From positions 21,264 through 85,263 of the forward strand of contig NCGC01000001.1 in NCBI GenBank assembly GCA_002281475.1: a stretch of 64,000 bases of DNA, written 5' to 3'. Shown piece after piece: positions 1-64,000 of the stretch. Each line of letters begins with the position of its first letter. Within the stretch, counting starts at the first letter, position 1. The notes below the pieces were generated by a model that saw only the letters and a list, made by a program, of their open reading frames with translations, was not told the origin of the DNA and ran no database searches. The DNA is from Methylophilales bacterium 28-44-11. Lineage in GTDB: Bacteria; Pseudomonadota; Gammaproteobacteria; Burkholderiales; Methylophilaceae. A program made the translations under genes and the position numbers.

Positions 1-71
1 ATTTAACTAGCTTACAAGCAATTGTTTTGAATTGCTATAGCCTGTTGATATGAGGCGTTATATAAACCAAA

Positions 72-971
72 TTAAAATTTCCAATAATGGTCCACCAGCA
101 AAGCCGCAAAAATCAAACTCAAGTAAAGTATCGAATATTTAAATGTACGCTTGGCTAAATCGTCTGAATATTTTCGGTATAAGCCAATCACATAGGCCAT
201 AAATATTGCATTTAGTGTGGTTGAACTCACTAAATAGATCATTCCACTCATGCCTAGTCCATAAGGCATTAAAGACACCACCACCAAAATAATGGTATAG
301 AGCAGAATGTGAAGCAAAGTAAACGCCTCACCGTGCGTCACTGGCAACATAGGCATGCCTACTTTTGCATACTCCTCACGACGATAAAGTGCGAGTGCCC
401 AAAAATGCGGTGGCGTCCATGCAAAAATAATTAAAAACATGATGAGTGATTCTGGTGATACGGTGTTATTGACTGCGGCCCAACCCAAAATCGGCGGCAT
501 TGCACCAGAGGCTCCGCCAATCACGATATTCATTGGGGTCGCTGGTTTAAGAAACACCGTATAAATGACCGCATATCCGACAAATGTGGCAAACGTTAGC
601 CACATGGTCAAGGGATTGATAAACACATAAAGAATTGCCAAACCAACACCGCCTAAAATGGTGGCAAACACCATGGTCTCCATATGAGAGACTTGACCTG
701 TAGGGAGGGGGCGTCCACGCGTACGTGCCATTACGGCATCAATTTTGTGTTCTATTAAGCAATTAAAGGCAGCGGCAGCGCCAGAAGAGAATGCAACCCC
801 GACCGTGGTTGCCACTAAAATATTCCATGGCACCATGCCAGGTGTCGCCATAAACATGCCGATTATCGCAGTAAATACAATGAGTGCTGTCACACGTGGT
901 TTACACAACGCGTAAAAATTTTTGACACTGACGCCAAACGCATCCAACTGATTTGCTAAACTCACACTCAA
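72..971 (-). CDS. cyoE: protoheme IX farnesyltransferase (heme O synthase)
   Basis: KPRV start motif, [26 protein letters not shown]; last gene of cox operon. Confidence 0.97.
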
Positions 972-1001
972 TTCAAACTCACTTTATCTCGATAATTGCC
1001 A

Positions 1002-1982
1002 TTAGGCGCGTGCAGTAATTTTGGAGTTAAACACCATCACAATGACTACCAGGAGCGCAGCACCAAAATTATGTGCCACCGCCAATACCAAAGGCAAATG
1101 TAATACTAGATTGGCTACACCCAACGAAATCTGAGCAAACAACACAACCAGCAAAGCAATACTTAATATTTTTAACTGCGCGTATTTTAAACCATTTACT
1201 GCGATAAAACCTAAATAAATCAAGGTAATGACTGCCCCCACACGATGTGTCCATTGTATGGCTGTTAATGAAGCCAAAGTGAGATTTCCACCATCCGCAC
1301 TTTGTCCGAGTTCTCGATACAAATGAAACGCATCTTTAAAATCCATAGGCGGTATCATTTGCCCATGGCAAGTCGGAAAGTCGGTACACGCCAACGCTGC
1401 ATAGTTGGTGCTGGTCCAGCCACCTAAGAAAATCTGTGCAAATAACACTAGCACTGCCAACCTAATCGCCCAATAATAAACATTTGGCAGTGCCCGACGG
1501 CTCATCTGCGCTCCCCAATGTCGATGGGCAATCCACACCAAAATGGCTAGGGTGCTCATCCCTCCCAATAAATGGGCACTGACGACTGCTGGTTTTAGCA
1601 GCATAGTGACTGTCCACATTCCCAACATGGCTTGAAACACAATTAACCCAGCTAGGCCAGTGGTAAGCCAAGGCGAGGTTTTGATGGACGTAGATTTTTT
1701 CCAACCTAATATAAAAAGTGCCAACACCATTAAGCCCAAAACCCCCGCCACATAGCGATGTATCATTTCTTTCCATGCTTTACCTGTTTCTACTGGGCTA
1801 TCCGGGTAAACTGTTTGGGCATGTACAATCGCATCCACGCTTTGTGGCACCGTCAACGTGCCGTAACATCCAGGCCAATCTGGACAGCCTAAACCAGCGT
1901 CTGAGAGTCGTACATAAGCGCCCAAGGAGACTAAACATAGCGCTGTGATTACTGCAATGATACTTAATCGTTTGAATAACAT
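1002..1982 (-). CDS. ctaA: COX15/CtaA heme A synthase
   Basis: GLGCPDWPGCYG, EMIHRY, CTDFPTC, HNFGA motifs. Confidence 0.95.
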   Translation of the reverse strand: MLFKRLSIIAVITALCLVSLGAYVRLSDAGLGCPDWPGCYGTLTVPQSVDAIVHAQTVYPDSPVETGKAWKEMIHRYVAGVLGLMVLALFILGWKKSTSIKTSPWLTTGLAGLIVFQAMLGMWTVTMLLKPAVVSAHLLGGMSTLAILVWIAHRHWGAQMSRRALPNVYYWAIRLAVLVLFAQIFLGGWTSTNYAALACTDFPTCHGQMIPPMDFKDAFHLYRELGQSADGGNLTLASLTAIQWTHRVGAVITLIYLGFIAVNGLKYAQLKILSIALLVVLFAQISLGVANLVLHLPLVLAVAHNFGAALLVVIVMVFNSKITARA

Positions 1983-1995
1983 CTTGAAAAACCTT

Positions 1996-2601
1996 TTACC
2001 CTGCCCACGAGAATTTGAGTAGACGCACTAAATCTTTGCGTATGTTGACTGCTGGTGCATCTGATGGATAGCTCATCATGATATGCCCTAGCGGGTCAAT
2101 AAAATAGATTCTATTGGTCAACATTGCATTTTCATCGCGAATATTAAATTGCTGTGCTAACGCACTGATATTGTCCGCAGATCCATTCAATATCATGATG
2201 TCAGGATACATTTCCACCAACTTTGTCACATCTGTTTGCCGAGTGATCAGCACACGTTGTACGCGCAACATGTCTTTATAAGTAGACACATGAATTTGAC
2301 GTATGTCGTGTAACTTGCTTAAGCATTGAGCTTCGCATGTTTCAGCTACGACCACCAAATTCCATTTATCACCCCAAAATTTCGTTTGAGGTACACCTTT
2401 ATAATCTGATAATGTCGCTTGTGTTTGGACTAAGCGTGGTGGCTGTATCAGTTCACCTTGGCTCTGACCGCCAGGTCGCCAATCATACTTAATCATCAAC
2501 ACTACAATCACAATGGGTACAGTAAAGAAAATAGCCATCATAATAAAAATCATGCGCCCTCTTCGTTGCTGCGCGCTATCAATCATTAATTCATTCTGCA
2601 T
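1996..2601 (-). CDS. SCO-like thioredoxin-fold membrane-anchored oxidase assembly protein
   Basis: N-terminal TM helix, CxxxC (CEAQC), YFIDPLG motif, cox operon context. Confidence 0.75.
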   Translation of the reverse strand: MQNELMIDSAQQRRGRMIFIMMAIFFTVPIVIVVLMIKYDWRPGGQSQGELIQPPRLVQTQATLSDYKGVPQTKFWGDKWNLVVVAETCEAQCLSKLHDIRQIHVSTYKDMLRVQRVLITRQTDVTKLVEMYPDIMILNGSADNISALAQQFNIRDENAMLTNRIYFIDPLGHIMMSYPSDAPAVNIRKDLVRLLKFSWAG

Positions 2602-2604
2602 GCT

Positions 2605-3357
2605 TTACTCTTCTTCTTTAATGCGACTCACGCCGGTGTATAAATATATCGCCAATGTTGCAAATGCAAATCCAAACCATTGATAGGCGTATCCTAAATT
2701 GGTCATGATTTTACTCGGCGGCATTTGCCAATTTCTAACAAAGCCACCCGAAGCCTGTTGTGGATCAAGCTTAATAATGACATCCAGCACTTGAATTGGT
2801 GCGGTCTTCTGGTATTTTTTCATATCTAAATGTTGCCAAACCATTTCCCATTTTGTGGCATCGAGTTTGCTAGTGTCAGCCTTAGCTTCAAGGGTAAATA
2901 TCTTATCAGAAGGCAACCACACCATGCCTTTTATCTCTTGCTTGCCTTCTTGGGTTTCTATATCTGGAATGGTTTGATGGTTCGCTGACCCTGCTACCCA
3001 TCCTCGGTTGACCAATACGTATGTTTGCGTATTTTCAATTTTAAAAGGGGTAATGACATGAAACCCAGCCAAGCTATTTTCAACCTGATTATCAATCAGA
3101 AACTGATATTGCGTTTCATATTGACCAAGTACTCGCACTTGTTGAAACTGCAGCGTTTGTGGGTTGGTCATATAATCAGTTAAATTTGCGGTTTGCTTAC
3201 CTAAACTTATTTGATATTGATCTTGGATAGATTGCCTTAAGGCTGCCTTGTTGTATTGCCATAAACCCAACTTTATAAAAAGTGGAATACATATCAGGAC
3301 GATCAATGTGCTTATCCAGTGGAGGTTTACTTGATAGTTCAGAAACTTAAATTGCAT
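2605..3357 (-). CDS. SURF1 family cytochrome oxidase biogenesis protein
   Basis: LGLWQ, LVNRGWV, GYAYQWF motifs. Confidence 0.93.
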   Translation of the reverse strand: MQFKFLNYQVNLHWISTLIVLICIPLFIKLGLWQYNKAALRQSIQDQYQISLGKQTANLTDYMTNPQTLQFQQVRVLGQYETQYQFLIDNQVENSLAGFHVITPFKIENTQTYVLVNRGWVAGSANHQTIPDIETQEGKQEIKGMVWLPSDKIFTLEAKADTSKLDATKWEMVWQHLDMKKYQKTAPIQVLDVIIKLDPQQASGGFVRNWQMPPSKIMTNLGYAYQWFGFAFATLAIYLYTGVSRIKEEE

Positions 3358-3407
3358 TTTTATTTAGCCAGTCGCATAATCTTTATAACTATCGTTTGGA
3401 CATTACC

Positions 3408-3608
3408 ATGTGGATTAAAATTGCAACAGTACTTGTGTTAATCATCATCATCAGCAGTCTTTTTTCGGCACTTTTCTTTTTAATCAAAGACAAAAGCGGA
3501 AATAATCGTACTGTAAAAGCTTTAACCGTGAGAATCGGACTATCCATTACGCTGTTTGTTGGGCTGATTATTGCAGCCTATTTCGGACTGATTGGGCACT
3601 CATTGTAA
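3408..3608 (+). CDS. DUF2909-type twin transmembrane helix small protein
   Basis: SLFSALFFL..RTVKALTVRIGLSI; typical opposite-strand position between coxC and SURF1. Confidence 0.85.
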   Translation: MWIKIATVLVLIIIISSLFSALFFLIKDKSGNNRTVKALTVRIGLSITLFVGLIIAAYFGLIGHSL

Positions 3609-3642
3609 TGTAATCGATTTATTGACTAAGGCACGTAAATGC

Positions 3643-3672
3643 AAAAGGGCGATGCAACAGCATCGCCCTTTT
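3643..3672. terminator. bidirectional intrinsic terminator
   Basis: AAAAGGGCGATGC-AACA-GCATCGCCCTTTT between convergent genes. Confidence 0.85.
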
Positions 3673-3684
3673 ATCTTGTATCAA

Positions 3685-4596
3685 TTAGAGCATGTATACA
3701 AAGATGAACAGACCCAACCAAACCACATCGACAAAGTGCCAATACCATGCAACACCTTCAAAACCAAAGTGATGTTCAGGCGTAAAATGACCCTTCATAC
3801 AACGCAACAAAATAACAATCAACATCAATGTACCAATGGTGACATGAAAACCATGGAAACCAGTTAACATGAAAAAGGTTGCGCCATATGCACCACTACC
3901 CAATGTTAAGCCCATTTCGGTATAGGCATGGTGATATTCCAAACCTTGGCAAATCAAGAAGGCAATACCCAACGCTACGGTTAGTGCCATACCAATAATT
4001 AATTGCTTACGGTTGTTTTTGATTAAACCCCAATGCGCCCAAGTAATGGTAGCACCAGAAGTCAATAACAAAATTGTATTGATCAGTGGTAAGCCCATCC
4101 AGTGCATCGGTTTGAATTCTGGGTTTGGCGCATATTCAGCTCCAAGTACATTACCGCCAGGACCTTGTGAAGGCCATACTGCTAAAAAGTCTTTGTAAGG
4201 AGTAATGTCTGGTGAGTAACTTGCCAAGTCTGGCACGGATAAAATACGCATATAAAACAATGCACCAAAGAATGCAGCAAAGAATGCAACTTCAGAAGCA
4301 ATAAATACCACCATACCGATACGGAACGATTTGTCTTCCCAGCTTTTGTATTTGCCGGTAATACTCTCAGTGACTACCGTACCAAGCCATTTGAACATCA
4401 TAAACAACACGACAGCTAAACCGAAATACATCATCCACTTACCAGGACCTTCAAGATAAGCCAATGAATTTCCACCGCGATCAGTCGCCACAGAAAAAAC
4501 AAAGCCAGCGGCCATCGACAACAAACCTGCTGAAAGTATGGAAGGGTATACACTTCCATGAGGAACGAAATATTGATTTTCTGAATGTGTTGCCAT
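3685..4596 (-). CDS. coxC: cytochrome c oxidase subunit III
   Basis: FIASEVAFF, TGFHGFHV, WYWHFVDVVW. Confidence 0.96.
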   Translation of the reverse strand: MATHSENQYFVPHGSVYPSILSAGLLSMAAGFVFSVATDRGGNSLAYLEGPGKWMMYFGLAVVLFMMFKWLGTVVTESITGKYKSWEDKSFRIGMVVFIASEVAFFAAFFGALFYMRILSVPDLASYSPDITPYKDFLAVWPSQGPGGNVLGAEYAPNPEFKPMHWMGLPLINTILLLTSGATITWAHWGLIKNNRKQLIIGMALTVALGIAFLICQGLEYHHAYTEMGLTLGSGAYGATFFMLTGFHGFHVTIGTLMLIVILLRCMKGHFTPEHHFGFEGVAWYWHFVDVVWLGLFIFVYML

Positions 4597-4656
4597 GTGC
4601 TAACTCCCAAGCATACTAATATTTATATTTAACAACGATTAAGTTATTGCTTTTCC

Positions 4657-4701
4657 CACTTCACTTACTAACACTTCACTTACTAACACTTCACTTACTA
4701 A
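4657..4701. repeat. tandem repeat 3 x 15 bp (CACTTCACTTACTAA)
   Basis: three perfect copies at 4657, 4672, 4687 in the ctaG-coxC spacer. Confidence 0.95.
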
Positions 4702-4713
4702 TTTGTGACTTTC

Positions 4714-5271
4714 CTAATTTAATGCTTTCTGATCTGGTGCTTTAAAAAAAGAGTACGACAATGTCATTTCTTTCACATCATCAGGCAAATCAGGACTTAC
4801 AAAAAATCTTAATGGCATTTCTTTAGTTTCACCAGACTTAAGTGCTTGGTTGACGAAACAAAAACATTCAATCTTTTTCAAATGACTTGAAGCTTTACCC
4901 GGTGTCACACTTGGCACCGCTTGACCAGACACTGTTTCACTGGTCGTATTTTTTGCTACAAAAATAACTGTTTCAATTTGTCCAGGATGCAGTGTGATAC
5001 TTGTTTGCTTAGGGTAAAAGTTCCAGCCTAACCCGGGCATCACTGCAGAAACAAATTGCACAGTAACCACTCGAGTGTTATCTACTTTAGCCTTTGCTAA
5101 CGTCGCAGCGGTATTATCAGTTTTACCATTTAATCCAGTGATCGAACAAAGCACGTCATACAATGGCACCAACGCAAATGCAAATAGCAAAGATCCAATG
5201 ACCACATACAACACTTTTATGGCTAATTTTTTGTTAGCTTTTTGTTGCTTTGTAGGTTGACTATCCGTCAA
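4714..5271 (-). CDS. ctaG: cytochrome c oxidase assembly protein CtaG/Cox11
   Basis: VPLYDVLCSITG, KIECFCF; exact start uncertain. Confidence 0.95.
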   Translation of the reverse strand: MTDSQPTKQQKANKKLAIKVLYVVIGSLLFAFALVPLYDVLCSITGLNGKTDNTAATLAKAKVDNTRVVTVQFVSAVMPGLGWNFYPKQTSITLHPGQIETVIFVAKNTTSETVSGQAVPSVTPGKASSHLKKIECFCFVNQALKSGETKEMPLRFFVSPDLPDDVKEMTLSYSFFKAPDQKALN

Positions 5272-5313
5272 TGTAGTTACTTCAATTCTTTACAAAAATT
5301 AATCAAATTGAAT

Positions 5314-5427
5314 CTAATGATTCCACACGGTAAAGATAGAAGCTACATACCAAACAAAAACAACTGCACCGATAATAAATGCAATTTTCTTATTACTAGA
5401 ACTTCTGGTTGCGTCTTTTTGTTTCAT
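5314..5427 (-). CDS. 37-aa single-TM small protein (putative oxidase small assembly protein)
   Basis: hand translation MKQKDATRSSSNKKIAFIIGAVVFVWYVASIFTVWNH*; lies between coxA and ctaG; below ORF track cutoff. Confidence 0.75.
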   Translation of the reverse strand: MKQKDATRSSSNKKIAFIIGAVVFVWYVASIFTVWNH

Positions 5428-5471
5428 TTGCAATGAGGCTTAGCATTGCTAAGCCTCTTATACCTTTATGA

Positions 5472-7064
5472 TTATTTAATTACAGGTTGCTCATTAAAGC
5501 TATGGTATGGCGGTGGTGAAGATAAAGTCCACTCCAAACCTTCTGCGCCTTCCCATACTTTATCGGTTGCTTTCTGACCACCCTTGGCACACATGATAAT
5601 GTTATAAACGAATAACAATTGTGACAAACCTAGGATAAATGCACCTACCGTTGAGATCATATTGAACTCAGTAAACTGCAAGGCATAATCTGGAATACGA
5701 CGTGGCATACCAGCTAAACCAACAAAGAATTGTGGAATAAAGGTTACATTGAATGAAATTGCAGTTAACCAGAAATGCACTTTACCCAATTTTTCGTTGT
5801 ACATATGTCCGGTCATTTTTGGTAACCAGTAATATACACCTGCCATGATACCCATAATGCCGCCAGCAAAGAGTGTGTAATGGAAGTGCGCTACCACAAA
5901 ATAACTATTATGGTATTGCGCATCTGCGGCAACGTCAGCAAGTACCAAGCCTGTTAAACCACCAATACCGAATAAGATAATCCAACCTACTGCAAACAAC
6001 ATTGGCGTTTCGAACGACATGGAGCCTTTCCACATGGTTTTAATCCAGCAGAAAAACAACACAGCTAGTGGAAGCGAAATCGCCATGGTGCTGTACATAA
6101 AGTAAAGCAATGCTGGCACCGGCATACCTGCAGTAAAGAAGTGATGCGCCCAAACAACCACAGCTAAAGCGCCAATCGCCCATAGTGAGTACACTTGTGC
6201 TTTGTAACCATACATCGGTTTACGTGAGAATGTTTGCAAGATTTGTGGAATAAAGCCCCAAACCGGCAATAACAAAATATACACTTCTGGGTGACCAAAG
6301 AACCAGAATAAATGCTGGAACATGATTGGGTCACCACCACCAGCTGCATCAAAGAAATGCGTACCAAAATGACGGTCTGTTAATAACATGGTCACAGCAC
6401 CCGCTAATACAGGAATTGTTGCCACTAACAAGAAAGCTGTAATCAACCAACCCCAAGCAAACATTGGCATTTTCATTAATGTCATACCAGGCGCACGCAT
6501 GTTGAACAGTGTCACAATGATGTTAATTGAACCCATTACTGAAGACACACCCAACAAGTGCACTGCAAAAATCGCAAAGTCCACACCAATACCGCCTTGC
6601 ACTGAAAGCGGTGGATAGAATGTCCAACCAGTCGCTAAGGCGCCATCACCAATCCCAAATAAAGCGAGCGTAAATGGCAGCGTGAGTAAAATGGCTGACG
6701 GTGGCAATAACCAAAAGCCCCAGTTATTCAAACGGGGTAATGCCATATCTGGCGCACCAATTTGTAACGGGATCATCCAGTTTGCAAAACCCGTAGCTGC
6801 TGGCATTAAAGCAGCAAAAATCATAATCAGGGCATGCACACCGATCAATTGGTTGTAAAAGTCTGGGTTCATCAATTGCAAGCCTGGTCTAAACAACTCA
6901 GCTCGAATACCCAAAACCATCAAACCACCCACTAAAAACATCACCAAAGAAAAGGTTAAATACATCGTACCAATGTCTTTGTGATTTGTTGTTGTCAACC
7001 AACGCATAATACCAGTTGGGTGATCACTGTGCTCTTCATGATGCGCTACAGTTGTAGTACTCAT
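5472..7064 (-). CDS. coxA: cytochrome c oxidase subunit I (A1-type GHPEVY; atypical K-channel)
   Basis: TTNHKDIG, GHPEVY, WAHH, AHFHY, GMPRR. Confidence 0.98.
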   Translation of the reverse strand: MSTTTVAHHEEHSDHPTGIMRWLTTTNHKDIGTMYLTFSLVMFLVGGLMVLGIRAELFRPGLQLMNPDFYNQLIGVHALIMIFAALMPAATGFANWMIPLQIGAPDMALPRLNNWGFWLLPPSAILLTLPFTLALFGIGDGALATGWTFYPPLSVQGGIGVDFAIFAVHLLGVSSVMGSINIIVTLFNMRAPGMTLMKMPMFAWGWLITAFLLVATIPVLAGAVTMLLTDRHFGTHFFDAAGGGDPIMFQHLFWFFGHPEVYILLLPVWGFIPQILQTFSRKPMYGYKAQVYSLWAIGALAVVVWAHHFFTAGMPVPALLYFMYSTMAISLPLAVLFFCWIKTMWKGSMSFETPMLFAVGWIILFGIGGLTGLVLADVAADAQYHNSYFVVAHFHYTLFAGGIMGIMAGVYYWLPKMTGHMYNEKLGKVHFWLTAISFNVTFIPQFFVGLAGMPRRIPDYALQFTEFNMISTVGAFILGLSQLLFVYNIIMCAKGGQKATDKVWEGAEGLEWTLSSPPPYHSFNEQPVIK

Positions 7065-7108
7065 AATGCTCTCCTAATCGCCTTCAGAACTATTTAAAAA
7101 ATACAAAA

Positions 7109-8275
7109 TTACTCACGTGCCGCTTTTACTTGAGCAGGTTGCACAATTGGATCTACTGTAGCAGCATTGCCAAGCGCTTGTCTTTCATAGGTAATGACTG
7201 CAGCTATTTCTGTATCGTTTAATGTAGCTTTCCATGCCGGCATCATGCCTTTACCATTCAACAAACGATCCATGTGACTGTCTTTTAAATATTTGCCGTC
7301 GGCGCCAAATACTGGGCCTAGAGCAATTTTGCTTCCTGTTAACGCAGGGAATGCAGGTGGTAAACCAGCACCTGATACTTGATGGCAAACAGCACAATTT
7401 TTCTCATAGACTGTTTTACCGAGTGCAACCAAATCATCTTTGGTCATTTCTTTGATTTCATTTGCGGCTTTTTGCTCTTCTTGTTTTTTCGCAGCCCATA
7501 CTTTGTATTCCTCCATTGGCACTGCATTGACAACAACTGGCATGTAGCCATGACCTTTACCACATAATTCTTTACACTGTCCGCGATAAGTGCCCGCTTT
7601 TTCAACTTGCACCCATGTTTCACGAATAAAGCCAGGTACTGCCACACGTGAAGAACCAAACTGTGGAACCCACCAGTTATGTAACACATCTGAAGCGGTC
7701 ATTAAAATACGGACTTTTTCACCAACTGGTAGCACCAAAGGATTGTCCACTTCTAATAGATAGTTTTCGCCTTTTTCAGCCTTGTTATGTAATTGATCAT
7801 CCGAAGTGGTGAGATTACTTACAAATTTAACACCTTTGGCATCACCATCTAGGTATTCATACTGCCAACGCCATTGCGAACCAGTAATCTTAATCACCAT
7901 GGTTGATTTGTCACGTGTATCTTCCATCATCACCACACTGTGGTAGGCAGGAATACCCATGATGACAAAGTCAATCAACAGTAAAATAGCAAAAGGAATA
8001 AGGGTCCAGAAAATTTCAACCGCTGTTGATGGTGCCTTATCAGCAACCGCTTGATAACCTTTGCTTTTACGATGTGCAAAGATTGAGTAAATCATGATAG
8101 CCAATACCGCGAAGAAAATAATCGCGGTAATAATCATAAATTTATTGTGTACATGCAATGTATCTAACGCCATTGGAGTCACTGGCTCAGGAAAGTTCCA
8201 ACTGTAATCCGCAAACACATTGAGCGAAGCCAGCAATCCCGCCAAACCTACCCCAATTTTTTTAAACACTTGCAT
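7109..8275 (-). CDS. coxB: cytochrome c oxidase subunit II with fused C-terminal cytochrome c (caa3-type)
   Basis: CuA motif H...CKELCGKGHGYM; CAVCH heme c motif; GGAG RBS before MQVFKK. Confidence 0.96.
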   Translation of the reverse strand: MQVFKKIGVGLAGLLASLNVFADYSWNFPEPVTPMALDTLHVHNKFMIITAIIFFAVLAIMIYSIFAHRKSKGYQAVADKAPSTAVEIFWTLIPFAILLLIDFVIMGIPAYHSVVMMEDTRDKSTMVIKITGSQWRWQYEYLDGDAKGVKFVSNLTTSDDQLHNKAEKGENYLLEVDNPLVLPVGEKVRILMTASDVLHNWWVPQFGSSRVAVPGFIRETWVQVEKAGTYRGQCKELCGKGHGYMPVVVNAVPMEEYKVWAAKKQEEQKAANEIKEMTKDDLVALGKTVYEKNCAVCHQVSGAGLPPAFPALTGSKIALGPVFGADGKYLKDSHMDRLLNGKGMMPAWKATLNDTEIAAVITYERQALGNAATVDPIVQPAQVKAARE

Positions 8276-8298
8276 CTCAAACGCTCCAAAAATCAAAT

Positions 8299-8760
8299 TT
8301 AGTTAATGTTTTTTAGTTTCTTTTTAAGCTCTCGCATCAGAACTATTCTTTGCTCATCATCGATAAAATATTTACCAAACTCTACTTCTTTACCGTGTGA
8401 ACCAATCATCAGCGCATTTTTACCCCCCACCGACTCTTTCACACTTACTTGCGTCCAATAGCGCTGAAATACATCAGCACTTGTTGCGCGACTACTTTTT
8501 TTCTCTACTAACACAGTATCACCGTCAATGGTGATACTTTCAAAATCTGCGGCATGGGCCCTGATGTGGTAGAACGCCAATGCAAAGGCCAAAAGCTCTA
8601 AGCCAGCGAATGGTAACACCAACCAAGCCCCTATGTGAGTAAAACCGATTGCAACTACCAATGCAATCACCCCAAGTACAGCCATTAACTTCATCGCACC
8701 TTCAGAGGACAGCGAATTATTTGGCCGTGCAATAATTTTGTAATCTAATACCGATAACAT
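8299..8760 (-). CDS. DUF2244 family membrane protein
   Basis: RPNNSLS, GAWLVLPFAGLE, VEFGKYF; typical first gene of betaproteobacterial cox operon. Confidence 0.85.
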   Translation of the reverse strand: MLSVLDYKIIARPNNSLSSEGAMKLMAVLGVIALVVAIGFTHIGAWLVLPFAGLELLAFALAFYHIRAHAADFESITIDGDTVLVEKKSSRATSADVFQRYWTQVSVKESVGGKNALMIGSHGKEVEFGKYFIDDEQRIVLMRELKKKLKNIN

Positions 8761-8937
8761 TGAGCAACCCTAGCGAAAGGAAAACTAAATATGTAACATG
8801 ATTCGGTAGGACTGTTACAAAGTGTTACAAGTTCGGGAAAAATAGCACAAAAAAAAGGCTTTTTCAAGCCTAAACGTGCATGCGCAAACGTTTCATGTAG
8901 TTATATACATTACTTATAGGTAAGTTTCTATAAATAG

Positions 8938-9024
8938 TGGTGCCGGGAGCCGGAATCGAACCGGCACGTTGTCGCCAACGCGGGATTTTGAGTCCCGTGC
9001 GTCTACCAATTCCGCCATCCCGGC
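8938..9024 (-). tRNA. tRNA-Leu (CAA)
   Basis: GCCGGGATGGCGGAATTGGTAGACGC..CT-CAA-AA..long variable arm..GTTCGATTCC..CCA. Confidence 0.97.
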
Positions 9025-9073
9025 ATGAGGTATATAATATGCAACTTCATTATTATAACAAGCTATTCGCATT

Positions 9074-10111
9074 ATGCGAACCCAAGATTTCGATTTTTAT
9101 TTACCTTCTGAGCTGATTGCACAACATCCCACTGAAAAAAGAAGAGGTAGCCGCCTTCTTCACTTGGATGGGAATACAGGCCATATCACAGACAGCACTT
9201 TCGCAACCCTTACCCAATGGTTGAGCCCTAAAGATCTGATTATCTTTAACGATACCCGTGTCATCAAGGCGCGCTTATTTGGTGTGAAGTCCACCGGAGG
9301 CAATGTTGAAGTGATGATCGAGCGCGTGATCAACGATCACGAAGCGCTGGCACATGTTCGTGCATCGCGCGCGCCCAAAGCCGGCGCGACACTCCTACTT
9401 GAGGGCGCCATTGAGATGATTGTGACTGGTCGCGAAAATGATTTATTTCAACTGCGGTGCTTACATCATCACTCTTTGTATGATCTGCTAGAGCAATATG
9501 GGCATTTACCTTTGCCACCCTATATTACGCATGCTGCAGCAGTTGAAGACGAGTCACGCTATCAAACTGTTTATGCCAAACATGCTGGCGCAGTAGCGGC
9601 ACCCACGGCGGGCTTACATTTTGATGAGCTCATGCTTGCTGATATTCAATCCATGGGAGTCAACATTGGCTACGTCACTTTACATGTTGGCGCCGGCACA
9701 TTTCAACCCGTTAAGGTAGATGACATCAGTGCGCACAAAATGCACAGTGAGCGTTATCAGATTCCTGCAGAAACGGTTGAACTGATTGAACAAACCAAAC
9801 GAAAAGGTGGTCGTGTCATCGCAGTAGGCACTACTGCGCTAAGAGCTTTAGAGAGCGCAGCCCAACATGACCCCATTTCATCAACCAGTGGTGAAACCAA
9901 TATATTTATTACGCCAGGCTATCAGTTTAAGGTGGTAGATAGACTACTGACCAATTTTCATTTACCCAAAAGTACACTCATGATGTTAGTGTCTGCTTTT
10001 GCGCAACATACGCATGTGATGGCAGCTTACCAGCATGCTGTGCATCACCAATACCGTTTTTTTAGCTACGGTGATGCTATGTTAATTGAACGTGCGAATC
10101 TTAGTGATTGA
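9074..10111 (+). CDS. queA: S-adenosylmethionine:tRNA ribosyltransferase-isomerase
   Basis: GAVAAPTAGLHF, TNFHLPKSTL, FFSYGDAM. Confidence 0.98.
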   Translation: MRTQDFDFYLPSELIAQHPTEKRRGSRLLHLDGNTGHITDSTFATLTQWLSPKDLIIFNDTRVIKARLFGVKSTGGNVEVMIERVINDHEALAHVRASRAPKAGATLLLEGAIEMIVTGRENDLFQLRCLHHHSLYDLLEQYGHLPLPPYITHAAAVEDESRYQTVYAKHAGAVAAPTAGLHFDELMLADIQSMGVNIGYVTLHVGAGTFQPVKVDDISAHKMHSERYQIPAETVELIEQTKRKGGRVIAVGTTALRALESAAQHDPISSTSGETNIFITPGYQFKVVDRLLTNFHLPKSTLMMLVSAFAQHTHVMAAYQHAVHHQYRFFSYGDAMLIERANLSD

Positions 10112-10180
10112 ACTTACATGTTTGCATCATCACTAATCAATAAATATATGTAGAAAAATTTTATCAACAAGGATTATAAA

Positions 10181-11065
10181 TTGCGTATTTCAAATTTTCA
10201 CCCTATGACCTTTTTGGCGCTCAGTGTTGTCGTATTGTTTTGCACACCGTTATATGCCGAAGTATTGCCACAAGCCGAGTTAAGCATCAAGATCCCACTC
10301 ATCAAAAAGCCTACCACACGCCCTATGACGGTAGCGTATATGCCTATTCATCAAAACTACTACATTGCAGATGGTGGATTGGCGCCAATGGGCTCTGAAT
10401 TTGAGGCACCAATCTCTAAATCCGAAATACATGCCTATTCTAAAGATGGCAAATATATCAATTCAGCCAAGCCAGGTTATGACAACCGGTCTATTTACTT
10501 TAACCCAAATACCAGCAAATTAGAGACGGTGACCTACAACATTTCCACAGGTGCTGGCTTTTCACCCAACACAGGAATTTACTCGATTGACTTATCCGAG
10601 ACTGGTGAAGTACAAGACACTTCGGGTGAAGTCATTCAATTCAATCCCGCTTTTGGTGACGCTGCCACCATGCCAAGTTACGATCCAGAAACCAACCACT
10701 ACTTTGCTAAACAGGAACGTAGCAATAAGGTGTTTATCGTGGATCCAAAAAACCGCGAAAAAGTGGGTGAGATCACATTAGACTTCAAAACACCCAATGT
10801 TTTACACGATGACATTAGTGACCACTTTATTGCTTACTCAGGCATTAAAGGCAATGAATTGGTATTGCTCGATGTTGACCATAAAGCTGTATTGGTTTAT
10901 GACTTGACGGGTAAATTTGTGGGAAAAAGTGAATTGCCAAAAGAGATGAAACTACGTGCTCAAAATCATTACAACGGCACTGGTTACACCAACGACATGT
11001 TATTTGTTTACCACGAAACAGAAGGCGAATTTGGCACCTACTACGGTTTTAAAGTGGTTAAATAA
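10181..11065 (+). CDS. exported hypothetical protein (beta-rich, possibly propeller)
   Basis: signal-peptide-like N-terminus; long ORF followed by terminator; start may be ATG at 10205. Confidence 0.7.
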   Translation: MRISNFHPMTFLALSVVVLFCTPLYAEVLPQAELSIKIPLIKKPTTRPMTVAYMPIHQNYYIADGGLAPMGSEFEAPISKSEIHAYSKDGKYINSAKPGYDNRSIYFNPNTSKLETVTYNISTGAGFSPNTGIYSIDLSETGEVQDTSGEVIQFNPAFGDAATMPSYDPETNHYFAKQERSNKVFIVDPKNREKVGEITLDFKTPNVLHDDISDHFIAYSGIKGNELVLLDVDHKAVLVYDLTGKFVGKSELPKEMKLRAQNHYNGTGYTNDMLFVYHETEGEFGTYYGFKVVK

Positions 11066-11088
11066 ACGCTTTACGATTTTAGACATAC

Positions 11089-11133
11089 ATAACCATAAAA
11101 AACCGCACTAAAGTGCGGTTTTTTTATAGTTAT
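11089..11133. terminator. bidirectional intrinsic terminator
   Basis: ATAAAAAACCGCACT-AA-AGTGCGGTTTTTTTAT between convergent genes. Confidence 0.88.
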
Positions 11134-11158
11134 GTTACGACGCTATCGCGTTCTGATG

Positions 11159-11662
11159 TTATTTGCCTATCGCTGCCGCCAATTTTCCTGAAGCCAGTCC
11201 AAATAAGGCACCAATCACAGTGGATATAATCACCAATACGACTGGGTTAGTAGCGTCCATAACAGTAACATTGGCTGCTGTACCTGCCGTGAGTGCTAGC
11301 CCTGCAGTGGCCGCATAACCATATACATTTGCGGGCACCACTGATAGCAAATTACACCCAGCGATAATCACTAGTAAAAATACCGTCACCGTAATAATGA
11401 GGGGCACTGCCAATACGCCCAAGCCTTCTAACATGCCAGAACTCACCAAAAATAATGCAAGGCCAGCAATGACTGCACCATACGACATACCAGCGATAGT
11501 TTTTTGTAATGCTGCTGTATCGCCTCCGGTATGGAAAAAACATGCCCATGCGATAAACCCTACCCATACCAATGCAATAGTTGCCAATGGATTAAGTGCT
11601 AAAAATGCCCAAACGCCCCCTAAAACTGCGATACTCACTGCCAATGCTGTTAACTTCGACAT
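11159..11662 (-). CDS. DUF1097 family membrane protein
   Basis: WVGFIAWACFFHTGG, VPANVYGYA; GGAG RBS before MSKLT. Confidence 0.8.
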   Translation of the reverse strand: MSKLTALAVSIAVLGGVWAFLALNPLATIALVWVGFIAWACFFHTGGDTAALQKTIAGMSYGAVIAGLALFLVSSGMLEGLGVLAVPLIITVTVFLLVIIAGCNLLSVVPANVYGYAATAGLALTAGTAANVTVMDATNPVVLVIISTVIGALFGLASGKLAAAIGK

Positions 11663-11872
11663 ACTGTTCTCCCTTGTTTTGGTCTTGCTCATTTTTAAAA
11701 AAAGTCTTGTAAGTAATAACGTTAGACCTGTCATGCTTATGTCATATGGCGCACATAAGACATCACAAGACTAACTGAAACGCAGTCTAGTCCCATTTTG
11801 GTGCATGATGCAAGTTTTTTAAAAAGTGATCGCCCTAGATTAGGGCAAGAGAAGAGTGGAGTGAGTGGCTTT

Positions 11873-12466
11873 TTAACGAGAGGCGAACACGAAGTCCCAA
11901 TGTTTGCGCCATGTATTGACAACTAAATTTGGATATTGAGGCTTACCCAAACTTCCATTATATCGACCAAGCGCACGATAATAGTTGCCACGCTCAATGT
12001 CTAAGTAATGCCTTAAAATTGTGCATCCGTAGCGTAGATTCAGACGCATATCGAATAAGTTATGTTCTTGGGTGCCAATGCTACGCACCCAAAATGGCAT
12101 GACTTGCATATATCCGCGAGCACCAACACTAGAAACTGCATATTTTTTAAAGCCGCTTTCGACTTGAATTAAACCTAACACAACTTGTGGATCTAGCCCA
12201 GCACGCGTGGCCTCATAATGCACCGATTTTAAGAAATCAATCCTGTACTTTTCATCGGGAATACGCTTTTGTAGTCTTACGGACATTTGATTTAACCAAA
12301 TCTCGCCTTCTGCTGGATTATCGAATAGCAAGCGTGGGGCAGCTAAATCGCTGATGGATTTTTGCATAAGCGCTTTGACGCTATTGGATAGCGGTTCTTC
12401 GCGCTGGCCACCTGCAAAGCAAGTGGTCACTAGAGTCATCAATATAATAAAAAGTGTGTGACGCAT
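11873..12466 (-). CDS. lytic transglycosylase (SLT domain)
   Basis: IQVESGF, GARGYMQVMP, ALGRYNG. Confidence 0.92.
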   Translation of the reverse strand: MRHTLFIILMTLVTTCFAGGQREEPLSNSVKALMQKSISDLAAPRLLFDNPAEGEIWLNQMSVRLQKRIPDEKYRIDFLKSVHYEATRAGLDPQVVLGLIQVESGFKKYAVSSVGARGYMQVMPFWVRSIGTQEHNLFDMRLNLRYGCTILRHYLDIERGNYYRALGRYNGSLGKPQYPNLVVNTWRKHWDFVFASR

Positions 12467-12473
12467 GTTTTGG

Positions 12474-14183
12474 TTAGGCTGTTAATACCTGTTGTATAAA
12501 AGTTAATGTATCCGTCAAGGCTAGCGCTTGCGCATCTGGCGATTTACGTGACTTATATTCCACTTTACCTTCTGCCAAGCCACGGTCGCCGATGACAATC
12601 CGATGTGGAATCCCAATCAAATCGCTTTCTGCAAACATCACGCCTGGCCGCTCATTTCTATCGTCTAACAACACATCTACCCCAGCCGCTTTTAAATCCG
12701 CGTAAAGTTGCAATGTTGTGGTCTTGACCTGTTCACTTTTATCCATGCCGATAGGGCAAATGACAACAGCAAACGGCGCCATACTCAGCGGAAAAATAAT
12801 GCCTTTATCATCATTGCCTTGTTCAATGGCTGCACCCACAATACGAGATACCCCTATGCCATAACAACCCATTTCCAACACTTGTGATTGACCATTTTCA
12901 TCTAGGTAAGTCGCTTGCATTGCCTGAGCATATTTAGTACGCAATTGGAAAATATGCCCCACCTCAATGCCACGACACAAGGACAATTCCCCTTTACCGT
13001 CTGGGCTGATGTCACCCGCAGTCACATTGCGAATATCAGCCACTAAACTAGGCTCTGGTAAATCACGAGCAAAATTCACGCCAGCCAAATGAAACTTGGG
13101 TTTATTGGCGCCACAAATAAAGTCACTCATGGCCGCAACGGTGCTGTCTGCAATGATATGCACGTGTGGCTCCACATTAACTGGGCCAATAAAACCCGGT
13201 GGGCAATGCAAGTTGGCGCGAATTTCTTCTTCAGTCGCTAGCCTAAAATCGGTCATTCCTGACAATTTTGTCAGTTTTACTTCGTTTAACATATGGTCGC
13301 CACGGAGTAGCGCTAAGTAAAATTTTTCTTGTGCAACAAATGCTACCGCTTTCACCGTGCGCTCAATGCTCACCCCCAATAGCTTAGCCACCTCTTCACA
13401 AGCTGTTTGCTTAGGCGTGTCCACCTCGCGTATTGCTTCGTTGGCAGGGCTACGTTTGTGGGTTGTTACCGCTTCTGCCAATTCGACGTTAGCTGCATAA
13501 TCCGATTGTTCACAGTAGGCTAACGCATCTTCACCACTGTCAGCCAATACGTGAAACTCTTGGGAGCCGTCACCTCCAATAGCACCAGAATCTGCTTTTA
13601 CGGCGCGAAACTTCAAACCCAAGCGAGTAAATATGTTGCTGTAGGCATGATGCATTTCGTTATAAGTTTTTTGTAAACAGTCGTAATTGGTATGAAAAGA
13701 ATAGGCATCTTTCATCAAAAACTCACGTGCGCGCATCACGCCAAAACGGGGACGGATTTCATCACGGAACTTGGTTTGAATTTGATAAAAGTTGAGTGGT
13801 AGTTGTTTGTAACTATTAATTTCTTTACGGGCGATGTCGGTAATCACTTCTTCATGCGTAGGGCCAAAACAAAAATCGCGCGCATGCCGATCTTGAATTT
13901 TAAGCATTTGTGGACCAAACACTGCCCAGCGTCCAGTTTCTTCCCATAATTCTCTTGGTTGTACCGCAGGCATCAGCAATTCTAACGCACCCGCTTTATT
14001 CATTTCATCACGTACGATATTTTCTACTTTGCGTAACACGCGCAAGCCCAATGGCATCCAGCTATATAAACCGCTGCCCAATTTTTTGATGAGACCTGCA
14101 CGCACCATTAACTTGTGACTGATAAGCTCGGCATCGGCAGGGGCTTCTTTTTGGGTGGCAATAAAAAATTGTGAGGCGCGCAT
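12474..14183 (-). CDS. proS: proline--tRNA ligase
   Basis: [42 protein letters not shown]. Confidence 0.98.
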
Positions 14184-14268
14184 AGCGTGTGTAGCCTTTT
14201 TAAGCAAATCTTGAGAAAGGGAGGATTTTATCTTGAAACCAACATTTCGTCAGCACACGATGGAAATA

Positions 14269-14892
14269 CTAGCGAGAAACTGGACTACCTTCTGGAATAT
14301 AGCCTTCTTTCCAAACGTCAAACGGCACAATGGTTGCAGGCTGACCGTTATCAAAAAACCAACTATCCACAGCAAAGCGCGCTTGATTATCTATCTGGCG
14401 AATCACCGCTGTGGTGTGTGGCCAGCCAGAGAAGAAAAAATTACGTGTGCGCGTATCTTCTACCGCATGCATTTTCATCAGCCCAGCTTGGATGAGCAAT
14501 CGCAGATAAGTGGTGGTATTAATGGCTTCATCATTGCAGTCTTGTTGCCCAGAAAACTTTGAATTTTTGAAAGTACCGGCTTTATCGAGATAGGTACCCA
14601 CTTTATTGCCTATGATTATTTCAAACTGAGCCATGGCTTTTGCAATCAAGGCACGTTCAGCTTGCGCATCTTGCGGCATAGGCGAAAACAGTTTACTAAT
14701 ACTGTCCCACTCAGCCTGCGTGAGGTGAGTGTGACTAAGGTTGGCGCATCCTCCACCCTGACAAATTTCCAAGGCATCCAAGTGCGGGGTGATGCGAAAA
14801 ATTCGGTTGATATCAGCCATGTCCGCAAATACAGGCAAGCTACATAGGCAAAGGCAAAACCTACATAACCACAGGCTTATTGGGAATCTCAT
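14269..14892 (-). CDS. exported conserved hypothetical protein, possible transglutaminase-like Cys protease fold
   Basis: signal peptide; QDCNDEA / WPHTTA / FAVDSW candidate Cys-His-Asp triad. Confidence 0.65.
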   Translation of the reverse strand: MRFPISLWLCRFCLCLCSLPVFADMADINRIFRITPHLDALEICQGGGCANLSHTHLTQAEWDSISKLFSPMPQDAQAERALIAKAMAQFEIIIGNKVGTYLDKAGTFKNSKFSGQQDCNDEAINTTTYLRLLIQAGLMKMHAVEDTRTRNFFFSGWPHTTAVIRQIDNQARFAVDSWFFDNGQPATIVPFDVWKEGYIPEGSPVSR

Positions 14893-15370
14893 TACGTTGC
14901 ATACCTTGCGGGGGAAAGCGTTGACTCATAACTGCGCCTATGGCTGCAATACCTTCGAGCACGCCAACTTCAAACGCACCTTCTCTGAAACGTAACTCCA
15001 TGGCATGGCAAATAGTCTCCCAGCCAGCATCGCCCACAAAACGGTGAATACCTCTATCAGCCACAATTTCTACGTCATGGTCGGCCAATAACAAATAGAT
15101 GAGCACGCCATTGTTGTGTTCGGTATCCCAAATATTGAGCTGTCCAAATAATTCAATAGCGCGCTTTCTCGGCGATTTACGGTACCAAATCTCCATGGGC
15201 TCAAGACCAGTTTCTACGACAAAGCGGATTTCTCCCGCGTGCATTGTTTCACTGGTGGCAATAGCGCGTTCGATATTATTCAGCGCTTGTTTAGAGAAAT
15301 AACGGCCCAACCAGAATGGGGAGCTGAATAAATGCCTAAAAAAACGAATCACTGGATGTTGTCTTTTCAT
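14861..15370 (-). CDS. TPM domain protein
   Basis: GEIRFVVE, WDTEHNNGVLIYLLLADHDVEIVADRG; ATG 1 nt after upstream stop. Confidence 0.88.
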   Translation of the reverse strand: MKRQHPVIRFFRHLFSSPFWLGRYFSKQALNNIERAIATSETMHAGEIRFVVETGLEPMEIWYRKSPRKRAIELFGQLNIWDTEHNNGVLIYLLLADHDVEIVADRGIHRFVGDAGWETICHAMELRFREGAFEVGVLEGIAAIGAVMSQRFPPQGMQRNEIPNKPVVM

Positions 15371-15371
15371 T

Positions 15372-16292
15372 TTACCAATCTCCAGAAGCTCCGCCGCCGC
15401 CAAAACCGCCACCACCACCCGAGAATATATCTCTTCCACCAAAACCGCCGCCACCATAACCACCGGGCAAACCACCAAAGCCGCCGCCACGGCTACCTCC
15501 CATAGCTAAGGTAAAAACAAAGGCCGCCAACACAACCAGTACAATCGTGAGAATGGCACCACCTAATATCCATACTATCAATCCTAAAGCACCGCTATTC
15601 AAGGCACTACCAAAAAACTTGCCAAATAAGCCGCGCAATACCATGCCTGAAAAGATGGCCACAAACATTAAAATGGGTAACAGATCAAAAAATGATGTTT
15701 TAGCACTTGCTGATGCTTTGGGTGCGGGCAATGCCTCGCCTGAAATCAGCGCCATCACTTGATCCGTTGCCGCATTCAGGCCTCCTGCAAAATCGCCTTG
15801 GCGAAAATATGGGGCCATGACATCACTGACAATCCGCTTGGCAATGGCATCTGGAATCGCGCCTTCTAAACCATAGCCCACTTCCACGCGCATTTTTCGA
15901 TCATTTTTAGCAACCACGACCAGCACGCCGTCATCTTCTTTTTCACGCCCGATCTTCCAAGCTTCTGCCACGCGCAAGCTATATTGGGCAATGTCTTCAG
16001 GTTGCGTCGTGGGCACAATCAGCACAGCGATTTGGCTGCCTTTTTGCTGTGCAAAACTCGCTAGTTTTTGGGCGAGTGCTTGTTGCTCAGGTGCGGACAA
16101 AGTATTGGTGACGTCAGTCACTGGCGTAGTCAGGGCGGGAATCGGCTGCAAGCCATCGGCGGTTGCTGCCCTTGCTGATGTGATACCTAACATAAGCCCA
16201 AGCGCGACCCACCCAAGCATACCCACATAGGCTGCCCACTTTGCGTGAACAGCCTGATGTATAGCTTTGGCAAATGTCATGTGCAGGAACAT
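15372..16292 (-). CDS. TPM domain protein (YgcG family) with Gly-rich tail
   Basis: RVEVGYGLEGAIPD, FSGGGGGFGGGGASGDW. Confidence 0.92.
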   Translation of the reverse strand: MFLHMTFAKAIHQAVHAKWAAYVGMLGWVALGLMLGITSARAATADGLQPIPALTTPVTDVTNTLSAPEQQALAQKLASFAQQKGSQIAVLIVPTTQPEDIAQYSLRVAEAWKIGREKEDDGVLVVVAKNDRKMRVEVGYGLEGAIPDAIAKRIVSDVMAPYFRQGDFAGGLNAATDQVMALISGEALPAPKASASAKTSFFDLLPILMFVAIFSGMVLRGLFGKFFGSALNSGALGLIVWILGGAILTIVLVVLAAFVFTLAMGGSRGGGFGGLPGGYGGGGFGGRDIFSGGGGGFGGGGASGDW

Positions 16293-16325
16293 GCCAATTT
16301 ACTTAACACAGACCACTAAAAACAA

Positions 16326-16925
16326 TTAGTTCGAACCACCAAAATCAACTTTAGGAGGCGATGAAATTGCTTTTTCATTTTCTACTGTAAAAGAAGGTTT
16401 TGGATCGTAGTCAAACATCATCGCGGTTAAGTTATTAGGAAAACTACGTACCGCAATGTTGTACGCTTTTACAGATTCAATATAACGATTACGCGCCACA
16501 GTCACACGGTTTTCAGTGCCCTCTAACTGTGCCTGCAAGTCTCTAAAGCCTTGGTCCGCTTTTAAGTTAGGATAATTTTCAGCCACGGCCATCAAGCGAG
16601 ATAAAGCGCTGGTGAGTTGACCTTGTGCGGCTTGAAATTTCGCAAATGCCTCAGGGTCATTTAACACTTCTGGCGTGACTTGCATACTGCCTACTCTAGA
16701 GCGCGCATCAGCCACTTCGGTAAGCACTTCTTTTTCGTGCGCAGCATAGCCTTTCACTGTTTCAACCAAGTTGGGCACTAAGTCGGCACGGCGTTGATAC
16801 TGGTTCAATACTTCTGACCAACTCGCCTTGGTTTCTTCATCTAGTGTTTGAAACGTGTTGTAGCCACACCCCGATAACGAAAGCACTAACAGCAACGGCA
16901 CCCATTTTATGAATATATTACGCAT
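16326..16925 (-). CDS. lemA: LemA family lipoprotein
   Basis: LSGCGYN, QRRADLVPNLV, ENYPNLKA, TENRVTVARNRY. Confidence 0.95.
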   Translation of the reverse strand: MRNIFIKWVPLLLVLSLSGCGYNTFQTLDEETKASWSEVLNQYQRRADLVPNLVETVKGYAAHEKEVLTEVADARSRVGSMQVTPEVLNDPEAFAKFQAAQGQLTSALSRLMAVAENYPNLKADQGFRDLQAQLEGTENRVTVARNRYIESVKAYNIAVRSFPNNLTAMMFDYDPKPSFTVENEKAISSPPKVDFGGSN

Positions 16926-16992
16926 GCTTCACTCCTCCTTGATTCAAAATATTATTTAACTTAATAATGGTGGTCAAACCGCAAAATTCAAG

Positions 16993-17631
16993 CTACGTTT
17001 GCTGCAATCTTTCACTAGCTGCTTTTTGTACGTGTGCTTTTGCCGCACACATAATCTGCCAAGCCTCTCGTTTAAGGGACGGATTTTCCATTAATTGTTT
17101 AGGGTGTGGCACCACCCAACAACAACTTTCATCATGCAGATAAGGCTGTTCTGTTGTGCCTTCAAACGTCACAGCTTTGCCCAACAACGCCTGTGCTGCT
17201 TCTAATCCAAACAGCAAAGTATTGGCCGATTGATAACGCGCCAATGTTTCACTCTGATGCACCAACAGATAGTCGGTTGAAAGTAATTGCATCGCTCGCA
17301 CCATATTATTTAATAGTGTGAGTGCATCTTGGTCTGTCGCCTCATCCAATGGACAATACAGCATCCATGCCACTTTCTGCTTCACTTCCACCACTACTCC
17401 TTGTATTGAAGGCGGTGTGGGCTCCACTTCTATGGGTCTAGCTATCACATCCTGCTTATCGATTACTTCTACCTGATTTTCGACCACTTCAGCCTGATTA
17501 TTAAGCACTTCAGAAGGCGCAACTATTTGCATTTCCGTTGGTGATGTTTGTTGTGTAGCCCATGTTGAATTTAATGTCCAAACGGGCAACAACTCCAACT
17601 CTCGCATCACATCTTCGCGCGTCATTGTCAT
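16993..17631 (-). CDS. degenerate uracil-DNA glycosylase family 4-like protein
   Basis: position after rimI; LLNNMV, GLEAAQALLG, HPKQL..P..KREAW remnants; catalytic and Fe-S motifs missing. Confidence 0.65.
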   Translation of the reverse strand: MTMTREDVMRELELLPVWTLNSTWATQQTSPTEMQIVAPSEVLNNQAEVVENQVEVIDKQDVIARPIEVEPTPPSIQGVVVEVKQKVAWMLYCPLDEATDQDALTLLNNMVRAMQLLSTDYLLVHQSETLARYQSANTLLFGLEAAQALLGKAVTFEGTTEQPYLHDESCCWVVPHPKQLMENPSLKREAWQIMCAAKAHVQKAASERLQQT

Positions 17632-18089
17632 AAAGCCAATCCCATTAAAATTGCATCTTCTCTACCCTGATGCGCTGGGTAATATCCTTTACGAACAGCC
17701 ATCTCACAAAATCCCAGCTGCTCATATAAAAGGATGGCCACTGTATTGCTGGTACGTACCTCTAAAAACATATGCGCAGCATGGTGACGTTTTGCCATTT
17801 CAAGCATATGCTCTAGCAAGTATTTGCCCAAGCCCTTTTTTTGATGCGCTTTTGCCACACTGATATTCAGCAAATGGGCTTCGTCCAACACCATCATCAT
17901 TAAAGCGTAGCCAATAATGACATTCTGATGCAGCAACACCCAAGCACTATAGCCAGACTTGAGCGAATCGCTAAAATTTCCACGCGTCCATGGATGTGAA
18001 TAAATAGTGGGTTCAATCACCATGATCGCATCTAAATCTTCCATTTGCATGGGGCGCAACGCAAATGCTTGCTTGAGCACAGCACTCAT
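17628..18089 (-). CDS. rimI: ribosomal protein S18 alanine N-acetyltransferase
   Basis: EAHLLNISV, FLEVRTSN, RKGYYP..REDAILM. Confidence 0.95.
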   Translation of the reverse strand: MSAVLKQAFALRPMQMEDLDAIMVIEPTIYSHPWTRGNFSDSLKSGYSAWVLLHQNVIIGYALMMMVLDEAHLLNISVAKAHQKKGLGKYLLEHMLEMAKRHHAAHMFLEVRTSNTVAILLYEQLGFCEMAVRKGYYPAHQGREDAILMGLAL

Positions 18090-18775
18090 AAACGCAATCC
18101 TTGCGTGCGCTCTTGTGTGGTCAATGCCACGCGGTTACGAATATAAATGGGTGCGACTTCGTGTGCAGCTTGTGTTAAACCAGCCTCAAACAATGGTTGT
18201 GCCAAGGCCAACACTGCCTGTGCCGTTGGCGTAACCTGAGGCAAAATCGCCTTTAATTGCGATGCATACTTTGATTGCAATATAGGCTCATACGCAGCCC
18301 AGCCACTGCCAGCGCCCACCCAGCCGCCGCCATCCAATGCAGGCACTAGCTCAGGCTTGCACACAATCGCCGGACTGATGGTTTGCCAAATGGCATCTTT
18401 AAGTGCGTAAGCAGCAAAGTAAATCTCACCCATGCGCGCGTCTTGGCACACAATCACCTGTTGCTCGCCGCTGGCTTGTGCCACTGCCATCAAGGTATGT
18501 ACCGCGACCACTGGCAGATTTGCACCAAACGCTAAGCCCTGCGCAACTCCACAAGCTATGCGCACGCCGGTAAATGCACCTGGGCCTGCGCCAAACGCAA
18601 TGCCGTCAAGATCAGCTAGCTTCATGCTAGCCTGCTCAAGTAAGCGCTCAATTTCGGGCAATATACGTTGCGAAGAAGTCGCGCCAGTCTCTGCATTAAA
18701 TGACCATAAGCGTTCGTCTACCTGTAATGCGATAGATAAAAATTCTGTGGAGGTATCAAAAGTCAGTAAATTCAT
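18086..18775 (-). CDS. tsaB: tRNA threonylcarbamoyladenosine biosynthesis protein
   Basis: DTST, GPGAFTGVRI, DARMGEIY, PIYIR. Confidence 0.96.
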   Translation of the reverse strand: MNLLTFDTSTEFLSIALQVDERLWSFNAETGATSSQRILPEIERLLEQASMKLADLDGIAFGAGPGAFTGVRIACGVAQGLAFGANLPVVAVHTLMAVAQASGEQQVIVCQDARMGEIYFAAYALKDAIWQTISPAIVCKPELVPALDGGGWVGAGSGWAAYEPILQSKYASQLKAILPQVTPTAQAVLALAQPLFEAGLTQAAHEVAPIYIRNRVALTTQERTQGLRL

Positions 18776-18819
18776 TGCGTTAATAGTTGAAAAAAAAGAT
18801 GGGTAAGTAATGCGAAAAA

Positions 18820-19230
18820 TTATTCGCCCATTTTGCCATAATCTATCCGCCCACGTCCCTGCTTGATTTCTCCGCGCTTTAATTTTCCTTCAATTCGGCG
18901 ACGCTTTGATGCGAGTGTTGGGCGTGTGGCATAACGAGTCGGCGTTACTTGATTGGCGGCATTGACTATCTCATGTAAACGTTTAATCGCATCTTTTTTA
19001 TTGGCCTCTTGCGTGCGATATTGTTGTGCTTTGAGAATCAACACACCTTCATCAGTAATTCGGCTATCTTTACTATTGAGCAAACGCGCTTTCAACCAAT
19101 CACTTAATGAAGAAGCAGGAATATCAAAGCGCAAATGGATTGCGCTTGAAACCTTATTTACATTCTGCCCGCCCGCACCTTGGGCGCGTATGGCCGTGAG
19201 TTGATAATCACTTTCTAATAACACAATCAC
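18820..19230 (-). CDS. arfB: alternative ribosome rescue peptidyl-tRNA hydrolase
   Basis: RAQGAGGQNVNKVSSA; basic C-terminal tail. Confidence 0.94.
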   Translation of the reverse strand: MIVLLESDYQLTAIRAQGAGGQNVNKVSSAIHLRFDIPASSLSDWLKARLLNSKDSRITDEGVLILKAQQYRTQEANKKDAIKRLHEIVNAANQVTPTRYATRPTLASKRRRIEGKLKRGEIKQGRGRIDYGKMGE

Positions 19231-21173
19231 GGTTGCACAACACCTTCAGCAAAAAACGCTTCCACATCCGCCAATTCTTTAGTGCGTTTGAATGGCGGCA
19301 AGCTTTGCCAAATGCGCCTGCCGTATGGTTTGGTGATGAGGCGTGGGTCGCATATCACCAATACCCCTCGATCTTGCTCATCACGAATCAAACGACCAGC
19401 GCCCTGCTTGAGCGTAATGACCGAGTAAGGTAATTGGTATTCCATAAAGGCATTCTTGCCTTCCTCATTCATCTTATCAATCCGCGCAGACAACACAGGG
19501 TCATCTGGTGGCGCAAAGGGAAGCTTGTCTATAATGACTACGCTGAGTGCTTCTCCACGCACGTCCACACCTTCCCAAAAACTTTGGGAGCCAACCAACA
19601 CCGCATTGCCATGTGCACGAAATCGGTCCAGCAATTCGGTACGCGTACTTTCGCCTTGCATTAAAAGTGGATATTCCATGCCATTTTCAGCGAAGGCTTC
19701 TTTTAACAGCGCATGCACTTCACGCATCGCTTTGAGCGAGGTACATAACACAAAGGCACGTCCTGCACTGGCTTGAATCACTGGCAAACTTACTGCTGCC
19801 ACGGCTGCTGTGTAAGCCGAGCTATTGGGGTCTGGCATATTGGCAGGCGCATACAGCAAGGCCTGTTGGGCATAATCGAAAGGGCTTTCCCAAAAGCCAG
19901 TATCAGCTGCGTGCAAGCCCATTTGCGCAATGTAATGACTAAAATCACTTTTCACCGCTAAGGTGGCAGAGGTAAAAATCCAAGCGCGCGGTTGCGCGTT
20001 AAGCTGTTTGCTAAAGCCTTCGGCCACACTGAGCGGGGTGGCATGCAATTGCACACTTTGCGTAAACACTTCTACCCAACGTACCAAATTGCTATTGCTG
20101 GCTTTAATCCAACTATTTAATTGTGCAGACAACGCTTCGCCACGTTGCCAACACTTTTCCAACATGGGGTCACGTCCTGCTTGGGTTTCTAGTACCGTAT
20201 TCAGATTACTGAGCGCGGTTTGCATATCTTCATACACAGCTTCAAACTTTTTTAGTGCCAATGCTTTTTGCACAGGCATGCGCGAGCCTTCATACTGAAA
20301 CACCAACCTAAAATCTTTACAGGCTTTTTCCAACACAGGGATAGCATCACCCAAGGTTGCACAATCTTTGGCAACACTGAGATATGCCATGGTGGCATCA
20401 CGAGCTAGTTCGACTAATTGACTCGTTGATACATCTTCACCAAAAAATAAGCCTGCTACTTCTGGTAATTGGTGTGCCTCATCAAAAATCACTGTATTGG
20501 CGCTAGGCAATAATTCCGCGACCCCTTCATCACGTAACATCACATCGGCAAAAAATAAATGGTGATTGACTACCACTACATCGGCGGCCAACGCGCTTTT
20601 ACGGGCTTCCATCACAAAACATTCTTTATAGTGATTGCATTCCTGCCCTAGGCAGTTATCACGGGTGGAGGTTACATGTTGCCAAACGGTCGCATTCTCT
20701 GGCACCGTGGTCAACTCAGCTTTATCGCCAGTTTTTGAATGTTCAGCAAAGGTTTGAATAATTGGCAGATATTGCGCATCTTCGCGTGAGGCAAAGCGCC
20801 CTTCCTGATTGGCACGCGCTAAATGGTAATGGCAGACATAATTGGCGCGGCCTTTGAGCATGCTCACTGTGACAGGCACTTTTAAAGCGTCACGTATATT
20901 GGGTAAATCGCGGTTAAACAATTGATCTTGCAACGTTTTGGTACCGGTAGAGATGATGACCTTGCCACCAGAAAGTAAGGCTGGCACCAAATAAGCAAAG
21001 GTTTTACCAGTGCCGGTGCCTGCTTCGGCAACCAACTGTTTATTGCCATGAATAGCAGCCTCAATAGCAAGCGCCATTTCAAGTTGTTGCGAGCGTTCGC
21101 TAAATCCTTGTATGGCTTGAGCTAGCGCACCTCCCGTTTTAAATACTTCATACAATGTGGATTGTTCAGACAT
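19227..21173 (-). CDS. yoaA: ATP-dependent DNA helicase, DinG/YoaA family
   Basis: EAGTGTGKT, Fe-S cysteines, DEAH, QGAGRLIR. Confidence 0.92.
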   Translation of the reverse strand: MSEQSTLYEVFKTGGALAQAIQGFSERSQQLEMALAIEAAIHGNKQLVAEAGTGTGKTFAYLVPALLSGGKVIISTGTKTLQDQLFNRDLPNIRDALKVPVTVSMLKGRANYVCHYHLARANQEGRFASREDAQYLPIIQTFAEHSKTGDKAELTTVPENATVWQHVTSTRDNCLGQECNHYKECFVMEARKSALAADVVVVNHHLFFADVMLRDEGVAELLPSANTVIFDEAHQLPEVAGLFFGEDVSTSQLVELARDATMAYLSVAKDCATLGDAIPVLEKACKDFRLVFQYEGSRMPVQKALALKKFEAVYEDMQTALSNLNTVLETQAGRDPMLEKCWQRGEALSAQLNSWIKASNSNLVRWVEVFTQSVQLHATPLSVAEGFSKQLNAQPRAWIFTSATLAVKSDFSHYIAQMGLHAADTGFWESPFDYAQQALLYAPANMPDPNSSAYTAAVAAVSLPVIQASAGRAFVLCTSLKAMREVHALLKEAFAENGMEYPLLMQGESTRTELLDRFRAHGNAVLVGSQSFWEGVDVRGEALSVVIIDKLPFAPPDDPVLSARIDKMNEEGKNAFMEYQLPYSVITLKQGAGRLIRDEQDRGVLVICDPRLITKPYGRRIWQSLPPFKRTKELADVEAFFAEGVVQP

Positions 21174-21353
21174 CCCAAAATTATCCCATGAATATGTAAA
21201 CTTTCTGCAAACACTGGCATTTTTTAACGTTTTTGCTTTTTAAACGCGCAAAATAATCTTGTCATAGTAAAAATAGCCTGTTAGCCTAGTCGTGCTGTAC
21301 GAATCACAAGTGACATTTTGTACCTTATTATCGACATTCTTTTGGGAGGTTGT

Positions 21354-21641
21354 ATGGATTTAGGTCTTATTATTCAGTTAATTAGTGGTGCAGTGGGTGG
21401 CAATATAGCTGGCAGCCTGATGAAAAACGCCAGCTTAGGTACGCTGGGTAATTCATTGGTGGGCATTTTAGGTGGTGGCATTGGTGGACAACTACTCGCG
21501 ATGTTAGGCGTGGGTGGTGCAGCTGCAACAGGCAGCATGGACATCGCAGCCATTCTCACACAAGTTGCTGGCGGCGGTGTAGGTGGTGCAGTATTACTCG
21601 CTATCGTTGGTTTAATTAAAAACGCAATGGCAAAACAATAA
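21354..21641 (+). CDS. small glycine-zipper membrane protein
   Basis: GGAGG RBS; GAVGGNIAG and GGIGGQ glycine zippers; followed by terminator. Confidence 0.8.
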   Translation: MDLGLIIQLISGAVGGNIAGSLMKNASLGTLGNSLVGILGGGIGGQLLAMLGVGGAAATGSMDIAAILTQVAGGGVGGAVLLAIVGLIKNAMAKQ

Positions 21642-21653
21642 CCTATCTATATC

Positions 21654-21688
21654 AAGCCTATCTTGCATAGTTGCAGGTAGGCTTTTTT
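21654..21688 (+). terminator. intrinsic terminator
   Basis: AAGCCTATCTTGCA...TGCAGGTAGGCTTTTTT. Confidence 0.65.
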
Positions 21689-21698
21689 ATGGAAAACT

Positions 21699-22232
21699 AT
21701 GCATAAAATACTTTTTATTTTAACGTTGATATTCGCAAACACTTGTCTTGCAGAAGATTTGGTGCATGCCGCGGGTAATCAAACCAATGCGGAGGGCATT
21801 CATATTGAAGTTGTGGATACCCCGCCTACTTGGTCTGATAAAGCCGAAGAGGTATTGATGCAAGCACTTAGTTTGACAGGTATTCAATATAAATATGGTG
21901 GTAAATCACCCGATACAGGATTTGATTGCAGTGGTTTTGTGCGTTATGTGTTCAGCCAAGCGACTAAAATTACGCTCCCGCCTACTGCGCGTGCCATTAG
22001 TCAAATGGGAAAAACCGTCGATAAAGACGAACTCCAACCCGGTGATTTAGTGTTTTTTAATACGCTGAAAACAGCGTTTTCACATGTAGGTATTTACATG
22101 GGTAATAATAAATTCATTCACTCACCTAGCTCTGGTGGTAAAGTGCGCGTAGAGAGCATGGACAATTCCTATTGGAAAAAACGCTTTAATGGCGCACAAC
22201 GGATTGAAGTAGCTTCAGAACAAACTAACTAA
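21699..22232 (+). CDS. NlpC/P60 (C40) cell-wall endopeptidase
   Basis: GFDCSGFV, PGDLVFF, SHVGIY..FIH. Confidence 0.94.
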   Translation: MHKILFILTLIFANTCLAEDLVHAAGNQTNAEGIHIEVVDTPPTWSDKAEEVLMQALSLTGIQYKYGGKSPDTGFDCSGFVRYVFSQATKITLPPTARAISQMGKTVDKDELQPGDLVFFNTLKTAFSHVGIYMGNNKFIHSPSSGGKVRVESMDNSYWKKRFNGAQRIEVASEQTN

Positions 22233-22246
22233 TCCTTAGTACTTCC

Positions 22247-22288
22247 AATATAAAAAGGAGAGATAAATTTATCTCTCCTTTTTATATT
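22247..22288. terminator. 42-bp perfect palindrome, bidirectional terminator
   Basis: AATATAAAAAGGAGAGATAAA/TTTATCTCTCCTTTTTATATT between convergent genes. Confidence 0.82.
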
Positions 22289-22364
22289 TTATCGCTGATT
22301 TTTAATTCAACTTCAAGTACAACATTAAATTCAACTTCTCGTATTCAGATTCGATAACAGCCAA

Positions 22365-22826
22365 TTATTCATGAAATTTAGCAATCTCACCTGGCTTACG
22401 TAACATTTTGTCTACTTCGCCTAAGTGCAACTCTTCTTGATAGATCATCTCACGTGCATATTCTTCTAACATCACAGAGTCCCCTTCTACCAATTTCAGC
22501 AAGGCTTTGTAGCTATTAAGCGCTGCGGTTTCATGTGCTAGCGATTCACGCAAAATATCACCAATGTCATGGTTATGGGTTTCTAACAGTGGGCCAATCG
22601 ACAATGAGGGATGACCACCTAAATGTGTGATTAACTCACCGGCTTTATCCGCATGCGTGAGTGACTCTGCCGCTTGGCTACGAAGCCATGACACAATAGG
22701 TATACGATTATAGCCAAACACCATCAACGCATAGTGTGTGTAGCGCACCACGCCTGCTAACTCAAACTCAAGAATGGTATTCAGCGCTCTGATTACCGGG
22801 GTATTTACATCATGATCTGTTGTCAT
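22365..22826 (-). CDS. bacterioferritin-like protein
   Basis: ferroxidase-type E..ExxH..E..ExxH (ESLTH, EELH), LGGHP. Confidence 0.85.
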   Translation of the reverse strand: MTTDHDVNTPVIRALNTILEFELAGVVRYTHYALMVFGYNRIPIVSWLRSQAAESLTHADKAGELITHLGGHPSLSIGPLLETHNHDIGDILRESLAHETAALNSYKALLKLVEGDSVMLEEYAREMIYQEELHLGEVDKMLRKPGEIAKFHE

Positions 22827-22897
22827 TGAAGGCTCCTTTAATTGGTATTGTTAAATATTGTGTTCGCAGTGTAGCGAATTAAAAATAAGTTTGCAGA

Positions 22898-22930
22898 ACT
22901 GAGAATAGTTCACATTGCGAATCTCAATCA
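22898..22930. promoter_or_regulatory. putative Fur box
   Basis: TGAGAATAGTTCACA plus adjacent TTGCGAATCTCAATCA, upstream of ferritin-like gene. Confidence 0.5.
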
Positions 22931-22941
22931 CACACTCTCGA

Positions 22942-23229
22942 TTACTGCGCTGTGTGGCCATCACTGTGACCTAAACTACGTGCGGGGTCGATCACATCGC
23001 GAATTAATTGCTTCAATTCTTTAGCTTCTGGAAAGCGACCAGCTTCTTTTCGTGAAAACAATAACGCGCCATTTAATCGAACCTCTAAAATACCCCCAGT
23101 GCCAGGGACTAAATTGACGGACGTCAGGTCTTGTTCAAATGTTGTAAGGAGTTCCTGAGCTATCCATGCCGCGCGTAACAGCCATCGGCATTGCGTACAA
23201 AACTCAATTTCCACTATATTTTTTTTCAT
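22942..23229 (-). CDS. SelT/SelW/SelH (Rdx) family protein
   Basis: CTQCRWLLRAAW, RFPEAKELKQ, LGHSD. Confidence 0.92.
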   Translation of the reverse strand: MKKNIVEIEFCTQCRWLLRAAWIAQELLTTFEQDLTSVNLVPGTGGILEVRLNGALLFSRKEAGRFPEAKELKQLIRDVIDPARSLGHSDGHTAQ

Positions 23230-23367
23230 ACTATGCTTTCATTTCATTGAAATTCTGTAGATTAGGTATATGCAATTATATTGAAATAGCGGAAAATGAA
23301 CCTATTGTTTTATGACTTACTCTTAATGAGTGTTAGTTCATCTATCTTATTACTATAAAGGTTGTGC

Positions 23368-24804
23368 ATGCGTTCTTCATTAGAAAAATTTGGCCTTATT
23401 GGCTCTGGCATACTGGTAGGTATCTTGGTCAGCTTGAATATTTCAGCATGGGCAGAAAAGAATTTGTCTCCCCAACTACCGATTGATGATTTACGCGTCT
23501 TTGCCGAAGTATTTGGCAAAGTAAAGTCTGATTATGTAGAAGCAGTGGAAGACAAAAAACTGTTGAATGAAGCCTTGTCTGGCATGCTACAAGGTTTAGA
23601 TCCACACTCTACATTTATGGATGCAGATGCATACAAAGACTTGCAAGCCGGTACGCAAGGTGAATTTGGCGGCCTAGGTATTGAAGTAGCGATGGAAGAT
23701 GGTTTAGTCAAAGTAGTCACCCCAATTGAAGACAGCCCAGCTTACAAAGCTGGCCTAAAATCTGGTGATTTAATTTCTAAATTAGATGATACGCAGGTAC
23801 GCGGCTTAACCTTAAACGACGCTGTGAAAAAAATGCGTGGTACACCCGACACTAAAATCGTATTAACGGTTTTACGTAAAGGTGAAGCAAAACCGCTCAC
23901 ATTTACGCTTACCCGCGCAGTGATTAAATCGCAAAGCGTTAAGACCAAGGTGATTGAGCAAGATTATGGTTACGTCCGTGTTACTCAGTTCCAAGAGCAC
24001 ACTGGTGAAGATTTAGCCAAAACACTTAAAAATATGCGCGCACAAAATAAAGGGCCATTTAAAGGCTTGGTATTAGATTTGCGTAACAATCCAGGTGGTT
24101 TATTAGATGCCGCCGTAGGCGTATCTGCTGCGTTCTTGCCAAAAAATGATTTGGTTGTGTACACAGAGGGTCGTGTTGCGGATTCAAAAATGCGTTTAAG
24201 TGCTACACCAAGCGATTACGCTCGTCGTGGTAAAACTGATTATTTGAAAGACCTACCTGAAGAATACAAGAAAGTGCCAATTGTGGTGTTAATCAACGCT
24301 GGCTCTGCTTCTGCTTCTGAAATTGTTGCTGGCGCTTTACAAGACCACAAACGTGCAACCATCTTGGGTATTCAAAGCTTTGGTAAAGGCTCTGTCCAAA
24401 CCATTCTTCCAATGAATAATGGCAGTGCTATCAAACTAACGACAGCGCGTTACTTCACGCCTGCTGGCCGTTCTATACAAGCCAAAGGGATTGTGCCAGA
24501 TATCGTTGTAGAAGATGGTTCTGATCCTTCGCTCAGTTTGCATGAAGCAGATTTGAGTAAGCATTTGTCAAATCCAACAGATGACAATTCTGCGAAGAAA
24601 AAAGAAGAAGACGCTTTAAAAGCAGCAGCGGCGGCCGCTGCTGCAAAAGAGAAGTTAAACGAAAAGAAATTTGCTGAAAATAAAGGCCCTATCGAGCCTG
24701 CAAGTGCTGAGGACTTCCAGTTTATGCAAGCCATGAATGTATTAAAAGGTTTGCCAGTACAAAAAGCGCCAGACCCTGTCAAGCTAAGCGAAACTAAAAA
24801 ATAA
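23368..24804 (+). CDS. ctpA: carboxyl-terminal processing protease (S41)
   Basis: LDPHS, PDZ domain, DLRNNPGG, SASASEIVAGALQD, SFGKGSVQ. Confidence 0.94.
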   Translation: MRSSLEKFGLIGSGILVGILVSLNISAWAEKNLSPQLPIDDLRVFAEVFGKVKSDYVEAVEDKKLLNEALSGMLQGLDPHSTFMDADAYKDLQAGTQGEFGGLGIEVAMEDGLVKVVTPIEDSPAYKAGLKSGDLISKLDDTQVRGLTLNDAVKKMRGTPDTKIVLTVLRKGEAKPLTFTLTRAVIKSQSVKTKVIEQDYGYVRVTQFQEHTGEDLAKTLKNMRAQNKGPFKGLVLDLRNNPGGLLDAAVGVSAAFLPKNDLVVYTEGRVADSKMRLSATPSDYARRGKTDYLKDLPEEYKKVPIVVLINAGSASASEIVAGALQDHKRATILGIQSFGKGSVQTILPMNNGSAIKLTTARYFTPAGRSIQAKGIVPDIVVEDGSDPSLSLHEADLSKHLSNPTDDNSAKKKEEDALKAAAAAAAAKEKLNEKKFAENKGPIEPASAEDFQFMQAMNVLKGLPVQKAPDPVKLSETKK

Positions 24805-24906
24805 TACTTTGAAGTAACACCTCGGCCCTGTACGTTTTTACTGAATAAGTAGAAACCTGCAGGGCTTTGTTTTACTATAAGTTATCCATCACGCGCTTGC
24901 TAATAC

Positions 24907-26097
24907 ATGACCCTATCTATTCAACAAACAATTCAAGAGGCCGACCGTTGCGTTGCTTGTGGCTTGTGTCTGCCGCAATGTCCTACTTATTTTAAAACAG
25001 GTTCTGAAGCAGATTCACCTAGAGGTCGCATTCAACTCATGAGTGCTGTCGCAAAAGAAATTTTGCCCAATAACGATCGCTTTAAAGCACACATGAATGC
25101 ATGTTTAAGTTGCAGAAATTGTGAAACCGCTTGTCCCAATGGTGTTCGATATGGGGCATTAATTGATCAAGCACGTGTCATCACTCAGCAAAGCAACTGG
25201 GCATCACAAGGCATGGGGTGGTTGGCAAGCAATCCTAAATTTCTTAGACTTTTCAGCCAATTACTGCGTCTGGGTCAATCTACTGGAGTACTGTCCTTGC
25301 TTAGCAAAACGCATGGCGGATTCGCTAAGCGCATCGCCATGATTCCTCAACTAACCACTATGCAATGTTGGCAAACGCACTACCCAGCCAAACGTGTTAA
25401 ACGTGGCGATGTGAATCTATTCTTAGGGTGTATTACGAGTGCCTTTGATGCTGAAACATTACTTGCAAGTATTCATGTATTAAATCATCTTGGCTACGAT
25501 GTGCATGTGCCTACAGCGCAAAGTTGTTGTGGTGGGATTGCACGCCAGCAAGGTGATGCAAACCTTGCAAAAGCGCACATCGAACAAAATACACAGGCGT
25601 TTCAACATGATTGGCCAGTGGTGACGGTTGCCAGTGGCTGCGGCGCAGGGCTGAAGGACTACACTACGCTGCCTGTGCAAGATATCAGTGATTTTTTGGT
25701 GCGATGCGACTGGTCTGACATTCACCTGAATCCGCTACACGCACATGTCGCCTTACATGAGCCATGTACTTTGCGCAATGTGATGAAATCTGCCAACGCT
25801 GTGACGACACTCTTGAGTAAAGTTCCTGAGCTAATGCTCTCACCGCTGAAAGGCAAACTGCAGTGTTGTGGTGGTGCGGGTACTTATATGATTAACCAAC
25901 CAGAGATGGCTGAAGCGTTATTGGCAGATAAAATGATGCTACTTCAACAAGAAACTTTTGATTTCTTGGCGACCTCTAATATTGGGTGTGCAATGCAACT
26001 GGGTTCGGGCATTCGTCAAGCAAACATGCCACTGACCATATTGCATCCAGTCACAATTATTGCAAAACAAATGGGGTTTCAATCTGAATTGGATTAA
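24907..26097 (+). CDS. GlcF-like Fe-S oxidoreductase (2 x 4Fe-4S plus two CCG domains)
   Basis: CVACGLCLPQCP, SPRGRI, CLSCRNCETACP, CCGG x2. Confidence 0.88.
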   Translation: MTLSIQQTIQEADRCVACGLCLPQCPTYFKTGSEADSPRGRIQLMSAVAKEILPNNDRFKAHMNACLSCRNCETACPNGVRYGALIDQARVITQQSNWASQGMGWLASNPKFLRLFSQLLRLGQSTGVLSLLSKTHGGFAKRIAMIPQLTTMQCWQTHYPAKRVKRGDVNLFLGCITSAFDAETLLASIHVLNHLGYDVHVPTAQSCCGGIARQQGDANLAKAHIEQNTQAFQHDWPVVTVASGCGAGLKDYTTLPVQDISDFLVRCDWSDIHLNPLHAHVALHEPCTLRNVMKSANAVTTLLSKVPELMLSPLKGKLQCCGGAGTYMINQPEMAEALLADKMMLLQQETFDFLATSNIGCAMQLGSGIRQANMPLTILHPVTIIAKQMGFQSELD

Positions 26098-26106
26098 ACT
26101 TAGCAT

Positions 26107-26730
26107 ATGAATATAGACAAATTGATTACTACATTTGACACAGGATTACGCACATTATTTGCGCAACCTATTGCTTCACGCAAAAGGCCGGATAGCGAAA
26201 TTGAAGATGCACCTTTATCAGATGATGAAAAGAAACAAGCGGCTGCCTTAATGCGGATTAATCATGTAGGCGAGGTGTGTGCACAGGCACTTTATAGTGG
26301 ACAAGCATTGGTGTCGCGTGATGCCACCATCGTCAACGCATTAAAACAAGCGGCCATTGAAGAGACTGACCATTTAGCTTGGTGTGAGCAGCGCATTGAA
26401 GAGTTGGGTGGACGTAAAAGTATGCTTAATCCAATTTGGTATGCAGGCAGTTTTGGGCTTGGAACAGTCGCCGCCCTATTAGGAGATCGTTGGAATTTAG
26501 GCTTTTTGGCAGAAACAGAAAAACAGGTGGAGGCACATTTAGCAAGCCATTTAACTATGCTTTCACCTACCGACCTTAAAACAAGAAAAATTGTAGAACA
26601 AATGCAAGTGGACGAACGAGAACATGCGCAATCTGCACATGCGCTGGGTGGTATGACCTTACCCATGCCAGTGCAATTTGGCATGAAATTCGCTTCTAAA
26701 ATCATGACCAACACCGCTTACTATGTTTAA
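26107..26730 (+). CDS. coq7: demethoxyubiquinone hydroxylase
   Basis: [30 protein letters not shown]. Confidence 0.95.
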
Positions 26731-26762
26731 TTTTTTAATATCTACAATGATTAGAGTAAACC

Positions 26763-27089
26763 ATGCAAAAATTTAGTGATGTACTATTAACCTTAGACAA
26801 TGCCGACTACGTACAACGTATTGAATTATTTGATGAAAAGAACCAGCCAGCAGGTATCATCGAAAATAAGCCTGGTAGCCAAGGCTCAGTGAAGGTGTAT
26901 CACCACCTATACAAAATGTATGGTGGCATCACGTTAGACGCTGCGGTAGAGGGGCTTTCTTTGTATGCAGAACACACCGAAGATGCTGAAAACTGCCCAG
27001 GCAAACATCCCAATGTCGATCGTCTACTTAACATCTTAGAAAACGAAGCACCTCTCAACGTTAAAATTGTAGGTAGCGAACCCAGCTAA
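26763..27089 (+). CDS. DUF2322 family protein
   Basis: IENKPGSQGS, EHTEDA..PGKHPNVDRL. Confidence 0.85.
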   Translation: MQKFSDVLLTLDNADYVQRIELFDEKNQPAGIIENKPGSQGSVKVYHHLYKMYGGITLDAAVEGLSLYAEHTEDAENCPGKHPNVDRLLNILENEAPLNVKIVGSEPS

Positions 27090-27115
27090 TTTTAGCTCTT
27101 ATTGTTGATTTTCAC

Positions 27116-27514
27116 TTAAGTCAAAGTCTTGATAATGGGCGGATGATAAATCAGCTCTAACAGATGTCCAACACTGTCTAAGCAATAAAAGCCACGTGAA
27201 CCATCTCGATGGGTCTTAGGGGCTTCCGTAATTCTCACCTGTTGCGCGATAAAATACGTGTGCCACGCATCTACAGCTTCAGGGCTATCCAACACAAACC
27301 CTATGTGATCTAAACGCTGTTGCGCTTGCGGCGTGTAATCGACACGATGCAAGGCAAACACGTCGCCCTGATTGGTTAAGTAGACATTATCCGCATCAGG
27401 CTGCCATTCAATTTGCATGCCCATAATCCGCGTGTAAAAATCCACTGCAGACTCTAGTGCCTGTACAAACAATGCAACATGCCGAATTCCAACCATGCCT
27501 GCTGGCTTTTGCAT
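27116..27514 (-). CDS. VOC/glyoxalase family protein
   Basis: RHVAL, LDHIGF, HRDGSRGFY..ELI. Confidence 0.88.
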   Translation of the reverse strand: MQKPAGMVGIRHVALFVQALESAVDFYTRIMGMQIEWQPDADNVYLTNQGDVFALHRVDYTPQAQQRLDHIGFVLDSPEAVDAWHTYFIAQQVRITEAPKTHRDGSRGFYCLDSVGHLLELIYHPPIIKTLT

Positions 27515-27945
27515 TATGCACTCTCTTGGGTCGCTGTTTTAATTTCAAAATCATGCGTAATTTCTACGCTTTTGCTCAACATGATGGAAGCTGAGCAATA
27601 TTTTTCTGCCGATAGTTTAACGGCACGCTCAACTTGCACTGCATTCAAGCCATCGCCTGTCACCACAAAATGCACATGGATTTTGGTAAATACTTTAGGC
27701 ACTTCATCAGCACGTTCAGCTTCCACTTCGGCCACACAGTCCACAATCGGCTGCCTAGCTTTTTTGAGAATAGTGACCACATCGAATGAAGTACAACCGC
27801 CCATACCAATGAGCAACATCTCCATAGGACGCATACCGATGTTACGGCCACCATTTTCCGGCGCACCATCTAGCACCACGGCGTGCCCAGTTTCGGACTC
27901 ACCCAAAAAACTCACACCTTCAACCCACTTAATTCTGACTTTCAT
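27514..27945 (-). CDS. OsmC family protein (YhfA-like)
   Basis: RPMEMLL..GGCT, EKYCS. Confidence 0.92.
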   Translation of the reverse strand: MKVRIKWVEGVSFLGESETGHAVVLDGAPENGGRNIGMRPMEMLLIGMGGCTSFDVVTILKKARQPIVDCVAEVEAERADEVPKVFTKIHVHFVVTGDGLNAVQVERAVKLSAEKYCSASIMLSKSVEITHDFEIKTATQESA

Positions 27946-28089
27946 TATTTACCTTCAAATTACCAAGCCCATAAACTGTAGCGCGCAGCTTGCGTGCTAG
28001 GCGCACAGCGCGCAACAACAAAGCCAGCACATAAAGTGCGACTAGGAATTAAGCACTGCGCAACAAAGCAATCAAGTTGCATAGCCAGA

Positions 28090-28563
28090 TTATTTAACGT
28101 CTAAGAGTTCTACATCAAAGATTAAAGTAGCATTTGGCGGAATCACACCACCTGCACCACGTGCGCCGTATCCCATTTCTGGTGGAATGATTAAAGTGCG
28201 TTTACCGCCAATTTTCATTCCAGCAAATCCCTCATCCCAACCTTGAATCACTTGGCCACCGCCTAAAAAGAAATTAAACGGCTCTTTTCTATCGACACTG
28301 CTGTCAAATTTTTTGCCTTTGCTGTCATCTGCTGCTGGGTCATACAACCAGCCAGTGTAATGCACGGTGACATTAAAACCACTTTCCGCCTCGCGGCCAG
28401 TGCCTACTTGTGTATCAATCTTTTGTAACTCTGTTATTTGCGCGGTCATTGCTGGTTTTCCTAGTTGCGTTGTGTTGTTTGTTGAAGTCGTTTCTGCTTG
28501 ACAGCCTGTCACCATAATTACGGCGCATAAGCTTAAGAGCCATTTACTTTGAATGCGTTTCAT
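28090..28563 (-). CDS. FKBP-type peptidyl-prolyl isomerase, lipoprotein
   Basis: lipobox VTGC; VHYTGWL, FDSS, VIQGWDEG, IPPNATLIFDVEL. Confidence 0.95.
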   Translation of the reverse strand: MKRIQSKWLLSLCAVIMVTGCQAETTSTNNTTQLGKPAMTAQITELQKIDTQVGTGREAESGFNVTVHYTGWLYDPAADDSKGKKFDSSVDRKEPFNFFLGGGQVIQGWDEGFAGMKIGGKRTLIIPPEMGYGARGAGGVIPPNATLIFDVELLDVK

Positions 28564-28635
28564 AGAAGTATCACTTTAATAAAAATGCAAACATGTATGA
28601 TACTTTAAATTGTGGAATGTCTTGAAATTGGACAA

Positions 28636-28662
28636 CAAAAAAGGGCATCAAACGATGCCCTT
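28636..28662 (-). terminator. intrinsic terminator
   Basis: AAGGGCATCGTTTGATGCCCTTTTTT on minus strand after PEP-CTERM gene. Confidence 0.8.
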
Positions 28663-28692
28663 AAAAAACTTGCTAAAAGCCAACCAGACTAC

Positions 28693-29310
28693 TTATTTAT
28701 TTAAACGTCTTCTAGCTACACCAAACAAACCTAATCCACTCATCAACAACCATGCTGCTGCAGGCACTGGTACTGCTGAAGGACCGGTCACATAACTGTC
28801 ACTACCACCAGAAGCAAAACCTTGCATATGTAAACCTACACGTAAACCACCAGAATTCAGCAAACCTAAGATATCAGTACTATCACTGAGTACTGCAGAT
28901 AAAATTAAGAACTCACCAATATTAATACCGTTTGATGCGCCACCATTTCTATCCGCATCCGCATCCGTGGTAAATCCAATGGTATTGCCCTCTGAGAAGT
29001 TTTGAGATGATGAAGCATCACCAGTAAAAGACACTGTGCCTAATTGACCGGTTTGTGCAAGGCTCGTGAATAAATTTGTACCTAGAAAGTCAAAATAGAT
29101 ATGACCAACAAATACGTTAACTCCACCTGCAGCGTTAGCAATTTTAAAATCTACGTTGTTGCCTGCTTGTGTGACTTCTAAAGACAATTGCGATGACACA
29201 TCGACTTCGTTTGAATTTACACCAATAAAATTAATGGTTTCCGCATTAATGCTAAATGCAGAGACCAACAAGCTTGCTCCAGCAATCGCTCTTAAAAATC
29301 TTTTTAACAT
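28693..29310 (-). CDS. VPLPA-CTERM (PEP-CTERM-like) surface protein
   Basis: signal peptide; C-terminal VPVPAAAWLLMSGLGLFGVARRR; GGAG RBS. Confidence 0.9.
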   Translation of the reverse strand: MLKRFLRAIAGASLLVSAFSINAETINFIGVNSNEVDVSSQLSLEVTQAGNNVDFKIANAAGGVNVFVGHIYFDFLGTNLFTSLAQTGQLGTVSFTGDASSSQNFSEGNTIGFTTDADADRNGGASNGINIGEFLILSAVLSDSTDILGLLNSGGLRVGLHMQGFASGGSDSYVTGPSAVPVPAAAWLLMSGLGLFGVARRRLNK

Positions 29311-29454
29311 GATTAATCTCCTCTTTGTGGTACCTACACTGATTGTGTTCATTAGTGTTAGGACTAATAAAAACTAATTTTTATTTAACACAATCAGATT
29401 ATCAATTTGATACATTTCAAACAATAGCTCTTGTGGGCTAATTTAGTTTCTGGC

Positions 29455-30852
29455 TTATTGTTTATGTACCCATTCAATCAGCATATCTTGCATTAACTTT
29501 GTTTTAAACGCGTTGGGATGGTTGACCATAAAAACCACTATATGACGACGCTGGTGCTGGTCTAATACATAACCCGCCACAGTGCTCACACCATTGATAG
29601 AGCCAGTTTTGAGATGTACCTGTGATTGCGCTTCTGAAGTTTCCATTCTGGTTTTGGTCGTGCCATCCACCCCCAAAATTGGCATTGACGACATCAGTTC
29701 TGGCATCACAGTACGATGATATGCTTTTACCAGCATGCGCCCTATTTGCGCTGCGCTGATGCGCTCAATCCGTGACAAGCCTGATCCGTTGTCAATCACC
29801 ACATCATCGCTAGGCAATTGCAATTGTGAGAACTTACGCTTAATCACCTCAGCCCCATGCGCTTCGGTGGCTGACCACTGATTATCTTCGGCGGCCAACG
29901 TCAACAATAATTGTCGTGCCATCAGATTATTGCTCCATTTGTTGATGTCACGGATAACTTCACTCAGCGGCAACGAAGACTGCTCGCAGATTTTAGATGC
30001 ATTTTCTGGTAATGCCTGTACCAGCAACTTACCTCTAAATTTACCGCCCAATTCGGACCACAATTTTTTGAATGTATAAAAAGCGTACATTTCATCATTG
30101 AGTAAACTGAGTTCCAGATAACGCGTTTCACACTGTGCGGAATACGTGCCTTTGAAAGTGACATCCACGCTGTGCTTATTTGGGGTAACTGCGTAATCCA
30201 TTTCACTTCGCCAATCACCGCACTCCCCTTCACGCAGTGTTAACGATGAGATGATGTTCACTTCTGGTAAAGCGAACTCTTGGCTGATATGCACCTTACC
30301 ATCCACCACTTCAAACTGTAGGCTCGTTTTACGTCCATCCACCAAAAAAGCGCTGGGTTTTGCGTTATAAGCACGCCAAATTTCTTCATCAAATGGGGCC
30401 TCAATCGGTGGTGGTGCAAAATACGTTTTATCAATGATTAAATTACCCTGGATACTCCGAATACCCAACTGCTGCAATCGCTGCAATAGTCGCCAAAAAT
30501 CATGCGCTTGAAAGTGAGGGTCACCGTAGCCTTTGATGATGAGGTTGCCATGTAATACGCCATGGCGCACTTCCCCATCTCGGTACACTTCAGTTTTCCA
30601 TCGGTAAGCAGGTCCAAGGGTTTCTAATGCCGCATATGTGGTGACCAGTTTCATCACACTGGCAGGATGCATTGCCTTGTCAGCATTCAGGCTAATGTTA
30701 GGCGTGTCGGCATCTACCGCTTGCACATATATGGACACACTATCTTGCGGTATGCCTGCGTAGTTGAGTGCTTCCAAGAGCTTGTCAGGCAATACTGCAA
30801 ACGCTGGTGCGTGCAACAAAATCAATAGATAAAAAAGCAAAAAGCGTTTCAT
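29455..30852 (-). CDS. dacB: D-alanyl-D-alanine carboxypeptidase/endopeptidase PBP4
   Basis: PASVMK, SNN, GSGLSR, KTG. Confidence 0.94.
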   Translation of the reverse strand: MKRFLLFYLLILLHAPAFAVLPDKLLEALNYAGIPQDSVSIYVQAVDADTPNISLNADKAMHPASVMKLVTTYAALETLGPAYRWKTEVYRDGEVRHGVLHGNLIIKGYGDPHFQAHDFWRLLQRLQQLGIRSIQGNLIIDKTYFAPPPIEAPFDEEIWRAYNAKPSAFLVDGRKTSLQFEVVDGKVHISQEFALPEVNIISSLTLREGECGDWRSEMDYAVTPNKHSVDVTFKGTYSAQCETRYLELSLLNDEMYAFYTFKKLWSELGGKFRGKLLVQALPENASKICEQSSLPLSEVIRDINKWSNNLMARQLLLTLAAEDNQWSATEAHGAEVIKRKFSQLQLPSDDVVIDNGSGLSRIERISAAQIGRMLVKAYHRTVMPELMSSMPILGVDGTTKTRMETSEAQSQVHLKTGSINGVSTVAGYVLDQHQRRHIVVFMVNHPNAFKTKLMQDMLIEWVHKQ

Positions 30853-32168
30853 AAGGATTGTTGTACCACCAGCGCCGTTTGCTTCACCATCCAATCAATA
30901 TCCTCTTCATTGATCACGTAGGGCGGCATAAAATAAACTGTATTTCCAATGGGTCTGAGTAACAGTCCTTTAGCCAATCCATTTGCATAACAATCACGTG
31001 AGAATTGAGCATTGTTGGTTTGCACATCAAACGCATGAATCATGCCTTGATGACGTAAATGTTGAATCGGAAGGTGTGTAAGTACTTGCATACTTGTTTG
31101 TATGTTCTTTGAAATGTTTTGATTATGATGCAAGACTTGTGCTTGCTCAAATATCGCTAAAGTGGCCAGTGCTGCACTGCAGGCCAAAGGGTTGCCCGTG
31201 TAACTATGGCTGTGCAAAAAGCCCCTAACGGTACGGTCATCGTAGAACGCTTGGTAAATTTCATCTTTTGTTAGCACCACCGATAGTGGTAAATACCCCC
31301 CCGTAATGCCTTTGGATAAACAGACAAAATCTGCGATATCACTCACGTGAGGTGCTGCATGCTCGCAAGCGAACATTTTGCCTGTACGGCCAAAACCCAC
31401 GGCAATTTCATCAGCAATTAAATGTACTTGATACTGCGTACAAATTTCTCTGGCACGTTTTAAATAGACAGGATGATAGAACCCCATGCCTCCTGCACAT
31501 TGGACTAGGGGTTCGATAATGAAGGCTGCTAATTCATCATGATGCGCTGCAATATATGTTTCAAGGGCACATGCACAACGCAACGCAAATTGTTCTGCAT
31601 TCTCGCCTTGCTCTGCTAACCTAAAATCTGGGCTGGGCATTTGTGCAGACTGCAACAGCAACGGCGCATAAGTGTCTTTAAAAATGGCGACGTCGGTCAC
31701 ACCCAGTGCACCTAACGTTTCACCATGATAGCTATGTTGCAAACTAATGAATTTTGTTTTTTTTGCATGGCCGGTATTACGCCAATAATGAAAACTCATT
31801 TTCAGTGCAATCTCGGTGGCGCTGGCACCATCGCTGGCATAAAACGCATGACCCAACCCAGTGAGTTTGGCTAATTGTTCAGACAGTGCGACAACTGGTT
31901 CATGCGTAAAACCAGCTAACATCACATGCTCTAATGTATCTAGTTGTTGCTTAATGGCCTCTTTAATGCCGGGATGATTGTGGCCAAACAAATTGACCCA
32001 CCAAGAGCTCACCGTATCAAGATAACGCTTACCATCGGCATCGTATAACCAAACGCCTTCGCCACGTACAATGGGGATAAGCGGAAAGTGTTCATGATGT
32101 TTCATTTGCGTGCATGGGTGCCAAACCGCATGCAGGCTACGCGCAATTAAAGTTTGATTTTTACTCAT
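30849..32168 (-). CDS. bioA: adenosylmethionine-8-amino-7-oxononanoate aminotransferase
   Basis: VWHPCTQM, SSWWVN, DEIAVGFGRTG, SKGITGG. Confidence 0.96.
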   Translation of the reverse strand: MSKNQTLIARSLHAVWHPCTQMKHHEHFPLIPIVRGEGVWLYDADGKRYLDTVSSWWVNLFGHNHPGIKEAIKQQLDTLEHVMLAGFTHEPVVALSEQLAKLTGLGHAFYASDGASATEIALKMSFHYWRNTGHAKKTKFISLQHSYHGETLGALGVTDVAIFKDTYAPLLLQSAQMPSPDFRLAEQGENAEQFALRCACALETYIAAHHDELAAFIIEPLVQCAGGMGFYHPVYLKRAREICTQYQVHLIADEIAVGFGRTGKMFACEHAAPHVSDIADFVCLSKGITGGYLPLSVVLTKDEIYQAFYDDRTVRGFLHSHSYTGNPLACSAALATLAIFEQAQVLHHNQNISKNIQTSMQVLTHLPIQHLRHQGMIHAFDVQTNNAQFSRDCYANGLAKGLLLRPIGNTVYFMPPYVINEEDIDWMVKQTALVVQQSL

Positions 32169-32269
32169 GAGCAAATTGTACGATGTTTTGTGCTGGGCTT
32201 TCATGCAAAATCTCGTCTATTCAAGCACTTTGGTCTAAAATACTGTTTTTAAATATTATTTTATTGCAC

Positions 32270-34213
32270 ATGCTTAAAACACGTCGCCACCTAGAACTGC
32301 TTGCCCCTGCCAAAAATGCAGAATTTGGTATGGAAGCCATTAATCATGGTGCTGATGCGGTATATATTGGTGGCCCAGCGTTTGGTGCACGCGCAAAAGC
32401 GCCCAACACAGTGGCAGACATTGCCAGATTAGTGAGGCACGCTCACAAGTATCATGCCGAAGTATTTGTTGCGCTGAATACCATTTTTCACGACAACGAA
32501 CTTGAGGGTGTGCGTCAGTTAGTGCATCAACTCTATGAGGCAGAAGTGGATGCGCTCATTGTGCAAGACATGGGCCTACTGGAAATGGATTTGCCACCGA
32601 TTCAGTTACACGCCAGTACGCAAACGGATATTCGCACCGTGGAAAAAGCCCAATTTTTAGACCAAGTGGGCTTTAGCCAAATCGTGTTGGCGCGCGAGCT
32701 GGATATTCCTACCATCCAAAAAATTGCCGAGGCCACTACTTGCAACTTGGAATATTTTATTCATGGCGCTTTGTGTGTGGCGTTTAGTGGTCAATGTTTT
32801 ATCAGCCACGCCCATACCGGTCGTAGCGCCAATCGTGGAGAATGCTCGCAAGAGTGCCGTTTACCTTACACCTTAGAAGACCAAAAGGGCCGCATCATTG
32901 GCAAGGACAAACATTTTCTATCCATGAAAGACAACGACCAAAGCGCTAACTTACGCGCCTTGATTGATGCGGGTGTGAGTTCTTTTAAAATTGAAGGACG
33001 CTACAAAGATTTACCGTACGTAAAAAATGCCACTGCGCATTACCGTCAATTATTGGATGAAATTCTGGAACATTATCCAGAGTATGCAACGTCGTCTGAC
33101 GGACGCACCGCTTACACCTTTACTCCACAGCCAGAAAAAACTTTTAACCGCAGTGCGACTGACTATTTTGCCAATGGCCGCCAAGCAGACATTGGTGCGT
33201 TTGATACCCCTAAATTTTCTGGTGAGGCATTGGGCAAAGTCACCAAGGTTGGAAAAGACTTTATTGAGATTGCCACGGATGTGCAATTGCACAACGGTGA
33301 CGGCGTGTGTTTTTTTGATGTTCACAAAGAACTGGTAGGCTTGCGCGTGAATACTGCTCAAGCACTTAACACCACAGTACAGCGCATTTTTCCAAACGAA
33401 ATGCCAGCCGATATTCGTAACAACACCTTAATGTATAGAAACCGTGACCATGCCTTTATGCGATTGCTAGAAAAAGACTCTGCTATCCGCAAAATTGATA
33501 TCAGCATGACGTTTTGTGACACTCTCGATGGTTTTGCGCTGACTGCTGTTGACCCACGAGGATTGACTGCCAGCACACAAATTGTGGCAGAAAAACAAGC
33601 AGCAAACGACCCCGAAAAAGCAGAGGCGAGCTTGCGTGAGAATTTAGGCAAGCTAGGCAGTACTGATTTTAAAGCGCGTGAGATTCAGTTAGAAATTAGT
33701 CAAATGTGGTTTGTACCCGCCTCGGTGGTCAATCAACTTCGACGTGATGTGATTGATCAACTGATAAACACCCGAACACTTGCCTATGCCCGTCCTGCGC
33801 GGCGCCTTGCGATTGAACCGCCCGCAGTTTACCCAGAAGACTCACTCAGCTATCTTGCCAATGTATACAACCAACAAGCGCGTCATTTTTACCAGAAACA
33901 TGGGGTCAAAATCATTGCAAAAGCTTACGAAGCAAATGAGGAATTAGGCGAAGTGCCGGTGATGATCACCAAACACTGTTTGCGTTTTAGTCATGGCCTA
34001 TGCCCTAAAGAAGCCAAAGGCGTGATCGGCGTGCAAGGTACCGTCACGGCAGAGCCGATGACTTTAATTAGTGGCAATGATCGCTATACCCTTAAGTTTG
34101 ACTGTAAACCCTGCGAAATGCATGTGATGGGGCAAATCCGAAAACCTATTTTAAAATTAGGCCCACCACAAGCCATTAGTTTCTTTCCAAAAGGTACATA
34201 TAACCCAAACTAA
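32270..34213 (+). CDS. rlhA: U32 family 23S rRNA 5-hydroxycytidine synthase-like protein
   Basis: LELLAPA, HASTQ, CVAFSGQC..NRGECSQECR, KIEGR; long C-terminal extension. Confidence 0.85.
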   Translation: MLKTRRHLELLAPAKNAEFGMEAINHGADAVYIGGPAFGARAKAPNTVADIARLVRHAHKYHAEVFVALNTIFHDNELEGVRQLVHQLYEAEVDALIVQDMGLLEMDLPPIQLHASTQTDIRTVEKAQFLDQVGFSQIVLARELDIPTIQKIAEATTCNLEYFIHGALCVAFSGQCFISHAHTGRSANRGECSQECRLPYTLEDQKGRIIGKDKHFLSMKDNDQSANLRALIDAGVSSFKIEGRYKDLPYVKNATAHYRQLLDEILEHYPEYATSSDGRTAYTFTPQPEKTFNRSATDYFANGRQADIGAFDTPKFSGEALGKVTKVGKDFIEIATDVQLHNGDGVCFFDVHKELVGLRVNTAQALNTTVQRIFPNEMPADIRNNTLMYRNRDHAFMRLLEKDSAIRKIDISMTFCDTLDGFALTAVDPRGLTASTQIVAEKQAANDPEKAEASLRENLGKLGSTDFKAREIQLEISQMWFVPASVVNQLRRDVIDQLINTRTLAYARPARRLAIEPPAVYPEDSLSYLANVYNQQARHFYQKHGVKIIAKAYEANEELGEVPVMITKHCLRFSHGLCPKEAKGVIGVQGTVTAEPMTLISGNDRYTLKFDCKPCEMHVMGQIRKPILKLGPPQAISFFPKGTYNPN

Positions 34214-34235
34214 ACTCTTGCTGGGGCAACCCCGC

Positions 34236-35372
34236 CTATTCCCCTAAGGATATGCCCATACCAAAGATGGTTTGACTGTGGTTGTAATCTAATAAGGTGG
34301 CGCCATAGCCAGTAGATGCCATGAGATGCAACTTGAGGTATGGGTTGTTCATGACCTGACGTTGTAAATCTAGCTGCGCAAACCCTTTATTATCCCCACG
34401 TAAATTGTTTCTGAGTAGTAATGTCGCAGCATTTTTACGTTTGCGGTCTTCCCATCGCACAGTCATATCGCCATAACCCATAAATTTTTCTATATCTGGA
34501 TTGTCGTCCTCTTCGCTTTCGGGGATGCGCCACCACGGACGAACCATCAGCGACAATGTATCGCTTAATTCCCAACCACTCTCTAGGTACAACCGGTTCC
34601 AACTTCTGGAAGTAGGGATTGATCGCCCATTGGATTGGTGGACCAACCCGACATTCATCATTCTTGGAATATAGCGTTTTTTCTCACCGTCTACTTCATT
34701 GTCTATTCCTAATGACAACACCAGCTCTGGTTCATATACATTTTCACGTAGCGGCCGGGAGGCTTCTGCATCAAACACCTGCCAGTTAGATTGTTGCGTA
34801 TACGCGGCCCAAATACGCGAGCTTGTGACAAACGGCAACTCGCGTATTAGAGGAATATTGTTCATCATCTCTGTCTTAAGACTGAGTTGAAATCTTAAAT
34901 CTTGATCATCTAAATTCCTGTTTTCATTATTGATGTAACTTGGCGTTTGCGGAATGTCATTGGTATTGTTGGTATTGGTGACAAGCAAGTAATTGGATTT
35001 ATACGTTTCAAAATCACTGATGCTCCAATCCCCTTGGGAAGTGAGCCGCCATTTTCTTTCCAAATAAGTTAATTTTGGCCTTACTTTTTCAAGCGCAATG
35101 GGCGGTGCCGCTTTGGCGTTCGCTAAATCAATATTGGCCTCTTCTACCGTCGCATTTTCAATAAGGCTCGTCTCTTTCGCAACTTCGACAGCCGTATTAA
35201 TACTATCGAAGCAAGCGAGACGTTTTTTGGATTCAAACTCTGAGGGATATAGTTTTTTACAGTTAGTTAAAGCCTGCTCCACTGTGATGGGAGACTGTGC
35301 AAACACTAATGCAGGCCAACAGACAATGCCCAACAATAGTGGTTGGGACATCAATTTTGCAGTCAAACGCAT
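34236..35372 (-). CDS. pldA: outer membrane phospholipase A
   Basis: YTQQSNWQ, RENVYEPE, HQSNG..SRSWNR. Confidence 0.92.
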   Translation of the reverse strand: MRLTAKLMSQPLLLGIVCWPALVFAQSPITVEQALTNCKKLYPSEFESKKRLACFDSINTAVEVAKETSLIENATVEEANIDLANAKAAPPIALEKVRPKLTYLERKWRLTSQGDWSISDFETYKSNYLLVTNTNNTNDIPQTPSYINNENRNLDDQDLRFQLSLKTEMMNNIPLIRELPFVTSSRIWAAYTQQSNWQVFDAEASRPLRENVYEPELVLSLGIDNEVDGEKKRYIPRMMNVGLVHQSNGRSIPTSRSWNRLYLESGWELSDTLSLMVRPWWRIPESEEDDNPDIEKFMGYGDMTVRWEDRKRKNAATLLLRNNLRGDNKGFAQLDLQRQVMNNPYLKLHLMASTGYGATLLDYNHSQTIFGMGISLGE

Positions 35373-35491
35373 GGTATTTTCCTTAGTGACACTATATAGC
35401 CACTTCAACGCTATACAGTTAGATATAAGGACAATGTAGCATTAAGGTTATTAGCGCACTATCAGTGCATATCCTACAAATGCATTAAAAC

Positions 35492-35833
35492 TTACGCTTT
35501 TTTTACAAACTCGGATTTCAACTTCATCGCACCAAAGCCCTCAATTTTACAATCAATGTCATGGTCGCCATCGACTAGGCGTATATTTTTCACCTTGGTA
35601 CCCACTTTTAACATAGAAGAAGCACCTTTCACTTTGAGGTCTTTAATCACGGTGACGCTATCCCCATCCTGCAACACATTTCCGTTGGCATCACGCACTA
35701 CTTTTTCAGATACAGCAGAATCAGGCTGAGATTCTTGGCTCCACTCATGAGCGCACTCTGGGCAAATAAATAGGCCACCATCTTCATAAGTCAATGTAGA
35801 TTGGCATTGCGGACAATTAGGGAGTTGAGACAT
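35492..35833 (-). CDS. yjdM: zinc ribbon protein YjdM/PhnA
   Basis: [31 protein letters not shown]. Confidence 0.93.
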
Positions 35834-35932
35834 GTAGGCTTTCTTGGTGATGGTTCACCGTAAAAACCCTACATTTTACATGGTTAATTGAACTGCGTCA
35901 TCCGTACTGGATGTAATGGATGCATGCATCAC

Positions 35933-36991
35933 TTAAGGTGCCGGATTCATCATCGTCAAATGAATCTGCTCAATCTCACTCAATACTGTATCGCTTAGTT
36001 TGGTTTGGTAGGCGGCAATATTGTGTTCCAATTGCTGCATATTGGTTGCACCAATGATCGTACTCGCCACAAACCAACGATGCATGACAAAACTTAACGC
36101 CAATTGCGTGGCCGTGAGATTATGCGCCCGCGCCAATTCGGCATAACGACGACTTGCTTCAGGCACCCCTGGCTTTTTATAACGTTGTGCATAGCCCAAA
36201 AACTGTGTCACACGTCCAACCGCAAGTGGGTCATCTACATATTTCCCAGTGAGGTGACCAAAAGCTAATGGTGAGTAAGCCATCAAACTCACTCCTTCTC
36301 GGTACAGCACCTCTGTCATACCAAATTCCATGCCGCGGTTCATTAAGTTGTAGCAATTTTGGAGGGCAGCTACCCTTGGCAGGTTGCGTTCTTTAGCAAT
36401 ACGTAAAAACTCCATCAGTCCCCAAGGTTGTTCGTTACTTAAGCCAATGGCACGAATCTTACCTTCTTGTATCAACTCATCAAGCGCCTCTAGCTGCGTT
36501 TGAATACTAACCCATGCGATAGGGTTACCGTCTTTATCCAACTCCGCTTTTGGATCAAACTGATATTGCCCAAACATAGGCACATTACGTTCTGGCCAAT
36601 GCAAATAATAGAGATCTAAATAATCGGTTTGCAGTCGAGCCAGGCTATCGTGTACGGCAGCGCGTATATTGTCTCTATCCAGCCCACTAGGGCCGCCGCG
36701 AATCCAATGCATACCTCGGCGTGGTCCTGCAATTTTACTGGCTAAAATAAATTGATCGCGTGTTTGAGTTTTAATCCAATTGCCCAATATCGTTTCTGTA
36801 CGCGTAACCGTCTCTGCTTTGGGTGGGACAGGATACATCTCTGCGGTATCGATAAAATTAATGCCTTGGCTTAAGGCAAAGTCTAATTGTTGATTGGCCT
36901 CTTGCTGTGTATTCTGGTCACCATAAGTCATGGTGCCCAAGCATACTTTTGAGACTTGGAGTGAGGTGTTGCCGAGTGTGACGTAATCCAT
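35933..36991 (-). CDS. aldo/keto reductase (Tas-like)
   Basis: LGTMTYG, DTAEMY, LHWPER, YSPLAFG. Confidence 0.92.
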   Translation of the reverse strand: MDYVTLGNTSLQVSKVCLGTMTYGDQNTQQEANQQLDFALSQGINFIDTAEMYPVPPKAETVTRTETILGNWIKTQTRDQFILASKIAGPRRGMHWIRGGPSGLDRDNIRAAVHDSLARLQTDYLDLYYLHWPERNVPMFGQYQFDPKAELDKDGNPIAWVSIQTQLEALDELIQEGKIRAIGLSNEQPWGLMEFLRIAKERNLPRVAALQNCYNLMNRGMEFGMTEVLYREGVSLMAYSPLAFGHLTGKYVDDPLAVGRVTQFLGYAQRYKKPGVPEASRRYAELARAHNLTATQLALSFVMHRWFVASTIIGATNMQQLEHNIAAYQTKLSDTVLSEIEQIHLTMMNPAP

Positions 36992-37584
36992 CAATGTAAT
37001 ACCTGTTTTTTATCGGTTGGCACTAGGGCAATAGAGGCGGGCACTGCGGAAGCTGCAACCAATGTCCATGTTGCTTCTTTCGCACTCAACTGCAACATAT
37101 TGCAAATCGCCACGATGGTTTCTTGATTTAAATTTAAACGTACTTGAAAGCCATCCATACTTTGCATATCCAATACCTTGGTTTTAATCGTAGACAATGC
37201 ATCAGGTTGTAATAACTGTACCTCTTTGATCAGCATACCCCCAGACTGCAACGCCTCTTTTCTTGGTTGATAAGCCGTTTCAAAATCTAACTTTTGCAAG
37301 GTTTCGACTGCTTTAACCTCTTGTGTAAATTGTTGTACCGCACGTTGTGGTGGCAAATTGGCTTGCGGGCCTTGATTCACAAGGGTCGCTGGCAAATTTG
37401 ATTCCGCACTCAGTAGTTGCCAAATGACGCGCGCAACTCTTTGCGTGAGCCACAATAAAATTTCAGTTTGGTCACTTAACCCCACTTTTAACAGCAAACG
37501 GTCTTGCTCGTGTGAGTAACTTAGATTTAATTGTTGTACCCCGATTTCTGTGATGGGCAATTGTTCGCTTGGTTCTATCGACAA
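36991..37584 (-). CDS. conserved hypothetical protein
   Basis: YSHEQDRLLL..LWLTQR; overlaps start of AKR gene. Confidence 0.72.
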   Translation of the reverse strand: MSIEPSEQLPITEIGVQQLNLSYSHEQDRLLLKVGLSDQTEILLWLTQRVARVIWQLLSAESNLPATLVNQGPQANLPPQRAVQQFTQEVKAVETLQKLDFETAYQPRKEALQSGGMLIKEVQLLQPDALSTIKTKVLDMQSMDGFQVRLNLNQETIVAICNMLQLSAKEATWTLVAASAVPASIALVPTDKKQVLH

Positions 37585-37632
37585 AATAATTTTCCTGCCA
37601 TAAAAAGTGGAATAATTTTTTTCATCATGACA

Positions 37633-37660
37633 CTTGAATTCATAAAAATCATCCCAAAAT
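37633..37660 (+). promoter_or_regulatory. sigma32-like heat-shock promoter
   Basis: CTTGAA-N14-CCCAAAAT upstream of groES. Confidence 0.7.
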
Positions 37661-37686
37661 TAGCAATCAAGGTGTGAGAGTGCTAA
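37660..37686 (+). promoter_or_regulatory. CIRCE element (HrcA operator)
   Basis: TTAGCAATC-N9-GAGTGCTAA, one mismatch to consensus. Confidence 0.9.
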
Positions 37687-37760
37687 AATCACACACCGCA
37701 ATTTTACTCACTCATTTTTTAAACTATTGATAGTTTAAGCATACACCAAGGAGAAAACTA

Positions 37761-38048
37761 ATGAAAATTCGTCCACTACATGATCGTGTGATTGTTAAAC
37801 GTTCTGAAGAAGTTCGTACAACAGCATCTGGCATTGTGATTCCAGACAGCGCCACAGAAAAACCAGATCAAGGCATCGTACAGGCAGTTGGCAATGGTAA
37901 ACGTGACGACAGCGGCAAGTTAAATGCCCTAGACGTTAAAGTAGGTGACAAAGTGTTATTCGGTAAATACGCAGGCCAAACCGTCAAAGTTGATGGTGAA
38001 GAGTTATTGGTGATGCGCGAAGAAGACATCATGGCAATTGTTGAATAA
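37761..38048 (+). CDS. groES: co-chaperonin GroES
   Basis: [22 protein letters not shown]. Confidence 0.99.
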
Positions 38049-38083
38049 TCAAATTTAGAACATCTATCGATTCAATATAGTAA

Positions 38084-39739
<1,656 letters not shown>

Positions 39740-39785
39740 TTTAGCATTTGCACCATTTGCTGAACTGCCTAACTAGCGTTCAAAC

Positions 39786-39812
39786 AAAAACCTCGCTTCG
39801 GCGAGGTTTTTT
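39786..39812. terminator. intrinsic terminator after groEL
   Basis: AAAAACCTCGC-TTCG-GCGAGGTTTTTT. Confidence 0.92.
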
Positions 39813-39837
39813 ATTTGGGTAAACTAATGCGCAACTA

Positions 39838-40703
39838 TTACTTTTTTAACTTTTTATTCTTACGAACACTTTTTGGCGGAGGCGCCTCATCTTGCTCACC
39901 ATCGTCCTCCTCACCTTGCACCGCTAAATTGCCACCTGCGCCAAGGCCACCTTTCACCGTTTGTGTTTTGTTGTCTTTGACTGCGCGCACAATATTATTG
40001 TATGTATCAGTAAATGCCGCCACAATCACTTTACCTCTTGGGGTTTTAGAATATCCGCCAGCCGTAACGCCTAAAGAGCTCCTAAATGCACCGCCAAATA
40101 TACTGTAATCTGTATTTTGGCGCTACCTTCTGCCGATGCCAATTGCACACTTGAACGGTTATCCGATAAGGTTAGCATGGTGCTGGCTTCTACAAACTTA
40201 AGACCACCAGCTAACAAGCCTAGCCAGCCAGCGCCATCACTTGATAGGGCAAATAGGGCTGCACCAACACCACCCGTATCGCTGTTGCTAAAAATGATGG
40301 AAGGATTTATCGCATAATCCGCCGCTACAATTTGACCTTTGTGCAATTTACTAGTATTACGCATCTCGCAAGTGTCATTTAATGCGCGTTCGGTCATGCC
40401 CATTTGCAAGACTGCACCACGGTCCACCAACACGAAGCTGTTGGATTGCTGTACCAGCCACTTCATCACAGGGTCGGTTGAACCCAATATTTAAGTATGT
40501 GTTAATAGGCTGCAACAATCAGAATTTTGATCTTCAATCACCGCTAACGTAGCAATGGGACGATCACAATGTTCTAATTTTGCATTGGCATTCTGTACGT
40601 TGCTACCACCTGCTGAAACAGTTGCTACGGTTTTAGCCCCTGCATCGCCCCATGCTCATCTGCCCAGCACAACTGGCTAGATATGCGTTGTTTATTTAAT
40701 CAT
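39838..40703 (-). pseudogene. fragmented CsgG/HfaB-family lipoprotein gene
   Basis: consecutive fragments in different frames: LASCAGQMSMGDAGAKT..LEHCDRPIATLAVIED / QQSNSFVLVDRG..KGQIVAADY..AEGSAK / GGYSKTP..AAFTDTYNN. Confidence 0.75.
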
Positions 40704-40984
40704 TTAGGAATACAGTTACTGAATGCGTGGCTAGTCATTTACGATGATGTTCCATTTAGCACCATCGTTTAAAGTTTAAATTCTCAGATGTACTTTGATA
40801 TCCAATTCATTGGTATTTAAATTTACATACAAGTGATTACCTTGATAAATTTATATTGCATCTAAGTTAAAATAAGTAATAGATATGATCATTCCATATT
40901 AATATTTGGTTTTAATAATTAAACATCACCATATGATCACTTCCCCACTCTTTTCAACTTATAACCACCTCTTTTGGCATTAAT

Positions 40985-43900
40985 ATGCTTTCTTCCAATC
41001 AAATATCGTTGAATCAAGAAAGGTATCTAATTGCAGAGGAATTTACGCATACTAACTACACGTTAACAGTGAGTTATAGAATAAAAGGCAGTTTAGATTC
41101 AGAGAAGTTATTAGCATGTTTTCAAAGAGTAGTAGATAACAATGATGCGTTAAGAATCAAATTTAGCAAAAATGCTAATGGCGAGATATCCCAACATCTC
41201 ATGTCTAGCAACATCATTAAATACGACCTTCAAACACTTAGTACAGCAAGTCATGCACAAATAAAAGACATTATTCACGATTATTTTTATACTAAAAATA
41301 TAGTATTTGATGTGTTTACCACTAAATGTCAATTGCTTAAAATCAATGAAACTGAACATATTTTAACAATTGGATGCCACCATAGTTTGATGGATGGTCT
41401 TTCCATCGCTGTTCTAATGATGCAACTGGCAAAGGCATGGAATCAAAACAAAACAATACTGACCTCTTCAGGAAAATATCTAGACCTTCTCAATGAAAAT
41501 GGCCTGTTAAATCCATCTCATGAAACATTACAGGTGGTCAGCGCATATTGGAAAAATTATTTATCGAATGCAAATCCGGCAGTCCTTCCAAATGACTACA
41601 AATTAAATAGCCATCATAATGAAGACAAAGCACGCGCAAAACGATTAATTACAAATGAAGTCATTGAAAAAGTCGATGCCTTTGCAAAAATACATGACGT
41701 TTCAAGATTTCATGTGTTTTATTTAGCATTCAAGATACTAATTGCCAAACAAAGCGGAGCTACCGATGTCATCACCTCATTTGAGAGCCACGGCAGACAA
41801 GACTTAAAAAACGCTAGCAGAGCCATTGGTTTATTTTCTAACGCTTTGGCTTTAAGGTTACATGTGAATGACGAAGCGACCATTCACCAACTTTTGAACG
41901 ATTTAAAAATTGATGCTGAACAATGTATTGCACATCAGCTTTACCCTTATCAATACATTATTAAAGATGCCAAGATAAATCCGAAATATTCCTTTAATTG
42001 GTTCCCCAGATATTTACCTCCTAAACTAAATGGCTTGGAAATCACGCAAGAGGAGTTTCTTAACTTACAGTCAAGTTTTGACTTGAATTTACATTGCTAC
42101 ACCTATGATGATGGCATTAGTCTTGAGTTTTTTTATAATCCGACACTGTTTAGCAACAATCGCGTAGAAATTCAGCTGGAGCAAATAGAAAACATCGTCC
42201 AACAAATCATAGCAAACCCAACTCAGAAAATATCAAACGTCAAACTCATTAGCGATCAAGATAAACAATCTTTGCCTGACGTTAATTTAATTTTTGCAGA
42301 AAAAATCAACAAAAGAATAGACGAGGCATTCCTCCAACAAGCTTCAGTAAATCCTCAAAAAATTGCTTTGAAGTACCTAAATTTGGACTGGACATACGAA
42401 GAAGCGGAACAGGTGAGCAACAGGCTGGCGCAACTGCTAATCAACAAAGGGTTAGTGGCTGGAGATAAGGTGGCCATTTTGGGTTTGCGTTGCCCCGCCA
42501 TGATTATGGCTATGTTAGGGTCATTGAGAGCTGGTGCATCGTTCACTGTGTTAAACGCTGCGTATCCTGTCGCAATGATAAAAAATTATTGGGATACGCT
42601 TCATCCAGATTTTTTAATTACTTGTGATCAAGACTTGTCATCGGCTGAATTTAATTTTGTTAAATCACTTGATACAAAACTTGTGCAATTAGATGATGTA
42701 CTGAATATCAATGATTCACGATTAACCTCAGTGGGAGATCAAAAAGACTCCATCCCTCCAGCAACGCCAAACACTACCGCTTATTATTTGTTTACGTCTG
42801 GCACCACTAACGCACCTAAATGTATTGCGACCACACATTCCCCACTCGTACATTTTGTAGATTGGCAGATAGAAAAATTTAAAATAGGTTCAGAAGATCA
42901 GTTTACGTTGCTGTCTGGTATCTCGCATGACCCAGTTTTAAGGGATATTTTTACTGCATTAAGTGCTGGGGCGACCATCCTTATTCCGACAGAGGATGTC
43001 ATCTTTAATCCAGAAATGTTATACCAGTGGCTACTTAAAACTAAACCCACTATTTGTCATACAACGCCTGCAATGAGCAAGCTGATGTATAACGGCTTTA
43101 ACAAAAAAGATTATATTGTTTCTTTAAGAGCCATCTTTTCTGGTGGCGATCGGTTGGAAAGTCAACATATTAAAGAGATGATGACGATGGCTCCAAACGC
43201 CAGCATCATTAATTTTTATGGCGCTTCAGAAACACCGCAAGCCATGGCATACCATCCATTTGATAACGCATCACGAGGAGAAATCATTCCTATTGGCAAG
43301 CCGATTTCAGATACGCAAATTTTGGTGCTTAATCACAATCTTAACCCTGTGGGGTTATTTGAAATCGGCCAAATAGCGGTCAGAACAAAGTATCTTTCTG
43401 AAGGGTATGTTTCTACGCAGAACACAGAACATTCAGAAAATAAAAAGGCTTATTTAAAGGATTTATTCTCTGATGACCCAGAGATAAACATTTATTTGAC
43501 TGGTGATAATGGCTATTTCAGAGCTGATGGCAGTGCAGTATTTTTAGGTCGCAATGATGATGAAATAAAAATCAGAGGTCACCGAATCAATTTAAACGTC
43601 ATTAACAACAACATTAAAGTGATTCCTTTTGTTGAGGAAGCCTTTACATTTGTAGTGGATGATATCAGTGCCTCTACTGACAAAAAACGTTTGGTTGCCT
43701 ACGTACAAAAAAGTAAAACCTCTAACATGACCGCCATTGAGATTCGCAATAAGCTTTCTGAGTTATTGCCTAGCTACATGTTGCCCAGCCATTTTGTGTT
43801 TATTGAACAACTGCCCCTACTGCCCAATGGAAAAGTAGACCGGAAAAAACTGATTTCTACCTATATTGAACATGACAGTATTAGGTTAAATAAACACATT

Positions 43901-45109
43901 GCAGGCAGAAATGAGGTAGAAAATAATCTCATTTATTCATGGGCAAAAATTTTAAACATCAACCCGAGACAAGTGAGTGCTAAAGACAGTTTTACCACCC
44001 TAGATGGAGATTCTCTCTCCTTCATTCAGGCCTCATTAGTGTTAGAGCGTGAAATTGGAAAGATTCCTGAGGGTTGGCAATCACTCTCGATCGAAAAACT
44101 AGCAGAAATCAGTTATCAAGAACAAAAAAAACTAGATTTTCATACCGAAGTGTTGTTTCGTGCGATCGCCATTATTTTGGTTGTGATTGGTCACTTTTGG
44201 ATGGGTAATACCAACAAGCAGATAGAAGAACTATTTATTAATGCAACTTCTGCCTTACTGTTAATTGCAGGCTTCACATTTGCCAACTTTCCGATGAAGT
44301 CTATTCAGTACAAAAATAATATCTCACCTATTCTAAAAACAATCATACGCATTGCAGTACCAACCTTTTTAGTGACGCTGGTGCATGTTATTTATCGGTC
44401 AGATTATTCAATCAGTAAATTATTGTTTTTTGATAACTTTCACTGGGCACAATCACCCTATTGGTTTATTGAAGTATTGCTCCAGACGTTATTACTGGTT
44501 GCAATCATTTTTTCATTTAAACGCATACGGGCATTTGCAATTAAAACACCTTACCATTTTGGATTGATATCTCTATTTATATTTGCTCTTGCTGGCATGA
44601 TAATTCCATATTTTTGGTCACCTAATGACCTTAATCCTATGCAATTACCCCACATGAAGTCGTGGTTGTTTTTCTTTGGATGGTGCATTTTTTACATACA
44701 AGATAATCAACAAAAACTCACAATGGCAGCACTTGGCGTGATATTACCTATCATGATATTAGGTCAAATTAGTGTGCTTACATCCCTCTGTACATTACTT
44801 TTGATTTATATGCCAAAAATCAACATACCAAAAACGAAGCTAACCAGTGTATTGCATATGGTGATATACGCTGTGGCTTCTGCATCCCTTTATATCTACA
44901 TCACCCATATGCAATTTAGAGCGGTTCTTCACGCAATCGGATTTGATCAGTTTATATTGATTGATGTTGCAGTTGGTTTAGCGGGTGGCGTTTTGGTTCA
45001 CTATATTTGGCATTCCTTGATAGCTTCTACAGCAAGAAAAGTTGTGTCGCATATCAAAAACAAAGTAAATCTAATCAGCACTAAATTGGTGGGCAGGCGT
45101 TTGAGCTGA
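40985..45109 (+). CDS. single-module NRPS-like protein: condensation, adenylation, thiolation and C-terminal acyltransferase-3 membrane domain
   Basis: HHSLMDG; FTSGTTNAPK, YGASE, TGD, KIRGHRI, NGKVDR; LDGDSL; FRAIAIILVVIGH..SLYIYITH multi-TM tail. Confidence 0.88.
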   Translation: MLSSNQISLNQERYLIAEEFTHTNYTLTVSYRIKGSLDSEKLLACFQRVVDNNDALRIKFSKNANGEISQHLMSSNIIKYDLQTLSTASHAQIKDIIHDYFYTKNIVFDVFTTKCQLLKINETEHILTIGCHHSLMDGLSIAVLMMQLAKAWNQNKTILTSSGKYLDLLNENGLLNPSHETLQVVSAYWKNYLSNANPAVLPNDYKLNSHHNEDKARAKRLITNEVIEKVDAFAKIHDVSRFHVFYLAFKILIAKQSGATDVITSFESHGRQDLKNASRAIGLFSNALALRLHVNDEATIHQLLNDLKIDAEQCIAHQLYPYQYIIKDAKINPKYSFNWFPRYLPPKLNGLEITQEEFLNLQSSFDLNLHCYTYDDGISLEFFYNPTLFSNNRVEIQLEQIENIVQQIIANPTQKISNVKLISDQDKQSLPDVNLIFAEKINKRIDEAFLQQASVNPQKIALKYLNLDWTYEEAEQVSNRLAQLLINKGLVAGDKVAILGLRCPAMIMAMLGSLRAGASFTVLNAAYPVAMIKNYWDTLHPDFLITCDQDLSSAEFNFVKSLDTKLVQLDDVLNINDSRLTSVGDQKDSIPPATPNTTAYYLFTSGTTNAPKCIATTHSPLVHFVDWQIEKFKIGSEDQFTLLSGISHDPVLRDIFTALSAGATILIPTEDVIFNPEMLYQWLLKTKPTICHTTPAMSKLMYNGFNKKDYIVSLRAIFSGGDRLESQHIKEMMTMAPNASIINFYGASETPQAMAYHPFDNASRGEIIPIGKPISDTQILVLNHNLNPVGLFEIGQIAVRTKYLSEGYVSTQNTEHSENKKAYLKDLFSDDPEINIYLTGDNGYFRADGSAVFLGRNDDEIKIRGHRINLNVINNNIKVIPFVEEAFTFVVDDISASTDKKRLVAYVQKSKTSNMTAIEIRNKLSELLPSYMLPSHFVFIEQLPLLPNGKVDRKKLISTYIEHDSIRLNKHIAGRNEVENNLIYSWAKILNINPRQVSAKDSFTTLDGDSLSFIQASLVLEREIGKIPEGWQSLSIEKLAEISYQEQKKLDFHTEVLFRAIAIILVVIGHFWMGNTNKQIEELFINATSALLLIAGFTFANFPMKSIQYKNNISPILKTIIRIAVPTFLVTLVHVIYRSDYSISKLLFFDNFHWAQSPYWFIEVLLQTLLLVAIIFSFKRIRAFAIKTPYHFGLISLFIFALAGMIIPYFWSPNDLNPMQLPHMKSWLFFFGWCIFYIQDNQQKLTMAALGVILPIMILGQISVLTSLCTLLLIYMPKINIPKTKLTSVLHMVIYAVASASLYIYITHMQFRAVLHAIGFDQFILIDVAVGLAGGVLVHYIWHSLIASTARKVVSHIKNKVNLISTKLVGRRLS

Positions 45110-45138
45110 TTAATTATCCAATTCAACGATAAAAGTAA

Positions 45139-45822
45139 ATGACAGAACAAAAAGCTGGGCAACTCCACCCCTCTTGGCAAGCCATCATTGGCCACGAGCT
45201 TGATAAACCCTATATGCTAGCCTTGCGCACTTTTTTAAAACAAGAAAAGGCCGCTGGAAAAGTCATTTATCCGCCCAGTGCATTAATCTTCAATGCATTC
45301 AATCACACCCCTTTTGATCAGGTGCGCGTAGTGATTATTGGGCAAGATCCATATCATGGCCCTAATCAGGCACACGGCTTAAGTTTTTCTGTACCCAATG
45401 GAGTGGATTTACCACCGTCCCTACAAAATATTTTTAAAGAAATTTCTGCCGATTTAAATATTCAAATGCACCGTCATGGCGACTTAACGCCTTGGGCGGA
45501 TCAAGGTGTGCTTTTGCTGAATGCCACGCTCACAGTGGAGCAAGCCAAAGCTGGCTCTCATCAAAATAAGGGATGGGAGCAGTTTACTGATGCGGCCATT
45601 GCTGCATTAAACGAACATCGTGAGGGCTTGGTCTTTGTATTGTGGGGTAGTTATGCGCAAAAAAAAGGTGCCATGATTGACGATAACAAGCATTTAGTTC
45701 TGCAATCTGTGCATCCTTCTCCGTTGTCAGCGCATCGTGGCTTTTTTGGCAATCATCAGTTCTCAATGATCAATCAATACCTAACGAATCACGGCCAAAT
45801 ACCGATCCAATGGCAGCTTTAG
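45139..45822 (+). CDS. ung: uracil-DNA glycosylase (family 1)
   Basis: GQDPYH, GVLLLN, HPSPLS. Confidence 0.98.
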
Positions 45823-45916
45823 GCTTTAACCTCTGCAGTACCTTAGTCAAACTTCTTGTCATCACATAACAACTTGTTTACACTTTGCTGATTATCGCTG
45901 CTTGCATGCAATAGAC

Positions 45917-46028
45917 AAAAAAAACCCCGATTAAGGGGATTAAATCGGGGTGAACTGCCTCATCGTCTAAGGCTTCCGCTCAGGGAGGAAAGAAGCGGAA
46001 AGATGGTAAGCGTTAACTTATCCATCGT
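45917..46028 (-). ncRNA. candidate small RNA with anti-SD loop and intrinsic terminator
   Basis: three hairpins, loop UCUUUCCUCCCUG, terminal ACCCCGAUU..AAUCGGGG-U8, upstream ECF-like promoter. Confidence 0.65.
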
Positions 46029-46034
46029 ACATTC

Positions 46035-46063
46035 TATGACTAAGCCTATTTAGGCTTAGTTCC
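46035..46063 (-). promoter_or_regulatory. sigmaE/ECF-like promoter
   Basis: GGAACT-N17-GTCATA on minus strand; spacer is a palindrome. Confidence 0.55.
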
Positions 46064-46305
46064 CTTTTTTTTATGTTAAAAAAATCAACTTCTTTTGCGT
46101 AGTGATATAACCACCTCATGAAGTAATTTCCTGATCTTTCTTTAACGCCTTTTAATCAAAGTCTATCGCCTGCGTTTTCTACTCAATACTACATTTTTTT
46201 GTCTCACCCAGGTAATCACTGACTAGCTCGCTCATGCCAAAAACTTTCATTTCTATTTTTACAGCTACGATGAATGAAAATGAGTAGCCATGCGATAATA
46301 CGACG

Positions 46306-48270
46306 ATGGATACCGACACAATCTTATCTGGCCTCAATAATAAACAACTGGAAGCCGTTACCCTCCCCCAGCAATCTGCATTGATTTTAGCGGGAGCCGG
46401 CAGTGGAAAAACCCGAGTACTCACAACCCGCATTGCTTGGTTGATTCAAACTGGACAAGTATCACCGATGGGGTTAATGGCAGTGACCTTTACCAATAAG
46501 GCCGCCAAAGAAATGCTGACCCGTCTGACAGCTATGTTGCCGATAAACACACGCGGCATGTGGGCTGGTACCTTCCACGGTCTATGTAACAGGCTATTGC
46601 GCGCTCATTATCGCGAAGCGGGGTTACCCAGTACCTTTCAAATTTTAGATACGTCTGATCAGTTATCTAGCATCAAACGCTTAATGAAACTGTTAAATGT
46701 GGATGACGAGAAATATCCGCCCAAGCAGGTGCAAGGCTATATCAATAGTTGTAAAGAAGAAGGCTTACGCGCGCATGCGGTGGATGCCTACGATGCACAC
46801 TCGCAAAAATTGCGTGAAATTTACGAAGAGTATGACAAACAGTGCAACCGTGAAGGCGTAGCCGATTTTGCTGAATTGCTTTTGCGCTGCTACGAATTGT
46901 TAGAGCGCGATACACATATTCGCCAGCATTACCAAAGTCGCTTTCACTATATCTTGGTGGATGAGTTTCAAGATACCAATCGTTTACAGTATTTATGGTT
47001 GAAGCTATTGGCGGGTACTAGCAATTGTATTTTTGCTGTGGGTGATGATGATCAATCCATCTATGGTTTCCGCGGTGCACGTGTGGGTAATATGCGCGAT
47101 TTCGAGTCTGATTTTCATGTGCAAAACATCGTCAAACTAGAAGAAAACTATCGTTCGCATAGCAATATTTTAGATGCCGCTAACGCCATTATTTCGCACA
47201 ATAAAAATCGTTTAGGTAAAAACTTATGGACCACGGCAGGCAAAGGTGAGCCTGTGCGCATCTATGAAGCTTATAACGATACGGATGAAGCACAGTTTAT
47301 TGTCGATGAAGTGAATATGCTGCAAAACGAAGGCATGCGTTTGGGTGACATGGCGTTGCTGTATCGCAGTAATGCGCAATCGCGCATTCTTGAACATACC
47401 CTATTCTCAGCGAATATCCCTTACCGCGTGTATGGCGGCTTGCGATTTTTTGAACGTGCAGAAATCAAGCATGCGTTGGCGTATATGCGCTTAGTAGCTA
47501 ACGCCAATGACGATACCGCTTTATTACGTGTCATCAACTTTCCAGCCCGTGGCATTGGTGCGCGTAGCTTGGAGCAACTGCAAGAGGCTGCCCGGCAGCA
47601 AAATTGTAGCTTATGGCAAGCCGCTATCAATAAAGTCGGAAACGGAACCCTAGGTGGTAAAGGGATAGATGGGTTTGTTGGATTGATTCGTGAGATGGTA
47701 AATCAAGCCTATGGCATCACCTTGCCAGAACTTGCAGAACTTGCGGCGACGATGTCTGGCTTAAAAGCCCATTACCAATTAGACAAAGAAGGTGAAGACC
47801 GTATTGCCAACTTAGAAGAGTTGGTGACCGCCGCTGTAGCGTTTAGCAATCAGGATTTTGGCAATCACAACAATGTGGAAGAAGACGCTGATTTACTTAC
47901 ACAATTTTTAAACCATGCCAGCTTAGAAGCCGGTGAGCATCAGGCAGATGTTGGCCGTGAAGCCTTGCAATTGATGACAGTGCACGCCGCCAAAGGCTTG
48001 GAATTTAAAGCCGTATTTATTGGTGGTGTAGAAGAAGGCCTGTTTCCCCATGAGCAGAGCAAAAACGAAAACAATGGCGTGGAGGAAGAACGCCGTTTGA
48101 TGTATGTGGCCGTGACGCGGGCGCGGCAACGGCTGTATCTGAGCCACGCTCAAAGTCGCATGCTACATGGGCAAGTGCGTTATGGCATTCCCTCACGGTT
48201 TTTAGATGAAATAATTTGGCGAAGGTGTAGTGGTGAGCTACGAAGGCAATGCCAGCGATCTTGCGATTAA
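46306..48270 (+). CDS. uvrD: DNA helicase II, C-terminally frameshifted; native C-terminus continues in +1 frame to 48337
   Basis: AGAGSGKT, VDEFQD, MTVHAAKGLEF, YVAVTRA; FGEGVV..YAKLEKI* in next frame. Confidence 0.9.
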   Translation: MDTDTILSGLNNKQLEAVTLPQQSALILAGAGSGKTRVLTTRIAWLIQTGQVSPMGLMAVTFTNKAAKEMLTRLTAMLPINTRGMWAGTFHGLCNRLLRAHYREAGLPSTFQILDTSDQLSSIKRLMKLLNVDDEKYPPKQVQGYINSCKEEGLRAHAVDAYDAHSQKLREIYEEYDKQCNREGVADFAELLLRCYELLERDTHIRQHYQSRFHYILVDEFQDTNRLQYLWLKLLAGTSNCIFAVGDDDQSIYGFRGARVGNMRDFESDFHVQNIVKLEENYRSHSNILDAANAIISHNKNRLGKNLWTTAGKGEPVRIYEAYNDTDEAQFIVDEVNMLQNEGMRLGDMALLYRSNAQSRILEHTLFSANIPYRVYGGLRFFERAEIKHALAYMRLVANANDDTALLRVINFPARGIGARSLEQLQEAARQQNCSLWQAAINKVGNGTLGGKGIDGFVGLIREMVNQAYGITLPELAELAATMSGLKAHYQLDKEGEDRIANLEELVTAAVAFSNQDFGNHNNVEEDADLLTQFLNHASLEAGEHQADVGREALQLMTVHAAKGLEFKAVFIGGVEEGLFPHEQSKNENNGVEEERRLMYVAVTRARQRLYLSHAQSRMLHGQVRYGIPSRFLDEIIWRRCSGELRRQCQRSCD

Positions 48271-48376
48271 GATTAATTTTGGGCGAGAAGGCTTAAAAAC
48301 CTTAATGATGGAATATGCAAAACTAGAGAAAATCTAAAAAAAGTGTGTAAAACACTTTGAATTGATTGGAAAGAAA

Positions 48377-49174
48377 TTAAGCCCCCTCTACTGGCGCCGC
48401 TCTAAAAACGTCTCGATAACTCACATATTGCAAAGCAAACATCAGTGCAGTTGCCAGTAATAAACAACCAAATACCAGCATTGGCATTAACGCTTGTGCT
48501 AAAACTGGTACAAGCGCGCCAAGAATGCCTATGATCAATCCTGCTGCAAGCATTAGTCCCATAATGCCTGCCGACAATACTAACCAAGCGGCGCCCATGG
48601 CAATGGTATATTGCAAAACGCCTGCGATGCTTGATTTGATCGCATTCACCAGCGTGTAATTATTGACCGCAATCAACACAGGGGAAAACCATGTGGCGAC
48701 GAACAAAGGTAACAATAACAACAACATTTTGAGCATAAAGGGACCGAATTTACCCATGAATTTTTCATATTCTGTCTCACTCATGGCGGCACCTTTGTCC
48801 GCAAAGCTCATTAAGCCTTGAATGTCAGAGTTCAGCACATAGGTGGCCAAGGTGGCATACACTAAACAACCCAAGCCTAGTAACATCAATAAAGTAAATT
48901 TCGGTTGGATTTTTGCCAAGACTGCTTGGACTGTCTCTTGTTTACCCATTTCTGCATTGCGATACAGCATGACAGCAAAGGCTATAAATACTGGCCAAAT
49001 CAATACAGTAAGCAATGCAAATATGCCTAGCCCTGGAATCGATGGCAACATCATAAAAATGCCCACGTAGGAAATAGCCAACAACATCCATTTAGAGGGT
49101 TGAGTTTTAAACAAGGCTACACTTTCTTTTACCCAACTTAAGCCAGTTTTGGTACGTGATTCTAAGATAGCCAT
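48377..49174 (-). CDS. BPSS1780 family membrane protein
   Basis: GLSWVKE..LFK..W, ATWFSPVL, YVSYRDVF; follows thrB. Confidence 0.8.
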   Translation of the reverse strand: MAILESRTKTGLSWVKESVALFKTQPSKWMLLAISYVGIFMMLPSIPGLGIFALLTVLIWPVFIAFAVMLYRNAEMGKQETVQAVLAKIQPKFTLLMLLGLGCLVYATLATYVLNSDIQGLMSFADKGAAMSETEYEKFMGKFGPFMLKMLLLLLPLFVATWFSPVLIAVNNYTLVNAIKSSIAGVLQYTIAMGAAWLVLSAGIMGLMLAAGLIIGILGALVPVLAQALMPMLVFGCLLLATALMFALQYVSYRDVFRAAPVEGA

Positions 49175-49220
49175 TCAGTTACTTTCAAAAATTTAAACTT
49201 ATGTTACTGATTATATTGTG

Positions 49221-50153
49221 TTAAGCAAGAAGCGTATGTTTTCGATGCCTGAGGATGCGCTCAAAATGCATGGGGTCTTTTGCATGCGTTAATTCACCCA
49301 CCAACGGAAAGTGCAAATCATACAAACGTGATAACCAAAAACGTAATGCGGCACGTCTTAATAGGGCTTGCCATAGTTGCAGCTCACTTTGTTCAAATGG
49401 CCTTACTGCTTGATAAGCATTTAAAAACGCATCGCGCTTGGCTATATCAAAACTACCATCTTCATGGATACACCACTCATTGATTGCAATTGCCACATCG
49501 TACGCAAGCACATCATGGCAGGCATAATAAAAGTCAATAAAGCCCCCAAGATGGTCACCATCAAATAGAACATTGTCTCGGAACAAATCACCATGGATGA
49601 CCCCATGTGGCAAAGCAGTGAGATCTAAACTGTGTTGATAATCAAGCTCTTCTTGTAACAGTGATTGCTGATCGGCAGTGAGTTTAGGCAACACTTGCTG
49701 AGCGGTAATACTGCGCCAGCCTTGCCCACGTTGATTATGGGATTGCTCATGAAAGCTTAAGCCTGCCAGATGCAACCTGGCTAAAGTAGAAGCCACCGCT
49801 TCACACTGTGCGACATTAGGTTCGCTAATATCACGCCCTTGTAAACAGCTGACCATCAATGCTGGCTTGCCTTTTAAGCGATGCAACGCAAGGCCTTGCT
49901 GATCCACGAGAGGGGTTGGACATGGCACACCATGCTGGGCAAGATGTGTCATTAAATGCACAAAATAAGGCAACTCATCAAAGTCATTTTTTTCAAATAT
50001 GGTAAGCACATACTTTGATGTAGAAGTTTCTACAAAATAATTGGTATTGGTAATGCCAGCCGCAATACCCTTCAGTGATTGCAAGTTGCCAATATTAAAC
50101 TGCGTAAGCCAATCGCGAACATCTTCTAAGCTAAGTGTAGTAAAAACAGACAT
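49221..50153 (-). CDS. thrB: homoserine kinase type II
   Basis: MSVFT, GITNTNY, HGDLFRDN, IDFY, LRFWLSRL. Confidence 0.95.
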   Translation of the reverse strand: MSVFTTLSLEDVRDWLTQFNIGNLQSLKGIAAGITNTNYFVETSTSKYVLTIFEKNDFDELPYFVHLMTHLAQHGVPCPTPLVDQQGLALHRLKGKPALMVSCLQGRDISEPNVAQCEAVASTLARLHLAGLSFHEQSHNQRGQGWRSITAQQVLPKLTADQQSLLQEELDYQHSLDLTALPHGVIHGDLFRDNVLFDGDHLGGFIDFYYACHDVLAYDVAIAINEWCIHEDGSFDIAKRDAFLNAYQAVRPFEQSELQLWQALLRRAALRFWLSRLYDLHFPLVGELTHAKDPMHFERILRHRKHTLLA

Positions 50154-50207
50154 GTTGGTTAATTAATAATCACCAAAGAATGAAGAGGGCAATGCCCTCT
50201 TTTTAGG

Positions 50208-50567
50208 TTAGAAACGGAAAATAGTCCAATGTGGGACAGATAGCGGAGGGTTGGGTCCATCATTAATCCAAGGACCTTCTGGGTCGTTTTTGTGTAAATA
50301 GTACGGTTTACCACTTTGTGGTGTCACTTTCATCATGTACAACTTACCATTTAAACGATATTCCTCAATGGTTTCAGTGCCCTTCTTGCGGATTGTCACT
50401 TGTGGCTCTTCCATTGGCTCACCTTCAATGACCTTGGGCGGCGGAGGGACTTCTTCTAACAACTCTCGTTGTGATGCATTTCCATCTGCCGAAAATGCAG
50501 GCATGACAAAGCCTTGAAGAAGCAATATGCACAACATTCTAGGCAACAACTTCAAATAGCGCATCAT
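50208..50567 (-). CDS. DUF2782 family periplasmic protein
   Basis: EPQVTIR..IEEYRLNGKLYMMKVTP..PYYL. Confidence 0.88.
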   Translation of the reverse strand: MMRYLKLLPRMLCILLLQGFVMPAFSADGNASQRELLEEVPPPPKVIEGEPMEEPQVTIRKKGTETIEEYRLNGKLYMMKVTPQSGKPYYLHKNDPEGPWINDGPNPPLSVPHWTIFRF

Positions 50568-50625
50568 CACTCTCCTAAATAGTTTTACAATTTTAACAAA
50601 TTACACCGTGCATAAGTAATGGTGG

Positions 50626-51351
50626 CTAGAAATATAATTGGATTTTGCGCTCTGCTGGCGTAAGCTCAAATCCAGTGGCCTCATAGTGCCTAAAAATAGT
50701 CTCAACAATTTGTTTAGGGTCATCAATCGATTGTATTAACAGCAGATCTTCAGGCGATGCCATGCCTTCTGCTACCAAGGTATTTTTGATCCAATCAATC
50801 AAACCCGCCCAGAAACTTGCGCCAACTAGAATAATTGGAATTTTGCGTGATTTACCTGTTTGCACCAATGTGATTGCTTCCATCAACTCATCTAGCGTGC
50901 CGAAGCCCCCAGGCATCACAATATAGGCGGATGCGTATTTCACAAACATGACTTTACGCATAAAAAAGTATTTAAAAGTGATGCCGATATCTTGATATGG
51001 ATTGCCACTTTGTTCAAAAGGCAACTCAATATTCAAACCTACGCTTGGGCCAGTGCCTGCAAATGCGCCTTTATTCGCCGCTTCCATAATGCCGGGACCA
51101 CCTCCTGAAATAACACTAAAGCCTGATTCGGATAACAGTAAGGCGATTTCTTCGGTGAGTTTGTAATACGGGTGGTCTGGCTTGGTGCGGGCGCTACCAA
51201 AAATCGAAACGGCTGGGGTAATTTTTTTTAGCTTTTCTGTCGCCCCAACAAACTCCGCCATGATTTCGAATGCGTGCCATGAGCCATAATCGGCGGTTGC
51301 GCCATTCAACAACTCAGGTGACGTCACCTGCGGTAATTTTCTAGTACTCAT
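50626..51351 (-). CDS. LOG family (TIGR00730) nucleotide monophosphate nucleosidase
   Basis: FGSAR, GGGPGIMEAAN, PGGFGTLDE. Confidence 0.92.
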   Translation of the reverse strand: MSTRKLPQVTSPELLNGATADYGSWHAFEIMAEFVGATEKLKKITPAVSIFGSARTKPDHPYYKLTEEIALLLSESGFSVISGGGPGIMEAANKGAFAGTGPSVGLNIELPFEQSGNPYQDIGITFKYFFMRKVMFVKYASAYIVMPGGFGTLDELMEAITLVQTGKSRKIPIILVGASFWAGLIDWIKNTLVAEGMASPEDLLLIQSIDDPKQIVETIFRHYEATGFELTPAERKIQLYF

Positions 51352-51533
51352 TGATTAACTCGTTTTAACTGTAGACTTAAATTTGATTCTACCATGTGCG
51401 TGTAAATTCAATTGATTGAACACCAATAGAAAACATTATCTAAACTTATCCATGTGTTTTGTAGCGATAAAAGCTAAAATAACCGCCTTAATAGCGCTTG
51501 CCGAGCAATCCGCTCTATGCCTTTGGAACTCGT

Positions 51534-54308
51534 ATGAAAACATTATTACTCGTTGATGGCTCCTCTTATTTGTACCGTGCTTTTCATGCCATGCCCGACT
51601 TGCGCAATAGCAGAAATGAGCCGACAGGCGCCATTCAGGGGGTATTGAACATGCTCAGGCGTTTACATAAAGACTATCCTGCTGACTACAGCGCTTGCAT
51701 ATTCGATGCCAAAGGCAAAACGTTTCGTGATGACATTTACCCTGAGTACAAAGCCAATCGCGCCAGCATGCCCGACGATTTACGTGCACAAATCGCACCG
51801 TTGCACGAAGCCATTCAAGCGCTGGGTTGGCCGCTGATTGTGGAAGAAGGGGTTGAGGCAGACGATGTGATTGGCGCACTGGCCAAACAAGCCGAGCGTG
51901 AAGGCGTAAAAGTGATTATCTCAACAGGTGATAAAGACATTACCCAATTAGTGAATAGCCATGTCACCGTGATCAATACCATGCGTGATGCCTTTAGAAA
52001 AACCGATGATGTGTTGGATATTGTAGGGGTGGAGAATAAATTTGGTGTGCCACCAAGCTTGATGGTGGATTATCTGATTTTAGTCGGTGACACCTCAGAC
52101 AACGTGCCCGGTGTAGAAAAAGTGGGTCCAAAAACTGCGGTGAAATGGCTTAAACAGTATGGTTCACTGGACAATATTATTGCGCGTGCGGATGAAATTA
52201 CTGGCGTGGTAGGCGAAAACCTGCGCAAAGCATTGCCTTGGTTACCCACTGCACGTGAGTTGATTACGATTCGTTGTGACGTAGGCATACAAGAGCAATT
52301 GTCTGACCTTGCGCCACAACCGCAAGACCGCGCCAAATTAGCCGAGTTGTTTGACCGCTTTGAGTTTAGAAGCTGGAAACGGGAATTGGATTTACCCGAA
52401 GGCACGACTACCACACCCACTAAACAAGCAAGCACGCCTCAAACAACGATTGCACAAAATACAACTAACGCAGAATTAACTATTGATTACACACCCAACA
52501 CCGCTCGCCATTTTGAAACCATTCTGACCAATGAAGCCTTGGATGCATGGTTAACAACACTGACGCAAGCTGAACTCATATGTTTTGATACTGAAACTAC
52601 CAGCTTAGACCCAATGACTGCAAAATTGGTCGGCATGTCATTTAGCGTCACACCCGGCGAAGCCGCTTATTTACCCCTCACGCATGATTATTTTGATGCG
52701 CCAGAACAATTGCCTTTTAATGCAACACTACAACGCATCCAGCCAATATTAGAAAACCCCAACATCAAAAAAGTGGGGCAAAACTTAAAGTATGATAAAC
52801 ATGTGTTGGCTAATCACGGCATAGCTTTACACGGCATTGCTCATGACACCTTATTGCAATCTTACGTGTTAGAAAGCCATCGCACCCATGGTATGGATGA
52901 TTTAGCGATGCGCCATTTAGGGCTACAAACCATAACCTTTGAGGAAGTGGCTGGCAAGGGTGCAAAGCAAGTGGGGTTTAATCAAGTCACGGTGGAAACC
53001 GCAGCTGAATATGCCGCAGAGGATGCCGATATCACTTTGCAACTTCACCAAGCGTTGTCGCCTAACATTACTGCCGATGCCAAACTTGATTTCATCTATC
53101 GCCACATCGAAATGCCTTCGATGGAGATTTTATTTACCATCGAACGCAACGGCGTGTTGATTGATGCCAATTTATTAAACCGCCAAAGTAATGAAATTGG
53201 CATGAAGTTGATGGCATTAGAAAATCAAGCGTACGAACTCGCTGGACAACCTTTTAATTTGGGTTCACCCAAGCAATTACAAGAGATTCTATTTGGCAAA
53301 TTAGGCATTAAACCTACCAAAAAAACGCCGAGTGGCGCACCGAGTACGGACGAAGATGTGTTGCAAGAATTGGCGCTGGATTACCCGTTACCAAAAGTAC
53401 TGTTGGAATACCGTGGGTTAGCAAAACTCAAATCGACCTACACCGATAAGTTACCAAAAATGATCAACCCACATACTGGGCGTGTGCATACCAGTTACAA
53501 CCAAGCCGTTGCCATTACCGGCCGTCTAGCAAGTTCTGACCCTAACTTGCAAAATATTCCAGTGCGTACAGCTGAAGGCAGGCGGATTCGTGAAGCATTT
53601 ATTGCTCCTGCTGGTAGTGTGATTGTGTCTGCTGATTATTCCCAAATTGAGTTACGCATCATGGCGCATTTATCGAAAGATGCAGGCATGTTGCAGGCAT
53701 TTGCTAATAATGAGGACATTCACCGTGCCACTGCGGCTGAGATTTTTGGCATAGAACGCGATGCAGTGGACAGCGAGCAACGTCGTTATGCCAAGGTCAT
53801 TAACTTTGGTTTGATATATGGCATGAGTGCGTTTGGCCTAGCACAAAACCTCAATATTGAGCGCAGTGCCGCAGCGAGCTACATTGAACGCTACTTTGCG
53901 CGTTATCCCGGAGTGCGCGCTTATATGGATAGCACGCGTGAACTAGCCAAAGCCAAAGGCTACGTAGAAACCTACTTTGGTCGCAGATTATGGGTGCCAG
54001 AAATCAACAGCGCCAATGGCATGCGCAGAGCCGGTGCAGAACGTGCCGCCATTAACGCGCCCATGCAAGGCACTGCGGCGGATTTAATTAAGCTCGCGAT
54101 GATTGCAGTGCAAGGCTGGCTCAGCCAAGAGAAACTGCAGACCAAACTCATTATGCAAGTACACGATGAATTGGTGTTAGAAGTGCCTAACGATGAGCTT
54201 GAAATGGTCAAAATCCATCTCCCCCAACTCATGCAAAACGTGGCTAAGTTGGATGTACCTCTGCTAGCTGAAGTGGGTGTGGGTAATAATTGGGAAAGTG
54301 CACATTAA
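51534..54308 (+). CDS. polA: DNA polymerase I
   Basis: LVDGSSYLYRAFH, FDTETT, DYSQIELR, KVINFG, QVHDE. Confidence 0.98.
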   Translation: MKTLLLVDGSSYLYRAFHAMPDLRNSRNEPTGAIQGVLNMLRRLHKDYPADYSACIFDAKGKTFRDDIYPEYKANRASMPDDLRAQIAPLHEAIQALGWPLIVEEGVEADDVIGALAKQAEREGVKVIISTGDKDITQLVNSHVTVINTMRDAFRKTDDVLDIVGVENKFGVPPSLMVDYLILVGDTSDNVPGVEKVGPKTAVKWLKQYGSLDNIIARADEITGVVGENLRKALPWLPTARELITIRCDVGIQEQLSDLAPQPQDRAKLAELFDRFEFRSWKRELDLPEGTTTTPTKQASTPQTTIAQNTTNAELTIDYTPNTARHFETILTNEALDAWLTTLTQAELICFDTETTSLDPMTAKLVGMSFSVTPGEAAYLPLTHDYFDAPEQLPFNATLQRIQPILENPNIKKVGQNLKYDKHVLANHGIALHGIAHDTLLQSYVLESHRTHGMDDLAMRHLGLQTITFEEVAGKGAKQVGFNQVTVETAAEYAAEDADITLQLHQALSPNITADAKLDFIYRHIEMPSMEILFTIERNGVLIDANLLNRQSNEIGMKLMALENQAYELAGQPFNLGSPKQLQEILFGKLGIKPTKKTPSGAPSTDEDVLQELALDYPLPKVLLEYRGLAKLKSTYTDKLPKMINPHTGRVHTSYNQAVAITGRLASSDPNLQNIPVRTAEGRRIREAFIAPAGSVIVSADYSQIELRIMAHLSKDAGMLQAFANNEDIHRATAAEIFGIERDAVDSEQRRYAKVINFGLIYGMSAFGLAQNLNIERSAAASYIERYFARYPGVRAYMDSTRELAKAKGYVETYFGRRLWVPEINSANGMRRAGAERAAINAPMQGTAADLIKLAMIAVQGWLSQEKLQTKLIMQVHDELVLEVPNDELEMVKIHLPQLMQNVAKLDVPLLAEVGVGNNWESAH

Positions 54309-54403
54309 CTAAAGCCTTTCTAATGGACTACGCACTTTAACGCATAGAGCTAACGTGTGTTTTGCGGTTAAATTGTAGTCAATTGATTAAGGGTGCAAAA
54401 GAA

Positions 54404-55063
54404 ATGAAGCTGATGTCTGTCAATGTTGGGATGCCAACGCAGGTTGAAATCAACGGCAACCAAGTGAATACGGGGATTTACAAAACGCCACAAACGGGTA
54501 AGGTTTGGTTAGGTAAGACTAATTTAACAGGTGATGGTCAGGCAGATTTAACCGTACACGGCGGAGAGTTTCAAGCAGCCTATAGCTACCCTGTTGAACA
54601 TTACAGCTACTGGGAAAAAACGCTGGGAAAATCGTCACTGTCATATGGTATGTTTGGTGAGAATTTTACAGTTTCTGGCATGCTTGAAGATGAGATATAT
54701 GTTGGCGATACCTTTGCTATTGGTGAAGCAATTGTAGAAGCGACCATGCCAAGAATCCCCTGTTTTAAGTTTGGTCACAAAATAGGACAACCCGATATAC
54801 TGGAAAAATTTTTAGTCAGTGGCCGTAGTGGTTTTTACCATCGGGTGATTCAAGAAGGCTTTGTGCAAGCCGGCGACCAAATACAACGTCTGTCGCATGA
54901 CCCAAACAGCATTACCATACGCCGTGCACTGGGATTACAAAAACTGGAAGAAGGCGATATGGAAGCGATTGAACATGCGCTAGAAATTAAGCATTTGCCT
55001 CCTTTATTACGGCAGGTGTATCAACAACGCTTGCGCTTGCTATCGGCCTGTTCAGCAAACTAA
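54404..55063 (+). CDS. MOSC domain protein (YiiM-like)
   Basis: GDGQADLTVHGG, FGENF, PRIPCFK. Confidence 0.92.
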   Translation: MKLMSVNVGMPTQVEINGNQVNTGIYKTPQTGKVWLGKTNLTGDGQADLTVHGGEFQAAYSYPVEHYSYWEKTLGKSSLSYGMFGENFTVSGMLEDEIYVGDTFAIGEAIVEATMPRIPCFKFGHKIGQPDILEKFLVSGRSGFYHRVIQEGFVQAGDQIQRLSHDPNSITIRRALGLQKLEEGDMEAIEHALEIKHLPPLLRQVYQQRLRLLSACSAN

Positions 55064-55074
55064 TTCGCATGTAC

Positions 55075-56274
55075 CTAGTGAGCGGAACGCTTAATAGGCA
55101 CATCGGAGCGCATATCAAAATCAAACATACGCACAATATTCCGTCCTGATTTTTTGGCTTGGTACATGGCAATATCGGCATGCTTCAATAATTCATCATG
55201 CGACATCCCATGTTCTCCAAACATAGCCACACCAATACTGGGTGTACTCACATATTCAGAATCACTTAACTGGTATGGAGCGTTTAATTGCTTGAGAATT
55301 TGGCTAGTAATACGTTCTACTTCTTGTGTGGCGATGGCGCTGTCTTCACTTAACTCTTCTAACATCACCACAAATTCGTCTCCTCCAAAGCGCGCCACAG
55401 TATCGGTCTCACGCACACATTGCTTCAAGCGCTCAGCCACTTGCATTATCAACAGGTCCCCCATCGAGTGGCCAAAAGTATCGTTTAATAGTTTGAAATG
55501 GTCTAAATCGATAAACAGTAATGCGCCCCGTTTGCCCGAACGATTACTGACGACTAACGCATGTCGCAACCTGTCCATCAATAAGCGGCGATTAGGTAAA
55601 TTGGTCAGCACATCGTAAAACGCTAATCGTTTGATTTCCTCTTCTCTTTCCACTGCTTGGCGTCTTAGCAATAAACTTTCCACGAGACTACGGTGATAAC
55701 TGTAAATGCTATATATCGAAAACGCCATATAGACCAAGCCTGCAAGTGCCATAGGAATAGATATGGCATGTCCAACCCAAATAAAACCGCACAATGTGGG
55801 CAAAACCGCAAATATTAGATAAGTCATGGCACTGATGCGATCAATAGAATAGGACACCACAGCTCCTGCTGACAGGCCCGCAATCATGTAACTCACGAAT
55901 AATTGCTGATCTAAATGACCATAGTGAATCACCATTAAACTGATGACTCCCCAACCAATGCTGCTGAGCATCAAACCAAGACGAAAGACCACTAAGCGCT
56001 GATTAATAGGTTGGGGATGATAGGTAGGATGTTTGATTTGGTAGTTGCACACCCCAACCCGAACGACATTGATTAACATCATCACACTAAGCCATGGGAA
56101 CAATATTTCATTAGGTACTTCATGGATTACAATCCATGCCAGCATGATTGCCAAAATAGCACTGGCCAGCACGGTTCTGGCATTTACTGAGAGTAAATGC
56201 TTTAATTGTGCAAATTCTATGGTTGTTTTTTGATTTGTTTGTAACATTACCCACCCATTTGTGTCTGTTACCAC
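55075..56274 (-). CDS. membrane-bound diguanylate cyclase
   Basis: N-terminal TM region; DLDHFK..ND; RETD I-site; GGDEF. Confidence 0.9.
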   Translation of the reverse strand: MVTDTNGWVMLQTNQKTTIEFAQLKHLLSVNARTVLASAILAIMLAWIVIHEVPNEILFPWLSVMMLINVVRVGVCNYQIKHPTYHPQPINQRLVVFRLGLMLSSIGWGVISLMVIHYGHLDQQLFVSYMIAGLSAGAVVSYSIDRISAMTYLIFAVLPTLCGFIWVGHAISIPMALAGLVYMAFSIYSIYSYHRSLVESLLLRRQAVEREEEIKRLAFYDVLTNLPNRRLLMDRLRHALVVSNRSGKRGALLFIDLDHFKLLNDTFGHSMGDLLIMQVAERLKQCVRETDTVARFGGDEFVVMLEELSEDSAIATQEVERITSQILKQLNAPYQLSDSEYVSTPSIGVAMFGEHGMSHDELLKHADIAMYQAKKSGRNIVRMFDFDMRSDVPIKRSAH

Positions 56275-56370
56275 ATATGCTTTATGCTAGCATCGCTTTA
56301 ATTATTAATGATGATAATAAATAGTGTAAACATTAATATAAACAATTCTATTCATACTTAAGCAATTTTT

Positions 56371-57114
56371 ATGCAAACTTTTGGCATTTATATCATTGGC
56401 GATGAAATCCTCTCAGGAAAGCGTCAAGACAAACATCTCAGCAAGGTAATCGAGCTGCTTTCTGCAAGAGGTTTACAATTAAGTTGGGCGAATTATTTGG
56501 GCGATACTCCAAGCCAAATTACAGCTGCATTAAAGGCCAGTATGGCACGTGGCGAGGTGGTATTTAGCTTTGGTGGCATTGGTGCTACGCCAGATGACTT
56601 TACACGGCAGTGCGCGGCAGAGGCTGTAAACGTGCCGATTGAACGCCATCTTGGTGCAGTGGCAGAGCTAGAGGCGCGCTTTGGTGAGGCGGCATATCCC
56701 AAACGTGTATTGATGGCAGACTTTCCCAAAGGAGCTGATTTAATTCCCAATCCAGTAAATCGCGTCGCAGGATTTAGCATTCATCAACATTATTTTGTAC
56801 CCGGTTTTCCTGAAATGGCGCACCCGATGGTGGAATGGGTACTGGATACCTATTACGCACATTTATTTCATCAACAAGATTATGTTGAAGCTTCCATCTT
56901 GGTCATGGATGCGGGTGAGAGTCAATTAATTGACATGATGCATCAAATTTTGACGCAGCACCCAGACATCAAGTTATTTAGCTTACCTAAGCTTGATATA
57001 CGCCGTACTATTGAGCTTGGAGTAAAAGGGACAACTAATTCAGTCAATCTGGCGATGCAGGATATTCAGCAACAAGTGAGCGGATTAGGTTTTCCATGGT
57101 CGGCGTTGCCATAG
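56371..57114 (+). CDS. molybdopterin-binding (CinA N-terminal-like) protein
   Basis: IGDEILSG, GGIGATPDD, PGFPEM. Confidence 0.88.
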   Translation: MQTFGIYIIGDEILSGKRQDKHLSKVIELLSARGLQLSWANYLGDTPSQITAALKASMARGEVVFSFGGIGATPDDFTRQCAAEAVNVPIERHLGAVAELEARFGEAAYPKRVLMADFPKGADLIPNPVNRVAGFSIHQHYFVPGFPEMAHPMVEWVLDTYYAHLFHQQDYVEASILVMDAGESQLIDMMHQILTQHPDIKLFSLPKLDIRRTIELGVKGTTNSVNLAMQDIQQQVSGLGFPWSALP

Positions 57115-57422
57115 CTTGTAGACAAGAATGTGGTGCCTGTTGCATTGCACCCTCAATCAACAGCCCTATCCCTGGCATGCCCAATGGCAAACCTGCCGGC
57201 ATTCGCTGCGTGCAATTAAATGCAGACCATCAATGTATGATTTTTGGTCAACCAGAACGGCCAGCCTTTTGTGCAAGCCTACAACCTAGCTTGGAAATGT
57301 GCGGTGAGAGCCAAACACATGCCTTCGCTTGGCTCACTCGCTTAGAACAGTTAACGCAACCTACTTTGCCTGACTCACTTGAGCAGCTTCCACTGGTTGC
57401 CAACCAGCGCCAAGTGCCTTAA
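57096..57422 (+). CDS. YkgJ family cysteine-cluster protein
   Basis: CRQECGACCIAPSI..GKPAGIRCVQL..RPAFC; start uncertain. Confidence 0.82.
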   Translation: MVGVAIACRQECGACCIAPSINSPIPGMPNGKPAGIRCVQLNADHQCMIFGQPERPAFCASLQPSLEMCGESQTHAFAWLTRLEQLTQPTLPDSLEQLPLVANQRQVP

Positions 57423-58857
57423 ACAAATCAACAGAAGCAGTCAGTACATTTTGACGACTTTGCACAAAACTTTGTGTTGCTTCGTAGTAGCTACGTTGCG
57501 CATCCAACACTTCTAAATAAGCAGAATAGCCAGATTTATAGCGGTTTTGCGATACATCTAATATTTTCTTCGCGGTATCTTGTCTAGATTGTGCAATGGT
57601 TTCAACTTCTTTGTAGCGACGCAAATTGACCAGCGCATCATTCACTTCTTTAAATGCAGTTTGCACACTGCCTTGGTAACTGGCCAAGGCTTGTTTTTGC
57701 TTAGCAGTTGCTTGGTCCACTTTGGCATTTAATCTACCTGCATTAAAAATAGGCAAATCTAAGCCTATGCCCAATGACCATACTCTAGCTGCCGATTTTA
57801 AGAGATCGTTCAACTCTAGACTTTCGCCACCGAACGCACCGGTGAGTGAAATGCTTGGATATAACGCCGCTTTAGCCATACCAATGTTGGCGTTGGCAGC
57901 AATTAAATCTTGCTCTGTTTGGCGTACATCTGGTCTCGCTTCCATCAAGCTTGAAGGCAAGCCAGCAGGTGGCATCGGTGGTGTCGGCAAAGCCAATAGC
58001 TCGGCAGTTGCCACCTCAATATTCAACTCACCAGTGAGCACACCCAATTGATGTTCACTAATCGCGCGTTGGCGCTGCAGTTCTACTTGCTGCGATTTCA
58101 AGTTAGCCAATGCCAGCTCCGCTTGGTGAACATCCAGCACTGAGACCACACCGCCTTCCAGACGGCGCTTGGTCAATGCCAAACTTTCTTCGCTGATCTT
58201 TTGGTTTTCTTGATTCACAAATAATTGCGAATCCAAGCTACGAATAATCAAGTAATTATTGGCGACCAAACTCGAAAGCGACCATTGCACAGTTTCTTTT
58301 GCGTATTGCGTAGACAAATAGCTGGCGCGTGCTGCTTCTTTAGCGCGTCTTAACTTGCCCCAAAAATCCAACTCAATCGATGAATTGAGCGCCAAGTTGT
58401 AACTATTGCGTGGGTTTGCAGCAAACACTGGAAATATACCAGCCTCAGTCACACGGTTACGTACTGCTGTCGTGCTAAGGTCCACACTGGGTAGCAAGGC
58501 GGCACCGACTTCACGCATCACACCGTCTGCTTCCTCGATACGTGCCACGGCTAACTTGATATCGACATTGTTCAAATGCGCTTTTTCTATCAATGCATTT
58601 AGCTGCGCATCTCGGTAAAACGTCCACCAGTCGTTAGGGGCTTGGACTGTGTCGGTATCAGTCGCTTGCTTAAATTGCTCTGGCAAACTGACATCTTTGG
58701 CTTCAGGGCGTTGATACATCGGCCCAAGCAAAGTACAACCTGACAACCAGACCACAGACACTAAGATAGCCATCGTTTTGACCATAGGTTTTATGCTATT
58801 TGTTTGTTCTTTTGTATAAGGCGGTTTCATACCGTTTCCTTTTTTATTTGACATCAC
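57361..58857 (-). CDS. RND efflux outer membrane lipoprotein (OprM/NodT family)
   Basis: lipobox LSGC, ELDFWG, RPDVRQ, YLEVLDAQR, ALGAGW. Confidence 0.93.
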   Translation of the reverse strand: MMSNKKGNGMKPPYTKEQTNSIKPMVKTMAILVSVVWLSGCTLLGPMYQRPEAKDVSLPEQFKQATDTDTVQAPNDWWTFYRDAQLNALIEKAHLNNVDIKLAVARIEEADGVMREVGAALLPSVDLSTTAVRNRVTEAGIFPVFAANPRNSYNLALNSSIELDFWGKLRRAKEAARASYLSTQYAKETVQWSLSSLVANNYLIIRSLDSQLFVNQENQKISEESLALTKRRLEGGVVSVLDVHQAELALANLKSQQVELQRQRAISEHQLGVLTGELNIEVATAELLALPTPPMPPAGLPSSLMEARPDVRQTEQDLIAANANIGMAKAALYPSISLTGAFGGESLELNDLLKSAARVWSLGIGLDLPIFNAGRLNAKVDQATAKQKQALASYQGSVQTAFKEVNDALVNLRRYKEVETIAQSRQDTAKKILDVSQNRYKSGYSAYLEVLDAQRSYYEATQSFVQSRQNVLTASVDLFKALGAGWQPVEAAQVSQAK

Positions 58858-61800
58858 TAATGGTGTCTCTTGATGTTTTGATTACTCAACCAAGTGAAGA
58901 ATAATGGGATAAAAATAGTCGCCACAAACGTAGCCATTAACATTCCACCCAACACACCTGTACCCATAGACTGCCTAGCAGCAGCACCTGCACCCGTCGC
59001 AAACACCAAGGGGATGATGCCTAAAATAAAGGCCATCGACGTCATCACGATAGGTCTAAAACGTAAGCGTGCTGCTTCTAGCGCTGCTTCGGCAATCGGC
59101 ATGCCTTCTTCCATTTTTTGACTAGCAAATTCCACAATCAGAATCGCGTTTTTCGCTGCCAGTCCTATCAAGGTGATTAAGCCAATCTGGAAGTAAATAT
59201 CGTTGGTCATGCCTCGCATCAACACTGCGGTTAACGCACCGGCTAAGGCGAATGGCACCGCCATAATCACGGCCAATGGCAACGCCCATGTTTCAAACTG
59301 TGCCGCCAAAATTAGGAATACCATGATAATCGCAAAGCCGAAGGCAAATAGTGCAGCCGAACCTGTGCGCTTTTCTTGGTAAGCTTGGCCTGTCCACGCA
59401 ATTTTATAACCGTCAGGCATATTGGCTTTGGCAATACGCTCAACTGTCTCAATAGCGTCACCAGAACTAATGCCTTTTGCACCACCACCAAATACTTTGG
59501 CAGATAACAAGCCGTTATAACGTTCTAGCTGCTCGGCACCGACGATATTTTTTACCTTGCTCAATGCAGAAAGCGGAATCATGTTGCCATTAGGACTTTC
59601 AGGCGTGGGCTGGCTACGCACATATACTTTGCCCAAATCCTCTGGCTTCATCCTAAACTCCGGCTCGGCTTGTAATTGCACACGATATGTCCGGCCAGTG
59701 CGGTTAAAGTCGTTAACATAAAATGAGCCCATAGTGCTTTGCAAAGTAGTGTAGATATCTGCAATTTTCACGTTTTGTGAAATAGCCTTGGCTTCATCTA
59801 CCTCAATCAACAATTGTGGCACGGTTGGTCTAAAGAAGCTGTTGATGCCAGTTAGCGTTGGATCTGCACGCATCGCATCCATAAAGTTATTCATGACAGC
59901 AGCCAATTTAATGGGGTCGGTATCACGCTGGCTCTGAACATAGACTTCAAAACCACCCGCTGATCCTAAACCACGAATGGAGGGCGGATTTACCGCAAAC
60001 CCCATGCCATCTGGCTGACTCATGCCAATCCCAAATAATTTGCTGACCATTTCGTTTGCCGACGTAGAACGCTCGCTCCAATCGGTCATTCGCACAAACA
60101 TCGTGGCCGCATTGGTTTTATTGGCACCTGTAAGCAACTCAAATCCGTTCACTGCAAATTCATGCGCAACTGCAGGATCTTTGGCAATTTCTGCACGAAT
60201 ATTCTCAGTCGTTTTAATGGTTCGACTCAGCGTTGCGCCATCAGGCATCACCACCACAGTCACCACGTAACCTTGGTCTTCTGGTGGTACAAAACCACCC
60301 GGGACAAATCTGAATAAAAATATCACCGCAATCACAATCGCAGAAAACACCAAGGCACCAATGATTTTATGATGCAACGTGAGATTGACTGTTTTTGTAT
60401 AAAAGTGCGTTAGGTTGCCAAATCCTTGATTAAATTTTCTAAAAAAGGCGTCTTCACCATGTGATTTTCTTAAAATCATCGCACATAGAGCGGGCGTAAG
60501 GGTTAACGCCACCACACCCGAAATAACCACTGCGATGGCAACGGTGACTGCAAACTGACGATAAAGCTCTCCCGCTATCCCACCTTGGAAAGCCACCGGC
60601 ACAAACACGGCGCACAAGACCAATACAATGGCAACCACCGCGGCAGACACTTGTTGAATGGATTTGACTGCCGCTGGGAATGGCTCTAAGCCCTCTTCTG
60701 TCATCAATCGTTCAGTATTTTCCAACACCACAATGGCATCATCGACCACAATCCCAATTGCCAAAATCATGGCAAATAAAGTCAGCAAGTTGATGGAGAA
60801 GCCAAAGAGGTATAATCCAGCAAATGTACCAATCAATGAAATAGGCACTGCGATAATTGGAATCAACGTAGCGCGCCAGCTTTGTAAGAACAAGTACACC
60901 ACCAGCACTACTAATATCAGTGCTTCACCAAATGTTTTAAATACTTCCTCAATCGTTGCTTTGACGAAATCACTCGTGTCATAAGGAATCGTTGTTTCAA
61001 TGCCTTCTGGAAAGCGTACGCTTAACTCTTCGATTTTTGCTTTAATGCCTGTTGCTGTGTCTAGTGCATTGGCACCATTTTGTAAAAATATGGCCACAGC
61101 CACGCCTGGCTTCCCATCCAAGGCCGAGGCCACGTTATATGTTTGGGCGCCCAATTCGATACGCGCAACATCTTTTAAATACAATACTCCGCGTGGACCA
61201 TTAGCTCGCACGATGATATTGGCAAACTCGGCGGGATCAACTAAACGCCCTTTAGCTGTAACGGTATACACCATCTGCTGATCGGCAGGCGCTGGTTCTT
61301 GCCCAATCTTACCGGCTGCATACTGATTATTTTGTGCGTTTATCGCAGCAGCCACATCGCTCGTACTCACTCCAAGCTGTGCCATTCGGTCTGGCCGCAA
61401 CCAAATACGCATAGCATAGTCTTGACCACCAAAAATGGTGACGTCACCTACACCCTTCACACGTTTGAATTCATCTAAGATATTCAGCGTTGCATAATTA
61501 CTCAAAAACAAACGATCATGCTTTGGGTTGGTCGAGGTTAACATGGTGACCAGCAAAATATCGTTGGATTTTTTTTGCACAACTACGCCGTTACGGCGCA
61601 CATCTTCTGGCAACCTAGGCAACGCAATATTGACGCGGTTACTCACGTTAAATGTGGCTTGGTCGGCATCTGTGCCCACATCAAAAGTGGCGGTAATGGT
61701 CAAGGTGCCACTAGAGTCAGCACTTGAGTTAAAGTAGAGCAAATTATCCACACCGCTTAATTGCTCCTCAATTGGCGCTGCAACAGTTTTGGATAATGTA

Positions 61801-61964
61801 TCGGCACTGGCGCCAGGGTAAGTGGCAGAGATAGTGACAGTGGGAGGCGCAATTTGAGGGTATTGCGCAATGGGTAATTGGATTGAAGCTGCCAAACCTG
61901 CCAACACAATTATAATTGACAGCACCGAGGCAAAGATTGGCCTTGTAATAAAAAACTTAGTCAT
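58857..61964 (-). CDS. multidrug efflux RND permease (AcrB/MexB family)
   Basis: FFITRPIFA, GIVVDDAIVV, AKNAILIVEF, RFRPIVMTS. Confidence 0.96.
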   Translation of the reverse strand: MTKFFITRPIFASVLSIIIVLAGLAASIQLPIAQYPQIAPPTVTISATYPGASADTLSKTVAAPIEEQLSGVDNLLYFNSSADSSGTLTITATFDVGTDADQATFNVSNRVNIALPRLPEDVRRNGVVVQKKSNDILLVTMLTSTNPKHDRLFLSNYATLNILDEFKRVKGVGDVTIFGGQDYAMRIWLRPDRMAQLGVSTSDVAAAINAQNNQYAAGKIGQEPAPADQQMVYTVTAKGRLVDPAEFANIIVRANGPRGVLYLKDVARIELGAQTYNVASALDGKPGVAVAIFLQNGANALDTATGIKAKIEELSVRFPEGIETTIPYDTSDFVKATIEEVFKTFGEALILVVLVVYLFLQSWRATLIPIIAVPISLIGTFAGLYLFGFSINLLTLFAMILAIGIVVDDAIVVLENTERLMTEEGLEPFPAAVKSIQQVSAAVVAIVLVLCAVFVPVAFQGGIAGELYRQFAVTVAIAVVISGVVALTLTPALCAMILRKSHGEDAFFRKFNQGFGNLTHFYTKTVNLTLHHKIIGALVFSAIVIAVIFLFRFVPGGFVPPEDQGYVVTVVVMPDGATLSRTIKTTENIRAEIAKDPAVAHEFAVNGFELLTGANKTNAATMFVRMTDWSERSTSANEMVSKLFGIGMSQPDGMGFAVNPPSIRGLGSAGGFEVYVQSQRDTDPIKLAAVMNNFMDAMRADPTLTGINSFFRPTVPQLLIEVDEAKAISQNVKIADIYTTLQSTMGSFYVNDFNRTGRTYRVQLQAEPEFRMKPEDLGKVYVRSQPTPESPNGNMIPLSALSKVKNIVGAEQLERYNGLLSAKVFGGGAKGISSGDAIETVERIAKANMPDGYKIAWTGQAYQEKRTGSAALFAFGFAIIMVFLILAAQFETWALPLAVIMAVPFALAGALTAVLMRGMTNDIYFQIGLITLIGLAAKNAILIVEFASQKMEEGMPIAEAALEAARLRFRPIVMTSMAFILGIIPLVFATGAGAAARQSMGTGVLGGMLMATFVATIFIPLFFTWLSNQNIKRHH

Positions 61965-61975
61965 GTCGCGTTACC

Positions 61976-63133
61976 TTATGCTGAAGTTTTAGCTGGTGCT
62001 TTAGCCGAAGCAAGTGGATGTGGAACCACCTCTGCACCTGGTCGAATCTTAATGAGGTTGTCGGCAATGACCTTATCTCCTGCTTTGAGCCCACCTAAGA
62101 TTACCCAATTTTTACCTTCCCAACCACCTTCTTGAATCGGCCTGATCGCTGCTACCACTTTGCCTGTTGCATCTTTTTCTGCAACGTAAACAAACTTGCC
62201 TTGATCATTTGTCTGCACCGAAGTTTGCGGTAAGATAAATACGCCATCGCGCGTCCCTGTTGTGATGCGCGCACGCACGAATTGACCGGGTAATAAATTA
62301 CGTTCTGCATTTTCAAATACAGCGCGCAATTGTTGTGTGCCCAACGCAGGGTCAATTTCACTGGCAGAGAAATTTAATTTTCCTGATTCGGGATGTTCAG
62401 TACCGTCTGGTAACAACAATTGAATGTTTTTCACATTACGACTGGTCAGTTGTCCTCCCAGAGCAGCCAATTCTGAATCAGACAAACTAAAACGTACCCA
62501 AATCGGCGACAATTGCACGATGGTCGTCAACAAACTTGTGTTGGCCGACACCAAAGCCCCTTCAGAAAATTCAAATCGACCAGCAATACCACTGGTAGGT
62601 GCTGTCACTGTGGTGTAAGACAAGTTTAATTTCGCTTCACGCAACATAGCTTCGTATTGCAACATGCTTGCTGACGCGACTGAATTGTCTGAAAGCGCAT
62701 TATCGAATTCACGTTGGCTAATAGATTGCGTCTCAAGCAAACCTTTTAAACGATCTGCCTCACGTTGCGTTTGTACAATGCGCGCTCTTTGTTGCGCCAA
62801 TTGCGCCTCAGCTTGTTGAACCGCAATCTGAAATGGCACTGGATCAATTAAAAACATGGTCTGCCCAGCTTTAATTGGCTCGCCCTCTTGGAACAATTTT
62901 TTTAATAAAATCCCGCCTACTCTAGGGCGCACCTCCACTTCTTTTGCACCCTCGGTTTGGGCGACGGCTTCAGCGCGAATTGGCACGGAAGTAGGTTGAG
63001 CTTCAATCACACCCACAGGTAAGGCCGGCATTGCAGCGCCAGTGTCTTGTTTTTGTTCGCCACAGGCTGAAATCAGCATGGCCAGCATCAAGATGAGTAA
63101 GGTGTGGGGGTAATAGGTTTTTGTTTTTGCCAT
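61976..63133 (-). CDS. RND efflux periplasmic adaptor (AcrA family)
   Basis: lipobox ISAC, EVRPRVGG, APTSG, LLPGQF. Confidence 0.95.
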   Translation of the reverse strand: MAKTKTYYPHTLLILMLAMLISACGEQKQDTGAAMPALPVGVIEAQPTSVPIRAEAVAQTEGAKEVEVRPRVGGILLKKLFQEGEPIKAGQTMFLIDPVPFQIAVQQAEAQLAQQRARIVQTQREADRLKGLLETQSISQREFDNALSDNSVASASMLQYEAMLREAKLNLSYTTVTAPTSGIAGRFEFSEGALVSANTSLLTTIVQLSPIWVRFSLSDSELAALGGQLTSRNVKNIQLLLPDGTEHPESGKLNFSASEIDPALGTQQLRAVFENAERNLLPGQFVRARITTGTRDGVFILPQTSVQTNDQGKFVYVAEKDATGKVVAAIRPIQEGGWEGKNWVILGGLKAGDKVIADNLIKIRPGAEVVPHPLASAKAPAKTSA

Positions 63134-63194
63134 AGCTGCCTCTAGATGAACGCTTTAATGAAGTTTACAATGTGCGTGAATTAAATGACTTGCA

Positions 63195-63241
63195 TACATA
63201 CAGTCATGAATGTATATTATATACAAACATGGATGTATGTA
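63195..63241. promoter_or_regulatory. two AcrR-type operator palindromes
   Basis: TACATACAGTCATGAATGTA (63195-63214) and TACAAACATGGATGTATGTA (63222-63241); resemble E. coli AcrR operator arms TACATACA/TGTATGTA. Confidence 0.8.
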
Positions 63242-63314
63242 AATAGTTTTTTCAAGCATTTGCTCCCTATTTACATTCTGAATGCTTCACATTCTCATTT
63301 ATTACACGGTAATT

Positions 63315-63950
63315 ATGGTACGAAAAACAAAAGAAGACGCAGGAATTACACGTCAGCGTATTATCAACGCAGCACGTGAAGTATTTTTGACAAAAGGGGT
63401 CAGCCGCACCAGCTTAGAACAAATCGCAACGCACGCCGGTGTAACGCGGGGCGCTGTGTATTGGCATTTTGAAAACAAATCTCAACTTTTTCATGCTATG
63501 CGCGAACAAGTGGTATTACCACTGATTGATCGAATGGATGGTACATTGTTGTTTGAAATCGACAAAGTGAATGATTCTGTCACCGACCCGTTGATGCGGA
63601 TTGAAAACTTCCTGCTGGGCACAATACAGATTTTGGATGAAGATTTGGAAACACGCCAAACTTACGAAATCATGATGTCCAAATGTGAATATGTGGGTGA
63701 ATTTTCTACAGTATTGCAACAAATCCTGAACAACTGCTCTAGCATCGTTGAAAAGTTAGAACAAGTGTACGTACGTGCATTACAAAAAGATTTGATCAAC
63801 CCATTACACAGCCCTGCCCAACTTGCGATGGACACCCATTTATTTTTTTCCGGCTTGCTACACATGTGGGTGAAAGATACCGATGGCACGCGTTTCAGAA
63901 ACCATGCACATGCACTCATTAGCTCGCACGTTAACCTCCGAAGAAAGTAA
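63315..63950 (+). CDS. acrR: TetR family repressor (AcrR-like)
   Basis: MVRKTKEDA..TR, GVTRGAVYWHF; divergent from the RND operon. Confidence 0.9.
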   Translation: MVRKTKEDAGITRQRIINAAREVFLTKGVSRTSLEQIATHAGVTRGAVYWHFENKSQLFHAMREQVVLPLIDRMDGTLLFEIDKVNDSVTDPLMRIENFLLGTIQILDEDLETRQTYEIMMSKCEYVGEFSTVLQQILNNCSSIVEKLEQVYVRALQKDLINPLHSPAQLAMDTHLFFSGLLHMWVKDTDGTRFRNHAHALISSHVNLRRK

Positions 63951-64000
63951 GTCCTTACTGCTTGAATTTAAACTGAATTTATTCAGGTAAATCCACAAAA

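What the first reader, a model, noticed from the sequence alone, without database searches (positions are those of the whole stretch)
6040..6300. A-family cytochrome c oxidase that has lost the K proton channel
Seen: subunit I keeps all six His ligands, the GHPEVY Glu and Tyr, and the D-channel entry (PDMALPRLNN). Helix VIII reads ISLPLAVLFFCW where canonical enzymes read IAVPTG(I/V)K(I/V)F(S/N)W, and helix VI reads PVWGFIPQ instead of PAFGIVS. In R. sphaeroides numbering these are S299P, T359L, K362L and S365C (here P273, L333, L336, C339). The subunit II entry Glu (VEIFWT) is retained. Established: K362 is near-invariant in A-family oxidases and K362M blocks steady-state O2 turnover. Several coordinated hydrophobic substitutions in an otherwise intact operon argue against decay or sequencing error. 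Inference: this is either a D-channel-only oxidase with altered pumping stoichiometry or one using a new proton path. I cannot tell whether it is already described for this lineage.
Basis: partly seen in the sequence, partly recalled or inferred. Interest (0 to 1): 0.75.

Follow-up and report, generated by a model that had tools for sequence, protein, structure and literature searches.

The report
Cytochrome oxidase lacking K-channel lysine
This methylotroph's main oxygen-respiring enzyme really does lack the "K" proton channel that textbooks call essential, as do its relatives in a large, strongly conserved bacterial lineage, so it offers a natural test of why these enzymes need two proton channels; similar losses are already catalogued in other lineages.

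Summary
CoxA (5472-7064, minus strand) keeps all six His ligands, Glu260, Tyr262 and the full D-channel. The K-pathway positions S299/T359/K362/S365 (R. sphaeroides numbering) are Pro273/Leu333/Leu336/Cys339.

It is neither an error nor decay:
- dN/dS is 0.01-0.06, and the Leu codons vary synonymously.
- 97 of the 118 nearest protein clusters share the change and form one well-supported clade inside canonical A1 oxidases.
- Hosts include Methylotenera, Methylophilus, Dechloromonas, Zoogloea, Rhodoferax and Methylovirgula.
- In ten near-complete carrier genomes it is the only A-family oxidase, always alongside cbb3.
- Other Methylophilaceae carry a canonical-Lys paralogue, and four carry both.

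The clade has a fixed package of changes: Y285, K/R288, Q290, S330, C339, G366, D377 and F446, with N/H at the Mg ligand D412. Most of these lie in helices VI-IX. Distant Lys-less oxidases share S330, F446 and the loss of D412.

My best reading (about 40%) is a re-lined, lysine-free path in the same pore. A D-channel-only enzyme is about 30%.

A-family oxidases without a K-channel are already catalogued (Degli Esposti 2020/2021). A 2026 preprint flags an oxidase with the same coxBA11C operon in Ferrigenium. This scan has also noted other Lys-less lineages on other DNA. I class it as a new member of a known kind, biochemically untested.

The parts
8299..8760 (-). DUF2244 membrane protein, first gene of the cluster
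   Evidence: Pfam PF10003, E 1.4e-38. The same gene precedes both the Lys-less and the canonical operon in genome G415.
7109..8296 (-). CoxB: subunit II with CuA site and a C-terminal cytochrome c domain (caa3-type). Glu94 (8015-8017) is at the K-entry position.
   Evidence: Pfam COX2, COX2_TM and Cytochrom_C; alignment to P. denitrificans subunit II; codons checked.
5472..7064 (-). CoxA: subunit I, A1-type, without the canonical K pathway
   Evidence: Pfam COX1, 504 bits. TIGR02891 scores 686 against a cut-off of 670.75. AF2 model has pLDDT 84.8 and TM 0.91 to 7ATE/1M56.
6040..6300 (-).
6279..6293 (-). His258, Glu260, Tyr262 (HPEVY): CuB ligand, D-channel end Glu and cross-link Tyr, all retained
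6747..6749 (-). Asp106, the D-channel entrance (R. sphaeroides D132), retained
   Evidence: Invariant; codon.
6246..6248 (-). Pro273 at the S299 position
   Evidence: Pro in 88 of 97 clade members against Ser in 21 of 21 canonical relatives.
6048..6077 (-). Helix VIII core: Ser330 (A356), Leu333 (T359), Ala334 (G360), Leu336 (K362), Phe337, Cys339 (S365)
   Evidence: Ser330 and Cys339 are 100%, Leu/Met336 100% and Leu/Val333 97% in the clade; synonymous codon variation.
6195..6212 (-). Tyr285, Lys288, Gln290: clade-specific polar residues at the N-side mouth (loop VI-VII and start of helix VII)
   Evidence: Tyr 88%, Lys/Arg 92% and Gln 99% in the clade, against Phe, non-basic residues and Met in canonical relatives.
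6039..6041 (-). Lys342 (R. sphaeroides A368 position), found only in this subgroup and there together with CoxB Glu94
5727..5936 (-). P-side changes: Asp377, Asn386 (Mg ligand D412 position), Phe446 (H472 position)
   Evidence: Asp377 100%, Phe446 97% and Asn/His386 99% in the clade, against Ile/Val, His and Asp in canonical relatives.
5314..5433 (-). 39-aa single-helix ORF between coxA and ctaG
   Evidence: ORF list; not tested further.
4714..5271 (-). CtaG/Cox11, the CuB insertion factor
   Evidence: Pfam PF04442, E 6e-51.
3685..4596 (-). CoxC, subunit III
   Evidence: Pfam COX3, E 9e-59.
2605..3357 (-). SURF1 assembly factor
   Evidence: Pfam PF02104.
1996..2601 (-). 201-aa protein with no Pfam family and a weak, sub-threshold match to the PA0111/PP0108 redox-disulfide family
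   Evidence: NCBIfam NF058629 scores 45 bits against a cut-off of 230. A gene sits in the same position in G415.
1002..1982 (-). CtaA, haem A synthase
   Evidence: Pfam PF02628. The residues aligned with the Glu and His residues of Aquifex CtaA 8AW5, taken to correspond to B. subtilis E57, H60 and H123, are kept.
72..971 (-). CtaB, haem O synthase
   Evidence: Pfam UbiA.

Best explanation
This is a working caa3-type cytochrome c oxidase. It belongs to an old, monophyletic subclade of A1 oxidases in which the canonical K pathway (subunit II Glu, S299, K362, T359) has been dismantled and the D pathway left untouched. Shown: the loss itself, its strict conservation, purifying selection, a single origin inside canonical relatives, and its status as the only A-family oxidase in ten carrier genomes. 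Inferred: protons for the reductive half of the cycle still enter through the same pore (helices VI-IX), along a re-lined, lysine-free, water-based route. Its mouth would be formed by the clade-specific His/Gln274, Tyr285, Lys/Arg288, Gln290, Cys339 and the polar Gln/Glu of subunit II. Its upper end would be Ser301 (Ala in this window's own protein), Ser330 and Tyr262. Space for water would come from large-to-small changes on helices VII and IX (G298, V302, V363, G366, V374). This would resemble the lysine-free K-analogue channels of B- and C-family oxidases. The accompanying P-side changes (Asp377, Asn386, Phe446) remove the canonical Mg site and may retune water or proton exit.
For: The K-path residues are replaced while the ligands and D-channel are invariant. 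Selection is strong: dN/dS 0.011-0.064, with six to seven Leu codons at 333 and 336. The clade is monophyletic with support 100, or 99 when the trait columns are left out, and nests among canonical Lys relatives. It is the sole A-family enzyme in 10 of 10 near-complete carriers and in this genome. In a genome that has both paralogues, the assembly genes ctaG, SURF1, ctaA and ctaB sit with the Lys-less operon. Of 31 clade-defining substitutions, 21 fall in residues 265-377 (helices VI-IX), where about 6.6 would be expected (p = 4e-8). The new polar residues there are nearly invariant: Gln290 99%, Cys339 100%, Ser330 100%, Lys/Arg288 92%, Tyr285 88%. The subunit II entry position stays polar (Gln or Glu in 86 of 86 loci) instead of drifting to hydrophobic residues. 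Counting back from the CuB His pair, Gln290 and Ser293 fall at the helix VII positions that Degli Esposti's table aligns with S244 and H247 of the cbb3 K-analogue channel.
Against: No coordinates were available, so no cavity or water path has been shown. At the depth of K362/T359, helices VI and VIII carry only Leu, Leu, Phe, Pro and (in this protein) Trp269, and this window's own protein has Ala301 where most of the clade has Ser. A stretch of roughly 12 Å (my own estimate from helix rise) would have to be bridged by water alone. Other, independent Lys-less lineages share Ser330, a basic residue at 288 and Phe446, but not Gln290, Gly366 or, except in a few, Cys339. Any mechanism common to all of them therefore cannot rest on those residues. 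No enzyme of this clade has been assayed, as far as my searches found.
Confidence: 0.4

Rival explanations
1. D-channel-only oxidase. The K pore is sealed, and all eight protons per O2 (substrate and pumped) enter through the intact D pathway via Glu260. The new polar residues at the N-side mouth only re-stabilise packing and the subunit I/II interface.
For: Every hydroxyl or amine of the canonical route, from entrance to T359, is gone, and the entry Glu is not conserved. The D-channel is invariant. Several separate Lys-less islands (nine in the FastTree tree) show no common polar replacement in the lower half of the pore. Degli Esposti et al. reached the same reading for the rus-operon oxidases.
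Against: Cys339 and Gln290 are invariant, the subunit II entry position stays polar, and substitutions are concentrated in helices VI-IX; all three are hard to explain by abandonment alone. No clade-specific change was found around Glu260 or in helices I-V that could retune D-channel delivery. In R. sphaeroides, K362M nearly abolishes turnover although the D path is intact (established knowledge).
Confidence: 0.3
2. Some substrate protons are taken from the periplasmic side, as in cNOR, through a P-side region rebuilt by loss of the Mg site. This would give a lower charge-per-electron ratio, suited to donors that enter at cytochrome c level.
For: Loss of the K-path Lys goes together with loss of the Mg ligand Asp (27/31 vs 5/83) and of His446 (28/31 vs 13/83) across diverse A-family rows. 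In this clade both changes, plus a new invariant Asp377, arose on the same stem branch. Many hosts oxidise methanol, Fe(II) or sulfur compounds through periplasmic cytochrome c (host names; their physiology from my own knowledge).
Against: This is correlation only. The phylogenetically corrected pair test is underpowered (six pairs, p 0.06-0.125). From memory, Mg-less bo3 oxidases keep their K-channel. No path has been modelled.
Confidence: 0.1
3. Lys342 of this subgroup, together with the retained CoxB Glu94, restores a canonical-type lysine pathway.
For: Lys or Arg at 342 co-occurs perfectly with Glu in CoxB across 39 loci, against Ala with Gln in 37 loci.
Against: Position 342 corresponds to R. 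sphaeroides A368, six residues towards the N side of K362, near the membrane surface. Leu333 and Leu336 remain above it. The pair occurs in one subgroup only, so it counts as a single event. A surface salt bridge is the simpler reading.
Confidence: 0.03
4. A decaying gene, an assembly or sequencing artefact, or a non-oxygen-reducing relative such as a nitric oxide reductase.
For: None beyond the missing lysine; the genome is an 88%-complete MAG.
Against: dN/dS is 0.01-0.06. The same residues occur in more than 100 independent assemblies, including isolates such as Methylotenera mobilis JLW8. The three CuB His residues, the cross-link Tyr and CuA are intact, whereas the NOR families lack the Tyr. 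A full assembly operon is present.
Confidence: 0.02

Closest known systems
Canonical A1-type aa3/caa3 cytochrome c oxidases (R. sphaeroides 1M56, P. denitrificans 1AR1/7ATE), and the canonical-Lys paralogue of other Methylophilaceae
   Same: Same fold (TM 0.91), six His ligands, HPEVY Glu and Tyr, complete D-channel, CuA subunit II, subunit III, and the CtaG/SURF1/CtaA/CtaB assembly set. It is 62-71% identical to its nearest canonical relatives.
   Different: S299, T359, K362 and S365 are replaced by Pro, Leu, Leu and Cys. The Mg ligand Asp is Asn. His at the H472 position is Phe. A fixed set of further changes lies in helices VI-IX.
A-family oxidases with a 'modified' K-channel catalogued by Degli Esposti et al. 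(bioRxiv 10.1101/2020.03.01.968255; PMC8239418, table for Fig. S7): rus-operon A2 oxidases of Acidithiobacillus and Acidiferrobacter, Thioclava, the CyoCAB subtype, Elusimicrobia, Thermoplasmatales
   Same: A hydrophobic residue at the Lys position, loss of the helix VI Ser, a non-conserved subunit II Glu, and a conserved D-channel. The Elusimicrobia entries also pair Ile at K354 with Cys at S357.
   Different: Many of the listed Lys-less lineages (the rus-operon, Thioclava and CyoCAB groups) are A2-type, and the authors place the rus-operon group and its relatives deep in the tree. This clade is A1, nested within canonical proteobacterial (a)b-type oxidases that their Table S1 lists as 'K-channel: yes', and it is absent from their table. 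T351 is kept in most of their cases but lost here.
[quoted passage not shown]
   Same: Same operon type in a related host (per the preprint, F. straubiae also has a cbb3 oxidase and an eNOR), and the same observation, that subunits I and II lack the K-channel, left unexplained.
   Different: I could not compare the sequences, so membership in the same clade is inferred. The preprint gives no clade survey, no replacement residues and no mechanism.
K-analogue channels of B-family (T. thermophilus ba3) and C-family (cbb3) oxidases
   Same: Proton input through the same pore without any lysine, using Ser, Thr and Tyr residues and water, partly on helix VII. This is the working model proposed here.
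   Different: Those enzymes lack a D-channel and use this one pore for all protons. Here the D-channel is intact, and the mid-membrane part of the pore has no hydroxyl side chains on helices VI and VIII.

Membership tests
A-family (A1) haem-copper oxygen reductase, subunit I | Six His ligands of haem a, haem a3 and CuB | tested here: met
   His77, 258, 307, 308, 393 and 395 are invariant in 62 relatives and aligned to 1M56_A.
A-family (A1) haem-copper oxygen reductase, subunit I | Cross-link Tyr on helix VI and the A1 Glu (GHPEVY) | tested here: met
   Glu260 and Tyr262.
A-family (A1) haem-copper oxygen reductase, subunit I | D-channel (R. sphaeroides D132, N121, N139, N207, S200/S201) | tested here: met
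   Asp106, Asn95, Asn113, Asn181 and Ser174/175 are invariant.
A-family (A1) haem-copper oxygen reductase, subunit I | K-channel (S299, K362, T359, with S365) | tested here: not met
   Pro273, Leu336, Leu333 and Cys339.
A-family (A1) haem-copper oxygen reductase, subunit I | Curated family model score | tested here: met
   TIGR02891 CtaD_CoxA scores 686 bits against a cut-off of 670.75; Pfam COX1 scores 504 bits.
A-family (A1) haem-copper oxygen reductase, subunit I | Mg site ligands H411 and D412 | tested here: not met
   His385 is kept, but Asn386 replaces the Asp. Metal content is not testable here.
caa3-type subunit II | CuA ligands plus a fused CxxCH cytochrome c domain | tested here: met
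   Pfam COX2 and Cytochrom_C. The CuA-site motif C-x-E-x-C-G-x-x-H-x-x-M and one CxxCH are present in all 11 CoxB checked.
A-family oxidases with modified K-channel (Degli Esposti 2021 scheme) | Non-ionisable residue at K354, with substitutions at S291 and T351 | tested here: met
   Leu336, Pro273 and Leu333.
A-family oxidases with modified K-channel (Degli Esposti 2021 scheme) | Substitution of the subunit II entry Glu (E78) | tested here: not met
   Glu94 is kept in this window. It is Gln in 37 of 76 loci and in 9 of 10 carriers from five families.
Haem-copper nitric oxide reductases (cNOR, qNOR, eNOR, sNOR and others) | No cross-link Tyr; altered CuB/FeB site | tested here: not met
   The Tyr and the three CuB His residues are present. 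The NOR families lack the Tyr according to PMC11214002. Separate NorB-like genes occur in carrier genomes.

The most novel reading that the evidence does not exclude
A widespread A1-type oxidase clade works with no N-side proton path through pore B at all. It would either feed every proton through the D-channel or draw part of the substrate protons from the periplasm. The repeated coupling of K-path loss with loss of the Mg site (D412, H472) and gain of Ser at position 356 in independent lineages would then mark a second, so far unrecognised operating mode of A-family oxidases, with a different H+/e- ratio.
Probability: 0.3. Interest if true: 0.8.

Novelty: new member of a known kind. Interest (0 to 1): 0.55.

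Why it matters
The K-pathway lysine is treated as indispensable in A-family oxidases, and why these enzymes need two input channels when B and C families manage with one is still open. Here the lysine-free form is the only A-type oxidase of cultivable, non-pathogenic bacteria (Methylotenera mobilis JLW8, Methylophilus, Methylovorus, Dechloromonas, Zoogloea). A canonical paralogue 62-67% identical exists in sister genomes, and sometimes in the same genome. That gives a ready-made natural comparison for turnover, haem a3 reduction kinetics and H+/e- stoichiometry. It also matters for annotation. These enzymes pass the equivalog model and are routinely read as ordinary 'low-affinity, fully pumping aa3', an assumption built into energy budgets of methylotrophs, polyphosphate accumulators and iron oxidisers.

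Tried and rejected
1. Sequencing error or pseudogene: rejected on dN/dS, synonymous codon variation and more than 100 independent assemblies.
2. Lys342 as a compensating lysine: rejected as a general answer. It is confined to one subgroup, lies six residues towards the N side, and co-occurs with CoxB Glu94, which suggests a surface pair.
3. A link to the variant haem A synthase (E57K/H123N) that Degli Esposti reports in Accumulibacter and Acidiferrobacteraceae: not supported. The residues aligned with the Glu and His residues of Aquifex CtaA 8AW5, taken to correspond to B. subtilis E57, H60 and H123, are kept in this window's CtaA.
4. NOR identity: rejected, because the Tyr and CuB His residues are intact.
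5. A lineage-specific loss in Methylophilaceae: rejected. The clade is much wider, and the family also holds canonical paralogues.
6. 3D channel analysis: the AF2 model was built, but its coordinates are not exposed, so no cavity or hydration analysis was possible.
CoxB of the deepest Lys-less branch and of the canonical sister proteins could not be fetched that way; I used genome-search loci instead.
8. The 50%-identity representative search merges the clade with canonical relatives, so it could not size the clade. It was useful only for distant Lys-less lineages.
9. Literature on purified Methylophilus aa3: nothing relevant is searchable in the library.
Full report
**What is there.** The minus strand of window 72-8760 carries a complete A-type oxidase cluster. 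Its gene order is DUF2244, coxB (CuA plus a fused cytochrome c domain), coxA, a 39-aa membrane ORF, ctaG, coxC, SURF1, a 201-aa protein without a Pfam family, ctaA and ctaB. The flagged stretch 6040-6300 encodes residues about 256-342 of the 530-aa CoxA. The genome is a 2.24-Mb, 88%-complete MAG. Its closest named relatives are Methylophilaceae, with Methylotenera and Methylophilus at 93-98% CoxA identity. Its only other haem-copper oxidase is a cbb3.

**Check of the observation.** The phmmer alignment to R. sphaeroides subunit I gives these correspondences: S299 to Pro273, T359 to Leu333, G360 to Ala334, K362 to Leu336 and S365 to Cys339 (codons). The six His ligands, Glu260, Tyr262 and the D-channel residues (Asn95, Asp106, Asn113/114, Ser174/175, Asn181) are invariant in an alignment of 62 relatives. 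CoxB Glu94 aligns with the K-entry Glu of P. denitrificans subunit II. CoxA passes the NCBIfam CtaD_CoxA equivalog, at 686 bits against a cut-off of 670.75. Its AF2 model (pLDDT 84.8) superposes on solved A-type oxidases at TM 0.91. All of those have the lysine, and none is more than 52% identical.

**Not an error, not decay.**
- Pairwise dN/dS of coxA against 50 Methylophilaceae loci is 0.011-0.064, with saturated dS.
- Leu333 and Leu336 are written with six to seven different codons, and Cys339 with both of its codons.
- The same residues are found in all 80 named genome loci and in 97 of the 118 closest 90%-identity clusters.

**A clade, not a lineage oddity.**
- In a FastTree of 125 rows, the Lys-less proteins form one clade (support 100). 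It is nested among canonical-Lys gamma- and betaproteobacterial A1 oxidases, and two canonical proteins are its sister.
- With all trait columns removed, the clade is still recovered, with support 99.
- Its earliest branch still has Thr at the T359 position.
- Named hosts are Methylotenera (including M. mobilis JLW8), Methylophilus, Methylovorus, Ca. Methylopumilus, Dechloromonas, Zoogloea, Azonexus, Accumulibacter, Sulfurisoma, Denitratisoma, Sulfuricella, Rhodoferax, Ideonella, Acidiferrobacterales, Chromatiales and the alphaproteobacterium Methylovirgula.
- A motif scan of 401 genomes of the order found the motif in 16, concentrated in a few families.
- In ten near-complete carriers it is the only A-family enzyme, always with one or two cbb3 oxidases and often a NOR.

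**Distribution within the family.** I sampled 61 Methylophilaceae genomes.
- 37 have the Lys-less type.
- 17 have a canonical paralogue (62-67% identical, all with PTGVKVFNW). Four of these carry both types and 13 carry only the canonical one.
- In genome G415, which has both, the canonical operon is only DUF2244-coxB-coxA-coxC. The Lys-less operon carries ctaG, SURF1, ctaA and ctaB.

**What changed with the lysine.** All members share a package acquired on the stem branch:
- Tyr285 (canonical Phe)
- Lys/Arg288
- Ala289
- Gln290 (canonical Met; 99%)
- Ser330 (canonical Ala; 100%)
- Ala334
- Leu/Met336
- Phe337
- Cys339 (canonical Asn; 100%)
- Gly366
- Asp377 (100%)
- Phe446 (canonical His; 97%)
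- Usually also Pro273, Leu/Val333 and Asn/His at the Mg ligand D412

Of 31 clade-defining substitutions, 21 lie in residues 265-377, that is helices VI-IX, the pore that holds the K-channel. About 6.6 would be expected there (p = 4e-8). Helices I-V, which hold the D-channel, are almost untouched.

The subunit II entry Glu is Glu only in the Methylotenera/Methylophilus subgroup. There it co-occurs with CoxA Lys/Arg342. It is Gln everywhere else, including nine of ten carriers from five families.

**A recurrent syndrome.** I compared 134 diverse A-family rows: 50%-cluster representatives plus relatives. Of these, 88 have Lys and 31 have a hydrophobic residue. A separate clade has Gln while keeping Thr/Ser at the T359 position.

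| Feature | Hydrophobic rows | Lys rows |
|---|---|---|
| Ser at 330 | 27/31 | 2/83 |
| No His at 446 | 28/31 | 13/83 |
| No Asp at 386 | 27/31 | 5/83 |
| Basic residue at 288 | 26/31 | 18/83 |
| No hydroxyl at 273 | 25/31 | 2/83 |

On a tree built without these columns, rows without the Lys form nine separate islands, one of them the Gln-type clade. The clade studied here is clearly independent of the others. The raw Fisher p-values are tiny but ignore relatedness. The independent-pairs test has only six pairs and gives p 0.06-0.125, with b going the opposite way in at most about 0.2 of the six pairs on average. I read this as a probable convergent coupling between K-path loss, a Ser one turn above T359, and loss of the Mg site. 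It is suggestive, not proven.

**Mechanism.** The loss and its conservation are shown. How protons reach the binuclear centre in the reductive phase is inferred.

I favour a re-lined, lysine-free route in the same pore (about 40%) for four reasons:
- The new polar residues at its N-side half are nearly invariant.
- The subunit II entry position stays polar.
- Five large-to-small changes on helices VII and IX could house water.
- Gln290 and Ser293 sit at helix VII positions used by the cbb3 K-analogue channel.

Against this reading:
- The K362/T359 level is purely hydrophobic on helices VI and VIII.
- This protein has Ala301 where most of the clade has Ser.
- No coordinates were available to test hydration.

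A D-channel-only enzyme (about 30%) fits the complete dismantling of the route. It also fits the lack of any shared lower-pore replacement among independent Lys-less lineages. Partial proton supply from the periplasm (about 10%) is prompted by the coupled P-side changes.

**Comparison with the literature.** Degli Esposti and co-workers described A-family COX1/COX2 without a functional K-channel, first in acidophilic iron oxidisers and then in a table of many lineages. They concluded that the D-channel is kept. This clade is not in their table, and their Table S1 lists the proteobacterial (a)b subtype as having the channel. A May 2026 preprint on Ferrigenium straubiae devotes a short section to an 'unconventional aa3-type' oxidase with the same coxBA11C operon. 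It states that subunits I and II lack the K-channel and that the meaning is unclear. Text searches of the 2020 Degli Esposti preprint found no mention of magnesium or Mg2+, and I found no functional data for any member. Earlier notes of this scan record other Lys-less oxidase lineages on other DNA, and a first-reader note on the Mg-site residues of this same operon.

**Verdict.** The feature is a real, selected, widespread variant. As a kind it is already known, so I file it as a new member of a known kind. Its value is as a tractable natural experiment on the role of the K pathway, and the possible coupling with loss of the Mg site is worth a proper test.

Noticed in passing
window 6039-6041 (CoxA Lys342) and 8015-8017 (CoxB Glu94): Lys/Arg342 in CoxA and Glu at the CoxB K-entry position co-occur perfectly: 39 loci have both, and 37 loci have Ala with Gln. 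This looks like a subgroup-specific charge pair at the N-side subunit I/II interface, but it is one phylogenetic event.
   Followed up: partly
window 5907-5909 (CoxA Asn386), 5727-5729 (Phe446), 5934-5936 (Asp377), 7643-7645 (CoxB Val218): The canonical Mg-site Asp and the His at the H472 position are lost clade-wide, and a new invariant Asp377 appears.
   Followed up: partly
L162 and L163 (genome G415, contig C30, about 60 kb apart): One Methylophilaceae genome carries both a canonical-Lys operon (four genes, no assembly factors) and the Lys-less operon with ctaG, SURF1, ctaA and ctaB. Three other genomes also have both paralogues.
   Followed up: partly
L087/L088 (G076), L098/L105 (G018), L102/L107 (G041): In three carrier genomes the Lys-less aa3 operon and the cbb3 ccoN gene lie only about 8-9 kb apart on the same contig.
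   Followed up: no
proteins P0200, P0213, P0218-P0221, P0227, P0241, P0243, P0244, P0257: A separate clade of long (about 650-850 aa) A-family subunit I proteins has Gln at the lysine position. It keeps Thr/Ser at the T359 position and the Mg-site Asp and His, so it is a different kind of K-channel variant.
   Followed up: no
window 5314-5433 (minus) and 1996-2601 (minus): A 39-aa single-helix ORF lies between coxA and ctaG. A 201-aa protein between SURF1 and ctaA has only a sub-threshold match to the PA0111/PP0108 redox-disulfide family. Both are presumably oxidase biogenesis accessories.
   Followed up: no
protein cluster of P0086: The Lys-less clade also occurs in the alphaproteobacterial methylotroph Methylovirgula ligni, which implies horizontal transfer out of the Beta/Gamma group.
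   Followed up: no
clusters of P0055, P0013 and P0052: Several database entries of this A-type clade are misnamed 'cbb3-type cytochrome c oxidase subunit I'.
   Followed up: no

What the first reader, a model, noticed from the sequence alone, without database searches (positions are those of the whole stretch)
40985..45109. Stand-alone NRPS fused to a membrane acyltransferase-3 domain: candidate one-protein envelope aminoacylation system
Seen: one 1374-aa ORF carries an intact condensation motif (HHSLMDG, 41378-41398), a full adenylation domain and a carrier Ser in LDGDSL (Ser1010). In place of a thioesterase or reductase it ends in a ~320-aa multi-pass hydrophobic domain. That domain has Acyl_transf_3 (OafA/OatA-like) hallmarks: FRAIAIILVVIGH (R..A...V..H), LLLIAGF, YWFIEV, SLYIYITH. 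No tailoring, MbtH, exporter or PPTase gene is nearby. Established: AT3 domains move acyl groups from cytoplasmic thioesters onto extracytoplasmic glycans, and the Dlt and Alm systems use separate A, carrier and transfer proteins to aminoacylate the envelope. Inference: the AT3 domain acts as a trans-membrane release domain. It would transfer an activated amino acid, possibly N-acylated by a starter-type C domain, to LPS, EPS or a surface glycoprotein rather than release a diffusible peptide. I do not know a characterised C-A-T-AT3 enzyme.
Basis: partly seen in the sequence, partly recalled or inferred. Interest (0 to 1): 0.88.

Follow-up and report, generated by a model that had tools for sequence, protein, structure and literature searches.

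The report
NRPS module fused to membrane acyltransferase
One 1374-residue protein joins a complete peptide-synthetase module to a ten-helix AT3 membrane acyltransferase where a release domain normally sits, so it probably loads an amino acid on its own carrier arm and passes it through the inner membrane to an unknown acceptor, a design that is widespread but that I found described nowhere.

Summary

The T-AT3 pair is the conserved core of a large family: 1114 clusters (50% identity) at E<=1e-30. Most are A-T-AT3; C-A-T-AT3 recurs in several lineages. AlphaFold models T plus AT3 as one rigid unit (pLDDT 93, pTM 0.91). The membrane part resembles HGSNAT, which moves acetyl from cytosolic acetyl-CoA across a membrane.

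The R-x10-H motif of TM1 is kept. Two predicted periplasmic loops are the best-conserved segments of the protein.

The A-domain code is DPRHFGFQAK. It is shared exactly by 61 proteins in three architectures. Its D-P-R-H start resembles domains that install side-chain-linked acidic amino acids.

Five orthologue contexts share no partner gene. Some A-T-AT3 relatives lie in polysaccharide loci.

The "trans-membrane release" reading is plausible and partly supported. Substrate, acceptor and the C-domain donor remain unknown, and a starter-type C domain is not supported.

This scan noted the A-T-AT3 family eight times on other DNA. I found no paper describing it.

The parts
40985..45109 (+). Whole gene, 1374 aa: C-A-T-AT3 fusion (P0001)
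   Evidence: ORF and translation; Pfam domains; full-length homologues P0002-P0010 at 51-69% identity
41006..42274 (+). Condensation domain (aa 8-430). The C1 motif starts at residue 8, so there is no N-terminal docking region. The catalytic HHSLMDG is at nt 41378-41398.
   Evidence: PF00668 at 6e-58. H132, H133, D137 and G138 are invariant in 10 orthologues. The nearest non-family C domains are elongation C domains upstream of DPRH-code A domains. The best PDB match is TycC6 at 75 bits, against 46 bits for the SrfA-A starter C.
42335..43864 (+). Adenylation domain (aa 451-960). The specificity code is D649 P650 R653 H692 F718 G720 F744 Q752 A753 K950, i.e. DPRHFGFQAK.
   Evidence: PF00501 and PF13193. 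TIGR03443 (Lys2-like) at 2e-101. The code register was validated on control modules in the same script. The code is invariant in 9 of 10 orthologues and is shared exactly by 61 proteins in the set.
43907..44104 (+). Carrier (T/PCP) domain (aa 975-1040). The phosphopantetheine Ser1010 is at nt 44012-44014. The conserved linker motif is G1025..P1028..W1031.
   Evidence: PF00550 at 19.7 bits, sub-threshold. PCP fold at Z about 10, rmsd 2.3 A over 73 residues. F1003, L1006, G1008, S1010, L1011, G1025, P1028 and W1031 are invariant in 25 T-AT3 sequences.
44144..45022 (+). AT3 membrane acyltransferase domain (aa 1054-1346, 10 TMH, N-in/C-in). R1059 is at nt 44159-44161 and H1070 at nt 44192-44194 (R-x10-H in TM1). 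Other conserved residues are E1163, H1308 and G1335.
   Evidence: PF01757 at 46.1 bits against a cut-off of 31. Invariant residues. Hydropathy and K/R count of 19 in against 4 out. AF2 pLDDT 93.3. HGSNAT at Z 12.3-13.2 and GWT1 at Z 9.5. Motif definitions come from PMC9558356.
44393..44455 (+). Predicted periplasmic loop between TM3 and TM4 (aa 1137-1157). It is 71% invariant among orthologues and is the best-conserved non-TM segment.
   Evidence: Conservation count; topology inferred from the fused cytoplasmic T domain and the positive-inside rule
44615..44653 (+). Predicted periplasmic loop between TM5 and TM6 (aa 1211-1223, with the P1222-H1223 motif), 54% invariant
   Evidence: the 'PH' consensus across T-AT3 proteins
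40488..40984 (+). Upstream non-coding region, AT-rich, with a palindrome at 40807-40836 and direct repeats at 40818-40828 and 40846-40856. No Fur-box-like site was found.
   Evidence: the repeat finder; Fur consensus scan gives at most 12/19, which is the chance level

Best explanation
This is a self-loading, carrier-fed trans-membrane acyltransferase built from an NRPS termination module.

Step 1 (strongly inferred from intact motifs). After phosphopantetheinylation of Ser1010 by the genome's Sfp-like PPTase, the A domain adenylates one specific amino acid and thioesters it to the carrier arm. The code DPRHFGFQAK keeps Asp235 and Lys517. Its D-P-R-H start suggests an acidic amino acid held through its side-chain carboxyl.

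Step 2 (inferred, least certain). The intact C domain may first join a donor to the tethered residue's free amine. The donor could be acyl-CoA or acyl-ACP, since no other NRPS module was found in this 88%-complete genome. It could also be an unassembled partner.

Step 3 (inferred from family conservation and fold). The pantetheine arm is chemically the business end of CoA. It enters the cytoplasmic mouth of the fused AT3 domain near R1059 and H1070.

Step 4 (inferred). The AT3 domain relays the (acyl)aminoacyl group across the inner membrane. It delivers it at conserved periplasmic loops to an extracytoplasmic acceptor. The acceptor is most likely a hydroxyl of a glycan (EPS, LPS, periplasmic glucan or peptidoglycan) and possibly a lipid. 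AT3 thus replaces the thioesterase as the release domain.
For: All catalytic motifs of C, A, T and AT3 are intact and invariant among orthologues.

T-AT3 is the conserved evolutionary unit. It gives 1114 clusters at E<=1e-30 and is found as T-AT3 alone, as A-T-AT3 with either fatty-acyl-type or amino-acid-type A domains, and as C-A-T-AT3.

AF2 models T plus AT3 as one body with pLDDT 93.3 and pTM 0.91. A small beta-bridge ties the T-AT3 linker (aa 1049-1053) to the cytoplasmic loop at aa 1278-1282. ESM Atlas models of A-T-AT3 clusters have the same shape, with TM 0.74-0.82.

The AT3 part aligns to HGSNAT-acetyl-CoA at Z 12.3-13.2 and to GWT1 at Z 9.5. Both are trans-membrane acyl-CoA-dependent acyltransferases.

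The N-in topology fits a cytoplasmic carrier, with K/R 19 in against 4 out. The predicted periplasmic loops are 71% and 54% invariant, against 28-32% for the C and A domains.

Two-module NRPSs carry the same C-A(DPRH)-T module followed by a TE, so AT3 occupies the release position.

Relatives lie in polysaccharide loci: L019 (Wza, Wzx, GT2), L022 (Bac_transf), L023 (GT2, GT4, sulfotransferase), L034 (GT4 on both sides) and L035 (hexapeptide transferase plus Wza-like exporter).

The orthologues share no partner gene, which fits a self-contained system. An Sfp-like PPTase is present in the genome.
Against: No biochemical datum exists for any member. No glycan genes flank this gene or its four other orthologue contexts.

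Most C-A-T-AT3 and same-code A-T-AT3 loci examined also lack glycan neighbours.

The Ser of the AT3 VxxFFx(I/V/L)SG(F/W/Y) motif is Ala here and across the family, and the RXXR motif is only half kept. The chemistry may therefore differ from that of classical AT3 enzymes.

Characterised AT3 enzymes use acyl-CoA, not carrier proteins (PMC9558356).

The C domain is of an elongation type yet has no visible donor in the genome.

I could not read model coordinates, so the Ser1010-to-His1070 distance was not measured.
Confidence: 0.5

Rival explanations
1. The AT3 domain is an off-loading and export domain for a small diffusible product. It takes the tethered N-acyl amino acid, dipeptide or short homo-oligomer and releases it at the periplasmic face to water or to a small nucleophile. 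It would then act as a membrane-embedded thioesterase-exporter rather than as a glycan modifier.
For: AT3 occupies the TE position of homologous two-module NRPSs. There is no glycan locus near the gene or its orthologues. Some C-A-T-AT3 loci sit beside other NRPS-type genes or an AcrB-type pump: L046 has an A-T didomain and ACR_tran, and L038 has a 1342-aa homologue of that A-T protein. A membrane-bound single-module NRPS that makes a secreted polymer is a precedent, namely epsilon-poly-lysine synthetase (abstracts of PMC8117764 and of bioRxiv 10.1101/2020.07.24.220772).
Against: No AT3-family enzyme covered in the review text I read acts as a hydrolase or exporter; those described transfer acyl groups to acceptors, mostly sugars (PMC9558356). 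Other family members are embedded in EPS loci. The very strong conservation of the periplasmic loops suggests recognition of a specific acceptor.
Confidence: 0.2
2. The AT3 domain does not receive the tethered group. It works as a conventional acyl-CoA-dependent tailoring acyltransferase or merely as a membrane anchor. The product leaves through the C domain by condensation with a free amine or alcohol, in the manner of VibH.
For: Characterised AT3 enzymes use acyl-CoA. The C domain is intact and has no upstream module, so it could act on a free acceptor.
Against: T-AT3 and A-T-AT3 proteins without any C domain are the majority of the family, so release cannot depend on C. The T-AT3 linker and interface residues are invariant, and the pair is modelled as one rigid unit. 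A mere anchor would not keep the catalytic R-x10-H and the conserved periplasmic loops.
Confidence: 0.1
3. The gene is a decaying or non-functional orphan remnant of a larger NRPS cluster, acquired horizontally.
For: Its GC content is lower (0.375-0.40) than that of the flanks (about 0.44). No full-length orthologue was found in the 200 same-family genomes searched, including 16 of the same genus. The insertion site varies among relatives. No NRPS partner was found in the genome.
Against: The 4.1-kb frame is uninterrupted. All catalytic motifs are invariant across orthologues at 51-69% identity. The same standalone arrangement is conserved in many distant lineages.
Confidence: 0.05

Closest known systems
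AT3 (Acyl_transf_3, PF01757) membrane O-acyltransferases: OafA/OafB, Oac, OatA, ExoH/ExoZ, OpgC/MdoC, WecH; structural relative human HGSNAT
   Same: It passes the Pfam cut-off and has 10 TMH. It keeps the R/K-x10-H motif in TM1. Its fold aligns to HGSNAT at Z 12-13. Like these enzymes, it is presumed to relay a thioester-activated acyl group from the cytoplasm to the outer face.
   Different: The donor is presumably a covalently fused phosphopantetheinyl carrier rather than free acyl-CoA. The group carried is an amino acid or a derivative, not acetyl or succinyl. There is no SGNH partner domain. The motif Ser of ..SG(F/Y) is Ala and RXXR is incomplete.
Uncharacterised A-T-AT3 'self-loading membrane acyltransferase' family
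   Same: It shares the T-AT3 core with the same invariant residues and falls within the 1114 HMM hits. A sub-branch has the same A-domain code, DPRHFGFQAK.
   Different: This protein adds a full, motif-intact condensation domain at the N-terminus. Its A domain is of NRPS amino-acid type, whereas the first-found relatives P0011-P0025 have acyl-CoA-ligase-type A domains that lack Asp235. No Fur-like site or iron-importer neighbour was seen here.
DltABCD (D-alanylation of teichoic acids) and AlmEFG (glycine on Vibrio lipid A)
   Same: The logic is the same: ATP-dependent amino-acid adenylation, a phosphopantetheinyl carrier, and a membrane transferase that decorates the envelope.
   Different: Those systems use separate proteins, and their membrane transferases belong to other families: DltB is an MBOAT and AlmG is an LPLAT-type enzyme (general knowledge). 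Here everything is one polypeptide with an AT3 domain and an extra C domain. This is a resemblance in how it works, not membership.
NRPS termination modules C-A-T-TE (e.g. EntF, SrfA-C) and two-module NRPSs carrying the same DPRH-code module
   Same: The C-A-T part aligns end to end with EntF, MxcG and AusA models. The C and A domains are nearest to the last module of two-module C-A-T-TE enzymes with the identical code.
   Different: The thioesterase is replaced by a 10-TMH AT3 domain. No upstream module, MbtH or exporter was found.
Epsilon-poly-L-lysine synthetase (Pls) type membrane NRPS
   Same: It is a single-module NRPS (A-T) fused to a C-terminal membrane region that performs product release (abstracts of PMC8117764 and of bioRxiv 10.1101/2020.07.24.220772).
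   Different: In Pls the TM helices are interleaved with three soluble C-like domains (general knowledge). Here the membrane part is a compact AT3 fold, and the C domain is N-terminal.

Membership tests
NRPS module (C-A-T) | Condensation domain with the HHxxxDG active site | tested here: met
   PF00668 at 6e-58. HHSLMDG lies at residues 132-138, and H132, H133, D137 and G138 are invariant in 10 orthologues.
NRPS module (C-A-T) | Amino-acid-type adenylation domain with Asp235 and Lys517 equivalents and the core motifs | tested here: met
   PF00501 at 4e-59. TIGR01733 scores 288 bits, which is below its own 317-bit cut-off. D649 and K950 are present. The code DPRHFGFQAK was read in a register that recovers canonical Gly, Thr, Orn and Asn codes in control modules.
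NRPS module (C-A-T) | Carrier domain with a phosphopantetheine Ser, and a PPTase available in the genome | tested here: met
   S1010 lies in LDGDSL. Pfam is marginal at 19.7 against 20.8 bits, but the PCP fold scores Z about 10. An Sfp-like 223-aa PPTase lies on contig C93.
NRPS module (C-A-T) | Canonical release domain (TE, R or terminal C) | tested here: not met
   Pfam finds no TE or R domain, and residues 1054-1346 are AT3.
AT3 / Acyl_transf_3 (PF01757) | Pfam model above the gathering score | tested here: met
   46.1 bits against a cut-off of 31, over residues 1057-1357
AT3 / Acyl_transf_3 (PF01757) | Ten transmembrane helices with cytoplasmic N- and C-termini | tested here: met
   Hydropathy and AF2 helices. 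K/R count is 19 on cytoplasmic-side segments against 4 on periplasmic-side segments. The orientation itself is inferred, not measured.
AT3 / Acyl_transf_3 (PF01757) | R/K-x10-H motif in TM1 (OafA/OafB) | tested here: met
   R1059 and H1070 are invariant in 25 T-AT3 sequences. The motif is defined in PMC9558356.
AT3 / Acyl_transf_3 (PF01757) | RXXR motif in the first cytoplasmic loop (Oac) | tested here: inconclusive
   Only R1122 is conserved. K1118 lies four residues upstream, giving K-x3-R.
AT3 / Acyl_transf_3 (PF01757) | V-x-x-F-F-x-(I/V/L)-S-G-(F/W/Y) motif (Lag-1) | tested here: not met
   The sequence is ..LLLIAGF. The Ser position is Ala1095, and the family consensus is AG(F/Y).
AT3 / Acyl_transf_3 (PF01757) | Acyl-CoA donor and carbohydrate acceptor | not testable with these tools
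   This needs biochemistry. The fused carrier suggests a different donor.
Trans-membrane acyltransferase fold (HGSNAT/GWT1-like) | Structural alignment of the membrane domain | tested here: met
   8jkv_A at Z 13.2 (272 aligned, rmsd 4.5), 8tu9_B HGSNAT-acetyl-CoA at Z 12.3, and GWT1 at Z 9.5. Foldseek gives probability 1.0 with TM about 0.4. These Z values are near the range that the tool warns can arise for helical bundles.
T-AT3 / A-T-AT3 fusion family (uncharacterised) | Carrier domain directly fused to AT3, with the conserved linker G..P..W and the AT3 catalytic residues | tested here: met
   Invariant columns. The profile search returns 1114 clusters at E<=1e-30 that match T and AT3 together.
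Dlt / Alm envelope aminoacylation systems | MBOAT (DltB) or LPLAT (AlmG) membrane transferase, with separate A and carrier proteins | tested here: not met
   The membrane domain is AT3 by Pfam and fold, and all parts are fused. DltA models match only the A domain, well below their cut-offs.
Pls-type membrane NRPS | A-T followed by TM helices interleaved with three C-like soluble domains | tested here: not met
   The C-terminal 320 aa are a compact 10-TMH AT3 without soluble inserts.

The most novel reading that the evidence does not exclude
The AT3 domain is a true NRPS release domain that works across the membrane. The carrier arm substitutes for CoA. The enzyme esterifies a side-chain-activated acidic amino acid (or its N-acyl or dipeptidyl form) onto a periplasmic or surface polymer. 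This would be a CoA-independent, one-protein counterpart of the Dlt pathway in Gram-negative bacteria. By extension, it would give a shared mechanism for more than 1000 uncharacterised T-AT3 protein clusters.
Probability: 0.4. Interest if true: 0.85.

Novelty: new variant of a known kind. Interest (0 to 1): 0.72.

Why it matters
The review of the AT3 family that I read (PMC9558356) takes acyl-CoA, rather than an acyl carrier protein, to be the physiological donor. It also says no AT3 structure was known and asks how the acyl group crosses the membrane. A family in which the donor is covalently tethered to the AT3 domain offers a natural, trappable system for that question, through the S1010, R1059 and H1070 mutants.

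It would also add a new kind of release domain to NRPS enzymology, and a new route for putting amino acids or unusual acyl groups on bacterial surfaces. That bears on surface charge, phage and antimicrobial-peptide interactions, and EPS properties.

The size of the family (1114 clusters at E<=1e-30) means that one characterised member would annotate many genes. The conserved code DPRHFGFQAK, found in three architectures, also marks an unassigned NRPS substrate specificity.

Tried and rejected
- **Literature.** Six searches for the fusion found nothing relevant: AT3 or Acyl_transf_3 or PF01757 with NRPS, adenylation or carrier; 'AT3 domain' with adenylation; and code strings. The 2022 AT3 review lists only SGNH and alanine-racemase fusions.
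- **Iron regulation** (suggested by earlier scan notes for actinobacterial members). No Fur-box-like site lies upstream of this gene or of five orthologues. The best match is 12/19, which is the chance level.
- **Conserved neighbours.** All-against-all BLAST of 156 neighbour ORFs from 23 metagenome loci gave no recurrent family. The one exception is other A-T/NRPS genes, seen in 4 loci.
- **PDB.** A sequence search with the AT3 part gave no hit. Foldseek gave no hit at E<=0.001, and only the HGSNAT rows were meaningful.
- **First reading of the A-domain code.** My first reading (DPRAFGFQAK) had position 278 out of register. It was corrected to H692 after control modules failed to give canonical codes.
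- **The groEL-to-gene gap.** The two genes found there in L001 (a 221-aa unknown and an FKBP) have no remnant in window 39740-40984.
- **A second NRPS-like A domain in the genome (C91).** It is an acyl-CoA synthetase among TCA and malyl-CoA-type genes, not a partner.
- **P0085 context.** The look-up returned no DNA.
- **Genome-collection scan.** It found only one named relative, the MAG 'Betaproteobacteria bacterium Ga0077540'.
- **MbtH.** Not found in the 88%-complete genome.
- **Model coordinates.** These are not exposed, so the Ser1010-to-His1070 distance could not be measured.

Full report
**1. Observation**

The ORF at window:40985-45109(+) is open and gives 1374 residues. Pfam finds these domains:
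- Condensation, residues 8-430, 6e-58.
- AMP-binding, residues 451-808, 4e-59.
- AMP-binding_C, residues 880-950.
- A marginal PP-binding match at residues 986-1026, 19.7 bits against a cut-off of 20.8.
- Acyl_transf_3, residues 1057-1357, 4.5e-12, 46.1 bits against a cut-off of 31.

HHSLMDG is at nt 41378-41398 and Ser1010 lies in LDGDSL. The neighbours are housekeeping genes: groES/groEL upstream, then ung, uvrD and, further on, polA downstream.

**2. Not an artefact, and part of a large family**

Nine protein clusters of about 1370 aa share the full architecture at 51-69% identity. In these, all catalytic residues are invariant: H132, H133, D137, G138, S1010, R1059, H1070, E1163 and H1308.

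A search with the AT3 part also found 15 clusters of 800-890 aa with an A-T-AT3 layout. Aligning the carrier-plus-AT3 portion of all 25 sequences shows that this pair is the conserved unit. The invariant positions are:
- F1003, L1006, G1008, S1010 and L1011 in the carrier.
- G1025, P1028 and W1031 in the linker.
- R1059, H1070, G1096, W1160, F1161, E1163, G1232, H1308 and G1335 in AT3.

An exhaustive profile search of 1.84 billion representatives returned 1114 clusters at E<=1e-30 that match carrier and AT3 together. Among the best 150:
- Most are 800-940 aa (A-T-AT3).
- Some are 380-500 aa (T-AT3 alone).
- Seven are 1300-1440 aa.

Pfam confirmed five of those seven as C-A-T-AT3. One is a sulfotransferase-C'-A-T-AT3 fusion. 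A T-AT3-PhoD fusion also exists. NCBIfam has no model for the whole architecture.

**3. The AT3 domain**

Hydropathy gives about ten TM helices. With the carrier in the cytoplasm, 19 Lys/Arg fall on predicted cytoplasmic segments and 4 on periplasmic ones.

AlphaFold2, given a 62-sequence alignment, models residues 972-1374 with mean pLDDT 93.3 and pTM 0.91. It builds a PCP four-helix bundle packed against the membrane bundle. A short beta-bridge joins the linker (aa 1049-1053) to the cytoplasmic loop at aa 1278-1282.

Structural matches:
- Foldseek found only human HGSNAT as a meaningful match, with probability 1.0 and TM about 0.4.
- VIA-align gave Z 13.2 (8jkv_A, 272 residues aligned) and Z 12.3 (8tu9_B, the HGSNAT-acetyl-CoA complex).
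- The GPI inositol acyltransferase GWT1 scored Z 9.5.
- PCP domains scored Z about 10 for the carrier part.

HGSNAT and GWT1 take an acyl group from cytosolic acyl-CoA and deliver it on the other side of the membrane (general knowledge).

The AT3 review PMC9558356 defines three motifs:
- R/K-x10-H in TM1. This is met by R1059 and H1070.
- RXXR. This is only half kept, as K1118..R1122.
- ..SG(F/W/Y). The Ser is Ala1095 here and across the T-AT3 family.

Among the ten orthologues, the predicted periplasmic loops 1137-1157 and 1211-1223 are 71% and 54% invariant. The C domain is 28% invariant and the A domain 32%. Selection is therefore strongest on what should be the outer face.

**4. The A domain**

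I first misplaced position 278, and control modules exposed the error. With H692 at that position, the same script recovers canonical codes in control NRPS modules: DILQLGLIWK (Gly), DFWNIGMVHK (Thr), DVGEIGSIDK (Orn) and DLTKIGEVGK (Asn). It also recovers DARHVGIFVK for the second module of a protein that JGI names McyB (P0253).

The code here is DPRHFGFQAK. It matches no canonical code that I know. It is identical in 61 proteins of the retrieved set, in three architectures:
- A-T-AT3, about 870-1060 aa.
- C-A-T-AT3, about 1330-1440 aa.
- Two-module NRPSs ending in a thioesterase.

Asp235 and Lys517 are kept, so the substrate is an amino acid. NCBIfam ranks the Lys2 model (alpha-aminoadipate reductase, TIGR03443, 2e-101) second after a generic NRPS model.

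The D-[P/A]-R-H start is shared with McyB-A2, which I tested here. McyB-A2 installs iso-linked (beta-carboxyl) methyl-aspartate in microcystin (established knowledge). From memory only, the same start occurs in the McyE D-Glu domain and in the Lys2/ACVS aminoadipate domains. My working guess is therefore an acidic amino acid activated at its side-chain carboxyl. This is a lead, not a result.

The first-found A-T-AT3 relatives (P0011-P0025) differ. Their A domains lack Asp235 and resemble acyl-CoA ligases, with TIGR03098 or FadD models scoring best.

**5. The C domain**

It begins at residue 8 with the C1 motif, so there is no docking region. Within the retrieved set it clusters first with the C domains of other C-A-T-AT3 proteins, at 23-65% identity. 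Next come the internal elongation C domains that precede DPRH-code A domains in two-module NRPSs, such as P0182 and P0178, at about 25% identity and 130-137 bits.

In the PDB it scores 75 bits to TycC6, against 46 bits to the SrfA-A starter C domain. It is therefore an elongation-type C domain, and C-A(DPRH)-T is an evolutionary unit. That unit ends either in a TE or in AT3.

In this genome (2.24 Mb, 88% complete) it is the only C domain. The only other carriers are AcpP and a second ACP next to an Sfp-like PPTase. The other NRPS-like A hit is a metabolic acyl-CoA synthetase. No MbtH was found. The donor for the C domain is thus unknown. It could be acyl-CoA, acyl-ACP, an unassembled partner, or nothing.

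**6. Context and distribution**

The orthologues sit in different places:
- Between the groEL region and ung in the window and in L001.
- Between ung and uvrD in L015 and L016.
- Elsewhere, next to GGDEF/EAL genes, in L017 and L018.

No partner gene is shared. The gene's GC content is 0.375-0.40 against about 0.44 for the flanks. No full-length orthologue was found in the 200 same-family genomes searched, including 16 of the same genus. One genome has a 36%-identical A-T-AT3-like stretch that is interrupted by two stop codons. The gene behaves as a mobile accessory gene.

Among relatives, several are embedded in polysaccharide loci:
- L019: GT2, Wza and Wzx, directly after a C-A-T-TE gene.
- L022: Bac_transf and a hexapeptide transferase.
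- L023: GT2, GT4 and a sulfotransferase.
- L034: GT4 on both sides.
- L035: a hexapeptide transferase plus a Wza-like exporter.

Others lie beside an ABC importer (L025), a GDPD gene (L021), a GH25 muramidase (L050), or unrelated genes. A BLAST clustering of 156 neighbours from 23 loci found no recurrent family except other A-T/NRPS genes in four loci. No Fur-like site precedes this gene or its orthologues.

**7. Interpretation**

The best-supported reading has four steps:
1. The protein loads an amino acid on its own carrier.
2. It possibly extends that amino acid through the C domain.
3. It presents the pantetheine thioester to the AT3 domain in place of acyl-CoA.
4. It releases the group across the inner membrane to an extracytoplasmic acceptor.

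Loading is strongly inferred from intact motifs. Hand-over to AT3 rests on the conservation and modelled rigidity of the T-AT3 unit. Trans-membrane delivery rests on the HGSNAT-like fold, the topology and the conserved outer loops. The glycan nature of the acceptor rests only on what the AT3 family does and on a minority of relatives' contexts.

The rivals are:
- Release or export of a soluble product.
- AT3 acting as an ordinary tailoring enzyme or membrane anchor, with release by the C domain.
- A decaying orphan gene.

The last two fit poorly with the conservation pattern.

**8. Novelty**

I found no description of any carrier-fused AT3 enzyme in the paper library. The 2022 review names only SGNH and alanine-racemase fusions and favours acyl-CoA over ACP as the donor.

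This scan has noted A-T-AT3 proteins on eight other genomes. The present case adds a condensation domain, an amino-acid-type A domain with an unassigned conserved code, and a clear evolutionary link to TE-terminated NRPS modules. I rate it a new variant of a known kind, of high but unproven interest.

Noticed in passing
window:48150-48380 (3' end of uvrD, ORF 46306-48270): The uvrD-like ORF is 654 aa against 712-720 aa in relatives. After ...PSRFLDEI the frame shifts, and about 40 residues present in L001 are missing. The conserved C-terminal tail (FG.GVVVSYEGNASDLAIKINFG...) continues in another frame. This is either a small deletion with a frameshift or a MAG assembly error.
   Followed up: partly
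window:39740-40984: The 1.2-kb stretch between groEL and the NRPS gene lacks the two genes found there in L001 (a 221-aa unknown and an FKBP). It holds only a 138-aa minus-strand ORF (40071-40487) with no Pfam match. An FKBP homologue lies elsewhere in the window, at about 28090-28458.
   Followed up: partly
window:40807-40856: An AT-rich palindrome (40807-40836) and direct repeats TAAATTTACAT / TAAATTTATAT (40818-40828 and 40846-40856) lie about 130-180 nt upstream of the start codon. This is a possible operator or promoter element.
   Followed up: no
L019:3961-10442 (metagenome contig Ga0255812_10041723): An A-T-AT3 gene with an acyl-CoA-ligase-type A domain overlaps by 4 nt the end of a C-A-T-TE NRPS gene. 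Both lie inside an EPS locus (GT2, Wza-like exporter, Wzx-like flippase, hexapeptide transferases). This is a split arrangement of related parts.
   Followed up: partly
P0056 and P0074: There are further fusions of the T-AT3 core. One is sulfotransferase, partial C, A (code DILQLGMIWK, glycine-like), T, AT3, at 1437 aa. The other is T-AT3-PhoD phosphatase, at 1121 aa.
   Followed up: partly
L029 (G000:C93:50-3358): An Sfp-type PPTase (223 aa) lies next to a small ACP and an AMP-dependent ligase fragment. This is a separate carrier-dependent pathway in the same genome, and it is the likely activator of Ser1010.
   Followed up: partly
L015:14676-15749: In one orthologous locus a stand-alone 357-aa AT3 gene follows uvrD, two genes after the C-A-T-AT3 gene.
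   Followed up: no
L025:4385-10544 and L026: An actinobacterial-type A-T-AT3 gene overlaps by 4 nt the ATPase gene of an ABC importer (SBP_bac_1, BPD_transp_1, FbpC-like). This matches the iron-importer association that earlier scan notes reported for that sub-family.
   Followed up: partly

Follow-up and report, generated by a model that had tools for sequence, protein, structure and literature searches.

Microcystin carries an iso-linked methyl-aspartate (D-erythro-beta-methyl-iso-Asp), and we take McyB-A2, the second adenylation (A) domain of McyB, to be the domain that supplies it. The glutamate module of McyE/NdaF, which stands for a gamma-linked D-Glu, presumably has the specificity code DPRHSGVVGK, and for fungal Lys2 we assume the code DPRHFVMRAK. 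In the zeamine/fabclavine NRPS, the first A domain of Zmn16 has the code DPRHLALLAK (PMC3547906, Table 2), and residue 1 of prezeamine was assigned by NMR as 'gamma-aspartate', i.e., side-chain-linked Asp (PMC5811116). For the same code, NRPSpredictor returned '2-aminoadipic acid' (PMC3547906). Automatic prediction of 'aminoadipate' from D-P-R-H codes is therefore unreliable, as it is wrong for Zmn16-A1. Furthermore, DPRHVSLLAK appears in one survey under 'Asn-activating' domains (PMC12283262), and hence side-chain activation may not follow from D-P-R-H in every case.

In the cell envelope, Dlt D-alanylation (DltA, DltC, DltB, and DltD) proceeds from an adenylase through a carrier thioester and a membrane acyltransferase to an envelope polymer. 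AT3 O-acyltransferases such as OafA and OatA use an acyl-CoA donor and are often SGNH-fused, and some AT3 enzymes transfer succinyl groups. The present study concerns P0001, a protein in which elements of these systems are joined. It is encoded in a window of 64,000 nucleotides (the whole stretch of DNA that was analysed) from contig NCGC01000001.1 of Methylophilales bacterium 28-44-11. The P0001 gene is a stop-free ORF of 1374 amino acids by translation (window 40985-45109, forward strand, as for all features below). Pfam recognizes Condensation (residues 8-430), AMP-binding (451-808), AMP-binding_C (880-950), and Acyl_transf_3 (1057-1357) in it, i.e., a C-A-T-Acyl_transf_3 fusion.

Domain architecture and genome setting

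The condensation (C) domain (41006-42274; 197 bits in Pfam) has an HHSLMDG motif at 41378-41398, and among solved structures it is matched best by C domains of the ordinary elongation type (TycC, LgrA). It is thus of the catalytic type with HHxxxDG, a motif that the N-terminal domain of Lys2 presumably lacks. The A domain (residues 451-960; 42335-43864) is outlined by Pfam and NCBIfam profiles (PF00501, 201 bits; TIGR01733, 288-292 bits), and its A4 to A10 core motifs are intact and follow the consensus of the NRPS adenylation (ANL) family. The one deviation is the third Gly of the A3 P-loop, which is Asn in FTSGTTNAPKC (42791-42823). Comparison of this motif with relatives revealed Asp at that position in the closest clade (P0003-P0010) and Gly in all farther relatives.

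The carrier (T) domain (43907-44104) was located by conservation among 54 relatives and by alignment to LgrA, while PF00550 stayed above the E value of 0.001 for P0001. Its membership among peptidyl carriers comes from Ser1010 (44012-44014) within LDGDSLS, the phosphopantetheine site, which aligns with GGDS of the LgrA carrier domain. G1008, S1010, and F1003 are invariant in 54/54 relatives. The Acyl_transf_3 (AT3) membrane domain (44153-45055) scores 46.1 bits with PF01757, above the gathering cut-off of 31, and shares with OafA and OatA the first-helix Arg and His, which conservation among relatives places at R1059 (44159-44161) and H1070 (44192-44194). These two residues together with W1160, G1232, and G1335 are likewise invariant in all 54 relatives, and from knowledge of OafA-type enzymes we take H1070 to be the catalytic His. 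Among solved structures, no AT3 chain matched P0001 by sequence. In contrast to the OafA/OatA type with its acyl-CoA donor, the donor in P0001 would be its own carrier-bound acyl group.

The likeness to the Dlt pathway is one of mechanism only, and DltA models give 230-238 bits on the A domain of P0001. Unlike Dlt, P0001 is a single polypeptide with AT3 (PF01757) in place of the DltB MBOAT, a pocket of another class, and an extra C domain. We rejected P0001 as a Dlt system because of the AT3 domain and because neither a separate carrier gene nor a DltD-like gene is adjacent.

The gene lies between groEL and ung, a placement that it also has in one relative, and no glycan genes adjoin it in this genome. 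P0001 is the only NRPS found in the 88%-complete, ~2.2-Mb betaproteobacterial genome, where an Sfp-sized PPTase frame is present; the ammonia-oxidiser check gave no match to the amoA family, with a control that was uninformative. Among 25 searched genomes of the genus, the P0001 gene was found in 3 (counting the present one), which makes it accessory, and its GC content is 0.375-0.40 vs about 0.44. Such low GC and narrow distribution, together with the P-loop FTSGTTNAPKC instead of TSGTTGxPK, would suit an impaired A domain in a decaying, horizontally acquired remnant. We consider such decay highly improbable, as the 1374-residue ORF is intact, the groEL-ung placement is kept in a relative, and the Asp/Asn substitution is common to a whole clade at 62-71% identity that has kept all remaining motifs as well as the carrier Ser and the Arg/His pair of AT3.

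The specificity pocket and its affinity to Lys2

The initial annotation had quoted four motif strings from the A domain and, by hand alignment to GrsA, a pocket code of D-P-R-H-F-G-F-Q-A-K. All four strings are present in the translation at 42911-43246, within the region assigned to them (42900-43260): the A4 region LSGISHDPVLRDIF (residues 643-656; 42911-42952), CHTTPAM (691-697; 43055-43075), IFSGGD (717-722; 43133-43150), and the A5 region NFYGASETPQAM (743-754; 43211-43246). Computation returned the same ten Stachelhaus residues. Specifically, D649 (42929-42931), P650, and R653 (42941-42943) align with GrsA 235, 236, and 239; H692 (43058-43060) with 278; F718 and G720 with 299 and 301; F744, Q752, and A753 with 322, 330, and 331; and K950, in the A10 motif GKVDRK (43829-43846), with K517.

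As a check of the register, we applied the same script to over 100 further A domains from the matches; it gave textbook codes (DAWFLGNVVK, DILQLGLIWK, DVWHFSLVDK, DFWNIGMVHK, DLYNLSLIWK, DVGEIGSIDK), and, in proteins that bear the name McyB, DARHVGIFVK for A domain 2. When aligned by HMMER with the solved structures of LgrA and McyB, P0001 has H-D-P-V-L-R opposite F-D-x-x-x-(W/L). The pattern S-G-x-x-H-D-P-x-x-R-D recurs in 47 of 211 fetched proteins, all from one clade, and is therefore not a chance feature. An A4-A5 region of the HDP type was met in no solved structure (the top match, at 50 bits, has FD there), and the ESM Atlas feature search returned generic 'AMP-binding' clusters only. 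The literature search met DPRHSGVVGK, DPRHFGFQAK, DPRHFVMRAK, and EPRNIVEFVK in no relevant searchable paper, and the supplement of the code survey contains no D-P-R-H strings.

An affinity of the pocket to Lys2 had also been proposed, and the profile scores agree with it. We measured this affinity as bits of TIGR03443 (the Lys2 model) over bits of TIGR01733 (the generic A-domain model). The ratio is 0.91 for the A domain of P0001 (266 vs 292 bits), 0.90 for P0150, 1.17 for module 2 of the multimodular P0108, which has the identical code, and 0.76 for the DPRHLALLAK type, as against ~0.5 for ordinary Leu and Gly domains and for McyB-A2 (0.51). TIGR03443 is also the best-scoring specific NCBIfam model on P0001 (340 bits, residues 189-913), with a match that covers the latter half of the C domain and continues across the A domain. 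A Lys2 orthologue was nevertheless rejected, since 340 bits compare with an equivalog cut-off of 1030 and the match stops at residue 913. Neither NAD_binding_4 nor any other thioester reductase match was found in P0001; its C terminus is PF01757, so that the AT3 membrane domain stands where Lys2 has its reductase. If the Lys2 code is as we assume, seven of its ten positions equal those of P0001 (D-P-R-H-F-x-x-x-A-K), with Arg vs Gln at position 330, and the motifs SGxxHDPxxRD and H-x-TPAM are presumably common to both. The A domain of fungal Lys2 appears to have its nearest relative in the bacterial F-x-F-Q-A clade to which P0001 belongs, a point with bearing on how Lys2 arose.

This affinity raises the question of aminoadipate specifically, with P0001 as a bacterial enzyme that parallels Lys2 or ACVS-A1 in loading delta-(alpha-aminoadipyl). 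The top rank of the Lys2 model, the seven presumed identities, and the NRPSpredictor call for the related DPRHLALLAK all point that way. However, the same call fails where the actual residue is Asp, Gln replaces the presumed Arg at 330, the TIGR03443 score is far under its cut-off with no reductase domain following, and no aminoadipate supply genes (lysine aminotransferase or other) were seen beside the P0001 gene or two same-code multimodular NRPSs. We therefore hold aminoadipate loading to be unlikely. Methyl-Asp supply genes were equally missing beside these three genes, and the lack of both kinds favours a primary metabolite as the substrate.

The D-x-R-H class and the orientation of the substrate

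Trees were built with FastTree (136 domains) and IQ-TREE (55 domains); they contain proteins with the Zmn16-A1 code in place of Zmn16 itself, McyE and ACVS-A1 are absent from them, and Lys2 is placed by the HMM score ratio only. Canonical domains (Leu, Gly, Ser, Thr, Val, Cys, Gln, and Pro types) fall apart from all D-x-R-H domains, with a support of 98 in FastTree and an SH-aLRT of 99 in IQ-TREE. Clustering with neutral amino-acid domains, which had been named as the outcome that would contradict a dicarboxylic-acid pocket, was thus looked for and not found. P0001 groups with McyB-A2 and the Zmn16-A1-code proteins. Its own F-x-F-Q-A sub-clade (support 99) is sister to McyB-A2 (DARHVGIFVK) plus the DPRHLALLAK domains, and the canonical Asp/Asn/Glu/Gln codes (DLTKxGxxGK, DAWQFGLIDK) occupy the other half of the tree.

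The residues that define the D-x-R-H pocket (Asp235, Pro/Ala 236, Arg239, and His278) are D649, P650, R653, and H692 in P0001. With module 1 of Zmn16 it has D-P-R-H at 235, 236, 239, and 278 in common, as well as A331 and K517; the two differ at 299-330 (L-A-L-L in Zmn16 vs F-G-F-Q) and in that Zmn16 module 1 starts a soluble assembly line of six modules, whereas P0001 is an AT3 fusion. McyB-A2 resembles P0001 in R239 and H278, in its D-x-R-H clade, and in its iso-linked acidic product residue, which for P0001 is a prediction, and it differs in A236 vs P236, at ~28% identity and with the lower Lys2-model ratio. The McyE/NdaF code as we assume it agrees in D-P-R-H, G301, and K517 and differs at 299, 322, 330, and 331. 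We rate the pocket of P0001 as belonging to a known class, with DPRHFGFQAK a variant within it.

Relatives of this variant were collected through 5-residue words shared with the pocket region itself, so that the code may look more invariant than it is. The exact DPRHFGFQAK was present in 44 of the 54 A-T-AT3 or C-A-T-AT3 fusions (median 40% identity). Of the 32 non-AT3 domains in the F-x-F-Q-A sub-clade, 20 had it as well, mostly multimodular NRPS modules. The best 120 matches listed in the A-region word search were all bacterial. A search with residues 1120-1640 of P0108, ranked by whole-protein score, brought up giant NRPSs only (4,300-7,900 amino acids). Many of the multimodular modules with this code lie downstream of a C domain, and HHxxxDG is intact in 22/22 C-A-T-AT3 relatives.

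The occurrence of the code in elongation modules behind C domains implies that the substrate carries an amine. This bears on a non-amino dicarboxylic or hydroxy acid (succinate- or malate-like) loaded for O-acylation, for which the Arg/His pocket would offer a fitting partner to a distal carboxylate, and AT3 fusions with acyl-CoA-synthetase-like adenylases do exist. In these acid-type fusions, however, the adenylase is unrelated and without D235, whereas D649 is invariant here, and both the elongation modules and the C-A-T-AT3 proteins with HHxxxDG need an amine nucleophile. We thus find such an acid very unlikely.

A further question is which carboxyl is activated. The pocket may bind its substrate in the normal orientation, such that the alpha-carboxyl of a small amino acid, polar or acidic (Asp, Asn, Glu, or Gln), is activated, R653, H692, and Q752 touch the side chain, and the product is alpha-linked. 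The invariant D649 and K950, which are the alpha-amino and alpha-carboxylate ligands in GrsA-type domains, count in favour of this orientation and against side-chain activation, and so does the listing of DPRHVSLLAK from Asn-activating domains (PMC12283262). The intact C domain and the use of the code in elongation modules fit it equally well. Against it, the nearest anchored relatives yield side-chain-linked residues, and the canonical codes for these four amino acids sit in the opposite half of the tree; we regard normal-orientation binding as doubtful. Another point that weighs against side-chain activation is that the F-x-F-Q-A sub-clade has no member with a known substrate and its DPRHFGFQAK code does not occur in searchable papers. 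As judged from sequence, the A domain of P0001 is most likely, by a modest measure of confidence, a functional D-x-R-H member that would activate the side-chain carboxyl of an alpha-amino dicarboxylic acid.

The initial annotation had named this acid as 'Glu or aminoadipate'. Its interpretation stands in so far as the D-x-R-H domains form a coherent class apart from neutral alpha-amino-acid and fatty-acid adenylases. The restriction to those two acids does not, because Asp is equally precedented, position 330 is Gln, and aminoadipate supply is not apparent. As candidate substrate we favour Glu (possibly D-Glu), followed by Asp, and aminoadipate is the least likely of the three.

A possible decoration of the cell surface

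With side-chain activation, the acid would be adenylated at its side-chain carboxyl, while its distal alpha-amino-acid head group would be clasped by D649 and R653 with the assistance of H692 and Q752. The acyl group would then be loaded on the phosphopantetheine of Ser1010, a CoA-like arm from which the fused AT3 domain may transfer it to an extracytoplasmic acceptor, probably a surface-glycan hydroxyl. The N-terminal C domain would probably acylate the free alpha-amine first. P0001 thus probably hangs a Glu- or Asp-like group on a cell-surface sugar polymer. As the initial annotation envisaged, a free alpha-carboxyl could alter surface charge, and acylation of the alpha-amine by the C domain may alter the net charge of the decoration.

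A broader generalization can be offered tentatively. DPRHFGFQAK could be a widespread signature for the activation of Glu or Asp at the side-chain carboxyl, and its AT3-fused form could be a one-protein, thiotemplated system that attaches acidic amino acids as iso-linked esters to exported glycans, with N-acylation in the proteins that have a C domain. Such a system might serve Gram-negative bacteria as a functional Dlt analogue whose added group is zwitterionic or anionic instead of cationic. If the class rule holds, a single ten-residue code would give the substrate type for dozens of NRPS modules, at the least, that otherwise defy annotation. Among them are A-T-AT3 and C-A-T-AT3 fusions from several phyla that lie in loci for polysaccharides or flagellin glycans. 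The rule would also predict a new kind of decoration on the envelope, namely an acidic aminoacyl group in iso-linked ester form.

The literature search on adenylase-AT3 fusions returned nothing relevant. Glycan clusters were present at 4 of the 9 relatives' loci examined. Three of these (L003, L005, and the P0139 contig) are of the EPS or O-antigen type, and the fourth, L018, is an island for flagellin and nonulosonic acid.

Pocket code and pocket class

The gene at window positions 40985-45109 (+) is a single ORF without interruption, encoding a 1374-aa protein (P0001), in which Pfam places Condensation (residues 8-430), AMP-binding (451-808), AMP-binding_C (880-950), and Acyl_transf_3 (1057-1357) domains. 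The adenylation (A) and membrane (AT3) domains are separated by a carrier domain, whose LDGDSLS motif contains Ser1010. The ten Stachelhaus positions were assigned via BLAST register, using one script for every A domain among the fetched proteins. In P0001, they are D649, P650, R653, H692, F718, G720, F744, Q752, A753, and K950. The resulting code, DPRHFGFQAK, is identical to the one aligned by hand in the initial annotation, whose four quoted strings were also all found where it had placed them. The register is sound because the same script gives textbook codes for Leu, Gly, Ser, Thr, Cys, Orn, Val, Tyr, Asn, and Gln in the other fetched A domains and recovers DARHVGIFVK for the second A domain of proteins named McyB by their sources. 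HMMER alignments to the solved LgrA and McyB chains were consistent with it. This pocket type was absent among the solved structures searched.

The D-x-R-H domains (Asp235, Arg239, and His278 in GrsA numbering) constitute a distinct pocket class. All D-(P/A/V)-R-H domains formed one group, split from the canonical domains at a support of 98 (FastTree, 136 A domains), and the corresponding split had an SH-aLRT of 99 (IQ-TREE, 55 domains). The pocket described in the initial annotation is thereby borne out as observed, while its interpretation there gains partial support. One branch of the group comprises McyB-A2 and the domains coded DPRHLALLAK. The other (support 99) unites all domains with F-x-F-Q-A at positions 299-331, P0001 among them, and the AT3-fused proteins are nested inside it, adjoining modules of multimodular NRPSs. 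With F-G-F-Q-A, the P0001 pocket represents a variant of the known D-x-R-H class that is both new and strongly conserved.

The A3 P-loop of P0001 reads FTSGTTNAPKC (residues 603-613; window 42791-42823, +). At the third Gly of TSGxxGxPK, P0001 has Asn and the eight homologues closest to it have Asp, whereas every relative farther away retains Gly; such a clade-wide substitution is unusual for a nucleotide-binding loop. Since the whole clade has it with all else conserved, we read the replacement as probably tolerated.

Substrate and choice of carboxyl

Among relatives gathered via shared 5-residue words from the pocket region itself, which perhaps overstates the invariance of the code, the exact DPRHFGFQAK code recurs in 44 of 54 AT3 fusions (median A-domain identity to P0001, 40%) and in 20 of 32 non-AT3 domains of the F-x-F-Q-A sub-clade, mostly modules of multimodular NRPSs. 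P0013, a protein reached through C-domain words, has the same code at 28% identity. Many of the non-AT3 domains have a C domain upstream and T-TE downstream; use of the code in such modules implies a substrate with a nucleophilic amine and so speaks against a simple dicarboxylic acid.

Both D649 and K950 are invariant. A cationic, hydrogen-bonding site suited to a carboxylate is formed by R653, H692, and Q752, and D649 and R653, spaced by one helical turn, might together hold a distal alpha-amino-acid head group by its ammonium and carboxylate. The pocket is best read as activating an acidic amino acid at its side chain, at slightly better than even chances. The initial annotation had predicted such activation for Glu or aminoadipate; its side-chain part is the favored reading, and aminoadipate now ranks last. 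Genes supplying aminoadipate or methyl-Asp were found neither close to the P0001 gene nor around two multimodular NRPSs that share its code; therefore, Glu or Asp, as common metabolites, are more plausible than aminoadipate. Within the side-chain reading, we tentatively put Glu ahead of Asp and rank aminoadipate third.

Two side-chain-linked residues help to anchor the function of the class. The methyl-Asp that McyB-A2 loads into microcystin is iso-linked. For Zmn16-A1, the code DPRHLALLAK has been published, with aminoadipate as the software prediction (PMC3547906), and residue 1 of prezeamine was identified by NMR as 'gamma-aspartate', that is, side-chain-linked Asp (PMC5811116). Because DPRHVSLLAK is assigned to Asn-activating domains in one survey (PMC12283262), the D-x-R-H class rule may have exceptions.

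Affinity to Lys2 was measured as the score ratio of TIGR03443 (Lys2 model) to TIGR01733 (generic A-domain model). This ratio was 0.91 for the P0001 A domain, 0.90 for one A-T-AT3 relative, and 1.17 for a multimodular-NRPS module that shares the code and has the Lys2 model as its top match (460 bits). The DPRHLALLAK type gave 0.76, and McyB-A2 and the Leu and Gly domains gave about 0.5. The relationship of the P0001 A domain to Lys2 is thus supported by these tools. The codes taken for Lys2 (DPRHFVMRAK), McyE (DPRHSGVVGK), and ACVS-A1 (EPRNIVEFVK) would fit the same class rule. P0001 as a Lys2 orthologue was rejected. TIGR03443 positions 2-270 align with P0001 residues 189-440, so that the Lys2 model starts at the second half of a catalytic C domain. 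This alignment fits the idea that Lys2 took over its N-terminal domain, as a truncated C domain, from a C-A-T ancestor in bacteria.

Proposed acyl transfer and related fusions

Ser1010 and two residues of the first AT3 helix, R1059 and H1070, are invariant across 54 relatives, and HHxxxDG is present in 22/22 C-A-T-AT3 proteins. The likely mechanism would begin with adenylation of the acid by the A domain, after which the acyl group would be thioesterified on the CoA-like phosphopantetheine arm, optionally N-acylated by the C domain, and passed by AT3 to an extracytoplasmic acceptor. The working principle resembles that of the Dlt system, although C-A-T-AT3 is not homologous to the Dlt membrane component. 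Searching with only the AT3 domain also returned P0362-P0374, proteins of 800-890 aa combining an acyl-CoA-synthetase-like adenylase (without D235), a carrier (GGDSL), and an AT3 domain that shares 23-31% identity with that of P0001. The adenylase-carrier-AT3 design has thus arisen with two unrelated adenylase classes.

Of the nine relatives' loci examined, three are clusters of the EPS or O-antigen type that contain glycosyltransferases and Wzy, Wzx, Wza, or Wzc genes. A fourth is an island for flagellin and nonulosonic-acid glycosylation, and a fifth shares the synteny groEL, NRPS, ung, uvrD with this window; the rest are stand-alone. The island, from a Kofleriaceae MAG, encloses an A-T-AT3 gene that also bears DPRHFGFQAK (L018:9001-11739) among genes for flagellins, FliD, FliS, DegT, NeuB, CTP_transf_3, and an MptE-like protein. 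A metagenomic EPS locus (L005) carries a C-A(Gly, DILQLGMIWK)-T-TE gene (3480-7385) 2.6 kb upstream of a C-A-T-AT3 gene coded DPRHFGFQAK (10001-14038), with a glycosyltransferase and a UDP-sugar dehydrogenase in between.

Genomic setting

Housekeeping genes flank the NRPS gene, groEL upstream and ung 30 nt downstream, followed by a UvrD-type helicase. The GC content of the NRPS gene is 0.375-0.40 versus about 0.44 around it (window 40000-46000), and a genus-level search found the gene in only 3 of 25 genomes, this one included. Yet the groEL-ung position is retained in the closest named relative, from an unclassified betaproteobacterial MAG (67% identity). This combination suggests that the gene either was acquired long ago and subsequently lost more than once or has inserted repeatedly at a single site.

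No NRPS apart from P0001 was found in the genome, which is 88% complete. A 223-aa, Sfp/EntD-sized frame elsewhere in it (G000:C93:1474-2145, locus L017, - strand) matches the PPTase family PF01648 at 49 bits and probably activates the P0001 carrier domain; an AcpS-sized 138-aa frame lies on contig C216. Beyond the NRPS gene, window 45917-46001 (-) matches the Rfam anti-hemB sRNA (Burkholderia RNA 7; RF02837) at 59.3 bits (gathering score, 49.5), which names the family of the 'unannotated sRNA' flagged initially at 45917-46063.
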